The translations under genes and the position numbers were made by a program. Shown in pieces: positions 1 to 64,000 of a DNA stretch of 64,000 nt. A model generated the notes under the pieces. It saw only the letters and a program-made list of their open reading frames with translations. It did not search any database and was not told the origin of the DNA. Source of the stretch: Octopus bimaculoides (Eukaryota); contig NC_068983.1 of assembly GCF_001194135.2 (NCBI RefSeq), positions 11,206,290-11,270,289 on the forward strand, in the 5' to 3' direction. Every line of letters begins with the position of its first letter. Positions within the stretch are counted from its first letter, which is position 1.

Positions 1-30
1 CTTTACATCCATTTCACTATGTTTGCATCT

Positions 31-420
31 CTCTTTTACTCTTTTACTTGTTTTAGTCATTTGACTGCGGCCATGCTGGAGCACCGCCTTTAGTTGAAGA
101 AATCGCCCCCAGGACTTATTCTTTGTAAGCCTAGTACTTATTTTATCAGTCTCTTTTGCCGAACCGCTAAGTTATGGGGATGTAAACACACCAAATCGGT
201 TGTCAAGCGATGTTGGGTGGACAGACACAAACACGCACACATATATACATATACATATATACGACAGGCTTCTTTCAGTTTCCGTCTACCAAATCCACTC
301 ACAAGGCTTTGGTCGGCCCGAGGCTATAGTAGAAGACACTTGCCCAAGGTGCCACGCAGTGGGACTGAACCCGGAACCATGTGGTTGGTAAGCAAGCTAC
401 TTACCACACAGCCACTCCTG
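31..420 (-). mobile_element. Family A tRNA-derived SINE (CORE-like motif, central microsatellite)
   Basis: Minus strand has A/B-box-like GGCTGTGTGGTAAG and GGTTCAGTCCC, then GCACCTTGGGCAAGTG; resembles described octopus CORE-SINEs (recalled). Confidence 0.8.
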
Positions 421-1214
421 TGCCGTCGTTGATAAATCTTTAAGAAAGAAAACCTGAATGGTTGTGGTGATGTAATGCTTATTGATTGTGAAACATAGAA
501 GTATTGAGTAAGTGGCTCTGTGCCTTACCAACTCAGCCAAAAACTATAAGAGCTAAGTGGACAGATAGCTGTGATCTGGGAAATCTCAAATCTTCAAATA
601 TCAGTATTCAGTAAGCATAGTTAGTGGTTGACCACCCTCAAATACGTTCTGTTATAGATGAATGTTGCTAAACTGGCATTTGTAAACAAGGAAGATTGAG
701 AAAGCTGTTATAATCCATACAACTTAATGTGACTAATGATGTCATTCTGTACAACTTTCTAAGACAATCATCTTAGTCACCCTTCATTCACAACTAAGTC
801 CCTGCCATATCTCTGCTTTTATTTTCATTTATGTGCTGTTTGAACACAGGATGTGGGCATGGCTAAATGGTTCATAAGTTCACTTTGCAATCATAATGGT
901 CATGGGTTCAATCCACAGAGGGCCATCTTGGGCAAGTGTCTTTTAGCATTGTTGTGTGTCAACCCATGCCTGGTAAGTGAAACTGGGCAGACAGAAACTT
1001 GTGTGCAAGCTCATTGGATTGATTGTACCTGTGAGTCAAAATCCAACCTTGTCATGCTGAATTGGTCTGAAAAAGATGCTAAAGGTACTTGTATCTATGG
1101 AATACTCAGTCGCTTGGACATTAATGCAATAAGTAGGTAATTCATTTGATTAAACAATTGAATGTTCACCATCAAAACAGTTGGGAAATCCTTCACATGA
1201 GCACACATGAACTG

Positions 1215-1400
1215 GGCATACTGAATATTGGATGAAAAAGTGTCATGTGATCTTGCTGGGAGGGTCCCCAAAGAAGTGGAAGGCCAATGAAAATGTGAGA
1301 AAGAGTGGGGTCAGATCTCAGACCCCTCTGGGATTTACTGAAGAAAAGATGCAAGATGAAGTTAACTGGTAATATAATGTGCTGCTGATCCGCCCAACAC
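1215..1400 (+). mobile_element. Old RTE ORF C-terminal remnant
   Basis: ...LGFTEEKMQDEVNW*YNVL resembles the RTE C-terminal motif. Confidence 0.4.
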
Positions 1401-1510
1401 GTCTGACTTTTATCTGTACTTAATTCAATCAGTTATACCTCACTTATAATTTGTGTTCTTGTACAATTAAGAAAAACATTGTTGTTTTTACCTCTAGTTC
1501 TATTAATGAT

Positions 1511-1935
1511 ATGGCACCTGTGCGTGATCGTTTCCAGAGCAGTCTGGCTTCCGTGCCAGTGGCACGTAAATAGCACCATTTGAGCGTGATCATTACCAGC
1601 GTCGCCTTCCTGGCACTTGTGCCGGTGGCACGTGAAAAGACATTCGAGCGAGGTCGTTGCCAGTGCCGCTGGACTGGCTCCTGTGCAGGTGGAACATAAA
1701 ATACACTATTTCGAGCGTGGCCGTTGCCAGTACTGCCTGACTGGCCTTTGTGCCGGTGGTACGTAAAAGCACCCACTACACTCTCGGAGTGGTTGGCGTT
1801 AGGAAGGGCATTCAGCTGTAGAAGCTCTGCCAAATCAGATTGGAGCCTGGTGTAGCCATCTGGTTTCACCAGTCCTCAGTCAAATCGTCCAACCCATGCT
1901 AGCATGGAAAGTGGAAGTTAAACGATGATGATGAT
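1511..1935 (+). mobile_element. Family C repeat (RTE 3' region)
   Basis: Four ~63-nt units, GGTTGGCGTTAGGAAGGGCAT domain, CCATGCTAGCATGG palindrome, (GAT)n. Confidence 0.85.
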
Positions 1936-2503
1936 ATATATATCTCATCATCGTCATCATTTAATGTCCCTTTTTCCATACTGGCATAGGTGAATAGTTC
2001 AACAGGAATCAACAAGGACTACATCAGGCTCCAAAGTCTGCTTCAGTGTGGGTTTTACAGCTAGGTACCCCTCATAATGCCAACCTCTTTGCAGAGTGTA
2101 CTGGGTACTTTGTGTGTGTGTGTGTATGTGTGGCACTAACACTTGTGAGATCACCAAGAACTCTCTAAACAAGACCTCTCAACTGAGTGAGCAAAATATG
2201 TGTGTGTGAGTGTTTAGAAGGAGGGAGAAGGAGGCCAGTCCCATTATGCATGGATATTATATATAGAGACTGTTAATTTTAGTTTAATTCATTGATGCAT
2301 CCAAGGCTAGATATCATGGTTAAGGTATTCATTTTGATTCTGTACTTCACTTACCAACAAGAGCTAGTTAAACCGATTGACATCTTATCTGCCAATTTCA
2401 GATTGAACCTGTTTTCTGATTTGTGAAATCTTAAAGCCATACTCGATTCATTGTCATAAACTGTTTGGATTTGTACTGAAAATGTTTTATTTTCATTTTG
2501 TAG

Positions 2504-2629
2504 GTACCATGTTTTGTGTACAGGAATGTCAATGAAATGATGTTCAAACTAATGGAACTGAACAATTTATCATTGTATTTTGATACAAATGTGCAGTTAA
2601 TTGGGGATTTACCTATGGCAAAAATTGTG
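2504..2629 (+). CDS. VPS13D: VPS13D exon w1 (phase 0-0)
   Basis: ttttgtag|...|gtaaga; VPCFVYRNVNEMMFKLMELNNLSLYFDTNVQLIGDLPMAKIV, resembles FSIYWDVDCTLLGDLP. Confidence 0.85.
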
Positions 2630-4545
2630 GTAAGATGGTTTTGCTAAACTCTTATTTCGTTTGTAGTTCTTTAAACATTTAACAAAAATAATTTCATTGT
2701 TGATCTTAGATACAATAGTTTTGCTTTATGTTACTACTGTTTGATTTTTCTGTAAATAACCATCATCATCATCATCATTTAACATCTGATTTTCATGCTG
2801 GCATGGGTTGGACAGTTTGACTGAAAACAGGTAAGCCGGGGTTGTTGCACCAGGTTCCGATCTGATTTGGCAAGGTCTACAGCTGGATGCCCTTCCTAAC
2901 GTTAACCACTCCGAATGTGTTGAGTGTTTTTGAAATGCTACCAGCACAGGTGCCATTGACCGGACACAGGCATTGGTCACAACTATGGGCTCTAGACCTT
3001 GCTTCCACACCTGAAACTTCTTCTCTAGTTCTTGTAGTGATTCAGCTATAAGAACAAGGTTATCAGCATAGAGGAGCTCCCAAGGGCAGCCCATCTTGAA
3101 TTCCTGTTATTGCCTGGAGGACTATGATGAACAAGAGGGGGCTGAGGACTGATCCTTAGTGAACCCCTACTTGTACCCTGAATCCTTCACTATACTCGTT
3201 GCCAACTCTCACTTTACTGACAGCATCCCTGTACATGGCTTGTACAGCTCTCACCAACCACTTGTCTATCCCTAGTTTCCACATTGACCACCAGATAAGG
3301 GATCGGGGAACCAGGTCAAAGGCTTTTTCTATGTCAACAAAAGCCAAATACAGAGGTTTATCTTTGGCTAGGTATTTCTCCTGCAGCTGTCTTACCAGAA
3401 ATATAGCATCAGTGGCGCTTCTCCCTGGCACAAAGCCAAACTGTGTCTCATCTAAACTAACTCTCTCTCTAACTAGTTGGGCTATGACCCTCTCCTTGAC
3501 TTTCATCACCTGATCCCACAATTTGATACCAGAGAGGTTTTTTTCCTATGCTTTTAGTATATTTTATTGTGAATTGTAACTATGTGAATTCAGAGGGTAC
3601 TAGTCCTTTGGTTAAAACATAGTTTGTTCTTGTCACCTGACCTATAATATGTTATCCCCTGTACCAAAGATACTCCCTCCCAAGTTTACTTGATTGCAAA
3701 TACATGCCATAGAGAGGTTCAGTTTATTGTTGTAACCTATGAAGGATATTGTATTAAGTACCCAAGGGATTTGGAAGAATGGCTGGTCTTTAATGGCATT
3801 GGTTTTGATGTGTGCAGGAGAGTGAACTACATTGATACAAACTTATAATGTAAATGAATGATGGATGAAAAGAGTGTTATATGCTGCCCTGTTGAAGTAT
3901 CTGTTGTTGAGCTTTTAAACTGAGGAAGACATGGGAAAGTAATGATAGATCTTGGGGTGTTGGGTCTTGTAGATGATATATGCAGGAATGAGACAAAAGT
4001 ATGGTGTACTGCAGACTCACCCAATTCGTAATAGTTAGAAGAATGGGATGTTGCAATGTTCATTGTGGTGGTGGCATCAGCAGTTTCCAGCATTTGGTTA
4101 ATACAGACTTTCTGTTTTATTTACAGTCATTATTACAAGGTGGAACAAGTCTGCGAGATGGATTTGATGTAAGTAACACTATTTTTTCGTTCATATTCTT
4201 AATTCCATTTCTTTGACTTCTCTCCAGGAATTATTGTCATGTATTCCTAACAGTTTCTATTTATTGTAGATTAAAGGGTAAAAAGTTTTTTTACTGACTT
4301 CACTATTCATTGTGTATTAATATTTCAACCAGATCTGAAATAAAAAAACAAAAAGAACTAAAACAAAGATGATGTGTTGTAAAAGACATAACTATATGAT
4401 CTTTAGTTAATACTATATCATTCCAACGGTTTTGCTTGTTTTTACTTCCCTATATGTGTGTATGTGTGTATGTTGGTAAGAAACTATTGACATCATGGAT
4501 TTAATTATTGGGATTCTAAAATTAGATTTAATTATGTAGCTACCA

Positions 4546-4578
<33 letters not shown>

Positions 4579-4663
4579 ATGAATTTGACTGACACACTTA
4601 ATCATAAGAATGTTTTGAGCTCTTTCTTTACACACACAAACCACAATACATATGCATTGTATG

Positions 4664-4695
<32 letters not shown>

Positions 4696-5025
4696 GAGGC
4701 ACAATGGCCCAGTGGTTAGGGTAGCTGACTCGCAGTCGGAGGATAGCAGTTTCGATTCCCAGACCAGGTGTTGTGAGTGTTTATTGAGCGAAAACACCTA
4801 AAACACCACAAGGCTCCGGCAGGGGGTGGTGGTGACCCCTGTTATACTCTTTCACCCCAACTTTCTCTCACTCTTTCTTCCTGTTTCTTGAGTAAAGTTG
4901 CGATGGACTGGCATCCCGTCCAGCTGGGGGGGGGGGGCATACACCATAGAAACCTTTAAAAGGGCAGATAAATAAATATATATATATATTAATGTCTGCG
5001 TTTCACTCCACATGTATTATGTGTG

Positions 5026-5063
<38 letters not shown>

Positions 5064-5326
5064 TACAGACACACATTGTTTTCATGTCAAGTTATACATA
5101 AATATAATTTAATATTAATTTGAACGAATGACTCAGTATTTTTTAGTAGAACATACACTTATCTTTGGAAGGAAAAGGTTGACAGTGACCTTCAAGTGTC
5201 AGCTTGCTAACTGTTGTCATAATAAACCATGACTTTGTAATCACTGTCAACTTTTTATTGTACAGTCTGTTGCTCCTCTCTCTCTCTTGCTGTGTGTGTA
5301 TGTATATATATATATATATGTGTGTG

Positions 5327-5384
<58 letters not shown>

Positions 5385-7259
5385 TGTCTTTTGGAACAAA
5401 CAGAAGGAATAGAACTCAGTGTGTGTGTATGTGTGTCCACACATCTCTTTCTTCTCTCACTTTCCATGTAGTGAAGGCATGTGTTTACTTCTTCAAATCA
5501 CCTTCTCCTCTGCCTCGATCAGTTTCTTTCTCTGGTCTATATCCTGTTCAGTTGAGGCGGCGGGGGTCTTCTTGTGCATGTACTTGGCAACCTCATTGGT
5601 GCTGTTGCTATGTAAAAAAAGCACTCAGTACACTCTGATAAGTGGTTGATGTTAGGAAGAATATCCAACTGCAGAAACCATGGCAGAGTAGCAGAAACGT
5701 TAGCACGCTGGGCGAAATGCTTAGCGGTATTTCCTCAGCCGTTACATTCTGAGTTCAAATTTGGCCGAGGTCGACTTAGCCTTTCATCCTTTCGGGTTCA
5801 ATAAATAAAGTACCAGTTATGCACTGGGTTCAATGTAATCAACTTAATCCCTTTGTCTGTCCTTGTTTGTCCCCTCTGTGTGTAGCCTCTTGTGGGTAAT
5901 AAAGAAATAAGAAACCATGGCAGAGTAGGCACGGAACCTGATGGTACCTTCTGGCTTGTCTATTCTTGTCAAACTGTTTAACCCATGCCAGGATGGAAAA
6001 AGAGACATTTAATAATAATGACTATGACCCTCCACCTCTTCATCATCCTCATCATCATCCTCATCCTCATCACCATCATCCTCCTCATCACCATCATCCT
6101 CCTCATCATACTTTAACATCTGTTTTCCATGCTGACATGGGTTGGACAGTTTGACTGGAGCTGGCAAGGCAGAGAGCTGCACAGTTTCCAGTCTGGTTTG
6201 GCTTGGTTTCTATGGCTGAATGCCTTTCCTAATGCCAACCACTTTACAGTGTTTGCTGGGTGCTTAAGCAATCCAAAGATTGTGAGTTTTGTGCTTTGCA
6301 CTTATTAAGGTTTCATGATATGTAGTGTGTCTGCGTGTTTATGAAGTTTGCTTCACAATCACCCATAATTTTGGATATGATCCCACAGACTGGCATCACG
6401 AACAAATGTCTTCTCAGACTGACCAATACTTTGTGAATAGAATTGGTAGATTAAAAACTGTATAGAAGCCCTTCTCATATAGACATTTCTTTGTTTTTTT
6501 TTCTTAATCTTTGAGTCAGGATGGAAGGCTATGACCTATTACAAGGTCTCTGAAGCTCTTAGATGAAAATGAGGAAAGTATCCTCAAACTGGAAGCCTGA
6601 CCTATATTCTTGCAACATATGGTGGTTTTAAAACTGCGTGATAAATTAAGTCGGCCAATATGTGAATATTGATTTTTACATGTCTTCATTCATACCAGAT
6701 GAGCAAAAGCAATGATAATACAGTTCTATATTTAAGAGATAAGGAATTATGTACATTATTTACATTTGACGGATATTTGTACTCATCTTGTTTGTTGTTA
6801 ACACAGCGTTTCGGCTGATATACTCTCCAGCCTTCATCAGGTGTCTTGGGGAAATTTCGAACTTGGGTTCTCATTCCTAAGTGGAGTAATAATCTCCCAG
6901 TCTGCTGAATAACAAGTAGCCAGCTGTTGCTGGTAAATGTAATTGGCATCCGTGCCAGTGGCACGTAAGAAGCACCCATAACACTCTTGGAGTGATTGGC
7001 ATTAGGAAGACCATCCAGCTGTAGAATCAGCCTGGAACCTGATGCAGCCCTCCGGCTTACCAGTTCCAGTCAAACCGTCTAACCTATACCAGCATGGAAA
7101 TGCAGACATTAAATGATGATGATGATGATATAAATATAAAATGTTAATTGATATGGTTTTCCCATAAATATGGCTTACGTATACATACAAATTTTTAGAT
7201 ATGAATATTAGAATTTACATAGCATTTTTATTCATATATACATTCACACAAATATCAAT

Positions 7260-7294
<35 letters not shown>

Positions 7295-9935
7295 GCAAAA
7301 TAGAAATACTTGAGCAACAGGAAAAAAAAGTAGATCCAAATATTCATAGAATATTTGGGTGGAATGTTTTCTATTCTAGTTATTATTTTGCCTTTTCCCT
7401 GCCTAATATTATTCTTAGATACTTTACCTGATACATTCATAATGAAGTCTTTCTCTTTTTTTTTTTTTATTTGTTAACCTTTGATAGTTAACCTGTATTA
7501 CTGTGAAATATATTCAGAAGTAATTTTCATTGTTTTAGATTAGATTTTATCTTTTCTAATCTGTTCTGTTATTCTCAGTAATGTTTTCGCATAGGAGAAA
7601 AGAACTGGGGAATGAATTTAGCGAGCTTATAAAGTGGCAGTAGAATGGAACAAGTGTTGTTGTTGTTGTTGGCACTCCCGTCGCTTACGACGTTGAGGGT
7701 TTCAGTTGATCCGATCAACGGAACAGCCTGCTCGTGAAATTAACGTGCAAGTGGCTGAGCACTCCACAGACACGTGTACCCTTAACGTAGTTCTCGGGGA
7801 TATTCAGCGTGACACAGTGTGACAAGGCTGACCCTTTGAATTACAGGCACAACAGAAACAGAAAGTGAGAGTGAGAGAAAGTTGTGGTGAAAGAGTACAG
7901 CAGGGTTCACCACCATCCACTGCCGGAGCCACCTGGAGCTTTAGGTGTTTTCGCTCAATAAACACTCACAACGCCCGGTCTGGGAATCGAAACCGCGATC
8001 CTANNNNNNNNNNNNNNNNNNNNNNNNNNNNNNNNNNNNNNNNNNNNNNNNNNNNNNNNNNNNNNNNNNNNNNNNNNNNNNNNNNNNNNNNNNNNNNNNN
8101 NNNNNNNNNNNNNNNNNNNNNNNNNNNNNNNNNNNNNNNNNNNNNNNNNNNNNNNNNNNNNNNNNNNNNNNNNNNNNNNNNNNNNNNNNNNNNNNNNNNN
8201 NNNNNNNNNNNNNNNNNNNNNNNNNNNNNNNNNNNNNNNNNNNNNNNNNNNNNNNNNNNNNNNNNNNNNNNNNNNNNNNNNNNNNNNNNNNNNNNNNNNN
8301 NNNNNNNNNNNNNNNNNNNNNNNNNNNNNNNNNNNNNNNNNNNNNNNNNNNNNNNNNNNNNNNNNNNNNNNNNNNNNNNNNNNNNNNNNNNNNNNNNNNN
8401 NNNNNNNNNNNNNNNNNNNNNNNNNNNNNNNNNNNNNNNNNNNNNNNNNNNNNNNNNNNNNNNNNNNNNNNNNNNNNNNNNNNNNNNNNNNNNNNNNNNN
8501 NNNNNNNNNNNNNNNNNNNNNNNNNNNNNNNNNNNNNNNNNNNNNNNNNNNNNNNNNNNNNNNNNNNNNNNNNNNNNNNNNNNNNNNNNNNNNNNNNNNN
8601 NNNNNNNNNNNNNNNNNNNNNNNNNNNNNNNNNNNNNNNNNNNNNNNNNNNNNNNNNNNNNNNNNNNNNNNNNNNNNNNNNNNNNNNNNNNNNNNNNNNN
8701 NNNNNNNNNNNNNNNNNNNNNNNNNNNNNNNNNNNNNNNNNNNNNNNNNNNNNNNNNNNNNNNNNNNNNNNNNNNNNNNNNNNNNNNNNNNNNNNNNNNN
8801 NNNNNNNNNNNNNNNNNNNNNNNNNNNNNNNNNNNNNNNNNNNNNNNNNNNNNNNNNNNNNNNNNNNNNNNNNNNNNNNNNNNNNNNNNNNNNNNNNNNN
8901 NACTGATACCTTGTTTGAAGATCTGCTGGTCAATGTCTGCAGGAAAAACATGGACAAGGAATTAAATACCTGAAATAATATGAAACCTACTTAATCCATT
9001 TTCCTGTCCAAAGTATTTTCATAAGTTTGTCCTAAGTGTTCATGCTTGCGTTCAGAGTTTTAGTTAACCCTTGCTTCATATGTTCTGAGTAATATAAAGT
9101 GTTCATTTCATAAGTTCCAAGCTACTCCTGTGGTTGAAAAGATTAGAGATGTGTATCATATATGATGCTGTGTCTAAACAGCAATATAACTGTGTTCTAT
9201 ATTAATTCCTGCTTGATTGTAATTTATTATTGTCCAGCTCATGCCAGCATGGAAAATGGATGTTAAATGTTGATGATAATATTTTTTTTCTTTTTTTGCC
9301 ATTAACAGATTCATGATTATGTGTTATCTCCAACAAATGCTCGTTCAAGAATTAAAAGAAACACAAGTGAGTTGCCACTGACTTCAGCTAGCACACCACG
9401 GCTGAGTACAGATATCACTATCGAAGAACTTGCTGTGTCCCTTTCCAACATCCAATATAAATATCTTGTCTACTGGACTAGAGAACTTGACAAGCAGGAC
9501 AGACTTTACCGTTGTCTCAAATGGAGGCCAGATGTTAGTTGTGCCGAGAAGTAAGTATAAAGATTATATTTTTTTGTTAGATTTTCAATATTCGTTATGA
9601 TTTAAAATAAAAAAATTTTTTTAATACAAGTTAGTGGAGGGAACTGTGACTGACATATTCAACCCAGCACGAACATCTGTAAGAAAAGTATGAAGAGAAT
9701 AGTCAAGTTGGTACTCTTTTACTCTTTTACTTATTTCAGTCATTTGACTGTGGCCATGCAGGAGCACCGCCTTTAGTCGAGCAAATCGACCCCAGGACTT
9801 ATTCTTTGTAAGCCTAGTACTTATTCTATCGGTCTCTTTTGCCGAACCGCTAATTTAATGGGACGTAAACACACCAGCATCAGTTGTCAAGCGATGTTGG
9901 TGGGGACAAACACACAAACATATACACACACATGC

Positions 9936-9992
<57 letters not shown>

Positions 9993-12900
9993 CACACACG
10001 ACGGGCTTCTTTCAGTTTCCGTCTACCAAATCCACTCACAAGGTTTTGGTCGGCCTGAGGCTATAGTGGAAGACACTTGCCCAAGGTGCCACGCAGTGGG
10101 ACTGAACCAGGAACCATGTGGTTGGTAAGCAAGCTTGCAATAGATTCAACTCTACTAAAAGCACCCAAGGACCAAATTGTTAGTTCTAAGGTCAGATTTA
10201 AGAGGCAAATGGAGATAAGCTCTCTGTGTTTTTAGGTCTGCTTTGAGTGGGCTTGAGGAATATTTGAGCCAGTTTATTGCGGATAATGTTCAGTTTAAAT
10301 TGTCAGTCTGTTTACTTCCCCATTACTTAGTGGTTTGGCAAAAAAGACTGATAGAATGAAAACCAAACTTTAAAAAAAAAATAAGAAGTACTGGGGTACT
10401 ATTTGATTAAACTCTCAAAGGTGGTCCCCCAATATAGCTGCAGTCTGATGGCTGAAACATGCAGAAGATAAAAAATAGTGATTGGGCCAGAAAATTCAGA
10501 GAAGCAGAGGAAGTGGAAGATGAAAAGAATATATGACAGTGTCAATGAATCCCTTTTTTTTGTTTTTGTAAAATTTGTTAGGATTTGTTTGTTTTTATTT
10601 TATTAAAAAAAAACGTAATTTTTTTTTGCTTTTTTTCAGTCCAAGGCGCTGGTGGGACTATGCTATCACTGCTTATTTGTTCTTCATAAATGGTCGACAA
10701 CGTGACTTCTCGGTGAAAAGGTCTGTACAGAGAGCACGGGATTTGGTGGACTATTACAAAGCATATTGTGCATACTTGACACAGACTAACACAGCCACAA
10801 TGATAGTAAGTAGGGCTTCCTTGACACATTTGCACAATGATAAATCAAACATATAATTCATAATTCAATTTTCAAGAGAAGCCCATAATATTTTAAATGT
10901 ATTTTATTTGTTTTTTTTTAATCATGAATAAAGAAAATCTTATTTGTTTTTATGGAAGTGAGATCAATCATCATCATCATCATCATCATCGTTTAACATC
11001 TGTTTTCCATGCTAGCATGGGTTGAACAGTTCGACTGGGGTCTGGGAAGCCAGGAGGCTGCACCAGGCTCCAGTCTGATTGGCCAGTGTTTCTACAGCTG
11101 GATGCCGTTCCTAACACCAACCACTCCATGAGTGTAGTGGGTGCTTTTTACGTGCCACTAGCACAGGGGCCAGAGGAGGCTGGTAGCAGTCACGATCGGT
11201 TGGTGCTTTTTACGTGCCACCGGCAAGGGTATCACACCTACAATTTCCATAATTATCAGTATTATGAACTTTACTGTTTTCCCCTTAAATTTGACATATT
11301 CATCCATCAAAACTTGCTTCAGCTGTTGCTGCACTTATTTTCCCCGTAAGGCTCAGTTAACACAATTCCTTGGTCTGTGAAGTGGAACTTCTGGAGGTTA
11401 ATCTAACTACCCAATGATCAGGGAACTACCGCGAATATTTTTATTTTGCCTCTTATCGATTGGTATGCCAGTGTTAGCAAATGATGGACAGAATCAGTCT
11501 GTAGAACGTGGTCTTCAGATTAGTGTGTCAGTTCTACCACAAGAAAAAGCTGCTCATAATAGGCATTTCTAATGGTGATAATGCTTGGTGGCTAACATCA
11601 ACATGATACAGTGACTTGAGTATTTGAGGCATCCACCCAAACAGCCAGCCACTTGTGAACTGCTCTGATAACACTTTACACACTATATATGTAATTCTAA
11701 ATAGTGATATGCATTCTTGTTATTTTTCTAATCAGTGGGATGTTGTATTTATGTGTGTGCGTGCATGCTTGCTTGCTACTTCCAAAGTCAGAACAATTTT
11801 GGATGGGTACCATGTATCTGTATATTATCTTTATTCTGAACTGTTCTTTCTAAAAACCTAGGAATTGAAATTATTTCCAAGTTATTCAGTTTGCCTGTTT
11901 TTTTCGTTACAAATTGATTTTAGTTTTATAGATTTATTGACGTTTCTAACATTCAATATATAAAAGCTAATTTGGTGGATGATATTGACTTTACAAAGAA
12001 TGTAAGGGCCTCTATTCTCTCATACAGATGAATAAAGAATTAAATTTACATTTGAAGATTATATGCCAGTACAATATCTAACAATATAATAAGCATTATA
12101 ATGATTCATTTTCGCAATATTCATTCTTCTTACTCACAATCGTTTCAGCAACACCAAAAGAAAATGGAAGATGAGTTAAATATTGAAGAAATTAAAACCA
12201 TTCGGTTACTAGCATTTGACAAAGTTAACAAAGACATGAAGGAGGAAATTACCAAGGTAATGGAAAATATCAAGAATGTTTCTCTAACTGCAGTAATCAG
12301 CTAAAACTCTGTTCAGTTTTCAGTACTTGCTTTTGTTCAAAATGCCTTCCTTAATAATTAGGTTAATGAATTATCCATGTCATAATAATTCTTATTATTT
12401 TTAAATTTTGTTACAAGGGATATCAGTGAATCTCTTTTATTCAGTATACCATAATGCCCTTGTAACTAAGAATACCATTTCATGTCTCAGCTGCTCATTT
12501 TTCACTACATGAAACCACCCAGATAACGAGAAATGGCACTGGACTTATCTGTATTCAGCTCTTCTCTGACCGATAATTGTATCTGCTTTTCTCTCCAGAT
12601 GCCTACAGGAGAACGGTTGCATCAGATCTGTTCACACCCTATATTCTACCTTCACCCTTTTGGTCTCACCAGCCATCACACTCTATTTACCAGACCACTT
12701 GTTATTGTCATCTATCACTTTCTCCTATCCTCACCCATCCCTGTTATTTTCCATCACAATCTCAACTACATTCAGCAGCAAATATGGAGCTATAATCACT
12801 GTTTCTCTTCGATCACCTCTTCCTACTCTGTATCTCTCTTTATACTCCTGCTACCTTCATCTACCCTGGTTCATCATCTGTCATTGTTTTCTTGCCTCTT

Positions 12901-15009
12901 TATCTTCTGGATTGTCTTACCTTGAACAGACATGCTGTAAGGTCTTGAAGAATCTTTATCCTTGTAGGGCACAAGGTAACATTACTGGTGCTAATGCCAC
13001 ACTGAAATACAGCCAGTGTACACTTTGTAATATGGATGGTGGTCAAACAAAGATAATGTAGGATCAAGAGGACTTTTTAGTCAGGTTGAGGACAGGACAA
13101 TCTCTCTAGTGTTAGTGCTATAATAAAATGTATCCAGTACACTCTGTACAGTGGTTAGTATTAGGAAAAACATTCAACTGTACAGACTTTGCTAAAAATG
13201 GAATGCACAAGTGAGATGTCGTCTTCCGATCCATCTAGAAGAGCAGTAACTCCAAATAAGAATTGACTCAGAATGTGATGTGCTGTCCAACTCGTGCCTG
13301 TATAGAAAGCAGACATAAAATGGATAATGACAATAACATAGAGTTAAGACTCGTTATTGCATATAACTTAATCTGTTATCATATATGAATGTTTTTACAT
13401 TTGATATTTTTTTTTATATTTATTTTCGCCTCTCTTTTAGCCAAGTACTCCTGTAACACAAACACCTGAAGAATATAAAACAGGTTACCTCCAAAGTTGG
13501 CTGTCATGGGCTGTTGGTTATTCAGAACCCTTGTCTCCTGATTGTTTAAGCAGTGAAATTGAAACTTCTGCTGAAGAATCCTTCGAGGATAGAGAAAATT
13601 TAGGTAATATTTTCTTTGAATCCTATTTATTTCTGACTGTATATTTCAAAAATCCATTTGTTTTTTTGATTAACAATTCGTTAATGGTCCTGTTTAGCCA
13701 GCCTCTTGTTTACTGTGTAATTAAGAAGTTTGCTTCCCAACTACATGCTTTCAGGTTCAGTCCCACTACATGCCACCTTGGGCCATATTGTCTCCTGCAA
13801 TAGTCCTGGTTGGTCAAAGCTTTTTAGCGGAGACCAAAAGAGACCCATTTCATGTGAGCGAGTGTGTTTCTTTGTCTTGGCCATGGGGGAAATATTACCT
13901 TGCTTAGAAACAGGTAGGTGATGGTGACAGGTGGGGAATTCAGCTGTAGAAAATCTGCATCCATAAACTTCATCTGACCCATGAAAGCATAGATCATAGA
14001 AAAGTGGAAATTATAACAATGTTGATTCCTTCAGATAAATCATCATTCCTTAACAGATCCACTTATGTAAATTGACTGGCAGCAAATATTAATTTCCCAC
14101 TGCTCTGCTTATGGTATGTGAAGATTATTTTGATCATGAGCTGAATGCCCTAACCACTAAGCCATGCGCCTTCACTTACCAATGTTACTTTATTGTTAAA
14201 ATCACTTTTGCTCTTGCCCACCATCATTGGGCATTGGAAATACCAGGAAATTCTGAATCATTCAAATTCATGTAATTATCAGATGTGACCATTTGGTTGA
14301 AAAGTTTGCTTCTCAATCATGTGGTCCCAGGTTCAGTCTTGCAGTGCAACCCATTGCGCAGGTGTTTTCTACTATAGTCCTAGGTTGACTAAAACCTTGT
14401 GAGTGGATTTAGCAGACAGATACTGAAAAAAGCTGGTTGTGTATATATATATGTGTGTGTGTGTGTGTGTGCATAAGTGTGTAGTTTATGTGTACTCTTG
14501 TCTTGACATCATGATGGTTGTAAACAAGCATCATCATCATCATCATCATACAAGCGATGCTGTTCATGTTCAGTCTTCTTTGAAAATATGTCTGGCCATG
14601 GGAAATATTACCTTGTTTGGAATCGGGCTATGGTTGGTGACAGGAAGGGCATCTAACCATAGAAAAATCTGCTTCAACATGTTCTGTCTGCAAACCTGGA
14701 AAGGTGGATGTTAGATGGTGATGATGATTATGTTAATATCAACTGTATTATAGGTGTCAATCGTAACTCTATAACCCAAATATATTTTATTTTCACAGAG
14801 CGAGAATTGATGGACATTGTGAACAAATCTATGGACAGCGATACATTTTACAAACGAGACAAAGTGTTTGCTACATTAAACTTTTGCTTAAAGAAAGGGT
14901 CAATGAAGCTGCTCACAAGTACTGAAAAAGGTTTGTTTTTGACAAAAAAATTACTTCTGTTCTAGCATTTAGATTGATTCAGTTAAAAATTTTACTAACA
15001 AAGTAGAAC

Positions 15010-15076
<67 letters not shown>

Positions 15077-17883
15077 ATTTTCTTATTATTGTCATACTTC
15101 TTTGTTACAGACAGCACTATTCGGGAGATGCTGGTTGCAGAGTGCAATGATATCAACATTAATGTTGAAGCGCGGCCTCAAGTTGGTGCTTACAAATTTT
15201 GCCTAAGCTTAGGAATTTTTGAGCTGCAAGACAGACTTATTAAAGAATCTTGTTTCCCAAGTCTTATTGTTCCAAATCCAAAGGTAAAGTCTTGACTTAA
15301 ACGTAATTATTCTTGTCTCTATTAAACATTTTACTCCAATAGTTATTAACTGTACTCATGTGAATTGTTGTGTTTGCTTTACATGTTTAAAATAATAATG
15401 TAATTTTTATATTGTAATACTAATAATTTATAGAAATGACCAAACAGCCCCTCAGTTTTTGAGTCTGAATCCACAGCAGGCTTTGGTGTATTCAGACAAT
15501 ACTATTAATTTTATGCACTTTAGATTACTCGCATAATCAGTACTAAATTTATTAGGAATGTCATCAGTGGTAGACTGGTATCTTATCAAAAGAGAGGTTT
15601 AATTTATTTTTCCATTAAATATCATCAAATTGGATTCAAGTGCTGTTCCTCTTGAATTCTTCATGGTTTTGGTAATTTTTAACAGATAACTTTAGTTAAT
15701 AAAGCTGAAAAAGTTTTCTTAACTATTCAACCATACTTGGACCCATTAATGAACATACTGTAGTGCTGGTAACAATATGAGCCATAGGACTTTTGACAAG
15801 TTGTCCAACTGAAATACGCTGGTGCCATGTAAAAAGCATCTGTGCTGGTGCCACATAAAAAACCCCAGAATACGCTGAAAAGTGGTTGGTGTTAAGAAGG
15901 GCATCCAGCCATAGATACCATGCCAAAACGGACAATTGGAGCCAGCTGTAGCTCTCTGGCTTGTTATCTCCTCAAACCATTCAACCCATGCCAGCATGGA
16001 AAGCAGATGTTAAATGATGATGATGATAATGATTAAAGTATGCCGATAAACATGAACAAAATGACTGAGGGTTTTACATATTTGATTTTGAATTTCATTT
16101 CAGGAAATTTCATACACATTCCGTAGAATGCGTTTTGGTAAACCTCTTGCCAAAACTACAACAATCCAAGAAGTACCAGTGTCTGAATCAGGCGTTGATC
16201 CTTGTGAGAAAATATTTGAAGTGACTTTTGAGAAATCAGAGTCAAACAGTAATAAAAAGTACAAGTGAGTGGATTACATTTCTTTTGTGCCCATGGAAGT
16301 TCTTTTAATTAATATCTATGTAATCAAATGATTGGTTAAATATATTTGTAGAGTATTTTATGATCAATAGGTAATCAACCTCATTATCCCTCACTTCTGA
16401 ATGTGACAACGTGTTTCTAGTTAATCTTATGGTTGCATTTACAAGAAAAATTGAACTCAATACTGCAAGTTAATAAAACATCTGCCAATTTTACAATACA
16501 TATTTGAGTGAGGTTGTATAATGTATACAGCTACTCAACCTGCTGGAAATGTTAACCAAATCTCCATAAAATCACATCCTACCATCTTAAAAACCAAAAA
16601 GAAGAAAAAGGACACAGAGGACATTGTAGTTTCTGGTACAAAGTTTTCTTGGCTAAAACACATTTGATTGTAGCTCTGTTTATTCATGGTGTACCGGGAG
16701 ATAAACAACACCAGTATTTGTGTTTTCTCTGAAACAAAAAAAAACAAAAACAAGATGGTCACAGATAGAATGCCTTTGCTCATGGGTTTGCTTGGTCAGT
16801 GCTGAACTGGGTCTAACCAGCAACAATGACCATCATCATACTACTGATGTTCTTAGCAGTGTAACGTTACTACTCTACGGTGCTGGTTTGCAGCTTGGTC
16901 TCTAACTTGGACTAACAGTATAGTGACAGAAACAGAATATAAGGTGGCGAACTGGCAGAAACGTTAGCATGCCGGGCGAAATGCTGAGCAGTATTTCGTC
17001 TACCGTTACGTTCTGAGTTCAAATTCCGCCGAGGTCGACTTTGCCTTTCATCCTTTCGGGGTCGATAAATTAAGTACCAGTTACGCCCTGGGTTCGATGT
17101 AATCGACTTAATCCCTTTGTCTGTCCTTGTTTGTCCCCTCTATGTTTAGCTCCTTGTGGGCAATAAAGAAATAAGAAACAGAATATTACTTAAAAAAAAA
17201 AATGAAGTAAATATAATAATGTTATTGTGAAGATTGTTGTTCTCTTCGTGAATGTTTTTTTCTCTGTTTCCAGAATCTATGTGAAAACCAAATCAATAGC
17301 CATTGTCTGTAACCCTTATACAGTAAAAGANNNNNNNNNNNNNNNNNNNNNNNNNNNNNNNNNNNNNNNNNNNNNNNNNNNNNNNNNNNNNNNNNNNNNN
17401 NNNNNNNNNNNNNNNNNNNNNNNNNNNNNNNNNNNNNNNNNNNNNNNNNNNNNNNNNNNNNNNNNNNNNNNNNNNNNNNNNNNNNNNNNNNNNNNNNNNN
17501 NNNNNNNNNNNNNNNNNNNNNNNNNNNNNNNNNNNNNNNNNNNNNNNNNNNNNNNNNNNNNNNNNNNNNNNNNNNNNNNNNNNNNNNNNNNNNNNNNNNN
17601 NNNNNNNNNNNNNNNNNNNNNNNNNNNNNNNNNNNNNNNNNNNNNNNNNNNNNNNNNNNNNNNNNNNNNNNNNNNNNNNNNNNNNNNNNNNNNNNNNNNN
17701 NNNNNNNNNNNNNNNNNNNNNNNNNNNNNNNNNNNNNNNNNNNNNNNNNNNNNNNNNNNNNNNNNNNNNNNNNNNNNNNNNNNNNNNNNNNNNNNNNNNN
17801 NNNNNNNNNNNNNNNNNNNNNNNNNNNNNNNNNNNNNNNNNNNNNNNNNNNNNNNNNNNNNNNNNNNNNNNNNNNNNNNNNNN

Positions 17884-17920
<37 letters not shown>

Positions 17921-20900
17921 CATATATACGACGGGCTTCTTTCAGTTTCCGTCTACCAAATCCACTCACAAGGCTTTGGTCGGTCCGAGGCTATAGTAGA
18001 AGACACTTGTCCAAGGTGCCATGCTGTGGGACTGAACCCGGAACCGTGTGGTTGGTAAGCAAGTTACTTACCACACAGCCGCTCCTGCTCCACAAAGCTA
18101 ATGTAAAAATACAATTGTCTCCTCACTCACTTTGACTGTTGTGATTTTACATTTTGAGTGATTTCAAATGATTTGATCTCTGAATAAGAATTTGATTTTA
18201 TTTTTAGATGCTGCATATAAACGATACCAAAATCTAAAATTCCATACAAAAACTGAATTGCAAAACAGATGGCGGGAGCTTCTACAAGGAAAGAAAGTAC
18301 CTGTACGTAAAACCATATTTTTTTTTTAATCAGTGAACTTCTTTTCCTATTGTGTGTTGTTTGTATGAGAACATGTGTAAGAGAGGCATGTAACATGAAA
18401 TATGTAAATGGCTCTGAAGATTCAAGGGAGAAGCCTGTAAGGGTCAGTACTTGCTTCTGATGCTAAGTGGATGCATATGTATGATAATATCATTAATTGA
18501 TGTTTTATAGGTTTTTAGTGATATTAAGTTTGTTTCATCATTGTTAAAGTTTTATCCTTTCTTCATTTATATCCATTTGGTTTATTATTTTCCTCATTGC
18601 AGCAACAAAATCGAATTGAAATAAAATTGGACATAGCAGCCCCTAAAATTATTGTCCCTGAATCATTCTTTGATCAGAATACAACTTTAGTGGTTTTTGA
18701 CTTGGGTTATCTCAGTTTTCAGAATGCTACAACTGGTAGCATAGCAGAGAAAAGTCCCCAGTTTGAAGATCAAGATGGTATGTATTTATATTAAAAACTA
18801 TTTTTTATTTCTACTGATAAAAAAAAATGTGTAATTATTTGTAGATTATTTGCAAACTCTATGAGTAGCCATATATTATGAACAAAGTTTGTTCCTGATT
18901 ACATTAAATTTCCTTCGCTCTAAATGTTAGTCTTTGTTTTTCCCTTTTATCAGAGGAATTCTTAACTCCATCACAGTCTCCTCCCAATGAGCTTGAGTTG
19001 AGCGAAGAAGTCGTTAGCTGTAGCCCACAGCCACAGCAACTACCACAGCCAACAGCTGAAAGTATGAACGAAAGTTTCTATGAAAGGTAGGTCACAACAT
19101 TCTCAATACTTCCAACATTTCACATGCTTAGAGTGGCTTGCAAAGCTTTGCTCATTGTTATGATAAACTATTTCAAAGTAATATTGGGATGAGGTGGTGA
19201 AGCATGACCTTTGAACATTAGGCTTCACCGAGGCAATGACTCGTGACCGAGGCCTTTGAAGATACGCTTTTGGTGCAAGGTGGCACCGACCACTTGAAAA
19301 CGCTGGACGTTTAGGTGAGGTTATGATCCATGCATCGAGGGGTTAGCAGCCAATCCCGTAGACGGATGGATTCACCCCCTGGACGCGTGGTCTCGACTAT
19401 GAAAGTCAGGGCCCTGCTTGCTCCTTCGCTTGGTTGCTTGAAGTCTTGCAGAAAATTGGTGGTGGCGCTGCCCACTATAAAAACCAGAGCATCCCAATGA
19501 GCGCGAGGTCGTTACCAGTGCCACTGGACTGGCTCCTGTCCAGGTGGCACGTAAAAAACACCATTTGAGCGTGGCCGTTGCCAGTACCACCTGACTGGCC
19601 TTCGTGCGGGTGGCATGTAAAAGCACCCACTACACTCTCGGAGTGGTTGGCATTAGGAAGGGCATCCAGTGTAGAAACTCTGCCAAATCAGATTGGAGCC
19701 TGGTGTAGCCATCTGGTTCACCAGTCTTCAGTCAAATCGTCCAACCCATGCTAGCATGGAAAGCAGGCGTTAAACGATGATGATGATGATTGGTTTCAAA
19801 TTTTGGCAAAGGTCAGCAATTTCAGGAAAGGAGATAAGTCAATTACATGAATCCCCAGTTCTCAACTGCTACTTATTTTATTGACCCCAAAAGATGAAAG
19901 GCAAAGTCAACCTTGGCAGAATTTGAACTCGGAATGTAAAGACAGATGAAATGCCACTAAGCATTGTCTCCAGCATGCCAATGATTCTTCCAGCTCTCCA
20001 CCTCATTTCATAGTAATATTGCTTGAAATGTTCTGCAATTGACCACACATTTTCTTCCTTGTGACTCTCTTCAATGACTGCACCTCTATCAAATATAATC
20101 CAAAAGCAAACATTCTCTTTAAAAATAGTTAAAGGAACTTATCAAATGTTATTGCCAGAAATGTAAAATATTAATAAAAGCAAATTCAAAGAAAGACACA
20201 ACATAGAATAGTTGCAGCTGGAGCACTTTTGATCATAGTTTTGCTTAGTCAGATTTGACTTGGTACCAAGCAATAATGTAGTTTTATTACTGAAAAATCT
20301 TCATACCAGTGTTGTCTTATAATCTTACTTTCTTTCCATTGTTATTTTAATGAACTCTATTCTGAAGAGCAACTTTGACAGCTGCAGCTCATTCCCGCTT
20401 GAAATCATCTGGTCTACTTCTTTCCTTGCTTATTCCCAGTTGTATTAATTTTGATTGCTTAAACCCCATAATAGACTTTTATTAAATCATTTTATTCCCT
20501 GCATTCCTCTTTCAATGTGTATGTTATTTCTGTTGTGTATCTTAATACATAGATATCAGGTAATTTTGGAAGATTTACAAGTGTTAGTTGGCCAGACTCA
20601 TGACAACTGGAAAGCTGCCCATTCTCGAGGTAACACCCGTATCCACTTGCTAGACAAGTTCAGCATTGAGGTACTTTTTGAAAGGTAAGCCTCTCGATTT
20701 CAAATAATAAAAAAAAAAAATTTTAGAAAACAAGAGATATATTTATAGATGTGAGAGTAATTTCTTATTTGAAAATCAATCACTACAAATAATTTATTTT
20801 TACTTGAGATCCAGTTTTTCTAATGTTTTCCAATTTTAGTGGATATTAACAAAATTTTATAGCCCATAAAAGATGTTTTAATAGTTCATAAAAATATATT

Positions 20901-23900
20901 TAACTAAAGTGATTTCAGTAGAAATGAAGTCTATGTTGCATCTTGGGAGGGTCATTATGTGAATAATAAATACATGTACTAGTTCTATTTCACTTTTATT
21001 ATCATTATTAATCAATTACAGAGATGTACTTGCATAGCAAGTGACTTGATCTGAGATTGTATGCTGAAACAAAAACAATTGCAGCATGAAAGATGTTTGT
21101 AAACCACTCAAGAACATGATGCAGCTCAAAGTTTTGTCAGTGAACAAGTCGTGGTTTCAAAGCGATGAAAATATTTTGACAGAAATAAAATCTAAATGTT
21201 GAAGTGAAACTAACAGTTTTTGTGTGTTCTTAGATGGCTTACAAACATCTTCCGTGCTGCAATTGTATTTAGTCAATTAGTTGACTATTTAACAGGTTAA
21301 CTAGTCAGTTATTTGATTAATCATTCTGTCAGCTAGGTTTGTCAGAGTTCTTTCATCACGACCTCATCAGTGACATACCTGCTCTATTTCAGGTCTGCTC
21401 TAGATTTGTCTGTCTCCTAGTTTACAGATTCTATATTTCTATTTATGGGGATATGAGTGAAGATGTCTGTGTGTGTGTGCATGAAAGAGAGAGAGAGAGA
21501 GAATGTATGTGTGAGTGTGCTGGTGTATGTACATGTACACCTTTGGCATGATGTAGATTTTGTAAATGAGATAATGTGTGTGTTTGTGCTTACATGTGTT
21601 TGTTGGTGTATGTGTACAGTTTGAATTTTGCCAGTACTGCCTGACTGGCCCTTGTGCCGGTGGCATGTAAAAGCACCCACTACACTCTCGGAGTGGTTGG
21701 CATTAGGAAGGGCATCCAGCTGTAGAAACTCTGCCAGATCAGATTGGAGCCTGGTGCAGCCTTCTGGCTTGCCAGTCGTCAGTCAAATTGTCCAACCCAT
21801 GCTAGCATGGAAAGCAGACGTTAAACGATGATGATGTGAGTGGTTAAACATTTATTTATCTATTTATTTTACTCTCAGTGTCTTTGTGAATGAACTGCAT
21901 GTGTAGAGGGTATATCTGTGTGTTTGCATGTGTGCATGACCATTCAAGTCTATTTATTTTGGGGATGACACAGATCAAATTTCAGTTTTATAGCTTTCTT
22001 CATCTCTTTTTCTCATAGCTCATCTCATAAATCATGAAAGAAAAAAATATATATGTATTATATTTTAAAAGAAGATTGTCTTTTTACAATAAGTATATAT
22101 ATATCTTTATATTTCAGACGTGTCATATTTACCACTGATCCAGAATGGCCCTCTGTTAGGCTCTCGGGAACTTTACCATCACTCACTATTCATGCAGACC
22201 AGAAAAAGGTACACACTTATGCTGGCATATCCTCATTGACAAATGTTATTTAAAGCAACAAACAAACTCCATATCCATACAGCCATTTATATATATATAT
22301 ATATAGGCGTGGCTATGTGGTAAGTACAGGTTTCTCAGGTGCTTTGTGAGGATATTGAAGAGCTGTGGACCTCTGAAGCCCAGGCTATTGCAGTATCTTG
22401 TCCTATATCTTGATGGCAAATTTGGAGTCTTTGGCACTATGCAGTGGCGCCCAGTTCTAGTATTTGTGTAACTTTCGATGCCAAAGCTTGGGACAAGTCC
22501 TTCGAGGATCTTCCGGATGTATATTATGGCATATCTTTCTTGCCTACGCTCTAAGGAATAGTCTTAATCTCTTGAGTCTTTCCCAATAGCTTATATGCTG
22601 CATAGAGGCTATCTTCTTCGTGTAGCTTTGTCGGATTGCCTCAAGTTCTGAGATTAATTTGACACTGGTTGGTGACCATAGCTGAGAGCAATAGTCAAAA
22701 TGGTGTAGGACAAGTGTCCTCCAGAAGATGATAATGTTAGGAGCCTTGATATTATCTGTTTTAAAGTTAACTCATTTTTGCAACAGTACAGGTTAAGTAT
22801 CAATGTCTATTTATATATATCTTCTTGTCTATCCGTTTGTCAGTGTGGTTTCTATTTTGTATTTTCTCTTATTCCTCTATGATTTTATACATTTTAGGTG
22901 AAAGCCTTGAGTACTTGTATGAATCAGCTGTCATCACTTCATAAAACACAAAAACCAAAATTGAAGTCTACAGTCAGTATTTACCAAAGTATGGACATGG
23001 ATGCAGCTGACCCGAATATTTCCAGTGCTTCGTATAGCAAGTATGATCAATATTGTTTTGTTTTAACTTCTAACTCACTTGGGCAGATGTCTTCCACTAT
23101 AGCTCTGGGTTGAACAAAGCCTTGTGAGTGGATTTGGTATAAAGAAACTGAAAGAAGCTTATATACATGTGTGTGTAGTGTCTTTTTGCCTTGACATCAT
23201 GTGATAGTTGTAAACTAGCATCAACATCATAGAACTAGTATCCATCATATCCAATCTTGTGTAAAAATATGTCCAATGATGGGGAATTATTACCTTACTT
23301 GGAAACAAGTGAGGGTTGGTAGCAGAAAAAGCATCCAGCTATTGAAAATCTACCCCAGTGAATTTTGTCTAACCTATGTGATATGGAAAAGAGGACATTA
23401 AAATGACGAAGATGACATATATATGTATGTTTGTTATTCATTTTACCATGCTGACATGAGCTGGATGGAGACTTATTTGAGGTAGAATTATGCAGCTAAA
23501 TGCTTTCGTGTTGCTAATTCTTACCATACAGTCATGAATGTACCTACATGTGTGTGTGTTTTGCTAATATATGTCAACTAATAATTAATCTTCTCAGAAT
23601 AGTCCTTTACAATACTTGTTCTGCATTGTTACAAATAATCTCTTGTCATTCTCACTATCAAAAATGCAGTGATTTAGTACCGTCTGTAATGGTGATTTAT
23701 TGATGACCAATGGTGTTTTTTACGTGCCATCTGCACAGGAGCCAGTCCAACGGCACTGGCAACAACCTCGCTCGAATGTTCTTTCACGTGCCAGTAAGGC
23801 GACACTGGTAACGATCACGCTCAAATGGTGCTTTTTACGTGCCACTGGCACGGAAGCCAGACAGCTGCTCTGGCAATGATCATGCTCGGATGGTGCTGGT

Positions 23901-26900
23901 TCAATTTCATTTAGTAAATAGATATACTGTCATCAATTAATTATATATACTTCATGCTCTTGTAAGAAGTGCTTTATGTCTCAGAAAGAAGTTAATGTTC
24001 AAATACTGCCAGGTCAAATTAATTTCTTCTTTTCACCAGCAGTAAGTATGAAAATAACAGCAGCAAAATAATGACAGTGATATTATTATCATCATCATCT
24101 TTGTTTAACATCCACTTTTCCATACTTGCATGGGTTAGACAAAATTTCTGTTGCCAACCCATATCTATTCTGAAGCAAGATATTTTCCCATTGTCAGGTG
24201 ATGTTTATTTACAACCATCATGTAATATCTAGAAATATCTAGGAAAGAGCGTGCACGCACACACACACTGGTCTTCTTTCAGTTTCCGCCTGTCGAAGCT
24301 TTGGTTGCCCTGGGGCTATAGTAGAAGACACTTTCCCAAGGTGTTGTGCAGTGGGACTGAACTCAAGACCACATGGTTGGGAAGCAAGCTTCTTAATCAG
24401 GTAATCTAACTTACATCTTGTAAAATTTTCTTCTCGTTTTTTTATTACAGTGTGCCACCTTCTGAAAAAGAGAAGCAACAGCAAAGCAAGATGATGGAAG
24501 CATCTGTTTTACTAGAAGCAGAGTTTTCTGTCAATAAATTATCACTGGAAATTAATAGCCGAGGTAATTATAATAATTTGTCTTTTATCTTCTGCTTATT
24601 TCAGTCATTAGACTGTGGTCATGGTGGGACACCACCTTGAAATGTTTTAATCAACAAATCACCCCCAGTACTTACTATTAAAAGAAATCATTACTATCAT
24701 TATTATTATTATTTTTTTTTTTTCAAAGTCTGGTATCTATTTTTTTTTTTGTCTCTTTTGCCGACCTGCTAAGTTACAGAGATATAATCTAACCAACACT
24801 GGTTATCAGATGGTGGTGTTTGACAAATATAGACACAATCACACACACATACACACACAATGGGTTTCAACACAGTTTCCATCCACGAAATTCACTATAG
24901 CAGAAGACACTTGGCTAAGGTGCTGCACAGTGGAACTGAACCCAAAACCCCGTGGTTGCAGAATGAACTTAACTATAGAGCCATGCCTGAATTTACTGCA
25001 TTTTTTTACCTTAAAAAATATGGTGCTAATTATTTCATTGGGTTAGTGATAGTTGTAATTTAAAATACACATGCGTTATTTTTTTTATATTCACTCATGT
25101 TTTAATGTTACTCTTTTTACAATTGCATATGATAACAATAATGACTTGTAACATGTGATTCAGGGTCACAAATTAGTGGGAAAGTGCACAACCAATTAAA
25201 TTTAGATCACTGTTGTTGGCACTCCGTCACTTACGAAGTCGAGGGTTCCAGTTGATCAGATCAGCGGAACAGCCTGCTCGTGAAATTAACGTGCAAGTGG
25301 CTGAGCACTCCACAGACACGTGTACCCTTAACGTAGTTCTCGGGGGATATTCAGTGTGACACAGTGTGACAAGGCTGACCCTTTGAATTACAGGCACAAC
25401 AGAAACAGGAAGAAAGAGTGAGAGAAAGTTGTGGTGAAAGAGTACAGCAGGGTTCGCCACCATCCCCTGCCGGAGCCTCGTGGAGCTTTAGGTGTTTTCG
25501 TTCAATAAACACTCACAACACCCGGTCTGGGAATTGAAACTGCGATCCTATGACCACGAGTCCGCTGCCCTAACCAAAACATGTGCTACAATTAAATACC
25601 TGAGTGTATATTATCCAGCACTTTACCACTTCTGCCATTTACCGTCTCCCTAGTAGTGATTTCTACCTTAGGCATAAGACTACAGATTTAAGGAAGAAAA
25701 AAATTAAATTGACCCTGATAGGTGATTGTCATTTATTTATATAACTCATAAATGATGAAATACAAAGTCAACCTGATAATGATCATGCATGTGTGTTTGT
25801 GTGTGTATGTAGCTGTTATGTGCTCTATTAAATTAGTCTCCAGTTCTGTATCATATTTAATGTAAACACATCATTGAAAGGTACATTTACTGCATTATTC
25901 CTATGGCAATGACATCTCTTATGGATATGTTGTCTCATGGACGCTCTAATTACTTTGTGCATCTAATGATTGCTCTCAATTGCATAAATAACCCCCATAT
26001 GTTATTGCTCACTTTTGTTATTTTTATTCAACAATAGTATATATTATTACTATTATTTTTTGTTTTATATGTGTAGAGCATTTAATAATAATATAAAATC
26101 AGGTGGCAAGCTGGTAGAGTCATTAGCATGCCAGGCAAAATGCTTAAGCAACATTTTGTCTGTCTTTATGTTCTAAGTTACTATTTTAAATATTTTCTTG
26201 TGCTTTTTTATTTCATTTCAAGGTCGACCTATTACTGAACTCCAAGTAGATCATGTCCAAGGGCGACTAGTGAAAAAATACAAGGAAATGACCACCACAC
26301 TTACAGTACATAGTTTACTGCTTGTTGATGGACTACAGACATTTGGCAAAGATTATGAATTGCTTGCAGCTTCTCACAAAAATTTGTCGTAAGTAATGCA
26401 GCCTTTTATTATAGAGGTTTGTCTACATACATCATTGTCATCTTCATCATCTTGCATCCATTTTTCCATATTTGTATAAGTTGCATATGTCTTCTCTAGC
26501 AGAACATCGCATTACTTGTTGTGTCCACTTGTCATCTCTTTCTTCTTGTTCAGCATCTCTGACTGTCTATCTGCTTCTCTTTCTATATATATTTACATTA
26601 AAAGCACTCACTACACTCTCCGAGTGGTTGGCATTAGGAAGGGCATCCAGCTGTAGAAACTCTGCCAGATCAGATTGGAGCCTGGTGTAGCCACCTGGTT
26701 CCCCAGTCCTCAGTCAAATCATCCAACCCATGCTAGCATGGAAAGCGGACGTTAAATGATGATGATGTACAGAATGAGATGATTGTATGTGACTGTTTGG
26801 GCACTGGTGATTTGGTATTACTGACTGGTCATTGAACCTGTTTTGGTGGCAGTACTTCTTCGCTCGGGAGGCAAACACACATACACAGAAATATACACAT

Positions 26901-28190
26901 ACAGTTAAAGAGAGTGAGGGAGAGAACAAGAGAAACAGTGACACGTCTGAAGTTGAGTCAGTGTCAGATCAGCAATGCGAAATACATAGGGCAACAACAG
27001 CTGTGCCAAAACGTCTCACACACACATTTGCACATACATAATACACACACACACACACACATATTTACACATGCATAATACACACACACAGACGTGTGTC
27101 TATATACATAGGTATTGTACAATATATTTGTGTGTAACTGTTGATGTTTAATTTTTATTTTAGAATGGACAGCCAGAGTGGAAAGCTTCGAGGATCAGAA
27201 TCTCAAACTGAGCTGAGGCCATCACCAGTGTCTTCTTCGTCTGGTATATAAACATAATTGATTTCCTTTCGACACAATATTAATAATTTGTTTTAGTTCA
27301 TTACAGTGTCCTTAGTTGTAATAATTTCCTGTAAAAATAGGGAAACAGTGGTAATAAACACAGAGGCATACTTCTACTACTACTACTACTACTACTACTA
27401 CTTGGCCTTCTGCTCAAACCATGTTGTAGGTATTGTCTTGTACCTGAAGCAAAGCACAGCATTGTGCTTTAGACATTTTGTTTTACAGTTAATTTGTTTA
27501 TGGTAACAAAGGTATCCTTCAAGTAAATAATAAACTGGTTTGCCAGGACATAGATATCAATATTTACTAAATGTCATATCACTCATGTTCACATGGTATA
27601 ATGGATACAAAACCTGGAAAAAAAGCAGAAATGCAGTTATTAAGACAGCGTTTATATCTATTTTATTAGAAATCTTAACTTTTTCTAAACTATAATACTA
27701 TTTTGATTAAGCTCTATGAATGTATCGTATTTAAAAATAAACAATATTTTGAAGTACTTTTTTTTCACTAATTTGATTGTTGTTCATTTGTAGCTCTTTC
27801 AGATCACCGTGATGAAGGTGGTCAAGGAATATCACAAAAAGAGGAGGCTCTTATTACCCTACATATTCAGGTAATTGCCTCCAACAGCCCAAATAACCCC
27901 ACCAATGAAAAAGTGTTGAAGGCAGATATTCAGTTCAACAGTCTGGATGTCATTGGTGAGTTCAAACTTCTGATGGAACTTCAGTAATTTTGTGTTATCT
28001 TTGCCTTCATCTTTGAAATGTCCTGCCTGAAATATTTTATTATTTATGTGCCCTTTTAAAGTTTTAGGTGTTCCATGGTCATATTTTAATTGCCTTGATA
28101 ACTGAAGAGATGCCGGTGCAGGTTTCTGCTCTGACATCCGAAACTCAGAGTTTTATTATGGCACCAAATAATTGTCACATATTATATTAC

Positions 28191-28251
<61 letters not shown>

Positions 28252-31200
28252 TTTAATGATTTTTATTCTTTTTTATATTTTCAACTTTACTTTGCAGCCA
28301 ATCAAGAAACTTTGACAGAAATAATGAGCTTTTTCCATAGCACTATGAAAGACATGTCAAAAAAATCCGTTCGATCTCCAAATCATTCATCTTCTAAAGA
28401 CCAAAATGACGATTCCAAAAATGCGGATTTACAAAAATCCATATCTGCAGTCCCTCAGGTAAGTAGTTATTACTGAATTTTAATGGGGACAGTGGCACCG
28501 ACCTATGAAAGAGCTAATACTTCTGATAATCCCCACTTCTCAGAAACTTTAAAGAGTGTAATTCTGTGTGTGTGTGTGTGCACATGCACGCAAGTGCATA
28601 ATTAAGAACCTTCTTCCTATGTAATCTCAGGTTCAGTCCCACTGTGCAGCACTCTTCTGCTATAACCCTGGGCCAACTATAGCCTTTTGAGTGGATTTGA
28701 TTGATGGAAACTAAAAGAGCCCATCATGTATGTACCTATATGTGTGTGTTTGGGTACCCTTGTCTGGACATCGTGTGGTGGTTGTAAACAAGCATGACCG
28801 TCATACCGGATGATGCTCATTTCCGGTTTTCCATGGAAAATACATGTCTGGTGACAGGGTATATTACATTGTTTGGAGGCGAAAGGAAGGGTATCTAGCC
28901 ATAGAGAAAATACACCTTAGCAAATCCTGCATGACCCATGCAAGCATGGAAAAGTGGATGTTTGATGGCATGGAGTGGGGGAGCTGGTATCCATGGACGA
29001 CTGCTGGTCTTCCATAAACAACTTTTCCTGGGTTTATGCCTTGGAGGGGAACTTTCTAGGTGTAGTCCCATTGTCATTCTTGACTGAGGTGGGTATTTAC
29101 CCTTTATAGATAAATATGTTGCTTGGAAAGAGGTGAGGGTTGGCTACAGGAAGGGCATCAGGCTGTTAATGATCTGCTTCAGCCAAATTCCATCTGACCC
29201 AATCAAGCATGGAAAAGTGAATGTTAAATGACGATGATGATGATGATGATGATCTGTGTGTATGCATGTATGGTTATACATTTGTATATTTCAAACTTTA
29301 TCTTTTTTCATTACAGAGTATCTCAGGTATGTGCATTGGTGTTACAGCTGATTTTCATCGCTTAAACATCCTGCTGGTTCATCTTGAAGACTCTGTCTCT
29401 GGCCGGAATGCCAGAAAGGTGGCCACTATTACCATGTCCAATGCACAAATCAATGCTCGCATAAGTAAGTAAATTATGTTGTCATTCTTTAACTCTTATT
29501 TTTCTCTCTTATAATTTTTAATTTACTTGTTTGTGTTGTAGTAATAATAGTAGTAGTAGTAGTAGTAGTAGTAGAATGTAAATATTTAATTTTGGTTTTC
29601 TTTTTGCAGGTGAAAAACTCGAGGTTGCTGGTTCACTAGAAGGATTTCACATTGTAAATGTAATGCCCGAAGCCCACAAACACCAATATCTATTACAAGT
29701 TGGCAAGTTGTCAACACTTCCAAGTTTCCAAAGTAATTCTGACATGGTTCAGGTGTACAGCTCAAATCAGAAGAAATCCTGTCAATGGGGACCTGAGATC
29801 TTAGATAACAACTCTAGGAACAGCTATGCATTAACCTTCCAACTCGAGAGATACCTGGGACATGCTGCTTTACTTTCTTCTTCTTTTCCACTTCTTCCAA
29901 TTAATGAAAGCCTTATCTATACAGTTAACGGCAGCTCTGCAGTTTCTGAGAAGGACGTTGCTGTAAAGATCAGGATGGCATCAGTCATTTACATCCACTC
30001 TCCACTGTTCTTAAGAGAGCTGTCTGAATGTCTTTCCAGCTTCAAAGACTATACTTCAAATGTAGCTTCTTCAATAAAGCACGCTGCAAAAGAAGTTGCC
30101 AAAGGTCTTGTAGCTAAGCGTATGGAAACAGCCAGTGGAAATTTCCCTGGAGGAAACAACAGTAGCAATGATTACATTCATTCTCCACCCAATCAGCGTA
30201 AATCTGAAAGCCAGTCCTTAGAGATGAATGACTTCTTCCCCCCAGATATGTCCTACAGTGAAGAGCAGTTCATGACTGGTTCGTTAACAGCTTCCCCACC
30301 AGAAGAGCTCAAGATTAATATTGATATGCAAATTGAAACTCCAATTGTGTTTCTACCTCGAAAGCAAACCAGTTCAGAAGTTCTAATGGCTTGCCTTGGA
30401 GAAATCTCCATCAAAAATATGCCTGCTGAGTCAATTACAAAGAAAGATGTCAAGGACTGCATTAGTATTCATGTTGACAAGATGAGTTTGTATGCATTGA
30501 ATTTAACAACATTCAATATTTATGAGCGTGTATTTGACTATCGTGGACTTGACATTGAACGCCTGTTCAAGGATGATCAGTTTCGTAAATGCAACCCAGT
30601 TCTGTATGATACAAATATAGAAATAACCCTCCATGTACTTGAGTATGACATCACATGCCGGTCACCTTGCTCACCTGGTATGGAAGAAAGCACACCTTTC
30701 AAATCTCATTCATTCACCTCGGCCTTCACGTACATCATCCCAAATGACACTGATGACAAAAAATCTTCTCCAGCACCTTCCCAGTCATTATCTGTTAATA
30801 TTGTCATTGCAACACCATGTAAACTTGTTCTTTCTAAAGCTGTCTATGAACAGATTCTTGAAACTCGCCACAACTTAACATTAAGTGGCATAAATGAAGA
30901 AACAGTTACTTTCTCAATTTCCAGTGAAGGTGACAATAATTCATCATATTTACCAGGTAAGTAAAGATACTGTACTTATCGAGAGAGTGGGTGGAGAGTA
31001 ATATCTTTTTTTTAATTTTTTCCTTTTTAGAGTTACGGGAATTTAGTGGTTCATATCAATAGCTTTGAACTCTTAGCATGTTAGTTGATTGTATTACATA
31101 TATCTGTCAACCCTATTTCCTGGTGAGAATAAAGTTTCTCTGGCCTGTGTTATCACCTCATTAGTAGACAATTAAATGGCTGATTAGTTTCCTGAAATTT

Positions 31201-34200
31201 GTATTGATTAAGTTATTCACATCACAGAATTCCAGAATTTGTGATCCCTCCTCATGTCTCTCACCGTACTTGCTTCCATCTTGTACTCAAGAGAAGCCAT
31301 CATGGTGTTGCCCAATATGTTCTTTGAAATTACTAACTGTGCTAATGAAGTTGCCATCATTTCTTATCAAGATAATCTGCAGTATTGCAGGCCCTGCCAA
31401 AAAAATGCTATGGGCATACCCATCTTTCTTTACTGCACTACTCTTCCCCCACTAAAAGTACATATCTAGCAAACAAATTATATACACGAGAAAATCATTA
31501 GAGTGAGATCATTGCCAGTGCCGCTGGACTGGCTCCCGTGCAGGTGGCACATAAAAAACACCATTTTGAGTGTGGCCGTTGCCAGTACCGCCTGACTGGC
31601 CCTCGTGCCGGTGGCATGTAAAAGCACCCACTATACTCTCGGAGTGGTTGGCGTTAGGAAGGGCATCCAGCTGTAGANNNNNNNNNNACCCACTATACTC
31701 TCGGAGTGGTTGGCGTTAGGAAGGGCATCCAGCTGTAGAAACTCTGCCAGATCAGATTGGAGTCTGGTGCAGCCTTCTGGCTTGCCAGTCCTCAGTAAAA
31801 TCGTCCAACCCATGCTAGCATGGAAAGCGGACATTAAACGATGATGGTGATGATGATGACTATGTACTGCTCTTTTTATAATTGGTATTGGTTTTCTTTC
31901 TTTCTTCTTTCAACTTTTCTCTAATTTTATCAAAAGATTTTATTACATTTATTTGTTTATTTTTGACAGGAATTTCAGCACTAAAACTAGACTCTTCTAC
32001 TGAATCAGACATTGCCAAAGTGATTCGAACAGGGAGCAGTGAATCTTCTCAGTCATCAAAGCCAGTTCCAACTAGTCTCCCATTAGAAGCACGGTTTGAA
32101 GTGGCAATGTTCAGTGTGGAGATGCAAGGAGATTTGGAACCTGATTCACAAAAACGACTTGTTGACCTTTGCTTACAAGATCTCATCCTTATCTATCATC
32201 GAATGGACAATTATGTTTCCTCATTTGATCTTTCTCTTAAATCACTTACCATGGAAGATTTATTAGAGACAAATGACTCTAAACCTCGTTATTTAATGGT
32301 CTCATCTAAAAAGGAAGAACCAGAACCTAAAGAAGATAAATTAGGTTCTAATTTATCAACATCTTGTCCTGATTGTACAATAATGGTCCCTAAACCGAAA
32401 ATGCCTGGTTCTTTGCCTTCAAGTTTTCACGAAGAGAATGTTTTTATGTCTCATTCTAAGAAAAACAGCTTAGGAGGTAATCAGAGGAAAATGGCTGCAG
32501 AAGAAAACAAGTAAGTATTGTTTACCGTAGCTGTATCTTTGGTTTGTCACCATTTATATTCATTTCTTTCAGGAGATTACTAAACAAATCATATTGATAT
32601 ATTGATTGATATATAGAGACACAAGTGTGGCTGTGTGGTTCAATCCTACTCCATGGCACCTTGACCAGGTGTCTTCTATTATAACCCTGGGTTGACCAAA
32701 ACTTTGTGAGTGGATTTGGTAGATGGAAACTGAAAGAAGCCCATTGTGTTTGTGTATATATATGTTTGTGTTACTGTGTCCTTGCCTTGACATCATCATC
32801 ATTTAACGTCTGCTTTCCATGCTAGCATGGATTGGACGATTTGACTTGGGACTGGTGAACCAGATGGTTACACCAGATGGTTACACCAGACTCCAATCTG
32901 ATCTGGCAGAGTTTCTACAGCTGGATGCCCTTCCTAACGCCAACCACTCCGAGAGTGTAGTGGGTGCTTTTTACGTGCCACCAGCACGAGGGCCAGTCAG
33001 GCGGTACTGGCAACGGCCACACTCAAATGGTGTCTTTTTATGTGCCACCCGTACAGGAGTCAGTCCAATGTTTTGTTCACATGCCACCGGCACGAGTGCC
33101 AGTAAGGTGGAGCTGGAAACGATCATGCTTAAATGGTGCTTTTTATGTGCCACTGACACGGAAGCAAGACCGCTGCTCTGGCAGTGATCTCACTCGGTGC
33201 CAGTCATCGAATTTGGTTCAGTTTTCGATCACATGATGGTTGTAAATGAACATCACTGTCATACAAGTAGTGTCGTTCATTTGCAATATTCAGAAAAATG
33301 TCTAGCCAAAGAGAGCTACTGCCTTGCTTGGAAATAGATTGGGGTTGGTGAAAGAAATGGCATCTGGCCATAAGAAAAAATCCTCTTCAATAAACTCTTT
33401 CCAACCCTTGCAAGCATGGAAAAGTGGATGTTAACATGATAATAATGATGCTGAGTCATTTACTTCATGGTCTAAAGTTCTAACTTTCCACCTATATGAT
33501 GATATTTAACTGTTGCTAAAGTAACCACATCTAGAAACACTTCTGCATCAGGCCCATAAATGTGTTGTACCCTCTCTCTGTCTTTTCTACTACAGCGACC
33601 CCTTCTCTTCAGAGGTGGCCACTCTCATGCTGTCTCCACTCAGGTACTCTGAGTTCATGTGTCTCTTCTCTTTCTATCAGTCTTGTTGTGTTTACTTTGT
33701 CAAAGGTTCCTCACTAAACACTGTATCCATTCCTTTCATCATCATCATCATCGTTTAACGTCCGCTTTCCATGCTAGCATGGGTTGGACGATTTGACTGA
33801 GGACTGGTGAAACCGGATGGCTACACCAGGCTCCAATCTGATTTGGCAGAGTTTCTACAGCTGGATGCCCTTCCTAACGCCAACCACTCAGAGAGTGTAG
33901 TGGGTGCTTTTACGTGTCACCCGCACGAAGGCCAGTCAGGTGCTACTGGCAACGGCCACACTCAAAATGGTGTATTTTATGTGCCACCCGCACAAGAGCC
34001 AGTCCAGGGGCACTGGCAACGATCTCACTCAAAAATCCTACGAAGGCCAGTTAGGCGGTACTGGCTTTCTTCCCACTATATCCATTCCTTTGTCCCTTAG
34101 AAATTTCCTCCCTGTAGATATCTCTCCTGAAATTGCCTGCTTACTACAGTCTAAGTGAAACATTTAACAATATAAATCTCATTGTTTGGAAGAGCCTGCA

Positions 34201-37200
34201 AAGGTTATGGCTAATCCTCCGACCGTGAGTCCGCTGCCCTAACCACTGGGCCATTGTACCTCCACTATTTTGTATATATCATGTATAATTTTTTTGTCTC
34301 TGCTGTAAACTTTCAAGTATTTGCTTTATTTTATTATTTTGACCCTTATCTTTCAGTGAGGGATGCTACCCCTGTACACCACCACCTTCTCCTATGGGTT
34401 CAATGGAACAAGTTACTAACAGTGGACCTCTGGTTCACATTAGTATATTCCTAGTCGATAGCAAGTGTCCTCAGTTTCAAGAAACCTATAAACAGGTGAA
34501 AACAATGTTTTTGTTTTTTTTTAAAACATAAATGTCATAGAAATAGTAATCTCATTCTAAGCGTTATAAATGTTATTTATTATTGATGTTATTTTATACC
34601 ATGTTATTTTATACCAATGTCACCATAACATTGGTAACAAGAATGATGATAATCCTTTCTATTATAGGCACAAGGCCCGAAGTTTTGGGGGAGGGGACTA
34701 GTCTATTACATTGACCCCAGAATTTCACTGGTACTTAATTTATCGACCCTGAAAGGATGAAAGGTGAAGTCAACCTCGGCGAAATTTGAACTCAGAACGT
34801 AGTGATGGGTGAATACTGCTAATCATTTCATCCAGCGTGCTAACGACTCTGCCAGCTCGCCACCTTAACGATGATAATGGTTATAGCATTGATTAGCATT
34901 AAGAGGAGCACCCAGGTAGAAAAGCAGTTGTCTTAATAGCTGGATGGAATCCAATCAAATCAATGGAAACTATGTTTCTGTCAATTTGATTGAAAGATTA
35001 ATTGCTGCTACTGCTATTTACACCAAGTTTACCAGAATAACTGCTGTCGGTATAGGTATAGTTGTGTGGTTAAGAAGCTTGCTTTGTTAGTACATTGTTT
35101 CTGGCTCAGTCCCACTGCACAGCACTTTGGACAAGTTTCTTCTACTGCAGCCTGGGCCAACCAAAGCCTCGTGAATGGATTTTGTTCATGAACTTGAAAG
35201 TAGCTCATCATCATATGTATGTACATCCATTCATGCTGTGTGTGTATGTGTGCATCTGTGTTTGTCCCCTTTCCCCACTGCTTGACAACCTGTGTTGGTT
35301 TGTTAATATCCCCATAACTTTAAAGACCAATATACAAGGTGTCCACAAGGTCTGGACACATGGAGTAAATAAAATTATAACATAAGCAATTAAATATAAG
35401 AAATAATAATTTCTTAAAGTATGTGTTAATCCCCATGTACCCAGACTTTGTGGACACCCTGTAGTATGTATGAGACTTAAAAAAAAGACATAAGTACTGG
35501 AGTTGATTTGCTCAAAGAACTCAAGGCAGTACCCCAGCATGACCACAGCCCAATAACTGAAACATATAAAAGATAATAGACAGGTTTTCAAATGTAAAAA
35601 AAATAAAGGCTGGCAAAAATGTCTTGCCTAGGATGAAATAATTATCCTTGTTTCTTTGTCTTTCACTAGATCAATCGCTCCATTGATATTCAGTTTAGCA
35701 GTTTGGATACAACCATTAATCTGCAGACTTGGGTCGTATTACTTGATTTCCTGGGTCTTGGAGCTACGTTTAAAGAAGCTGGAGCCCAGTCACCAAATGT
35801 TTTCTCAACCAGTCAAGACTCCTCGTTGGACACTGAAGGTAGCCTTTTTTTATTAATTTTCATTTTGTTTTAGTCTCTTTCATTTTATGGCAGGAGATGA
35901 CAGAATGTCTTGCAATATTTAGTTGTGTTCCCTTGCACCCTGTGATCAAATCCTATGGAAGCCAAACTAGTTTTTCATCTTTCTGGTAAGTTAGGAGAGG
36001 ACAGGCAGTGCTCTTAATTTTGCAAACCTTCATGGTCTGGTGAGATTGATGTAATTAATGTTCATCAATATATAGAGGACAACTTTGGATGGAGTGTAAC
36101 CAGGATTGAACTCTACTAAAGGCAATGAAGTACCAGATGAAGTACCATTTCTGGCTTAGTGACTATGTTAGAAATCATTTTGTTACACTTCTCAAACAGG
36201 GAATGATAATCACCCAAGTTAACCCATTCCATGAATTTATTTTCTCAAGATGTGTCAGCTTTCTTGTATATAGAATCATGGATAACTGAGTTCATAGTGG
36301 TACAATCCTGGACAACCAACAGCAGTTCATATGCTATCATCACACCATTTCGTGTGTCTAGCTAAGACACTCTACTGTCTGTAACTAAGTTATCCTGTCT
36401 GTCAGCAGGAAGTAGCGTAATTCAGTGTTGTAAACAGTGGGATCACTGTGTATTTGATGACTACTTCTTTTGACTTGCAGTGTTGAGTTCATTTTCTTCT
36501 TGTGGATGTAAAAGTCAGTTGTCATCAAAGCTAGTATCTTATTCCTCATCTACTTGACATTGCCGAAACTATATAACATTAACATTTTACTATCCAGTTT
36601 TCCCATTTTGCAAATTGAAATTGTTCTCGTTTTGTTTTTGCATCATTGAATTCATATAAATGGATGTAAATGTTATCATCATCATCGTTTAATGTCTGTT
36701 TCCCATGGGTTGAATGGTTTGACTGAAGTTGGCAAGCTGGAGAGCTGCACCAGGCTCCAGTTGTCCGTTTTGATATTGTTTCTACTACTGGATGTCCTTC
36801 CTTACACCAAACACTTTACAGAATGCACTAAGTGCTTTATATATGGCACCAGCATAGGAAATGTGTTTAATTCATTCTTTCACATTTACTCTCATTTCAA
36901 GATTTTTTTTTGCTTCAACCAGAGTATGATGTTTTCATCTACATGTTCTATGTTGAACGAGTGTGTGCATGCCTGTGTGTGCATGTGTGTAATTTTTATT
37001 AAAATCTTATGTTATGTCTTTCAGATAACTCTATTCAAGGTGAAGAAGTGGTTAACTCAAAGTTTCACATGAATATTGAAAGCCTCACTCTAATTATGAA
37101 TAAACCAGAGTATGAACTGGCTCGAGCCACAGTGTCCAATCTGAAAGCCAATTTGTCCCTGCATGACGGCAACACACATGTTGTTGGTCAACTTGGCAGC

Positions 37201-37344
37201 ATCTCCGTGCTTGACCAGTCACCATATGGCCTCAATTTCCGAGAAAAATTCATCAGTGTCGGAGATCAAGCCCTGACATTTGATATATTCAAGTAAGCAT
37301 ATACTTTGTACCCTAGAATTCATACGTATACATCTGCATTCATT

Positions 37345-37381
<37 letters not shown>

Positions 37382-39354
37382 ACACTACATTCCTGTACTA
37401 ACTAAATATAAAGCCTCTGCTCCTTTGAACTACAGTAATCCCTCGACTATTACAGGTATTATGTTCCCAAACGCCCTGTAATAGTTGAAAATCTGCAAAG
37501 TAGAAACAGTACTGTACTGCATATTTTTTAAAATTATTTTTATAATTTATATATTTTTATTTTATTATAAATGCAAAACAACACCATGGAGGAATCGACA
37601 TAAGCTTAAATAATAAACCATGATGGGTGAACTGCGATATGGCAAGGGATTACTATTCCCCTGTTTCTGCCTATTCAAGCCTACCTGATATACTTGTATC
37701 TCTACCCTTTGTCAGCTTCTCCTTCCAAATCCTTCATTAAACCTTTATCCAATTGTTTTCTATTAGAACTACAATAGTTATAAAATTCAAGTCTTGTAAT
37801 TGAAATGTGTTGGTTCTCTGGATGATGGAAAATAATTTATCATTTATAACCAAACTGTTGTGCTGGCTGATCCTAGCAGAAACACTACAAACCTTTTGCT
37901 CGGGTGCTGATTTTGCAGGTAGAAGAGAATTGTCTTTCTTGATGACTGGCACCTGTGCCAGTGGAGCACAAACAGCACTGTCCGAGCGTGATCATTGCCA
38001 GAGCAGCTGTCTAGATTCCGTGCTAGTGGCACGTAAATAGCACCATTTGAGCGTGATCGTTACCAGCGTCGCCTTACTGGTACTTGTGCCGGTGGCACAT
38101 TAGAAAATCATTCGAGCGAGCTCGTTGCCAGTGCTGCTGGACTGGCTCCTGTGCAGGTGGCACGTAAAATACACCATTTTGAGCATGGCTGGTGCCACTA
38201 CCGCGTGACTGGCCCCGTTCTGGTGGCACGTAAAAGCACCCACTACACTCTCGGAGTGGTTGGCGTTAGGAAGGGCATCCAGCTGTAGAAACTCTTCCAG
38301 ATCAGATTGGAGCCTGGTGCAGCCATCTGGTTCGCCAGTCCTCAGTCAAATCGTCCAACCCATGCTAGCATGGAAAGTGGACATTAAACGATGATTATAA
38401 TGGTGAACTAAACTGTTTGAGTGTACTGACTGATCCTAGCAGAAACACTACAAACCTTTTGCTCAGGTACTGATTTTGCAGGTAAAAGAGAATTGTCTTC
38501 CTTTTATCTTCCTTGACCAGAGGTGTTGGTATTTATCAATATATGACCCTGAGGAGGACAATATACATAACTTACTGTAGTTTTATAGTGGGGGAAAAAG
38601 TTGGCAGAGTTGTTAGAGCATAATACAGATTGCCTTGCAATATTCATCTTGGCTCTTATCACTCTGAGTTCAAATACTGTCAAAGTCAACTTTGCTTCCA
38701 TCCTTTCAGGTTAGAGATAAAGCTTTAGTTTTGTACTGGGTTAATTCTTCTCTCTCTCTCTCTCTCCTACTCTCCCCCTCTCTCCCATCCCCATCCTCCC
38801 CTATCCTCTCCCCTCCTCTCCCCCCTCATCTCCCCTCTGCCCCCTCCCACCAAGAGATCAGTTGTGATCATACATAGAAAGGTAGGGGCTCCACCAGCTT
38901 TTTAACATGTCACAACACATCTACAGTTTCATTAAGAATTGAGGGCTTATGACAAAGCAAAGCATAGCTACATTATACCAAGGATGTAGCATGTATATTT
39001 ATGTGTGTTTTAGGAAGAATAATTGAAATCAACTTGTTGAAGCTCAGTTTAACATCTCAAATGATTGTGTGTGTATGTGTGTTTTTCAGATATGCTGGGG
39101 ATGATCCAGGAATGCAGAGGGCATACGATTTGTGTGTTAAACTGCATATGGCAACTGTGCAGTACACGTATACAGATAGATTCCAGAGTGAAGTAACAGC
39201 ATTCTGTATGCATTTTCTGCAATTACATGACAGAATGGGTCGAATTCGTGCTGCATCCATTGGTAAAAAGGTAAGGCAAATATAATCAACCCTTTGGTTT
39301 CTGTTCTTTTTTTTTAATTCTATTAGCAACACACAAAGTTGTATATATATATAA

Positions 39355-39386
<32 letters not shown>

Positions 39387-42300
39387 CATCATCATCGTTT
39401 AACGTCTGCTTTCCATGCTAGCATGGGTTGGATGATTTGACTAAGGACTGGCAATCCACAAGACCACTTATTATTCGTTTACTCCATTGTTTTGCATTTC
39501 CCAGACATGTATGCACATGTTGCTAAGTCTTTCATTGACATTCTAACTCTTAGCCTCGATTTATTATTTTAAACTAGATACTATAGTGGTTAACTTGCTA
39601 TTGTAATTAAAATAATTACTACTGTTATATTATACTTGCTATGATAAATAAAACCAAAACAGTTATTATTAATATGATGACTGGCACCCGTGCCAGTGGA
39701 GCGCTAACAGCACCATCCGAGCAGGATCACTGCCAGAGCAGCGGTCTCGCTCCCGTACCGGTGGCACATAAAAAGTACCATTTGAGCGCGATTGTTTCCA
39801 GCTTCGCCTTACTGGCACTTGTGCCAGTGGCATGTGAACAAAACATTGAACTGACTCCTGTGCAGGTGGCACATAAAAAAAAACACCATTTGAGCATAGC
39901 CGTTGCTAGTACCGCTGGACTGGCCCTTGTGCCGGTGGCACGTAAAAAGCCCCCACTACACTCCCGGAGTGGTTGGCGTTAGGAAGGGCATCCAGCTGTA
40001 GAAACTCTGCCAGATCAGATTGGAGCCTGGTGTAGCCATCTGGTTCGCTAGTCCTCAGTCAAATCATCCAACCCATGCGGACATTAAATGATGATGATGA
40101 TGATGATTTTATAATTAAAATAAATTTGCTTTTGAAAGTTATTACATAGCACGGATTTACATGTAAGTAAAAAACAAACAAAATCAAGTATACATGAAGA
40201 TGTTTGCATGTAAGAATTATTGACTTTTGTGCATATTTTTCTCTAATCCTATTTTTTCCTTTGTCTCTTTTTATCAGATCTCAGCAAGTATGATACGTAA
40301 TGCTCGCATTAAGATGAACATCGAAGCAGACAGTCCTGTGATTTTGCTTCCTTACAGTTATAAAACAACAGGCCTACTCGTTGCTGAACTTGGACGGCTT
40401 AGTGTTACCAACCAATTCCTTTTAGATGGTTCCATTGGAACTATCAAAGGTAGACAGTACAATTCAGCCAACGCTACTCACTCTGACGCCAAATTATCCT
40501 CCAATTCTGAGAGTAATTACACATCAATGACTCAAAGTGTTTTCCATCAGAGTTTGCCAAAAGAAAATGAAAAACCTGCACTAGTTATTCCTAAAATTGA
40601 TGTTGATCTGATGAACCAAAGCATTTATGGTAGTCTTGAGCACGACATCAGAGATGGGGAACTTGAAGCGTCATCCATGACTGAATCAAAATCTTCTGAT
40701 ATTTTTGATCCCACTGAGAATGTTTCTACAGAAGAGAGTGTTGTCCTATCAACATTGGAGTGCTTGTCTCCATGCAACTTTTCAGTACTGGACAGCCGCG
40801 TGTTGTCTGATAGCAGCTCTGACAAACTCTCCTCTCCACAGAGTAGTAAATTCTGTAAGAAACTGTCAGCACCATTGCTTGCCCAGGAAAAAAAGACTAT
40901 CAACCCTTTCACGTTGTCTGTTCAGCAGAGCATGGCTTATGTCCATTGTGACCCCATGAAACACATCTGTCTGCTAGATGTAATGTCAGTAACATTGACC
41001 GATATGGATTTGTATTCAGCTGAGTTGGTTAAAGTCGATACATCTGATGGACCGATTTATTCAATTGAAAGAGATGTAAGTTAGTTTTTACATATTGCAT
41101 TTTGCCATACAGTTATCTAAACTTTTTTACTTCAGTTGTCTACTTTAATGAGAGAAAATTAATATCAAATTATTAAACTATGTTACAGCCTAATAATGTT
41201 GGTTATAACTTGTAAAAAAACAAAAAACAGCATTCATTTTTGATATCTAATTTTCCCATGTCAGAAATAAATACTGGCCAGGCTCCACTCCTATTTCATA
41301 ATGATATCAGCTCCAAAAACTGTTATTCATGTTATTCATTGATGACAACTTCAGTATTTTTCTGGACAAAATATTTTCTGTATTTTAACTTCTTATGGTA
41401 TAAAAAATATTTTAAAATTATTTTCATCCTGAGAAAGTTAATTGTTAAAAAACTGACAGTTTCAAAATTTGATTTAATCCTTTTAACATCGTATTTTTAT
41501 TAATATACACTATCTTTGTCTCAATTAATTTTGAAAATAATTCAGTAAAATAACTTAGTCACTATTAAGCTGATGTTTGGTATATAAATTAATTTTGGTG
41601 GAAGGTTTTAATTTATATCACTTAAAAACAAGAGGCTTGTTTCATAGAACCTGAAGCAGTCTCGGTAGGTTGGTATCAAGAGGGTTAATTCAAAGATGCC
41701 TGAACCGGGTTTGTCACCTATAAGGAGAGCTAATATTGTAAATATTTCACCACCGTATTCCATTCAGTTTGATCTTCAATTGTTATTATGTGTTTTATTC
41801 CCAGATACATATCTAGACTCATTACTTTAGTACTATTTCTAATCTGTCTGGAATAAAATATTGAAAAATACTCTAAATATTGTGAATGTATTCTCTAAAT
41901 ACAAGGTTAATAATCTGTAAAATATTTTAGTGGAAAAATTATGTAAAATTATTTTACTGAAAAATTTAATCTTACTGTGCAATGTATATTTGAATTATTA
42001 GGAGATAAAAATCAGCATAATAATATTTGGGACAGTGGTATGATGTGGAGTTTTAAGATATATTTTACTGGGTTTTATCATACTTACCTGAAAATTTATA
42101 TCAAGCCATTTAAAGTCTGATTAAATAATAACTTAACTTTCTAGAAGTATTAGCTACAGCATCCTCAAGAAGGTTACTATCACATTATGTAGAGATTATA
42201 TTCTAAAATTGTACGTTCGTTTCTGAAATTTGTGTGACAACTTAATATTCAATATCACTCATTTGAAATTCTTTATTTGCAGACTGGTAAAATCTTCAAA

Positions 42301-45300
42301 GAAAAATGTGCATTACATCTGCAAGTGGAACGGAATCTTGATCGGGGACTTAGCCATTCTGCTCCAAACATTCATATGACTGGCAAGCTGTCTTCCATTC
42401 ATGCTTTAATTACTCTGAAGCAGTTCAAACTATTGCGGGGTATCCTTGCTCATAATATTGGTGAAACATTGCCAGACTTCCAGCGACCCGTAATGACACA
42501 TTTGAAAGAGCCACAAAATAAGGTATGTCTATTTTCATCATCACCCGTAACTTTATCATTATTATTATTATTATCATTATTATTATTAGTATTATTATTA
42601 TTCAGTAGTCTTATTTTTATCATGTGCTTTCACTGCACTACTGAGCACAGCTCTGTGTGCTGTGGTTTGTTGTGGTGCTCCTATTTTCACTGCATTGAAA
42701 GTGTTTTACATAGGACGTGTGCAGTGCCTAGTGGTGCTATTTTCTCTATGTTATATATACTTGTAAGTCCTGGTGTTTTTGTTATGTACTAGGAATTGTT
42801 TCTGTTTTTAGGCTCCACATTCGAGTTACCTCTATTTGTAGATCTTTGTATTTTGAAAGTTTTTCCATTTCTTTCAGAGAAATGTTGTCACCTGTTGGTA
42901 TTGATACATTGATTAGAAAGCATTTTTTTCTTGGTGATCTCTGACAACCATATCCAGCCTTATTGGCCTTAATTTCTCTGTGTGCATATCTCAAAGTATG
43001 ATTGCTTTCTCATTTTCTGTAACCTTTTCTCAAGTGTGCCTATACCATCTTTTTTCTGTTGTTCCATAGTGTTAGCATAGCTTCCAATGTCTATAGGTCC
43101 CAAGCATGTCATGTCTGTGAATATATTCCTTCTTCACCAGGACTGGGCAGCCAGAAGCAATAAGATTTATTGTTTCTTCTCCATCTCCACATATTCTGCA
43201 GTTACTTGTATTTCTTGTCATTATATGTTTTTGGTGATTTCTGGTGGGAAGGCTTTGATCTTGTGCCGCAATTAAAAATCCATCAGTTTCTGGTTTGAGT
43301 CCTGAGCTTCCCGGCCATTGTTAGGATTCTGCTTTGTCTATTTCTTTTCTATTTAGCTTAACCCAATATTTGCCATGAAGGAGCTTTTCTTGCCATCATT
43401 TTATCATGATACGTTTCTTTTCCAGTTTTAGTTTGGATTTCAGTTGTTTTACAGCTTTTGTTGTTTCTTCTTTTTCTTCATAGTTGTTTGGTACTATGGC
43501 TTCCTTTTTTGTATTTGTCAGCTTCCTTAAAGACAGACAACAGTTTTTCTGTTTCGTTCATGTTTGTGGCTATTTGTATTAGTTTTCCTTGCTTCTGAAA
43601 TAGGTATTTCTGTAGTTCTATGGTGGTTATTTTGTAATAGCTTTCTAGCTGTATAAGGCCTCTATCACCTTTGATATGTTGTATATATAACCTTTATATA
43701 CAACCTTTATTATTATTATTATTATTATTATTTACTAGGCTCCCCCATCTGGTTCAGTGTGGACAAATATGCTCATGGAAATTGACTTAAGAAACATCAC
43801 TGTAGAACTATTATTTGACTGGCAAAACACATCCCAAGATTCTTTGGCAAGATTTGATTTCATTCATTCTAATCTTCTGGTGAAAACACGCTCCAATGGA
43901 ACCAAAGATGTTGATTTGGTTTCTCATGAAATACGAGCAGTTGACACTAGATATAAAGGTACTGTTTTTTTTTTTTTCTTTCCTTTCACACTTTTCCATT
44001 TCTTTAATTTCACATGCATTTTTGTACCAAGTATATTACCAAATATATAAGTTAAAAAAGAAATTTTTTTATTATTTTAATAAATTATTTTAATCGTTCA
44101 TTTCAAAATACAGATCTTCCACCTGGGAAAGCCCCAAATGTGTTTAGTAACATCTTGCAACCATCAAAGCAAGTAGATACCTGTAGCAAGTTGCAAATGG
44201 AGCTATATTTTCAATTCACCAATCAAGTGAAACTGTTTACTGTCTTGTTGAATAACATGCGGCTGATGTGCATCTTTGACTGGTTGCTAGCCGTCAATAA
44301 CTTTCTCACCACTGATATTGAGGACCCATTTTTAGGTAAGTATTAGACTTTGATCAAAAGGCAATGTTTAGTTTACTGTACAATATGCATCTGTGTGGAG
44401 GCGCAGTGGCCCAGTGGTTAGGGCAGCGGACTCGCGGTCATAGGATCGCAGTTTCAATTCCTAGACCGGGCGTTGTGAGTGTTTATTGAGTGAAAACACC
44501 TAAAGTTCCATGAGGCTCCGGCAGGGGATGGTGGCAAACCCTGTTGTACTCTTTCACCACAACTTTCTCTCACTCTTACTTTCTGTTTCTGTTGTGCCTG
44601 TAATTCAAAGGGTCACACTGTGTCACGCTGAATATCCCCGAGAACTACGTTAAGGGTACACGTGTCTGTGGAGTGCTCAGCCACTTGCACGTTAATTTCA
44701 CGAGCAGGCTGTTCCAGATCAACTGGAACCCTCGACGTCGTAAGTGACGGAGTGCCAACAAGAATCATCTGTGTGAATTTTGTAAGGGATTTAGTAAAAA
44801 TTCCATTCCACCCTCCAAATCCAGTGCACTGTGCCGAGATATAAATTTCTGTGTTTTTGGCTTCTAAAGCATTTTAATTTTTATAACAGTGTTGCTGGTT
44901 CTTACCCATTTCATTTCTTGGAAAATATAATTTTTTTTCTCTCCAAGCATAGTTGAAATTAACATTGGACTGTTGCTGCTATTTGTGACTAAATTCTACC
45001 ACGTTATACCTAGGTGGATTCAGCCAGCTTGACAACAAACAAGACACAACATAAGACAGGACTAGGGCCAGAATATGAACTGCTAACCTCTTGCTTAATT
45101 GTGCTACTTGGTCCATGTTTTCAGAAACTGTATTATTTGTGTAGCTCTTGCTCAACCTTGCCGAAGCAGATCTAGGACACATAAATAGTAGCAACCCATG
45201 AAACCAAAACTTTACTGAAGACTGCCCCACACAAACTAATATGCAGTGGTCTATCACGTAGGGTACAGTGAGGTAGTTTTGGCATTCTGTGTTTCTTCCA

Positions 45301-48300
45301 GACTACTTGTATGTCTAGAAGTTTTAGTGGTGGTCGAATGCAGACATGAACAAGAGGAACTTGGGCACAGCATGACAGCTATTATTCTTCTGTATGTTTT
45401 TCTGATAATTAGCTACCCTTGTATCTGGCAGCTTGTAAGGTAATTGATATTGCAAATATCTTTGTGTGTATGTGTGTATGTATATATATATATATATATA
45501 TGTATAGATATATATATATGTGTGTATATATATATATATAACAAATGAAAGACAGAAGATGGAATATACAAGAATTTATTATTAATCATGATAATTGCTT
45601 CGACACATCTAGCATCGATTCCTCATGTGGGACACTCAACATCATGGCAAGCTGGCAAAATCATTAGCATGTTGGACAAAATATTTAGCTGCATTTCTTC
45701 CAGTTCTTTACATTCTGAGTTCAAATCCCACTGAGGTCAACTTTGCCTTTCATCCTTTCTGGGTCAATAACATAAGATACAAGTCAAGTACTTGGTTCCA
45801 CGTCATCAAAAGTTCTGGCCTTGAACTCTGCAATGGAACTGGCTTCCCATTTAGAGGGAATGTTGTGGTTTTGGTCTCTTATATGCCACGGAATTCAGGT
45901 AACCAGCCTTATGAGTCGTAGGGCTCAAGGAAAAGTAAATTATTGTTTTAGCTTGTTTTAGACTTTCTATTAAAATCTGGCCCCACCTCTTCTCTTCATT
46001 TCCTGTTGCTTTTTCTCCACTCACAAACACCAATATCAGTCTCTTTGTCCCTCATTTGTTTACTTTCTATAACTATTTCATCATACTGACCCTATAATGA
46101 TTGGACAGGTCAGTGTTATCAGAATGATTTTGTAGTTGCATTCTCGTACTTTGTTGATGTCCCTAGGTGTGATTTAATATGTAGCAGGAATTGTTTAGGC
46201 TAAAAGTTGCTGTAGAAATAGTTTATAATTCACATTGAAATATCACTCGGATATCTGAATATTAAATTGATGGGTTTTTTTGGGTTTTTTTAATCAGATA
46301 TGGATAAAAAGCCAGAGGAAAAATTTGAAACTGTGAAGGTCAGAAACCCCTCTGAAAGTTCCACACCTGTATTGAGGCCCCGCAGTCCTCTCAACAGATC
46401 TCAAGGAATAGTGACCAGACGATGTCATGTCGTTGAACAAGTAAGTATGCCTCTGTGTGTGTGTATTTTTTATTGTTTTAACTTCCCCTTTCGCATGGTT
46501 GGATAGAGTCTGTTACCAACTTTCACTTGTTTCCAAGCAAGGTAATATTTCCCCTTGACCAGACATATCTTCACAGAATACTGAAAATGAATCACACTGC
46601 TTGTGTGACACTCATTTACAACTATCACACAATGTTAAGACAAGGAGAGAGAGAGAGAGAGAGAGACACACACACATACACACACACAACGTAGATATAT
46701 ATATATATATATATATAATCATCATCATCATCATCATCATCGTTTAACGTCCGCTTTCCATGCTAGCATGGGTTGGACGATTTGACTGAGGACTGGTGGA
46801 GCCCGAAGGCTACACCAGGCTCCAATCTGATTTGGCAGATATATATATATATATGCATAATGAAATAACAGCCAACATTTGGCAGTTAGAAATATAGGGA
46901 GGGATAGAAAAAAGAGAAGAAAGAATTGCACAGAAAGAGGGGACAGGTGGAAAGAAGAAACCTTGAACTCTACAAAAAGAAGGGGTAATTATAGGGTCAG
47001 TATGATGAAATAGTTATAGAAAGTAAACAAATGAGGGACAAAGAGACTGATATTGGTGTTTGTGAGTGGAGAAAAAGCAACAGGAAATGAAGAGAAGAGG
47101 TGGGGCCAGATTTTAATAGAAAGTCGGAAAATGTAAGAAGTACATATAGTGGGAGGAAGAAAAGAAATAATGATGTGAGTGAGAATCATGAAGGGAAGTG
47201 AGTGGAGGTAGGAAGTGAGTGGAGGTAAGAAGTGAGTGGAGGTAAGAAAGATGACAAAATTGAACTCTAGAAGAAAATGGAGCAAGGCTTGAAGCAGAAA
47301 TAAAACCCATCAAAAAGCTAGTATGTATTTAGTATTAATTATTGTAATATGTAGGATGCTTATTATTATTATTATTAATGTATGATTGTAATTTGGAGTA
47401 AATGAGTTTATATAATACGTCTTAATTTTGTTGGATTAATGAGCCTGTATAGCAGTTCTTTTTTTCTTTTAACACTGACACTCTCTGTCTGTCTCTCTCC
47501 CTCTCTCTCTCTCCTCCCTCTTTTTTATGTAATTACACCTTCTATATCTGTTGATTTTGACTCAACTCATAGTATGTCTGTTTATGTTGATTTAACCAGC
47601 TCTGCTTAAACATTCAGTATCACTAACTTGCCCTTCTCCTGTTCACTGTACCCGTTGATTCACTTTTCCAGACTGAGGTACCATTTGAGCTAAAAGTCAA
47701 TGTCAGAAATACGCAGTTTGTAGTTGTTGCTGACATGTCTACATGGGACACGGAAGCAGCTATTCTGAAGGTAAATATCAATATTAATATTAGATGTTAC
47801 TTTCAAGACAAAAGTTTTAATTTATTAACAGGGAAAGGTCTGTGCTTTTAATATGTCTGTGTGATACAATATAAATCTGATTTTTATAATTTGATATCCT
47901 ATTGTGAAGTCGTTTATATTGGATGTGCCATCTTAGTTCCTCAGTAATGATATGTTTATGATCAATTAAATTCAAACTTATAGTGACCGTTCTTAAGTGA
48001 CCCTAGGAAAGGCACATTACTCTGCTTATTTCAATATACCTGGTGGTCATGTTTCCAATGGTCAGAAATTTGCAGAGCATCAAACTGAAGATAGGAACTC
48101 TAGTATGTAAATGTCCAAACATTCTTGCCTATGTTCACAGTGTGTACATGTGCTATATTTTGGTAATTATGTCATTAAATCCTTAACTTGATTTCACCCA
48201 AATATCTATTTTAGGATTATTAACCATGTAAATTATTCATATAAATTAGGTGGTGAGCTGGTAGAACTGTTAGTGTCGGACAAAATAAGTAGCAACATTT

Positions 48301-51300
48301 TTTCCAATTCATTATGTTCTAAGTTCAAATTCTGCTGGGGTCAGCTTTACCATTTCATCCCTTTGGGGTCAATAAAATTAAGTACCAATCATGTACTGGG
48401 GTTGATGTTGACATCAACTAACCCCTTTCCTCTAAAATCAAAGCCATTATTATCCATGTGGATTCTGCTGCAGAATTGGTGTATAAATTTAATGGTATTT
48501 ATACTTACTAAAATATATTTTAGGATCTACACATTTCTCTGTAAATGTTTGAACACTTCAATCCTGTGTGTGTTATTTTTAAAGATGCCATTGGTTTGTT
48601 AGTTTTCTTTAATGAAAAATAGAAAAATTACTTTCTGGGCTGCTAATATAATTTGTTTCTGCTTTTCAATAAAGCCCATTTTTAATGATTTGATATCTTT
48701 TCTTCAGGTGCCAAAACTGGCATTGAATTTACAAACCATTTTTACACACAATTCCCTTGTGTTATGGACAATTATTATAGATATATTGATTTAAGAGAGG
48801 ATCTTTATGGACAGTTGTTGCAGAGGGAGGGTCTAGGTGGATATTGACACATATTTGTACTATTTGTCAGTGACATAGTGAATAAAAAGAAAGAATTGGA
48901 ACCACCCTGTATGAAGTAAAGGTTTGTAAGTGCAATCACAGCTTCAGTACTTATTACTATACATGGTTATCAGATAGTGAACACAGATTATGCATTTCAT
49001 TGTGTTGTGTTTTATTAAACAAGAACAAAAACGAGAAAGAAATGTTCAGTCAACTGTCCAGTGAGATTCTCTATCACGTTACTATCTCTGAAAATATATG
49101 TATAAAAGTTTTCTTTATTGCTTGTTCGTTTGTCTCTCTATCTACAGTGTACTGCTGTGCTACGGTATCGTCCGAAAGCGCAAGACTTACCACTGTCATG
49201 CAGTTTGCAGAGCCTAGAAGTATTTTCCTGTTTCCTAATGGAAGAAGAGGAAACTGCCCTTTCAATTATTGATCCAACCAGCATTACCATAGAAATTAAT
49301 GCCAACCCATTGCCAGATCGCTCAACTTCACGTGTTACTGGCTTGCTAGATGCTCAAGCAGTGGAAAATCCTCTAGTTCTTGAAGTAAGTTGATTACAAT
49401 TATCGTTACCATTGGACAGTAATTAGAGTTTTTTGGCACAATTTGTAGAGTGTCAGATGAAATGATTTTCGTATTCTAACATATGTTTTGAATTTAAGTC
49501 TTGCTACAGTCAACTTTGCCTTTCATCCTTCTTGGGGCTTAATATGATAACAATTAAGGTCTGATATAATCAACATGTGTCAGACATATGAAGCTCAAGG
49601 TGGTTGTTGGCACGATGGTTAATAATTTAACCTTAAGACATCATTAACAGAGTCTAAATGGATTGGATCTCTGGTCTAGAGATAACGTCCTTTCTCACCA
49701 CCAGTCTTGGAGGTTCTTGAAAGGGCCATAGAGACTGTCTTTCCTTTTCTAAGTCATAAAATATGCATATACATAGCATGAAAATTCATGCTGAAATTCT
49801 CTTTATATTTGTTCCTTGTGCTGCATTTATCTGATTTTCTTATATGGTCGTGTTTGTTTCTTTTATTTTACAGATGACACTCAATCTTTTAAACATTCGT
49901 TTGTCTTACAATGACTTAAAGATGTTTATTGCCATCACTGACTCTTTACCTGAACAAGCTACAAAGGCTAGAACTGCCCAGAACATCCATTTTAAAAGCA
50001 CAGGTCTGTTGATACACATTACTCTAATTCCTAATCACTATTTATCTTAATCTCAGTAACCCAAATGTCATTTATTTTCCTTTTTTATTTTTTTCAGCTC
50101 CAGCTGTACAGGAAGTTGAAATATTACCTCTTGGAGAGAGCTCAGTTGATGCAATGCCTAGCCTAAATTACTCTTCTGCCAGGAGCAGTTTTAGTGAACA
50201 AAGTAGTTATCAAACTCAATATACATCATCTCGAAGAGCTTCCAATATTGAACAAGATTCTTGGTTTTTAACGGGTATTGAGGTAAAAACAAAAATAACA
50301 ATTTATACACGTTTATTTCAGAGTTTATCAAAAGCACAATTTATCAAATTCTAGTCTCAGTTTTTCTCAAGAAACTATGTTCTCTTATGATCTCTTAGAA
50401 TGTCCATTTTTCCATACTAGCATACTAGCATGGACAGGAATTTATTCTGGAGCAGGATTTAATAACTAGATGCCCTTTCTTTCACCAACCCTCACCTGTT
50501 TTTAACAGAGTTTATATAAAATATACTCTTTTACTTGTTTCAGTCATTCTATCTATCTCTCTGTCTCTCTATCTCTGACATTGGAAATTTGTAACTTTGT
50601 TTTCTTGATTTTGATGCTAAATTTTTTATTCCATTCTAGATAAAAGCCTCATCAATTTGTATTTGTCTCATTGATGATTGTAAAGATGCTGATGTACCAC
50701 TTGCAGAAATTTCATTCAACTGTAAGTTACCCAGCTTCTTGTCAAATATCTTAAAATGTCATTTTAATTTTTTCTTTTTTTTGCCTTTTTTTTTATAAAT
50801 TTTTATTTCTTACCACTGATCATCTAACTAATATTTGGTTTTGCAATATTTCAGATCTAGAACTTCACCAACAGCTCCTCCCCAAGAAAGTGGGTCGAGG
50901 TATGTTCAAATTACTTGGAGACTATTACAACCGCAAACTGTCTGGTTGGGAACCATTTATTGAAGTTTGGAAGTAAGTTAAAAAACAAAAAGGGAAAGTT
51001 GTCTTGTAAATTTTTTCAACTCTTTCAATCAAGCAAAGTATGCAGGGTGTGAGAGTACTAATTAGTTTTTATCTGGACGTAGCAAGAACAATGAAATCAG
51101 AAGTAACATTTAGGTAAATGCCCTAGTTTAAAGTCCTAAGTACCAGTAGAGCACTAGGGCCGATGTAACTGACTTAACTACTCTTGGGTAAGAGTCTAAA
51201 AATGGCATTCCTCTGTCAAGCCATGTTAAGCCAGTATGGCAGAATAGGCTCATCAAACCAGTATGATCTCAAGCTCAAATTCATGGCCTCCACATCAGAC

Positions 51301-54300
51301 CATGGTTGGTGGAGAGGACTTCATCCTGCAGTGGATGGTGCTGAGGCCTTCATCCTACAGTGGACTGAACATAGACAATCTAATCCAATCCATGTCCTAA
51401 GTAATAACCAGGAAGCAAATTGGAAGAATATGTTCCTTTATCATACTTTCTCATCCCTTACTACTATACTCCATCCAACTGAGGGGGCCTTGTGAGTACT
51501 TAGTGGCCTTACTGGTGGCATGAAAAAAAGCACCCCGTACACTCTAAAGTGGTTGGTATTTGAAAGAGCAAGCTTTAGAAATTATGCCAAAGCAGACATT
51601 GGGCTTGGTACTGTCTTGTGGCCCACCAGTTCCTGTTGAGCCGTCCAACTTATGCCAGCATGGGAAAAGGAACATTAGATGCTGAAGATGGTGATGATGA
51701 CTAATGCATTGGCTGAAATACATTGCAGTATTTATTCCAGAGTCTTCCATTCTGAGTTCAAATCTGACCAAGTTCAGATCTTTCCAGTGTCAGTAAAAAC
51801 ACTCCCAGTCATGAGTAGCAAATTGGTTTGAATCAATTAGTCTGTCAGATGTGATGCCTTGCAAAGTTGATTCCAGCTCTTTGTGTCCTGATGTCCAGTC
51901 TTGCTGTGTCTTATGTGAATAGTAAATTTAAGCTCTCACCCATTTTGACATTACAGTCTGATGCTTGGGTGCTTTTAGTGGAGTCTATTCTATTGTGAGC
52001 ATTCATGCCAGGACTATGGTTTGAGGATACCTTCCTCTTTCCTCCTCCTCTTCTATAGGTCCTGGACGCCTTGTAAAGAATCATGGAAACTATTCTTCCT
52101 CCCAACTCAGCCACCTGCTAGTTGCCCTCCCTGTGTCCAGGTTTCAGCTTGCCAAAACTATCCAGTTCCTTCTGTGTTGTGTTGCATGCATACATTCAGT
52201 CAGCCTTTTGATATCAGTCCATCCTTTGATGTCATCAGTACACAATACAAAAAAAAAGAACCCAACATCAACTGGTTTTACTTACACTACATAAGTCCCT
52301 GATAAAGGCATATGTATCACAACTTCTTTCTCTTTTCCACTCCCTATAAATAAATTTACAAATTTCACTACTAAGAAATCTGTTCCTGTTATGATCTTAA
52401 ACCGTTATCATTTCCACCCTAATAGCTATATTTTAGTGTTCTTATTGTATTGAAGAGTAGAAATAATATTGAATCCATAAATGTAATGAATTTATTGATC
52501 TGTATGAATTCAATACCATATTTTCTGACATGCCTGTTGACATAGTTTATAGCATAGACGTTCAGCCATCGTTACTATCTTTCCAAATCCTGCAGCATTT
52601 CACTTGAAATTTTCTGTCCATCAAAGTCATCTGGGTGTATAAGTTGACCTACTTCTTTTGGCTGTAAATTTTGGTCTGAAAAATTCGACTTGTATGCCAG
52701 AAAATACAGTAATAATATTGAATTTATACATGTAATAATGAATCACTTGATGTTTACTTTTTCAGTTAGTACTGTATTTTTTTTTTTTTTTTTTTTTTTT
52801 GCTAAGGTGCAATATCAACTGGGAGTACATAGAAGAAGCTGAGAGAAAATTAGAATTAAAGATAGACTGTAAGTTAAACTATTTATATAAATATAGTTGT
52901 TTGTTATTTATGGTGAATCATTCCTTTCTATTGTGCAGTGTAGGAACTAAACTCATTGTAAACCCCTCCTGTAATTTTTGTTATGTTTATGATTAGGGTT
53001 CTTATCAACAAAAACTTGCAGACCCTCCTCTCTTAAGTGCCAGCCCATTAGCCATATTATCTACAGTCAATTTAAGTGGATTTGATAGTATTTCTGTATT
53101 ATCAGCTTGCTCTTGTTCTAACAGTGTCAGCTCCTCATTTGATAAACTTGGTCTGTAGGACACTAGCATCTCAGCCACATCGTCCCCTATGATTTATTCA
53201 AACCCTACATCATCTGCAGGTGTCACAAAATCTTTCTGAATTTGATGCGGACTTTCTGCTTGCAGAAAACTTGTGAAGTCCTGGATACAGTTTGACCATA
53301 TATTTTTCAAAGTGTTTTTTAAAGATAAGGCTTTTCACTTCATACTATGACCTATTTGTGTTATCCATAGCATGCATTGTGTTGAAATTCTTTCTGAAGT
53401 CTCTAACATATGTAGCTACAGATATTGCAATCATGCTTATACTTTTACTGTTGTTGCCAACTGACTATTCAAAAGGTGGTGGTGTTGGTTGTATCTGTTT
53501 TGCTGATGGTTATGGTGAGGAGTTTTGTTTGTGGTTGTGTTGGTTATATTGTTGTTGCTATTTAGCATCAAGTCACTTTCCATTTACCTAAGATCAAAGA
53601 TATTTCATTCATCTTTCAAAATACAGTAGGGTACAACATTGTCTCATATGATTGTTTTCTATTTTAGATATAGCTGCTTATCTTATTCATACTTGTTCAG
53701 CCATGATCAGCCTACTTTTTAGTAATATCTAGAACTACATTATCTAATGTGTTTTTCTCTATTTAAGACAGCAGGATGTGATTTGAGCGAGATCTGGTTA
53801 CTATCTTTAGAAGGTCAAGCAGCCATATAAAGTCTTTCTAGTACTTCTTTCATCAATGTTATCTTATACATGCCCTTTCAGATTATCTTAAATTTTCTTT
53901 GCTGCAGCCATGGATTGCCTTAACATTAATTTGACCAGTGCCTTCATTGACCAGTACACTAAGACACGACTCAAGTGGACAGAAGATTATTACAAAAATA
54001 CTGAAGAAAACAGGTATATATTTGTCTTAGTGTCAGTATTGGCACCATCATTATACTTTTCTTGGATATTTTTCTCAGATCTGATGTACCAGATATATAG
54101 TAGATGACTTCTGCATTAAGGGGATATCTTACAATTAATCCAGTGGAACACCACTAAAGAAACACAAAGTTAATGATTTCTTAATATTAATAGTGATAAT
54201 AATAATTAGTATCCAACAATTCCTTTTCGTGTCTGTGCATATAATTTATGATAAATAATAATGATGAAAATTATTTCGATATATGGCACAAGGCTAATAA

Positions 54301-57300
54301 TTTTAAGGGGTGGTGTTAGTCAATTATATTGACCCCAGTAAATGATTGATACTTTATTTTATCAATCTCAAAAGAATGAAAGGTAAGGTTGACTATGGCA
54401 GTATTTGAACTTGGAACATAAACAACTGGAAGAAATGCTACTAAGCACTTTGTCCAGCACATCGATTATTCTGCCTACTTGCTGCCTTCATACACACAAA
54501 TTCGAAGACCCGGCAAGCCAAGTGAGACCATAATCCAAGGCCTCTGCCAGGGGTGTAGCCAGCCCACTTATGCATACCTTTTCTTCATTGGACACTCACT
54601 GTCTGAGCATGACCGTTGCCAGAGCAGCAGCCTGGCTTCCGTGCCAGTGGCATGTAAATAGCACCATTTGAAGTGATCGCTACCAGCGTTGCCTTACTGG
54701 CACTTGTGCCGGTGGCACGTGAAAAAACATTCGAGCGAGGTCGTTGCCAGTGCTGCTGGACTGGCTCCTGTGTAGGTGGCACGTGAAAAGACACCATTTT
54801 GAGCGTGGCAGTTGCCAGTACTGCTTGACTGGCCCTCGTACCGGTGACACATTATGCTATCGGAGTGGTTGGCGTTAGGAAGGGCATCCAGCTGTAGAAA
54901 CTCTGCCAGATCAGATTGGAGCCTGGTGCAGCCATCTGGTTCGCCAGTNNNNNNNNNNTTGGAGCCTGGTGCAGCCATCTGGTTCGCCAGTCCTCAGTTA
55001 AATCGTCCAACCCATGCTAGCATGGAAGGCAGACATTAAACGATGATGATATATATATATATATCAGGCACGTGCTATCAGTAATTACTCAGGCTAGGCA
55101 GTTGGTGACACTTATGTAGTAAAACATACTAAAAATAAGCGAAACACAGCCGCATGACAGAGTTGAAGGTAGATTTACATCTGCCTTTACAGCACATAAA
55201 GAAAACGTTGTTGTAGGAATGTATGCAGCACATGTGCTGCAGCAGTACTATGCTTAGCTTAGATACTGAGATTGAAAGGCTTGGGCGAATTATGCCTACC
55301 TAATCTAGAACAAAAAAAATATTTTGCATTTTATGCATAGTAATCAAAGTAACCTTCAAGATTTTACTGAATTAGGTGCATATTTTACCATAAAAGGAAA
55401 ATGTTGCTATCGATCTATTTTATTCAAGGTAGGTACTGCCTACTTTGCTTAATTAGGCGGCATGTCCCTGATATATATATTGAAAGAGAGAGAGAGAGAG
55501 AATGTGTATGTAGGTGTATGTTAAGGGCACACATTACAGAATTATCACCCACATACATGCTGACTGAATGAGTAAATAGTTTAGGTGATCAAACATCTAG
55601 AATATCCATTGTCAAGACCTATATATATATATTCACACACACACACACACACCTTCTTTCCCAGTGATTGAATTTCAATGGAATGCATTTGGTTGCATTG
55701 CAGAAACACCAGCAAGGATTCATCAACAAAGTTATCTCAAACAGTCGCCAAGAAATTTGGTCTACAAAAACGTATTCCATTTGTGCCTTTTGTCATACGA
55801 AATCACACAGGACTGCCATTCCATTTTTTGACTGTAACCACCACCCCTGCCTGGTAAGTTGACTGTATACCAATACCTATATGTACATAAATGTCTTTCG
55901 CTTGAATTCAAACCTGTTGCAATAGAAAACTTTATTCCACATGCCACATTTGTTCATATAATTGTACTTGATATATATTCGACCATGTTTATTTAGAGCC
56001 GTAAATAAATGTAATTTATGTTTTACAATCAAATTAATCAAACAGTACGTTTGCATTTGTTGAAGGAATGTCTTTATGAATTCTTTTTTGCAAAAAAGGG
56101 TTTAACTGTTTTTGTTCTCATTCACGATAGGATTAAGATCAGATACAGTAAAATCATGCATAAAATGAAATATATTCATTGAAGTTGCTTGTGCATATTA
56201 CAGACAACATAAGGCAGCCATTACCTGGTTGTTCATGTAGAAGAAAAGAGAAAGAAATCAAGCACATAACTGTGTTCTTAGAATGCTACCTGTGTTTAGA
56301 GTTCAATGTTGTATGTGTCCACTTTTTCCCATAAAAAGTTTTGTTGTTACTTTTGAGAACTTCAGCAAAAGTAATGCTATTACCTTTAACATTACCAATA
56401 ATTGTTGCTGAACTTTCCTCAACTCACATTCTGTATTAGCAAGAATAATCTTGTATCATCATTTAACATTCATTTTTCATGCTGGCATAGGCTGGACAGC
56501 TTGATAAGCCAGAGAGCTGCTCCAGGCTCCGATTGTCTGTTTTGAAAAAGGTTTCTACAGCTGGATGCCCTTCCTAATGCCAACTGCATGCTTTTACCAT
56601 GACACCAGCATGAATACTTTTTATGTATGTTTGTAATTAAATATCAGAAAATCACACATTTATGCTAAAAATGCTTTACTGAAGTCAAGGGCAGCACCAA
56701 TTTTCCATTTTTATTTTGTATTTTATGAAGGTAAAAGGCTATTTCCCTGTAGAATTACTGGTTCTACTGTGGATGCAAGCAGGTTATAAATTCAGAATCC
56801 TGAAGCAGAAATTTGGATTGATTAATTCTCAATGGGCTCATAATTTCTGCAACACATTCTACTCGTATTTGTGAGATGATGCTGTGATTGCACAGACAAA
56901 CATCCTCAACCAAATCCAAAAGAACATCATATGAATGATTGACAAAGATTCAGCTGTCAACATGCTTCAACCACTCACTTGTATACATGCTGTTTTTTCT
57001 CATTGTCTCTTCTATTACTGCTACAATGATTTATCCTTTTCTGAAGTACCTAATAATATACCCTCTCCACCAAGGCCTGTCTTTTCTCATCCTGCCACCT
57101 GTTCTTTATCTCTTGTTCTATGGTCCACAGTAAAAACTTTATTTAATTTTCCTTCCGAGAACTACATCTATAATTTCATACCTGCCCATGTTTTTCCATC
57201 TGATAATTATTTGAATAAGAAGGTTTGCAAAAATCAAGGATCTGCCCGTCTTTCCTTGACATTTTATGAAGAAAAAAAAAAAATACAAAATTAAACATTT

Positions 57301-58130
57301 TCTTAAAGCAAAATTTCCTGCTTGCCTCAAGTGGTTATCATTATTTACCATTTGTTTTTCTCTGCTGGTTTGGGTTGGATGGTTTGACTGGATCATAATG
57401 CTCCATGTCAGCTTTGGCATGGTTTCTTCAGCTGGATGCCCTTCCTAATGTTATCTTTTTTTTTTTTAAATGTAATTCTATGTAAAATTAATCATTATTC
57501 ATGCTTTTCATTCAAACTTCTATTTTTCAAGTGTCTCTGGAGTTGACACAAAGCGTGGATTGTTGGAAAATTTCAATGATGCTTATATCAAAGCTACAGA
57601 GTGGAAGCAGGTTGAACCAAATGAAGAAGTCCCATTTTTCTTCCAAAGGAGGGAGAAAATTCGACACAAGGTAGATATTTATTTAAAAAACAAAAATGTA
57701 TTTTGCAAAGCTTATATCTAATTTAAAGGATTGGCAGCTCACATCTTGTTGCTAGTGCTATATTGATGTGTATTGTAACCAAGATATTTGAATGCTCAAC
57801 GGCTAGGTACACCTAGCTCAAAATTTGATGTTATTGTTGTTGATTAGTCTTAGGTTAATTCTGTTTGAGCAAGTTAATGATCAAAAGTGTCCAGGCCATG
57901 ATCAGACTCTTTTTTTTTTTTCATGTAGTATATCTAAGACTACATCATTTAATGTCTCTTCATTTCTAAGACTGTGATTTTTAGTGGGACAGTGTGATTT
58001 TTAGTGCTATGTGGTCTAGTGGTTAGGATTCCTGGCTCTCACCCAGGTGGCTCAGGTTCGTTTCCTAGCCTGGGAACTGGTTAACTTTAATGGCAGTGCA
58101 TCAGCATCTCTGCAGCTCTGAGCTAAAACT

Positions 58131-58167
<37 letters not shown>

Positions 58168-60342
58168 CTAGCAGGTCACACACAACTACTTTGAATGTCT
58201 GGCCAAACAAATATATTTTACTACTGTAAGCATTAGTAGTTTTGCCTTTGATCTGTTCAGGCTCAATAAAATAAAGCACTAGTTAAGTACTAGGGTCAGT
58301 ATAATCAGTAATCTTCAAGCCTAGGCGCAGGAGTGGCTGTGTGGTAAGTAGCTTGCTTACCAACCACATGGTTCTGGGTTCAGGCCCACTGCATGACACC
58401 TTGGGCAAGTGTCTTCTACTATAGCCACGGGCCGACCAAAGCCTTGTGAGTGGATTTGGTAGACGGAAACTGAAAGAAGCCCGTCTTATATATATATGTA
58501 TGCGTGCGTGTGTGTGTGTGTGTGTGTGTTTATCCCCCCAACATCGCTTGACAACCGATGCTGGTGTGTTTACATCCCCGTAACTTAGCAGTTCGGCAAA
58601 AGAGACCGATAGAATAAGTACTAGGCTTCCAAAGAATAAGTCTTAGGGTCGATTTGCTCGACTAAAGGCAGTGCTCCAGCATGGCCGCAGTCAAATGACT
58701 GAAACAAGTAAAAGAGTAAAAGAGACTATGTTACAAACAATTATTATACAAATATAGGCATTACAGTATGTGTTAAAATTCTATGTTCTTGTAACAAAGG
58801 TTTTTCTTTACCTGTTTTCCAGGAAACTCATGAACTTCGTGTCAATCAACTTGTGGTCAAAGCTGATGACTGGCAGAAACTTTCTGCTGTGACCGTAGAT
58901 AAAGTTGGAATCTACTTCCGTGATGCTCAACCCGATGAGAAAGTGATCCGCACGCAGGTATCTTTTGAACCCATTTCCGGCGGCGTGCTGAACTATACTG
59001 CCAGATACCGTTCGGGTGATTGTAATCTTACCAGGGATGGGGATTCTCTTCCACATGAGGTATCTTGGTGTTAGTGCTATGTTCTCATACTAAAGAATGC
59101 CTGGCTTGCATAATACTTCCCCCTATTNNNNNNNNNNNNNNNNNNNNNNNNNNNNNNNNNNNNNNNNNNNNNNNNNNNNNNNNNNNNNNNNNNNNNNNNN
59201 NNNNNNNNNNNNNNNNNNNNNNNNNNNNNNNNNNNNNNNNNNNNNNNNNNNNNNNNNNNNNNNNNNNNNNNNNNNNNNNNNNNNNNNNNNNNNNNNNNNN
59301 NNNNNNNNNNNNNNNNNNNNNNNNNNNNNNNNNNNNNNNNNNNNNNNNNNNNNNNNNNNNNNNNNNNNNNNNNNNNNNNNNNNNNNNNNNNNNNNNNNNN
59401 NNNNNNNNNNNNNNNNNNNNNNNNNNNNNNNNNNNNNNNNNNNNNNNNNNNNNNNNNNNNNNNNNNNNNNNNNNNNNNNNNNNNNNNNNNNNNNNNNNNN
59501 NNNNNNNNNNNNNNNNNNNNNNNNNNNNNNNNNNNNNNNNNNNNNNNNNNNNNNNNNNNNNNNNNNNNNNNNNNNNNNNNNNNNNNNNNNNNNNNNNNNN
59601 NNNNNNNNNNNNNNNNNNNNNNNNNNNNNNNNNNNNNNNNNNNNNNNNNNNNNNNNNNNNNNNNNNNNNNNNNNNNNNNNNNNNNNNNNNNNNNNNNNNN
59701 NNNNNNNNNNNNNNNNNNNNNNNNNNNNNNNNNNNNNNNNNNNNNNNNNNNNNNNNNNNNNNNNNNNNNNNNNNNNNNNNNNNNNNNNNNNNNNNNNNNN
59801 NNNNNNNNNNNNNNNNNNNNNNNNNNNNNNNNNNNNNNNNNNNNNNNNNNNNNNNNNNNNNNNNNNNNNNNNNNNNNNNNNNNNNNNNNNNNNNNNNNNN
59901 NNNNNNNNNNNNNNNNNNTATGTATGTATGTATGTGTATATGTTTGTGTGTCTGTGTTTGTCTCCCCCAACATCGCTTGACAACCAATGCTGGTGTGTTT
60001 ACGTCCCCGTAACTTAGCGGTTCGGCAAAAGAGACCGATAGAATAAGTACTAGGCATCCAAAGAATAAGTCCTGGGGTCGATTTGCTCGACTAAAGGCGG
60101 TGCTCCAGCATGGCTGCAGTCAAATGACTGAAACAAGTATAAGAGTAAAAGAGTAATCCTGGTTAATTTTTCCTTTTCCTTTTTAGTACTTTTTATTTAA
60201 TTATTGTTTATGTTGAATTTGTTTTATTTTTGTTAAATATTTGTTAATAGTGCCTTGTTTTTTTTGTTCTTATCTCAGTCGTATTAGGGAGAGTAATGAT
60301 ATTGTATATCTACCATGGTATACGAAGAACATGTATGCATGG

Positions 60343-60377
<35 letters not shown>

Positions 60378-63284
60378 CATGAATACAGGAGTAATTAGGT
60401 TAGCTCTGAAAATGTTACTGAACCTTACAGAGATGAGAAAGCGTTTGATGGCACTGAAGATATGCTCCACTGTAAACTCACCCAACTCTTATCAGTATTG
60501 AAATCAAAATTTAAGCACTGATTATAACACAAGCAAAATGAGAAAAAATTATGAATGATGTTTGGCAAATATAAGTTTGTAATAAGAAGAGAGTTCTAAC
60601 ATCTAAAGTAGGATCTTTTGTAAGAAAGGAAAATACAAAGAAACTTAAAACAGCTTTCTTACTGTATTTTGTTATATAGCTATTGTAATCCTTTTGTTGA
60701 TAGCCTTGGTGTTTGATATAGTTAGTTTCGCATGTGAGTAATTTTGCTAAAGAGCATATCGTCCCTAATTCTTCATGCTTGGTTACAAGTTAGTCAGTAG
60801 TACATGGATGTTGCATGTATTGTTATTAACATGTTGTTGTTGGTCTATTTTTGATGACTGTGAACTAGTAAGCTACACATCACACTTACCTCTCCTCTAC
60901 TCATCACCTCTATTTTCTTTCCATTGAAATCTTACTCTAAATATTTTGCCCATCCCTTCCTACCTAGAACTGCAAGCCACATTTTACCCCACAGGTATCA
61001 GCCTACAGAAGTTTCTGTCTGAACACCAACTGCATTGACCTCTGGGAAGATTTACAATATCATGGGAAGTTCTCCCTCCACTTCTTAGTTCCAAAACATT
61101 TTTTAAGCTTGTTTCAATCTCTGTGATAGTTTTGCTGAAAATAACTCTGTAATATTTTTCAGTGATTGGGCCATTAATTCTTATTGGTAATTTACCATTT
61201 GAGAAAGTTTAAACTTCCTTTTCTATAAGAGACATTTCTTTTTAAATTGGAATTACAATAATAGTGTTATGTATATTCATGAATTAGTTGCTTTTTACAT
61301 ATAAGTTTACTTGTTTAAAAAAATTCATTGACATAATAGGTGCAGGCAGTTGTGTGGTGAAAAAAATAACCTTCACAACCATGTCATTCTGAGTTCAGTC
61401 TCACTGAACAGCACCTTGGGTAAGCTTTACATTGACTGAAGCCTTGATTGTGAAATTTTACTGGTAGAGCTTGTGCAGAAATTCTTCAGATGAATATTTA
61501 TCATCATCATTGGTCGTGCGGGTGGCATGTAAAAGCACCCACAACACTCTCTGAGTGGTTGGCATTAGGAAGGGCATCCAGCTGTAGAAACTCTGCCAAA
61601 TCATATTGGAGCCTGGTGTAGCCATCCGCTTTCACCAGTCCTCAGTCAAATCGTCTAACCCATGCTAGCATGGAAAGCGGACGTTAAACGATGATGATGA
61701 TGATTGGTTAACATTCAATTTCCATGCTGGCATGGGTTGGACAGTTTGACAGGAGCTGGCCAGCTGGGGAGGCGTCCAGCTAGGGAGCTGTCCAGACTTT
61801 AGTTGTCTGTTGTGACATGGTTTCTTTGGCTGGATGTCCTTCCTAATGCTAACCACTTTCCAGAGTGTACTGAGTGCTTTTTACATGCCACCTATATTGC
61901 TGTGTTTATGCAGCACCAGCACAAGTGCATTTTATGTGCACCAGAACCTGTAAAGGACATACCTGTATGTATGGATGACCATGATTTACTTACCTTGACG
62001 CAGCTTCTAAAGTACAGCAAATCGTCACAACTCTCAGTTTCTTGTCATTTCCTCAGTGAAGCCCAGCATCTGAAGATACGAATGTGTGTGTGTAATACAT
62101 TGTGGTATTTGGTTATGTCCCTGTACATTCAGGCCAATAATGCCATTCTTTTTTTCACAGCTGACAAAATAACTACCAAAAGTTCTGGGGTAGATTTAAT
62201 TAATTGACGTCCACGAATGTGGTGGTCCTTCATGACTACAGCCCAATGACTAAAATTAGGATAAAAGAATAAGAAACGAGAACCTAGACTATTTATGATT
62301 AATTTTATTACTAATTGTATTTTGAGCATGTTAGCAAGGCATAATTATGAAATTATTAATGATTAGTAGTATCCCAAATCAGTCCACTTGAAGATTTGTT
62401 TCTATTAATTATTTGTAATTGATCTTTTGATGTTTTTGTTCTGTACGAGCATTGGCTCTTATTTTCTGCCCAACTCACACTGTCACATTAATGGATTCTT
62501 GGATTGCGGCTGGTTTTTAGATTTTGAATCTATCATTATTTATATTTGTGACAGGATGGGCTAAGATAAGTTGTCTGTAAAGTTTTTATATGAATGGCTG
62601 AAATGTGTTAATAGTAATTTGCATAATGAAAGCAAATATAATTGTTAATTTTGTACAGTTTAATTGAACCAATTTATAATATTAAGACGTAGAAGACAAG
62701 TCTTCCTTACAGCCATAAAAATAAAGATATTTTAAATGTCTTTCATAGTTAACAATGTCTTTTGTAATTAACAATCCTGATTAGGCAATATTTTGTTATC
62801 AACTGGTACAAGTTACTCATTTGCTTCAGTAACTAGACTATGAATTTTCATATCAATTTACATGAGTAATTAATTGATGTGTATTTTAATTAATTGTTCT
62901 TGAGTAGTGTGTGTTATGTTGTTGTTCTGTTTATAAATCTGTGCTCAATCTGCTGTCTTGTAGCAAACAATGCGTCAGCAAGTGGCTCGTTTTGTATTTG
63001 ATGTCACACAAGAAGGAAGTGCACGCAAGATGATCACTGTCAGATCAGCCTTGACAATTGCTAATAAACTGCACATGCCTGTTGAGGTTGTCATGTACCC
63101 TTTTACTGGACTAGGTAAGATATGGATATTTTAATTAACATTTGATTAATTATGACAGGCTTATGTTTTAATTTTTTAAATTTATTTTTCTGTTTCTGAA
63201 AATAGTCTTGTCATCTAAATTGTTAACTAAACCATATTTGAGTGTATTTTTTTTTCCTCCCCCCTGTTTCTGAAAACACAGTTT

Positions 63285-63331
<47 letters not shown>

Positions 63332-63763
63332 CATTTATTTATTCATGCAGAGTATCAAGTATTCACTCTTTAGCTACTCTAAGTTCCCTGTTTCTTGTAT
63401 GTTCTTCAGGGCAGAAAGCTCCCAGCTGCAATGGAGTGACGGTTCAGTTTTAAATGAATTAACAAACTTTATTCCATGTACCAAGACTTTTTCCCGATTT
63501 TGCATAATTATTTTTTAACAAGTTCATTTCTGTTTCACTTATTCAGGATGCACCATGTTGAAAGAGAAGCTATTAATCCAACCGAATAGCCAGTCTCCTG
63601 TACCCATTCTTTACACTTCTGCATCCCTTTGTGTTCGCCCAGCTGATCTCCGTGTGGAAGAATGTGGTGAACCACTCTATTGGGACAAAGTTCGTAAAAT
63701 GGATGAAGTCCTTGATTACCACCGGGTCTGTCGGCCTATAAAACCAAACAAAGAGTGTTTCAG
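2504..63763 (+). CDS. VPS13D: VPS13D orthologue, partial gene model: 46 coding exons; 5' and 3' ends outside the window
   Basis: Exons joined at GT-AG sites with matching phases give a continuous frame collinear with human VPS13D as recalled (e.g. KRDKVFATLN, SHKNLS, QTWVVLLDFLG, QVERNLD, GDYYNRKLSGWEPFIE, VPFVIRNHTG, EGSARKMITVRSAL). Confidence 0.95.
2755..2990 (-). mobile_element. Family C repeat, joined to the RT fragment
   Basis: Reverse complement of the family C tail and domain. Confidence 0.8.
2991..3535 (-). mobile_element. RTE-clade LINE reverse-transcriptase fragment, degraded
   Basis: QFGFVPGRSATDAIF, FVDIEKAFD, GVH*GSVLSP, LLYADNLVL motifs, with a stop and a frameshift. Confidence 0.92.
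4127..4168 (+). CDS. VPS13D: VPS13D exon w2 (42 nt, phase 0-0)
   Basis: ttacag|...|gtaagt; SLLQGGTSLRDGFD bridges w1 and w3 in phase; little sequence homology. Confidence 0.7.
4695..4955 (+). mobile_element. Family B tRNA-derived SINE, variant 3' end
   Basis: GGCCCAGTGGTTAGGG and GTTTCGATTCCC boxes; tail differs from the other B copies. Confidence 0.75.
5295..5385. repeat. (TA)n/(TG)n compound microsatellite
   Basis: Visible directly. Confidence 0.95.
5692..5909 (+). mobile_element. Family D SINE (Nin/Deu-like domain) with 19-bp TSD
   Basis: GCCTTTCATCCTTTCGGG...AAGTACCAG; TSD AGAAACCATGGCAGAGTAG at 5673 and 5910. Confidence 0.85.
6030..6110. repeat. (CAT/CCT/CAC)n low-complexity tract
   Basis: Visible directly. 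Confidence 0.85.
6800..6845 (-). ncRNA. Minimal type-I hammerhead-ribozyme-like motif (Penelope-like element remnant, about 6715-6890)
   Basis: Minus strand: GACAC CTGATGA A GGCTG-N10-CAGCC GAAAC GCT GTGTT. Confidence 0.65.
7652..8003 (-). mobile_element. Family B SINE with (CAA)n tail
   Basis: Matches 25210 and 44397; 5' end runs into the gap. Confidence 0.85.
8004..8901. other. Assembly gap
   Basis: N run. Confidence 1.
9309..9550 (+). CDS. VPS13D: VPS13D exon w3
   Basis: IHDYVLSPTNARSRIKRN...WRPDVSCAE, resembles HHYVLEPVFASALLKRN...; |gtaagt. Confidence 0.95.
9714..10134 (-). mobile_element. Family A SINE
   Basis: High identity to 31-420; central (TA)n. Confidence 0.85.
10640..10805 (+). 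CDS. VPS13D: VPS13D exon w4
   Basis: PRRWWDYAI...QRARDLVDYY, resembles REWWYFAL...HRARDAVSY. Confidence 0.95.
10968..11225 (-). mobile_element. Family C repeat
   Basis: (CAT)n, tttccatgctagcatggg, and unit remnants. Confidence 0.8.
12149..12256 (+). CDS. VPS13D: VPS13D exon w5
   Basis: QHQKKMEDELNIEEIKTIRLLAFDKV; phase 0-0. Confidence 0.9.
13441..13603 (+). CDS. VPS13D: VPS13D exon w6
   Basis: PSTPVTQTPEEYKTGYLQSWLSW, resembles QYLQSWFPGW; ttttag|...|gtaat. Confidence 0.9.
14799..14930 (+). CDS. VPS13D: VPS13D exon w7
   Basis: YKRDKVFATLNFCLKKGSMKLL, resembles TKRDHVFAKLNLQLQRGTVTLL. Confidence 0.95.
15013..15074. repeat. (GT)31 microsatellite
   Basis: Visible directly; ends 36 nt upstream of exon w8. 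Confidence 0.95.
15111..15283 (+). CDS. VPS13D: VPS13D exon w8
   Basis: DSTIREMLVAEC...FPSLIVPNPK, resembles FPLLVFPNPQK. Confidence 0.95.
16104..16264 (+). CDS. VPS13D: VPS13D exon w9
   Basis: EISYTFRRMRFG...IFEVTFEK, resembles VFEMLYER; |gtgagt. Confidence 0.9.
16942..17173 (+). mobile_element. Family D SINE with 13-bp TSD
   Basis: TSD AGAAACAGAATAT at 16928 and 17174. Confidence 0.85.
17274..17330 (+). CDS. VPS13D: VPS13D exon w10, 3' part lost in assembly gap
   Basis: ttccag|; IYVKTKSIAIVCNPYTVK, resembles LNVSTRPLNIIYNPQAIK; runs into Ns. Confidence 0.9.
17331..17883. other. Assembly gap (contains the end of exon w10)
   Basis: N run. Confidence 1.
17884..18088 (-). mobile_element. 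Family A SINE, 5' half (remainder in gap)
   Basis: Head plus (CA)n/(TA)n at the gap edge. Confidence 0.85.
18208..18302 (+). CDS. VPS13D: VPS13D exon w11
   Basis: tttttag|; AAYKRYQNLKFHTKTELQNRWRELLQG, resembles AARRQYNKLKMQTKAEIRQTLDRLLVG; donor gtacgt (an in-frame gt at 18297 is also possible). Confidence 0.9.
18603..18777 (+). CDS. VPS13D: VPS13D exon w12
   Basis: IKLDIAAPKIIVPE...VVFDLG, resembles VRLDISAPQVIFPD...VVVDLG. Confidence 0.95.
18954..19086 (+). CDS. VPS13D: VPS13D exon w13 (contains phospho-FFAT-like core)
   Basis: EEFLTPSQSPP...SFYER, resembles DEYKTPLATPP...KMYER. Confidence 0.95.
19185..19790 (+). mobile_element. RTE LINE 3' end: ORF C-terminus, 3' UTR, hairpin units and tail (family C, long copy)
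   Basis: WDEVVKHDL*TLGFTEAMTRDRGL*RYA, then a GC-rich UTR, two units, the shared tail and (GAT)n. Confidence 0.8.
19830..20002 (-). mobile_element. Family D-type SINE, diverged
   Basis: Reverse complement of the head and Nin-like domain. Confidence 0.65.
20553..20684 (+). CDS. VPS13D: VPS13D exon w14
   Basis: YQVILEDLQVLVGQTHDNWK...DKFSIEVLFER. Confidence 0.95.
21075..21266. repeat. Imperfect ~43-bp inverted repeat (fold-back or MITE-like)
   Basis: ACAATTGCAGCATGAAAGATGTTTGTAAACC...AAGAACA versus the reverse complement of 21224-21266. Confidence 0.75.
21628..21836 (+). mobile_element. Family C repeat, 5'-truncated
   Basis: One unit, domain and tail. Confidence 0.85.
22118..22208 (+). CDS. 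VPS13D: VPS13D exon w15
   Basis: RVIFTTDPEWPSVRLSGTLPSL, resembles RLIYTSDPKYPGAVLSGNLPDL. Confidence 0.95.
22322..22755 (-). mobile_element. CR1/L2-group LINE RT C-terminal fragment
   Basis: FDYCSQLWSP, SYWERLK, ERYAIIYIRKILEGLVP, NSLGFRGPQLFNIL (frameshifted). Confidence 0.8.
22898..23040 (+). CDS. VPS13D: VPS13D exon w16
   Basis: VKALSTCMNQL..., resembles ISALKNCF; phase 0-2. Confidence 0.9.
23705..23897 (-). mobile_element. Family C internal fragment (units only)
   Basis: Reverse-complement hairpin units. Confidence 0.75.
24451..24563 (+). CDS. VPS13D: VPS13D exon w17
   Basis: EASVLLEAEFSVNKLSLEINSR, resembles ESQLLLAEFKVNCMQLGVESN. Confidence 0.92.
24595..24990 (-). mobile_element. 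Degraded family A SINE
   Basis: Diverged matches to both halves. Confidence 0.65.
25210..25575 (-). mobile_element. Family B SINE
   Basis: Near full-length; tRNA-like head with a TCG anticodon-like loop (Arg-like). Confidence 0.85.
26223..26388 (+). CDS. VPS13D: VPS13D exon w18 (AAG acceptor)
   Basis: LTVHSLLLVDGLQTFGKDYELLAASHKNLS, resembles LTVHGLLLVDTMQTYGADFDLLMASHKNLS. Confidence 0.97.
26600..26766 (+). mobile_element. Family C repeat, 5'-truncated
   Basis: Domain and tail. Confidence 0.85.
27164..27243 (+). CDS. VPS13D: VPS13D exon w19
   Basis: MDSQSGKLRGSESQTELRPSPVS, resembles FDIPTGSLRDSRAQSPVS. Confidence 0.9.
27794..27955 (+). CDS. VPS13D: VPS13D exon w20
   Basis: KEEALITLHIQVI...QFNSLDVI, resembles KEQESLIKLEYQF...QVNNLDII; second in-frame acceptor gives a start at 27803. 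Confidence 0.92.
28193..28248. repeat. (AT)n microsatellite
   Basis: Visible directly. Confidence 0.95.
28298..28458 (+). CDS. VPS13D: VPS13D exon w21
   Basis: NQETLTEIMSFF, resembles NPETIVELIGFL; |gtaagt. Confidence 0.92.
29317..29464 (+). CDS. VPS13D: VPS13D exon w22
   Basis: DFHRLNILLV...RKVATITM, resembles EIHRLNLLLL...RKIATASI. Confidence 0.95.
29610..30956 (+). CDS. VPS13D: VPS13D exon w23 (1347 nt)
   Basis: ORF 29663-30964; RMASVIYIHSPLFLREL, IETPIVFLPRK...LGEISIKN, KLVLSKAVYEQIL. Confidence 0.97.
31501..31859 (+). mobile_element. Family C repeat (spans a 10-N gap)
   Basis: Two units, domain and tail. Confidence 0.85.
31970..32510 (+). CDS. VPS13D: VPS13D exon w24 (541 nt)
   Basis: LKSLTMEDLLE...YLMVS, LSTSCP, MPGSLPS, resembles LHSLLMEDLLE...NLMVS, LSQSCP, MPRSLPS. 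Confidence 0.97.
32791..33232 (-). mobile_element. Family C repeat
   Basis: Tail, domain and units through to GATGACTGGCAC. Confidence 0.85.
33738..34060 (-). mobile_element. Family C repeat
   Basis: Tail, domain and two units. Confidence 0.85.
34357..34495 (+). CDS. VPS13D: VPS13D exon w25
   Basis: YPCTPPPSP...LVHISIFLVDSKCPQF, resembles YPLTPPPSP...LVHINIFLVDKKHPEF. Confidence 0.95.
34690..34868 (-). mobile_element. Family D-type SINE
   Basis: gtacttaatttatcgaccctgaaaggatgaaagg is the reverse-complement domain. Confidence 0.7.
35055..35580 (+). mobile_element. Degraded family A SINE interrupted by a MITE
   Basis: SINE halves resume on either side of 35335-35461. Confidence 0.65.
35335..35461. 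mobile_element. Tc1/mariner-type MITE (127 bp), TA TSD
   Basis: ~29-nt TIRs CAAGGTGTCCACAAGGTCTGGACACATGG and CCATGTACCCAGACTTTGTGGACACCCTG, flanked by TA. Confidence 0.8.
35670..35838 (+). CDS. VPS13D: VPS13D exon w26
   Basis: INRSIDIQFSSLDTTINLQTWVVLLDFLGLG. Confidence 0.97.
37025..37292 (+). CDS. VPS13D: VPS13D exon w27
   Basis: SLTLIMNKPEYELARATVS...GEQALTF-like GDQALTFDIF. Confidence 0.95.
37433..37655. mobile_element. Tigger-type MITE
   Basis: TA-CAGTAATCCCTCG...GCAAGGGATTACTA imperfect TIRs. Confidence 0.55.
37941..38394 (+). mobile_element. Family C repeat with full unit array and a ~90-nt flanking direct repeat
   Basis: Units, domain and tail; flanks 37851-37940 and 38410-38503 are near-identical. 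Confidence 0.88.
38745..38850. repeat. C/T-rich polypyrimidine tract
   Basis: Visible directly. Confidence 0.85.
39090..39270 (+). CDS. VPS13D: VPS13D exon w28
   Basis: MATVQYTYTDRFQSEVTAF, resembles MASVQYVHTQRFQAEVVAF. Confidence 0.97.
39675..40107 (+). mobile_element. Family C repeat with full unit array
   Basis: Starts TGATGACTGGCACC, as does the 37941 copy. Confidence 0.85.
40278..41075 (+). CDS. VPS13D: VPS13D exon w29 (798 nt, Ser-rich insert)
   Basis: IEADSPVILLP...ELGRLSVTNQF; HICLLDVMSVTLTDMDLY. Confidence 0.97.
41473..41688. mobile_element. Possible piggyBac-type MITE
   Basis: TTAATCCTTT...AGAGGGTTAA degenerate TTAA-anchored ends. Confidence 0.4.
42283..42522 (+). CDS. VPS13D: VPS13D exon w30
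   Basis: CALHLQVERNLD...LLRGILAHNIGE. Confidence 0.97.
42603..43700 (-). mobile_element. R4/Dong-like non-LTR retrotransposon 3' fragment (CCHC knuckle and REL endonuclease), degraded
   Basis: RGLIQLE, KPETDGFLIAAQDQ, CRICGDGEETINLIASGC, INVSIP..NISLKEMEKLSKYKDLQIEVTRMW; (TAA)n at both ends. Confidence 0.82.
43739..43958 (+). CDS. VPS13D: VPS13D exon w31
   Basis: SLARFDF...LVSHEIRAVDTRY. Confidence 0.97.
44114..44335 (+). CDS. VPS13D: VPS13D exon w32
   Basis: NVFSNILQP...FTVLLNNMRLMCIFDWLL. Confidence 0.97.
44397..44762 (+). mobile_element. Family B SINE, full length
   Basis: GGAGGCGCAGTGGCCCAGTGGTTAGGGCAGCGGACTCGCGG...GAGTGCCAACAA. Confidence 0.88.
46298..46440 (+). CDS. VPS13D: VPS13D exon w33 (143 nt)
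   Basis: taatcag|...|gtaagt; MDKKPEEKF...GIVTRRCHV, resembles GVVTKRSS. Confidence 0.92.
46718..46838 (-). mobile_element. Family C 3' fragment
   Basis: (CAT)n and tail. Confidence 0.8.
47197..47250. repeat. 17-bp minisatellite, three units (GAAGTGAGTGGAGGTAR)
   Basis: Three consecutive units. Confidence 0.9.
47672..47770 (+). CDS. VPS13D: VPS13D exon w34
   Basis: FELKVNVRNTQFVVVADMSTWDTEAAILK, resembles LEVKVNVTGTEFVVIEDVSCFDTNAIILK. Confidence 0.95.
49148..49384 (+). CDS. VPS13D: VPS13D exon w35
   Basis: LEVFSC...TALSIIDP...GLLDA...VLE. Confidence 0.97.
49874..50003 (+). CDS. VPS13D: VPS13D exon w36
   Basis: IRLSYNDLKMFIAITDSLPEQA, resembles IRLSYNDVQLFLAIAKSIPEQA. Confidence 0.97.
50098..50282 (+). 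CDS. VPS13D: VPS13D exon w37 (UBA position; no UBA recognisable)
   Basis: APAVQEVEILP...SSRRASNIEQDSWFLTGIE; its end matches ISGVE. Confidence 0.9.
50640..50721 (+). CDS. VPS13D: VPS13D exon w38
   Basis: IKASSICICLIDDCKDADVPLAEISF. Confidence 0.97.
50855..50972 (+). CDS. VPS13D: VPS13D exon w39
   Basis: GDYYNRKLSGWEPFIEVW. Confidence 0.97.
52807..52868 (+). CDS. VPS13D: VPS13D exon w40 (62 nt, AAG acceptor)
   Basis: CNINWEYIEEAERKLELKID, resembles CSVSWQ...RLKLEAK; supplies the required phase 2 to 1 change. Confidence 0.85.
53040..53300 (-). mobile_element. Tigger/pogo-like transposase C-terminal remnant
   Basis: CIQDFTSF...VGFE*IIGDDVAEMLVSY..SLSNEELTLLE resembles the Tigger C-terminal helix region. 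Confidence 0.5.
53908..54013 (+). CDS. VPS13D: VPS13D exon w41
   Basis: LNINLTSAFIDQY...WTEDY, resembles LDINITSVLIDQY...WMADY. Confidence 0.95.
54503..55050 (+). mobile_element. Family C repeat with extra 5' sequence (spans a 10-N gap)
   Basis: About 100 nt of leader, four units, domain and tail. Confidence 0.85.
55065..55470. mobile_element. Possible hAT-type MITE inside (TA)n
   Basis: Ends CAGGCACGTGC and GCATGTCCCTG, shared subterminal TAGGCAGT, (AT)n on both sides. Confidence 0.4.
55704..55853 (+). CDS. VPS13D: VPS13D exon w42
   Basis: KRIPFVPFVIRNHTG...TVTTTP, resembles RRQPFVPFALRNHTG...LTTTP. Confidence 0.95.
57532..57670 (+). CDS. VPS13D: VPS13D exon w43 (AAG acceptor)
   Basis: EWKQVEPNEEVPFFF...KIRHK, resembles EWREVLTGEEIPFEF...KLRHR. 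Confidence 0.95.
58323..58724 (+). mobile_element. Family A SINE, full length
   Basis: AGGCGCAGGAGTGGCTGTGTGG...AAGTAAAAGAGTAAAAGAG. Confidence 0.88.
58823..58957 (+). CDS. VPS13D: VPS13D exon w44 (possible in-frame extension to 59059)
   Basis: THELRVNQL...VTVDKVGIYFR, resembles THDLRIHQL...VSVDKVGTFFR. Confidence 0.95.
59128..59918. other. Assembly gap
   Basis: N run. Confidence 1.
59919..60153 (+). mobile_element. Family A SINE, 3' half (5' half in gap)
   Basis: Matches the 3' half of the 58323 copy with several substitutions. Confidence 0.85.
61512..61960. mobile_element. Tail-to-tail pair of family C-type repeats (+ 61512-61704; - about 61705-61960)
   Basis: Forward tail ...gatgatgat directly followed by a reverse-complement tail. 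Confidence 0.75.
62964..63114 (+). CDS. VPS13D: VPS13D exon w45 (VAB/adaptor-binding region)
   Basis: FVFDVTQEGSARKMITVRSAL. Confidence 0.97.
63289..63328. repeat. (TG)n microsatellite
   Basis: Visible directly. Confidence 0.95.
63547..63763 (+). CDS. VPS13D: VPS13D exon w46
   Basis: LCVRPADL...PLYWDKV...CRPIKPNKECF; |gtaatt. Confidence 0.92.
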
Positions 63764-63894
63764 GTAATTATATTCTATTTCTCAATCTCTTTAAAATCAG
63801 AATAGCTTTGGTTTGTTAGTTTAGGATAATGACTAATCTGGAAGAAATTTATGGGCAGCCTTTTGAAAAACATTCCTGCCACAGTGTTTGTTAC

Positions 63895-64000
63895 ATCATC
63901 ATCATCATCGTTTAACGTCCGCTTTCCATGCTAGCATGGGTTGGACGATTTGACTGAGGACTGGTGAAACCGGATGGCAGCACCAGGCTCCAATCTAATT
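63895..64000 (-). mobile_element. Family C 3' end (cut by window edge)
   Basis: (CAT)n and gctttccatgctagcatggg. Confidence 0.85.

Follow-up and report, generated by a model that had tools for sequence, protein, structure and literature searches.

A perfect inverted repeat around a coding exon

A perfect 138-bp inverted repeat of locally unique sequence brackets a 143-nt coding exon of VPS13D in the assembled octopus sequence, and its best explanation, one that we hold to be fairly probable, is a young, neutral copying accident during replication or repair. Bases 45961-46098 of the window (the whole 64-kb stretch of DNA that was analysed) are the exact reverse complement of bases 46988-47125, with agreement at 138 of 138 positions, as the original prediction had stated. 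A repeat finder reported slightly longer arms (45956-46098 and 46988-47130; 143 nt, 99% identity, 889-nt spacer); the five additional outer bases contain two mismatches, which leaves 138 nt as the true unit. The 60-nt flanks outside the arms, on the outer as well as the inner sides, matched each other only at chance level and identity ended abruptly on all four sides, so the arm boundaries are sharp. The whole unit measures 1165 bp from arm to arm and is made up as follows:

45961..46098, no strand assigned: left arm (the putative copy), in the upstream intron, ending 199 nt before the exon acceptor
46099..46987, + strand: inter-arm spacer of 889 nt, consisting of 199 nt of intron, the exon and 547 nt of intron
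46988..47125, no strand assigned: right arm (the putative source), in the downstream intron, starting 547 nt past the exon donor

The 547-nt intron part of the spacer contains microsatellites and a SINE copy (46725-46839), which is 96.5% identical to another copy at 33736-33850.

The arm is also locally unique, as had been claimed. A BLASTN search with the arm against the whole 64-kb window returned the two arms only, the next-best match being 16 nt long, and all other repeat pairs of at least 60 nt within the window were at most 96.5% identical. Furthermore, no other exact inverted run within 3 kb comes near the arm pair in length; the second longest measures 73 nt and belongs, as most of the remaining long inverted runs do, to SINE/TE-type repeats. 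A perfect 138-nt match cannot occur by chance in 64 kb, and the presence of the inverted repeat in the assembled sequence, far beyond chance, is confirmed.

The bracketed exon and its host gene

The exon between the arms and its two coding neighbours are the following:

44114..44335, + strand: upstream coding exon, ending ...DIEDPFL plus one base (phase 1)
46298..46440, + strand: bracketed coding exon (w33), 143 nt, encoding (D)MDKKPEEKFETVKVRNPSESSTPVLRPRSPLNRSQGIVTRRCHVVEQ
47672..47770, + strand: downstream coding exon, TEVPFELK...AAILK, with a phase 0 start

The claim that the arms enclose a real 143-nt exon of VPS13D was supported by splice signals, reading frame and the match to Octopus vulgaris. 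The exon has a pyrimidine tract with an AG acceptor and a GTAAGT donor, and its open frame reads MDKKPEEK...RRCHVVEQ. Splice phases agree with both neighbours, one base from 44335 being completed by the first two bases of the exon, which are followed by 141 nt and by the phase 0 start at 47672, and the joined translation of the three exons stays open. The upstream exon gave an HSP spanning residues 2355-2428 of P0005 with 100% identity, the bracketed exon corresponds to residues 2429-2476 of O. vulgaris VPS13D with three amino-acid differences, and the downstream exon matches positions 503-545 of the Pfam VPS13_M profile. Skipping of the bracketed exon had been expected to shift the frame; it does so, since the product of a 44335>47672 junction would read ...DPFLD and then stop immediately, after one codon.

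The assignment of the host gene comes from homology. The O. vulgaris protein CAI9719401.1 (4320 aa) is named VPS13D by UniRef and belongs to the same 90% cluster as P0003, a Logan ORF fragment found by homology; its gene, in O. vulgaris GCA_951406725.2, extends over 191 kb. In a tblastn search of the window this protein produced 42 collinear HSPs, all on the + strand, which run from residue 198 to residue 3079, and Pfam VPS13_M matches are also collinear along the window. Judged by these matches the host gene is VPS13D, a name that we take from the UniRef annotation. Solved structures were also considered for the paralogue call and gave weak matches to VPS13C and VPS13A only; the O. vulgaris cluster member decided instead. 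A partial Pfam scan of selected window ORFs contained no UBA domain. In the distant animal homologue P0001 the segment corresponding to the bracketed exon is only about 19 residues long, so that this exon encodes a length-variable linker.

Base composition points to the right arm as the source

The two arms differ in how they fit their surroundings. Purines make up 71% of the right arm and 73% and 79% of its 150-nt flanks, and the arm forms part of a longer feature:

about 46880..47300 (roughly 430 nt), + strand: purine-rich tract containing the right arm, with a sliding purine content of 0.62-0.86

This tract also carries a 17-nt unit repeated three times at 47195-47248 (direct repeat family D4). 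The left arm is 29% purine, between 150-nt flanks of 49% and 50%. Windows of 138 nt as skewed as this account for about 0.6-0.7% of the sequence, and 0.6% reach 70% purine. The right arm thus belongs where it lies, the left arm stands out as a pyrimidine island, and therefore the right arm appears to be the source and the left arm its inverted copy. Purine content accordingly bears out the earlier description of a left arm that interrupts unrelated sequence and a right arm set seamlessly in a purine tract.

The same compositional evidence bears on a mobile element as the origin of the repeat. The arms could be two young copies of a MITE, a SINE or a fragment of one in opposite orientations, or the 1165-bp unit as a whole could be a foldback/TIR transposon; such elements share with the octopus repeat two inverted identical termini about 1.2 kb apart, and this genome is rich in young SINEs, some pairs of which are 96.5% identical. 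However, no other copy or diverged relative of the arm is present in the 64 kb, even though other repeat families have many copies there. Direct repeats of 2-12 nt, such as a target-site duplication would leave, border neither of the arms nor the 1165-bp unit as a whole, and within the arm no terminal inverted repeat and no A-rich or microsatellite tail was seen. Moreover, the composition of the right arm runs on into its flanks, so this arm is not an insertion, and the host exon enclosed by the unit is essential to the frame and conserved in O. vulgaris. On all these points the octopus repeat differs from MITEs and foldback transposons, and a transposon origin is unlikely, to the extent that we give it very little credence.

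A template switch as the proposed origin

The copying accident that we favour would have placed a reverse-complement copy of a 138-bp piece of the downstream intron (46988-47125) in the upstream intron, at 45960|46099, about 1 kb off. During replication or break repair, the nascent strand would have switched transiently to the opposite strand and then returned, with switch point 1 at 45960, point 2 at 47125, point 3 at 46988 and point 4 at 46099. This would be a type 1-4-3-2 route, by which a new inverted repeat is made and the orientation of the spacer is kept. The source is intact inside the purine tract and the exon in the spacer keeps the orientation and frame of the gene, which fits the 1-4-3-2 order. 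An inversion with duplicated breakpoints was considered and rejected, as it would presumably have flipped the conserved, frame-essential exon.

Type 1-4-3-2 events create novel inverted repeats and make up 31% of the high-confidence human-chimp events, and a template switch needs no pre-existing repeat, an identity of 2-3 nt being found at the switch points of larger rearrangements (PMC5453318). The octopus repeat resembles this class (Loytynoja & Goldman 2017, PMC5453318; Loytynoja 2022, PMC9435742) in that it is a perfect inverted repeat formed with no prior repeat and with little if any identity where the strand would have switched. At the left-arm junctions at most 3 nt are common with the continuation of the template, offset by two mismatches, which fits the 2-3 nt described for switch points, and there is no clean microhomology. 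The 7-nt motif GGTCAGT occurs at 46107-46113 and, in direct orientation, in the right arm at 46995-47001, which is compatible with chance.

In terms of scale, typical template switches involve tens of bp copied from tens to a few hundred bp away, whereas the octopus event is larger and reaches farther. Inferred events in human haplotype assemblies measure up to 318 bp, and one filter dropped distances above 250 bp (PMC9435742); the copy-to-source distance in the octopus, about 0.9-1.2 kb, is beyond the ranges used in the screens of that study. A copy of 138 bp from about 1 kb away is at or beyond the edge of the class, and this counts against a template switch, as does the lack of clean microhomology at the junctions. 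A distance of about 0.9-1.2 kb falls within the size of an Okazaki fragment or a replication fork. FoSTeS/MMBIR templated insertions are larger-scale relatives of template-switch mutations, and we placed the octopus event between short-range template switching and templated insertion of the FoSTeS/MMBIR type. Templated fill-in during break repair would be an equivalent alternative, inseparable from a template switch.

The perfect identity of the arms suggests that the copy is young. With no differences among 138 positions, a Poisson bound of our own calculation puts their pairwise divergence below about 2.2% at 95%. Two contigs from a related octopod, the third in this comparison (Logan L001 and L002), which cover only positions 40124-41149 of the window, differ from it by 6.4% over 1033 nt of exon and intron, and the youngest SINE pairs are 96.5% identical. 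The copy should therefore be younger than these, unless gene conversion has homogenised the arms; conversion could produce perfect identity in an older repeat too, and this counts against recency. We infer the mutational mechanism, and its recency as well, from one sequence. If the left arm is a young templated insertion, relatives would be expected to have the purine tract with the right arm and an empty left site that reads ...TTGTTTTA|GATTGG..., where a few bases may have been replaced. The event was probably selectively neutral.

Assembly artefact as an alternative

Perfect identity would also be the result of an assembly artefact, in which only the right arm is genuine and the left arm was introduced while gaps were being closed or contigs extended, for instance through mate-pair reads that were chimeric or in the wrong orientation. 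Five N runs interrupt the window, which is a draft scaffold, and at both of its 10-N gaps the contig ends are perfectly duplicated in direct orientation (31626-31677 = 31688-31739, 52 nt; 54916-54948 = 54959-54991, 33 nt), which means that small duplication artefacts do occur in this assembly. Additionally, 138 nt would probably be within the range of one short read. Like these draft duplications, then, the octopus repeat consists of two nearby copies that are perfectly identical, in a scaffold where such artefacts are present.

The gap artefacts are, however, direct repeats of 33-52 nt that abut a 10-N gap, whereas the arms are inverted, 138 nt long and 889 nt apart, with over 7 kb between them and the closest N run. 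Since the left-arm junctions have no more than 3 nt in common with the continuation of the template, an overlap- or k-mer-based join would have had no basis there. Reads would have to support each of two separate chimeric junctions, and the left arm is flanked by unique sequence. Independent sequence for the arms was looked for in protein searches, including one with a composite of all stop-free segments around both arms, and none was obtained; no exact match was returned for 10 window ORFs near the arms or for one large exon ORF, and metagenomes scanned for an arm 25-mer and for a codon-degenerate pattern of the exon gave none either. All these data lead us to regard an artefact as a possibility to be taken seriously, although a rather doubtful one. 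The causes listed in the original prediction, namely recent origin, gene conversion, selection and assembly error, were a reasonable set.

Predicted RNA duplex and possible effects on the exon

The predicted folds agreed with the suggestion that the pre-mRNA could form a 138-bp duplex. When 45901-47185 was folded, the full duplex formed in the minimum-free-energy structure and in the centroid structure alike, with a predicted energy of -251.5 kcal/mol for the duplex alone, and the arms contain 31 and 57 adenosines. In the pre-mRNA this duplex would close a loop of 889 nt that contains the 143-nt exon. ADAR classically acts on long double-stranded RNA that is perfectly paired. Going by other intronic reverse-complementary matches, the duplex would be a substrate for ADAR, and it could raise exon skipping or back-splicing (46440>46298); the functional ideas put forward earlier (looping, NMD, back-splicing and ADAR editing) are mechanistically sound and, from such comparisons, plausible. 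An Rfam search of the arms and spacer for a structured RNA gene gave only sub-threshold matches, which lie on microsatellites. A hypothetical pseudo-exon would occupy 46040-46108.

The arrangement is similar to known ones in part. It shares with long double-stranded ADAR substrates a perfect intramolecular duplex of 138 bp, as predicted. Much of the noted editing in cephalopods is recoding within exons, and unlike these recoding sites the octopus duplex contains no exon sequence. As in the intronic reverse-complementary matches and inverted Alu/SINE pairs (PMC8330042), complementary sequences are located in both flanking introns and the splice sites would be brought together; the octopus arms differ in being perfect and in not coming from a repeat family, and they are known here from the sequence and its predicted fold.

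Within the gene such a structure is far from exceptional. The window has 34 inverted pairs of at least 50 nt with spacers shorter than 6 kb, and the inverted SINE/TE pairs around exon 31960-32505 are predicted to form duplexes of -308 to -342 kcal/mol, stronger than the -251.5 kcal/mol of the arms. The proposed function is therefore not special to exon 46298-46440, and because VPS13D evidently tolerates structures of this kind, a neutral by-product is the most economical reading. Of the original prediction as a whole, the structure, the polarity and the frame consequence stood, and the implied specialness of the repeat was weakened by these other pairs and their stronger duplexes.

The same comparison bears on the idea of an older inverted repeat that gene conversion or selection has held identical, its RNA duplex serving to regulate exon inclusion, circular RNA or editing. 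Cephalopods edit RNA heavily, and the protein would be truncated if the exon bracketed by the duplex were skipped. In addition, reverse-complementary matches can be conserved and functional (PMC8330042). However, selection on pairing would allow compensatory and G-U changes, so that identity at 138 of 138 positions is not expected from it; the left arm is a sharp compositional island, as a fresh insertion would be; and other exons of VPS13D are bracketed by stronger predicted duplexes from ordinary SINEs. We consider this explanation improbable. A bolder version of the template switch seems about as hard to credit, or slightly harder: a large, long-range event with zero divergence may have made, in one step, a perfect 138-bp double-stranded RNA clamp around the frame-critical exon; this clamp would already serve the octopus lineage as a switch (by heavy ADAR editing, by dosage control via skipping and NMD, or by a circular RNA of the single exon), or would be polymorphic and affect the output of VPS13D.

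Significance

Both as a mutation and as an intronic RNA structure, the repeat is of a kind already known. Should the left arm prove an artefact, it would point to inverted local mis-fills as a class of error in a draft assembly that is widely used; if the repeat is real, it would extend the size and distance range of template-switch mutations. Either way VPS13D is probably little affected, since stronger inverted SINE pairs already enclose other exons of the gene. A real event would also mean that one replication or repair error can make a long perfect RNA hairpin around an exon out of non-repetitive DNA. Such a hairpin would be raw material for circular RNAs, hairpin-derived small RNAs and editing substrates, in a lineage where double-stranded RNA biology is prominent.

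Assembly gaps

Both of the 10-N gaps in the window (2 of 2) are flanked by contig ends that are perfectly duplicated in direct orientation on either side:

31626-31677 and 31688-31739, perfect direct repeat of 52 nt
54916-54948 and 54959-54991, perfect direct repeat of 33 nt

These duplicates are overlapping contig ends that were left unmerged, a small assembly artefact. None of the three long gaps in the window (898, 553 and 791 N) showed a flanking duplicate.

Repeats around the VPS13D exons

Inverted SINE/TE copies were also found on both sides of another coding exon, 31960-32505, within the region 31498-34033, and the RNA duplexes predicted for these pairs (-308 to -342 kcal/mol) are stronger than that of the 138-bp inverted repeat. 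These pairs head the list below; further repeats and retrotransposon remnants lie in the spacer of the 138-bp repeat, beside its right arm and in introns:

31525-31677 and 32914-33067, example of an inverted SINE/TE pair, 93.5% identity
31697-31769 and 32884-32956, exact inverted run of 73 nt around exon 31960-32505
46725-46839, SINE copy within the spacer (region 46717-46860)
47195-47248, tandem repeat of three 17-nt GAAGTGAGTGGAGGTAAGAA-like units within the purine-rich tract, close downstream of the right arm
3159-3545, minus strand, retrotransposon remnant with an RVT_1 reverse-transcriptase fragment (E = 4e-10), intronic and antisense to the gene
43075-43320, minus strand, retrotransposon remnant with a weak zf-RVT match, intronic and antisense to the gene

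The SINE of the spacer has (TA)n and (ATC)n runs in front of it and (TA)n behind it. With its copy at 33736-33850 (96.5% identity) it forms a pair that ranks among the youngest repeats of the window.

The inner junction of the left arm

The heptamer GGTCAGT occurs twice in direct orientation, at 46107-46113, 9 nt beyond the left arm, and at 46995-47001, 7 nt into the right arm, a recurrence that is compatible with chance. The first of these copies can base-pair over 7 bp with ACTGACC in the left arm (46083-46089), giving a hairpin at the inner junction. Read from the sequence, the inserted left arm also contributes a pyrimidine tract and CAG (46010-46039), which together with CAG|GTCAGT at 46106-46114 as the other boundary would delimit a hypothetical 69-nt pseudo-exon, 46040-46108, with an in-frame stop inside.

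Related octopods and the linker exon

Two Logan genomic contigs, L001 and L002 (SRR11869384 and SRR11869391), were compared with window 40124-41149, where they are 93.6% identical to it; the first ~187 nt of each did not align to the window. The octopod of origin matches neither the species of the window nor the annotated O. vulgaris protein. A 287-aa ORF fragment from this same octopod represents the 90% cluster that holds the full-length O. vulgaris VPS13D, and for this reason the full-length protein was absent from the earlier homology search.

Exon 46298-46440 encodes a Ser/Pro/Arg-rich linker, in which the O. vulgaris protein (P0005) differs from the window at three residues. The length of this linker varies between animals, with 48 residues in octopus versus ~19 in a distant animal homologue (P0001), and both begin with MDKK.

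Follow-up and report, generated by a model that had tools for sequence, protein, structure and literature searches.

VPS13D is a bridge-like lipid-transfer protein, and in other animals one exon encodes its UBA domain, a three-helix module of ~40 aa. This domain is the feature usually cited for VPS13D, and it ties the protein to ubiquitin-dependent mitochondrial clearance. The loop that carries the UBA is the RBG12/13 loop, which is located between two repeats of the β-groove (Levine 2022, PMC7613979). Homozygous ΔUBA Drosophila have been used as viable mutants, in which mitochondria are enlarged and uncleared and mitophagy is defective (PMC8406608); since these flies are viable, the UBA would be modulatory rather than essential, and its repeated loss during evolution is therefore plausible. 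VPS13D proteins without a UBA have been described in nematodes, including C. elegans (C25H3.11/vps-13D) (Levine 2022, PMC7613979; PMC10345909), and in these proteins RBG3 and one RBG5-6-7 set have also been lost (Levine 2022, PMC7613979). In the literature collection searched, no paper mentions both VPS13D and octopus.

The locus described here lies in a 64-kb stretch of Octopus bimaculoides DNA (hereafter, the window), for which an initial annotation, made from the sequence alone, had proposed a VPS13D orthologue that has undergone a lineage-specific loss of the UBA. Taken as a whole, the evidence is best explained, with a probability of about 0.8, by a VPS13D orthologue whose UBA exon has been eroded in place to a disordered linker. 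What the present analysis adds to the proposal is that the former UBA exon is still in place, probably as an eroded linker exon, and that comparable losses are known, or can readily be found, in other invertebrates.

Identity and exon structure of the octopus gene

By its sequence, the gene in the window is of the VPS13D type and represents most of a canonical VPS13D orthologue on the + strand. Approximately 28 exons, distributed over 9.3–63.7 kb of the window on this strand, match collinearly the VPS13D gene of a related invertebrate sequence, L001 (Logan SRR23372228), without stops over 54 kb, and the only piece of the L001 gene that has no counterpart in the window is its UBA exon. The spliced peptide of the region matched a sole Pfam family, VPS13_M, with a score of 83 bits (cut-off, 50), and the best matches in protein searches using the spliced 251-aa peptide as the query were named VPS13D proteins (Halyomorpha, JGI, Bulinus, Pleurodeles, and Ptychodera). 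The motifs NIRLSY.D..MF, S.P.QA, IE.K....C.IDDC.D.DVPL, and YYNR.LSGWEP are kept in both the window and canonical VPS13D; in addition, the NANPLP loop motif is common to the window, Bulinus, Lymnaea, and a second related sequence, L007 (ENA ERZ21930238, a 604-kb contig). Over the 334 alignment columns common to all taxa, identity to the window was 57.5% for L007, 55.7% for the hemichordate Ptychodera, 54.8% for Lymnaea stagnalis, and 46.1% for an oyster “VPS13D-like” paralogue (XP_078319654.1, P0296), and the window clustered with L007 and Lymnaea in a neighbour-joining tree, both comparisons being made among VPS13D and VPS13D-like sequences. The assignment as a VPS13D orthologue made in the initial annotation is therefore upheld by the VPS13_M match, by collinearity, and by the closest relatives, which are UBA-bearing VPS13D genes of molluscs. 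A UBA in the loop was not found, and its absence does not exclude the gene from the VPS13D group because published work counts UBA-less orthologues as VPS13D.

On the + strand at 49.1–51.0 kb, the sequence shows five short exons bounded by canonical ag and gt (Table 1), the splice junctions being placed according to GT/AG sites, frame, and homology. Exon A carries NIRLSYNDLKMF and SLPEQA, the motif located directly upstream of the UBA in other species, and its C-terminal end is ..SLPEQATKARTAQNIHFKST; the phase-1 end is also found in the orthologues of exon A in L007, L001, and a third related sequence, L015 (ENA ERZ25069853). The intron that follows must be spliced, since stops interrupt its frame and 94 nt cannot be divided by 3. 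Exons A, B, and C are joined into ..SLPEQA-(72 aa)-TGIE-IKASSICICLIDDC..., and exon C shares 86% identity with L015, 78% with L007, and 74% with L001.

Table 1. Exons and introns around the UBA slot of the octopus VPS13D gene (positions in the window)
Feature	Position	Strand	Length	Boundaries and phase	Encoded peptide and remarks
Upstream VPS13D exon	49148..49384	+		5′ boundary and phase approximate	..CTAVLRYRPKAQDLPLSCSLQSLEVFSCFLMEEEETALSIIDPTSITIEINANPLPDRSTSRVTGLLDAQAVENPLVLE; 65% identical to L007; inside the VPS13_M match
Exon A	49874..50003	+	130 nt	ag and gt; phase-1 end	MTLNLLNIRLSYNDLKMFIAITDSLPEQATKARTAQNIHFKST
First intron	50004..50097	+	94 nt	GT..AG; conserved phase-1 position	Directly before the UBA exon of other species
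Exon B	50098..50282	+	185 nt		APAVQEVEILPLGESSVDAMPSLNYSSARSSFSEQSSYQTQYTSSRRASNIEQDSWFLTGIE; 62-aa Ser-rich peptide, predicted unstructured
Second intron	50283..50639	+	357 nt	Conserved phase-0 position	Between ..GIE and IKAS..
Exon C	50640..50721	+			IKASSICICLIDDCKDADVPLAEISFN; conserved β-strand segment directly downstream of the UBA loop
Exon D	50855..50972	+			..LELHQQLLPKKVGRGMFKLLGDYYNRKLSGWEPFIEVW; invariant YYNR.LSGWEP motif

This reading of splice sites and frames agrees with most of what had been stated about the interval. Both flanking motifs, SLPEQA and TGIE-IKASSICICLIDDC, are present as annotated, and the segment between them, described as ~70 Ser/Thr/Gln-rich residues without a UBA, is 72 aa long, of which 36% are S/T/Q (15 Ser, 5 Thr, and 6 Gln), and matches no UBA family in Pfam. 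The absence of a nearby assembly gap is likewise borne out, as no N runs occur between 31687 and 54949 and all N runs of the window are far from 49–51 kb. The statement that the only intron in the interval is one of 94 nt is correct strictly between the two motifs, but 49874–50721 holds a second intron of 357 nt, which splits TGIE from IKA.

Search for a UBA domain and origin of exon B

In at least 15 homologues, the UBA (..LGF..DC.KAL....G.LD.AALWLTQNA) is positioned exactly between the two flanking motifs; these homologues were obtained from the protein search with the spliced 251-aa peptide, a profile search, and a HMMER search run exhaustively over 1.84 billion representatives. The flanking motifs given for the human protein are matched in an amphibian sequence, XP_069096842.1 (..SIPEQT.. 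and ..ISGVDVKAEGICICIIDDC..). The UBA is kept in the gastropods Bulinus truncatus (KAH9492089.1) and Lymnaea stagnalis (CAL1546810.1), the latter of which is listed as a “UBA domain-containing protein” in UniRef, and in the near relatives L007, L015, and L001. The orthologous exon of L007 scored 33.9 bits for UBA_7 and 22.7 bits for UBA, above the cut-off, and that of L001 scored 20.5 bits for UBA in Pfam.

Exon B of the octopus gene, as judged by profile and predicted fold with working positive controls, contains no detectable UBA. No UBA family (PF00627/PF22562 clan) was matched at E ≤ 10 by the spliced peptide in Pfam, and none at the same threshold by 49385–50860 in three forward frames, introns included. 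Against a custom HMM derived from 12 UBA segments of VPS13D proteins, exon B reached −0.3 bits, and scores as high were obtained for 148 of 2000 composition-preserving shuffles. Across the six reading frames of the whole 64 kb, which hold 2722 open frames, the best hit of this HMM had an E-value of 1.4. This six-frame scan applies to the VPS13D-type UBA profile, the generic Pfam models having been run on 49385–50860 only. In a leave-one-out control, the UBA exon of L007 was recovered with 56 bits (E = 1e-16). Neither the HMM scan nor Pfam identified a UBA-like frame in the 357-nt intron.

When folded with AlphaFold2 in single-sequence mode, which may miss genuine folds, exon B yielded zero secondary-structure (DSSP) elements, with a mean pLDDT of 61 and a pTM of 0.13. 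A control UBA segment of equal size, from P0007, yielded three helices in the same mode (residues 12–17, 23–33, and 37–48; core pLDDT, 87–89; pTM, 0.48), and almost all of the best Foldseek matches of this fold in the PDB were UBA domains. The sequence hallmarks of the UBA were also missing from exon B, in which LGE is found instead of LGF and SSYQTQ takes the place of AALWLTQ. The two outcomes that the initial annotation had set against its claim of absence, a profile match and a three-helix bundle, were thus both looked for, and neither was found. Two kinds of remnant were considered and rejected: residual UBA homology in exon B, suggested by a MAFFT alignment of LPLGES with LGFS, because the HMM score is within the shuffle range, and a frameshifted UBA relic, because the six-frame scan was empty in exon B and elsewhere.

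The exon itself, in contrast to the domain, can be followed across species by its position. In L007 and L001, a single exon of 170 and 194 nt, respectively, encodes the UBA, with a phase-1 intron on its upstream side and a phase-0 intron on its downstream side; in the alignment, both introns coincide in position with those of the window. The UBA exon ends in ..IE in L007 and in ..YE in L001, and exon B has the same ..IE end, read as ..ATTGAG followed by gt. In L015, the phase-1 upstream intron is common with the window, but the phase-0 intron is absent and the UBA is fused to exon C. Because its slot and the phases (1 and 0) of the introns on either side agree with theirs, exon B is orthologous by position to the UBA exons of L007 and L001. 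The lengths of exon B and of the L007 and L001 exons are all 2 mod 3, and skipping of the exon would therefore shift the frame, so that the UBA exon appears to be still present and obligatory in octopus. With exon position and phase as the link, and no significant sequence similarity left, we infer that the UBA was eroded in place and that the exon was neither deleted nor excised; its sequence would have diverged until no UBA was left and would now encode a serine-rich, predicted-disordered spacer. Canonical VPS13D, as known from human and Drosophila, is represented here by Pleurodeles (XP_069096842.1), Teleopsis (XP_037935876.1), Ptychodera (XP_070561460.1), Lymnaea (CAL1546810.1), and Bulinus (KAH9492089.1). 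The octopus gene resembles these in VPS13_M, the flanking motifs, and collinearity, and shares the introns around the UBA slot with L007 and L001, whereas the three-helix UBA of the inter-repeat loop is replaced by the 62-aa Ser-rich, predicted-disordered segment.

The same UBA-less exon is kept in a genomic contig of a close relative, L005 (Logan SRR11869391), which is 89% identical to the window overall. Exon A is 99.2% identical between the two, with zero non-synonymous changes, whereas in exon B, where identity is 94.1%, 6 non-synonymous and 5 synonymous changes occur but no indel, frameshift, or stop; the flanking introns are 73–91% identical (83% for the 94-nt intron). The dN/dS of exon B between the window and L005 is 0.31, a marginal departure from neutrality (binomial P = 0.068). 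These values fit an exon that is maintained as coding sequence under weak residue constraint, as would suit a spacer or linker.

Alternative explanations and the role of the linker

The UBA might have escaped notice at this locus in one of two ways. A UBA exon could have been missed because it is hidden in an intron, belongs to an alternative isoform, or was lost through an assembly error. The 357-nt intron has room for an exon of 120–170 nt, and isoform X2 of Halyomorpha (P0008) indicates that isoforms or gene models with a partial UBA exist. However, no UBA-like frame is present in 49385–50860 according to Pfam, or in the 64 kb according to an HMM that found L007 at E = 1e-16; the 94-nt intron is too short, a replacement for exon B must be 2 mod 3 or the frame shifts, 31687–54949 is N-free, and the independent assembly of the related species, L005, has the same arrangement, which leaves a missed exon very unlikely. 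Just as implausible is the idea that exon B has kept a fold and ubiquitin binding, either as a UBA diverged beyond recognition or as another element that binds ubiquitin. MAFFT does set LPLGESSVDAMPSL opposite L..LGFS.EDC.KAL, and the two segments are alike in length (about 41 vs 39 aa), but the similarity is within chance, as the score of −0.3 bits is reached by 7% of shuffles. At the hydrophobic core positions (the F of LGF and A-A-L-W-L in helix 3), the 35% Ser/Thr/Gln peptide of exon B carries Ser, Gln, or Tyr, and AlphaFold2 predicted no helix for it while the control folded.

Other explanations concern the status of the gene. One is that the species still has a UBA-bearing VPS13D, with the present locus being a paralogue that lacks the UBA or with the UBA now sitting in a part of the gene beyond the window. 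A divergent mollusc paralogue does exist, namely the Crassostrea virginica “VPS13D-like” protein XP_078319654.1 (P0296, 1778 aa), which is without exon A and the UBA; some algal VPS13 proteins have a C-terminal UBA (PMC7613979), and the view taken here spans 64 kb of the genome. Nonetheless, this alternative is considered unlikely, as the window gene falls with the canonical mollusc genes that bear a UBA (57.5% identity to L007 and 54.8% to Lymnaea) and not with the P0296 type (46.1%), and shares its exon structure with the former; the protein searches and metagenome scan, in which cephalopod sampling is thin, contained no octopus-like UBA-bearing fragment. The least probable of the alternatives is a decaying pseudogene in which the UBA was lost as part of a general degeneration: although the weak constraint on exon B (dN/dS 0.31, P = 0.07) could be taken in its favor, the ~28 collinear exons are stop-free over 54 kb, the reading frame and intron phases are intact, exon A has zero non-synonymous changes relative to L005, and exons are better conserved than introns.

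If the UBA exon was indeed eroded in place, the octopus protein would, by analogy with nematode VPS13D, still be a lipid-transfer bridge, without ubiquitin binding via the UBA module. Since the conserved β-strand segments on both sides are intact, the lipid-transfer groove should still form, and the linker would be kept mainly for its length and frame. The RRAS motif in the Ser-rich linker is conserved in the window and L005, and the linker may contain phospho-sites, of which this motif is an example. A more far-reaching version, which we consider rather unlikely, is that exon B has been kept by selection as a new regulatory module, such as a phospho-regulated disordered linker with the conserved RRAS site in its Ser-rich tract, taking the place of ubiquitin in the control of VPS13D at octopod mitochondria. 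If that were true, the UBA slot of VPS13D would be a regulatory hotspot recurrently rewired across invertebrates.

Lineage and recurrence of UBA loss

The nearest relatives examined, namely the two gastropods, L007, L015, and L001, keep the UBA, and the sequences support a real lineage-specific loss, as proposed in the initial annotation, with the UBA-less exon seen in the window and one close relative (L005). Since Bulinus and Lymnaea keep the UBA, the loss is neither pan-molluscan nor pan-lophotrochozoan. No squid, cuttlefish, or Nautilus sequences turned up in the protein searches or in a metagenome scan for peptide patterns specific to octopus, in which cephalopod sampling is thin, and these yielded one close relative only (P0001/L005); the P0016 contig stops short of the exons concerned.

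Of the ~66 representatives that span the UBA site, 46 scored at least 22 bits against the UBA HMM and ~20 scored at most 0.5 bits. The UBA-less set comprises about 12 nematode-type proteins (P0010, P0012, P0047, and others), the Lepidoptera Leptosia nina (CAK1552704.1) and Chilo suppressalis (RVE44645.1), with P0011 and P0251 also of this type, the bdelloid rotifer Didymodactylos carnosus (CAF0969742.1), the monogenean flatworm Cichlidogyrus casuarinus (KAL3318449.1), and two further lineages. On the basis of these scores, loss of the UBA from VPS13D is recurrent across invertebrates and the octopus case is fairly ordinary. The premise that the UBA distinguishes VPS13D is therefore weakened by this recurrent loss.

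Nematode VPS13D resembles the octopus gene in being an orthologue without a UBA that has a non-UBA linker at the same site, but its linker is shorter (about 25–40 aa) and it has lost RBG repeats, whereas the octopus loop keeps a UBA-like length in a preserved exon; the two losses are independent, since gastropods keep the UBA. The proteins of Lepidoptera, the rotifer, and the monogenean are also comparable, having the same flanking motifs, a non-UBA linker, and at most 0.5 bits on the UBA HMM, although these clades are unrelated to octopus and the likeness is one of protein sequence. Taken together with the octopus, the nematodes, Lepidoptera, rotifer, and flatworm show that, over evolutionary time, several invertebrate lineages can dispense with the UBA. 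The octopus loss points to no new mechanism, but indicates that in-place erosion of an otherwise preserved exon is a possible route of loss, and a natural UBA-null VPS13D would be useful for separating lipid-transfer from ubiquitin-binding functions. A half-decayed UBA was also observed, in P0009/L024, in which helix 2 (EEECVKAL) is kept but neither the LGF loop nor helix 3 survives, and no Pfam match is obtained.

UBA-less VPS13D proteins in other invertebrates

Protein database searches recovered lepidopteran VPS13D proteins without the UBA domain (P0247, P0254, P0251 and P0011), a set comprising Leptosia nina CAK1552704.1, Chilo suppressalis RVE44645.1 and two relatives (P0251 and P0011), in which the lead-in to the domain is reduced to a short PANS[VI]HM remnant and nothing else is left. 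The domain is also missing from the canonical site in VPS13D-type proteins of the bdelloid rotifer Didymodactylos carnosus (P0270/P0347), the monogenean flatworm Cichlidogyrus casuarinus (P0320) and two further lineages (P0252 and P0276).

A half-decayed UBA was identified in P0009, encoded at genomic locus L024, where helix 2 (EEECVKAL) is retained, the LGF loop and the AALWL helix are gone, and the segment gives no Pfam match; the domain is intact in its relative P0062. Neither the NIRLSY exon nor the UBA is present in the short (1778 aa) "VPS13D-like" protein of the oyster Crassostrea virginica (P0296, XP_078319654.1), which shows only ~46–52% identity to the canonical mollusc genes; this protein is either a paralogue that has diverged or the product of a gene model that is incomplete.

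The UBA slot in Octopus and in a close relative

None of the five N runs (assembly gaps) within the VPS13D gene of the window lies close to the UBA slot, and VPS13D exons could be absent from the window at these five runs. The 94-nt intron between exons A and B of the window contains stops and shifts the frame, whereas its counterpart in L005, a contig from a close relative, is ~90 nt long, in frame and free of stops, and was therefore translated through by a prokaryote-style gene caller, as seen in P0001. The Ser-rich linker includes RRAS, a PKA-type consensus, which is kept in L005.

Features of the VPS13D loci
Sequence	Feature	Position
Window	N run	8004-8901
Window	N run	17331-17883
Window	N run	31678-31687
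Window	Segment matching SPLNMSSGVMTKRGPIVEQVGI	46351-46449
Window	Ser-rich linker with RRAS	50098-50282
Window	N run	54949-54958
Window	N run	59128-59918
L005	Region encoding P0001	340-789
L024	Region encoding P0009 (half-decayed UBA)	103-681
L015	113-bp tandem array	8249-9438
L007	Exon-like tandem segment	7577-8247
L007	Intronic repeat copies (examples)	11443-11571, 13104-13283, 13988-14176

Repeats in related loci with an intact UBA

On the upstream side of VPS13D exon A, locus L015 carries an adjoining tandem array of 10.5 copies (98% matches), every copy of which comprises an acceptor site together with the start of exon A, ~17 codons in length (NTLNVRLSYNDLMLFLG); the complete exon A is reached from the final copy only. 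An exon-like segment (SPLNMSSGVMTKRGPIVEQVGI) occurs in ~5 tandem copies in locus L007, as against one matching segment in the window. The introns of L007 also hold multiple copies of a repeat, presumably of a type present in bivalve genomes, with ORFs reading ..FNATFNNISVISWRS.. and ..WFSPGT.VSSTN.TD.HDI.EILLKV.LNTINQ.., for which a protein search returned 547 metagenome homologues.
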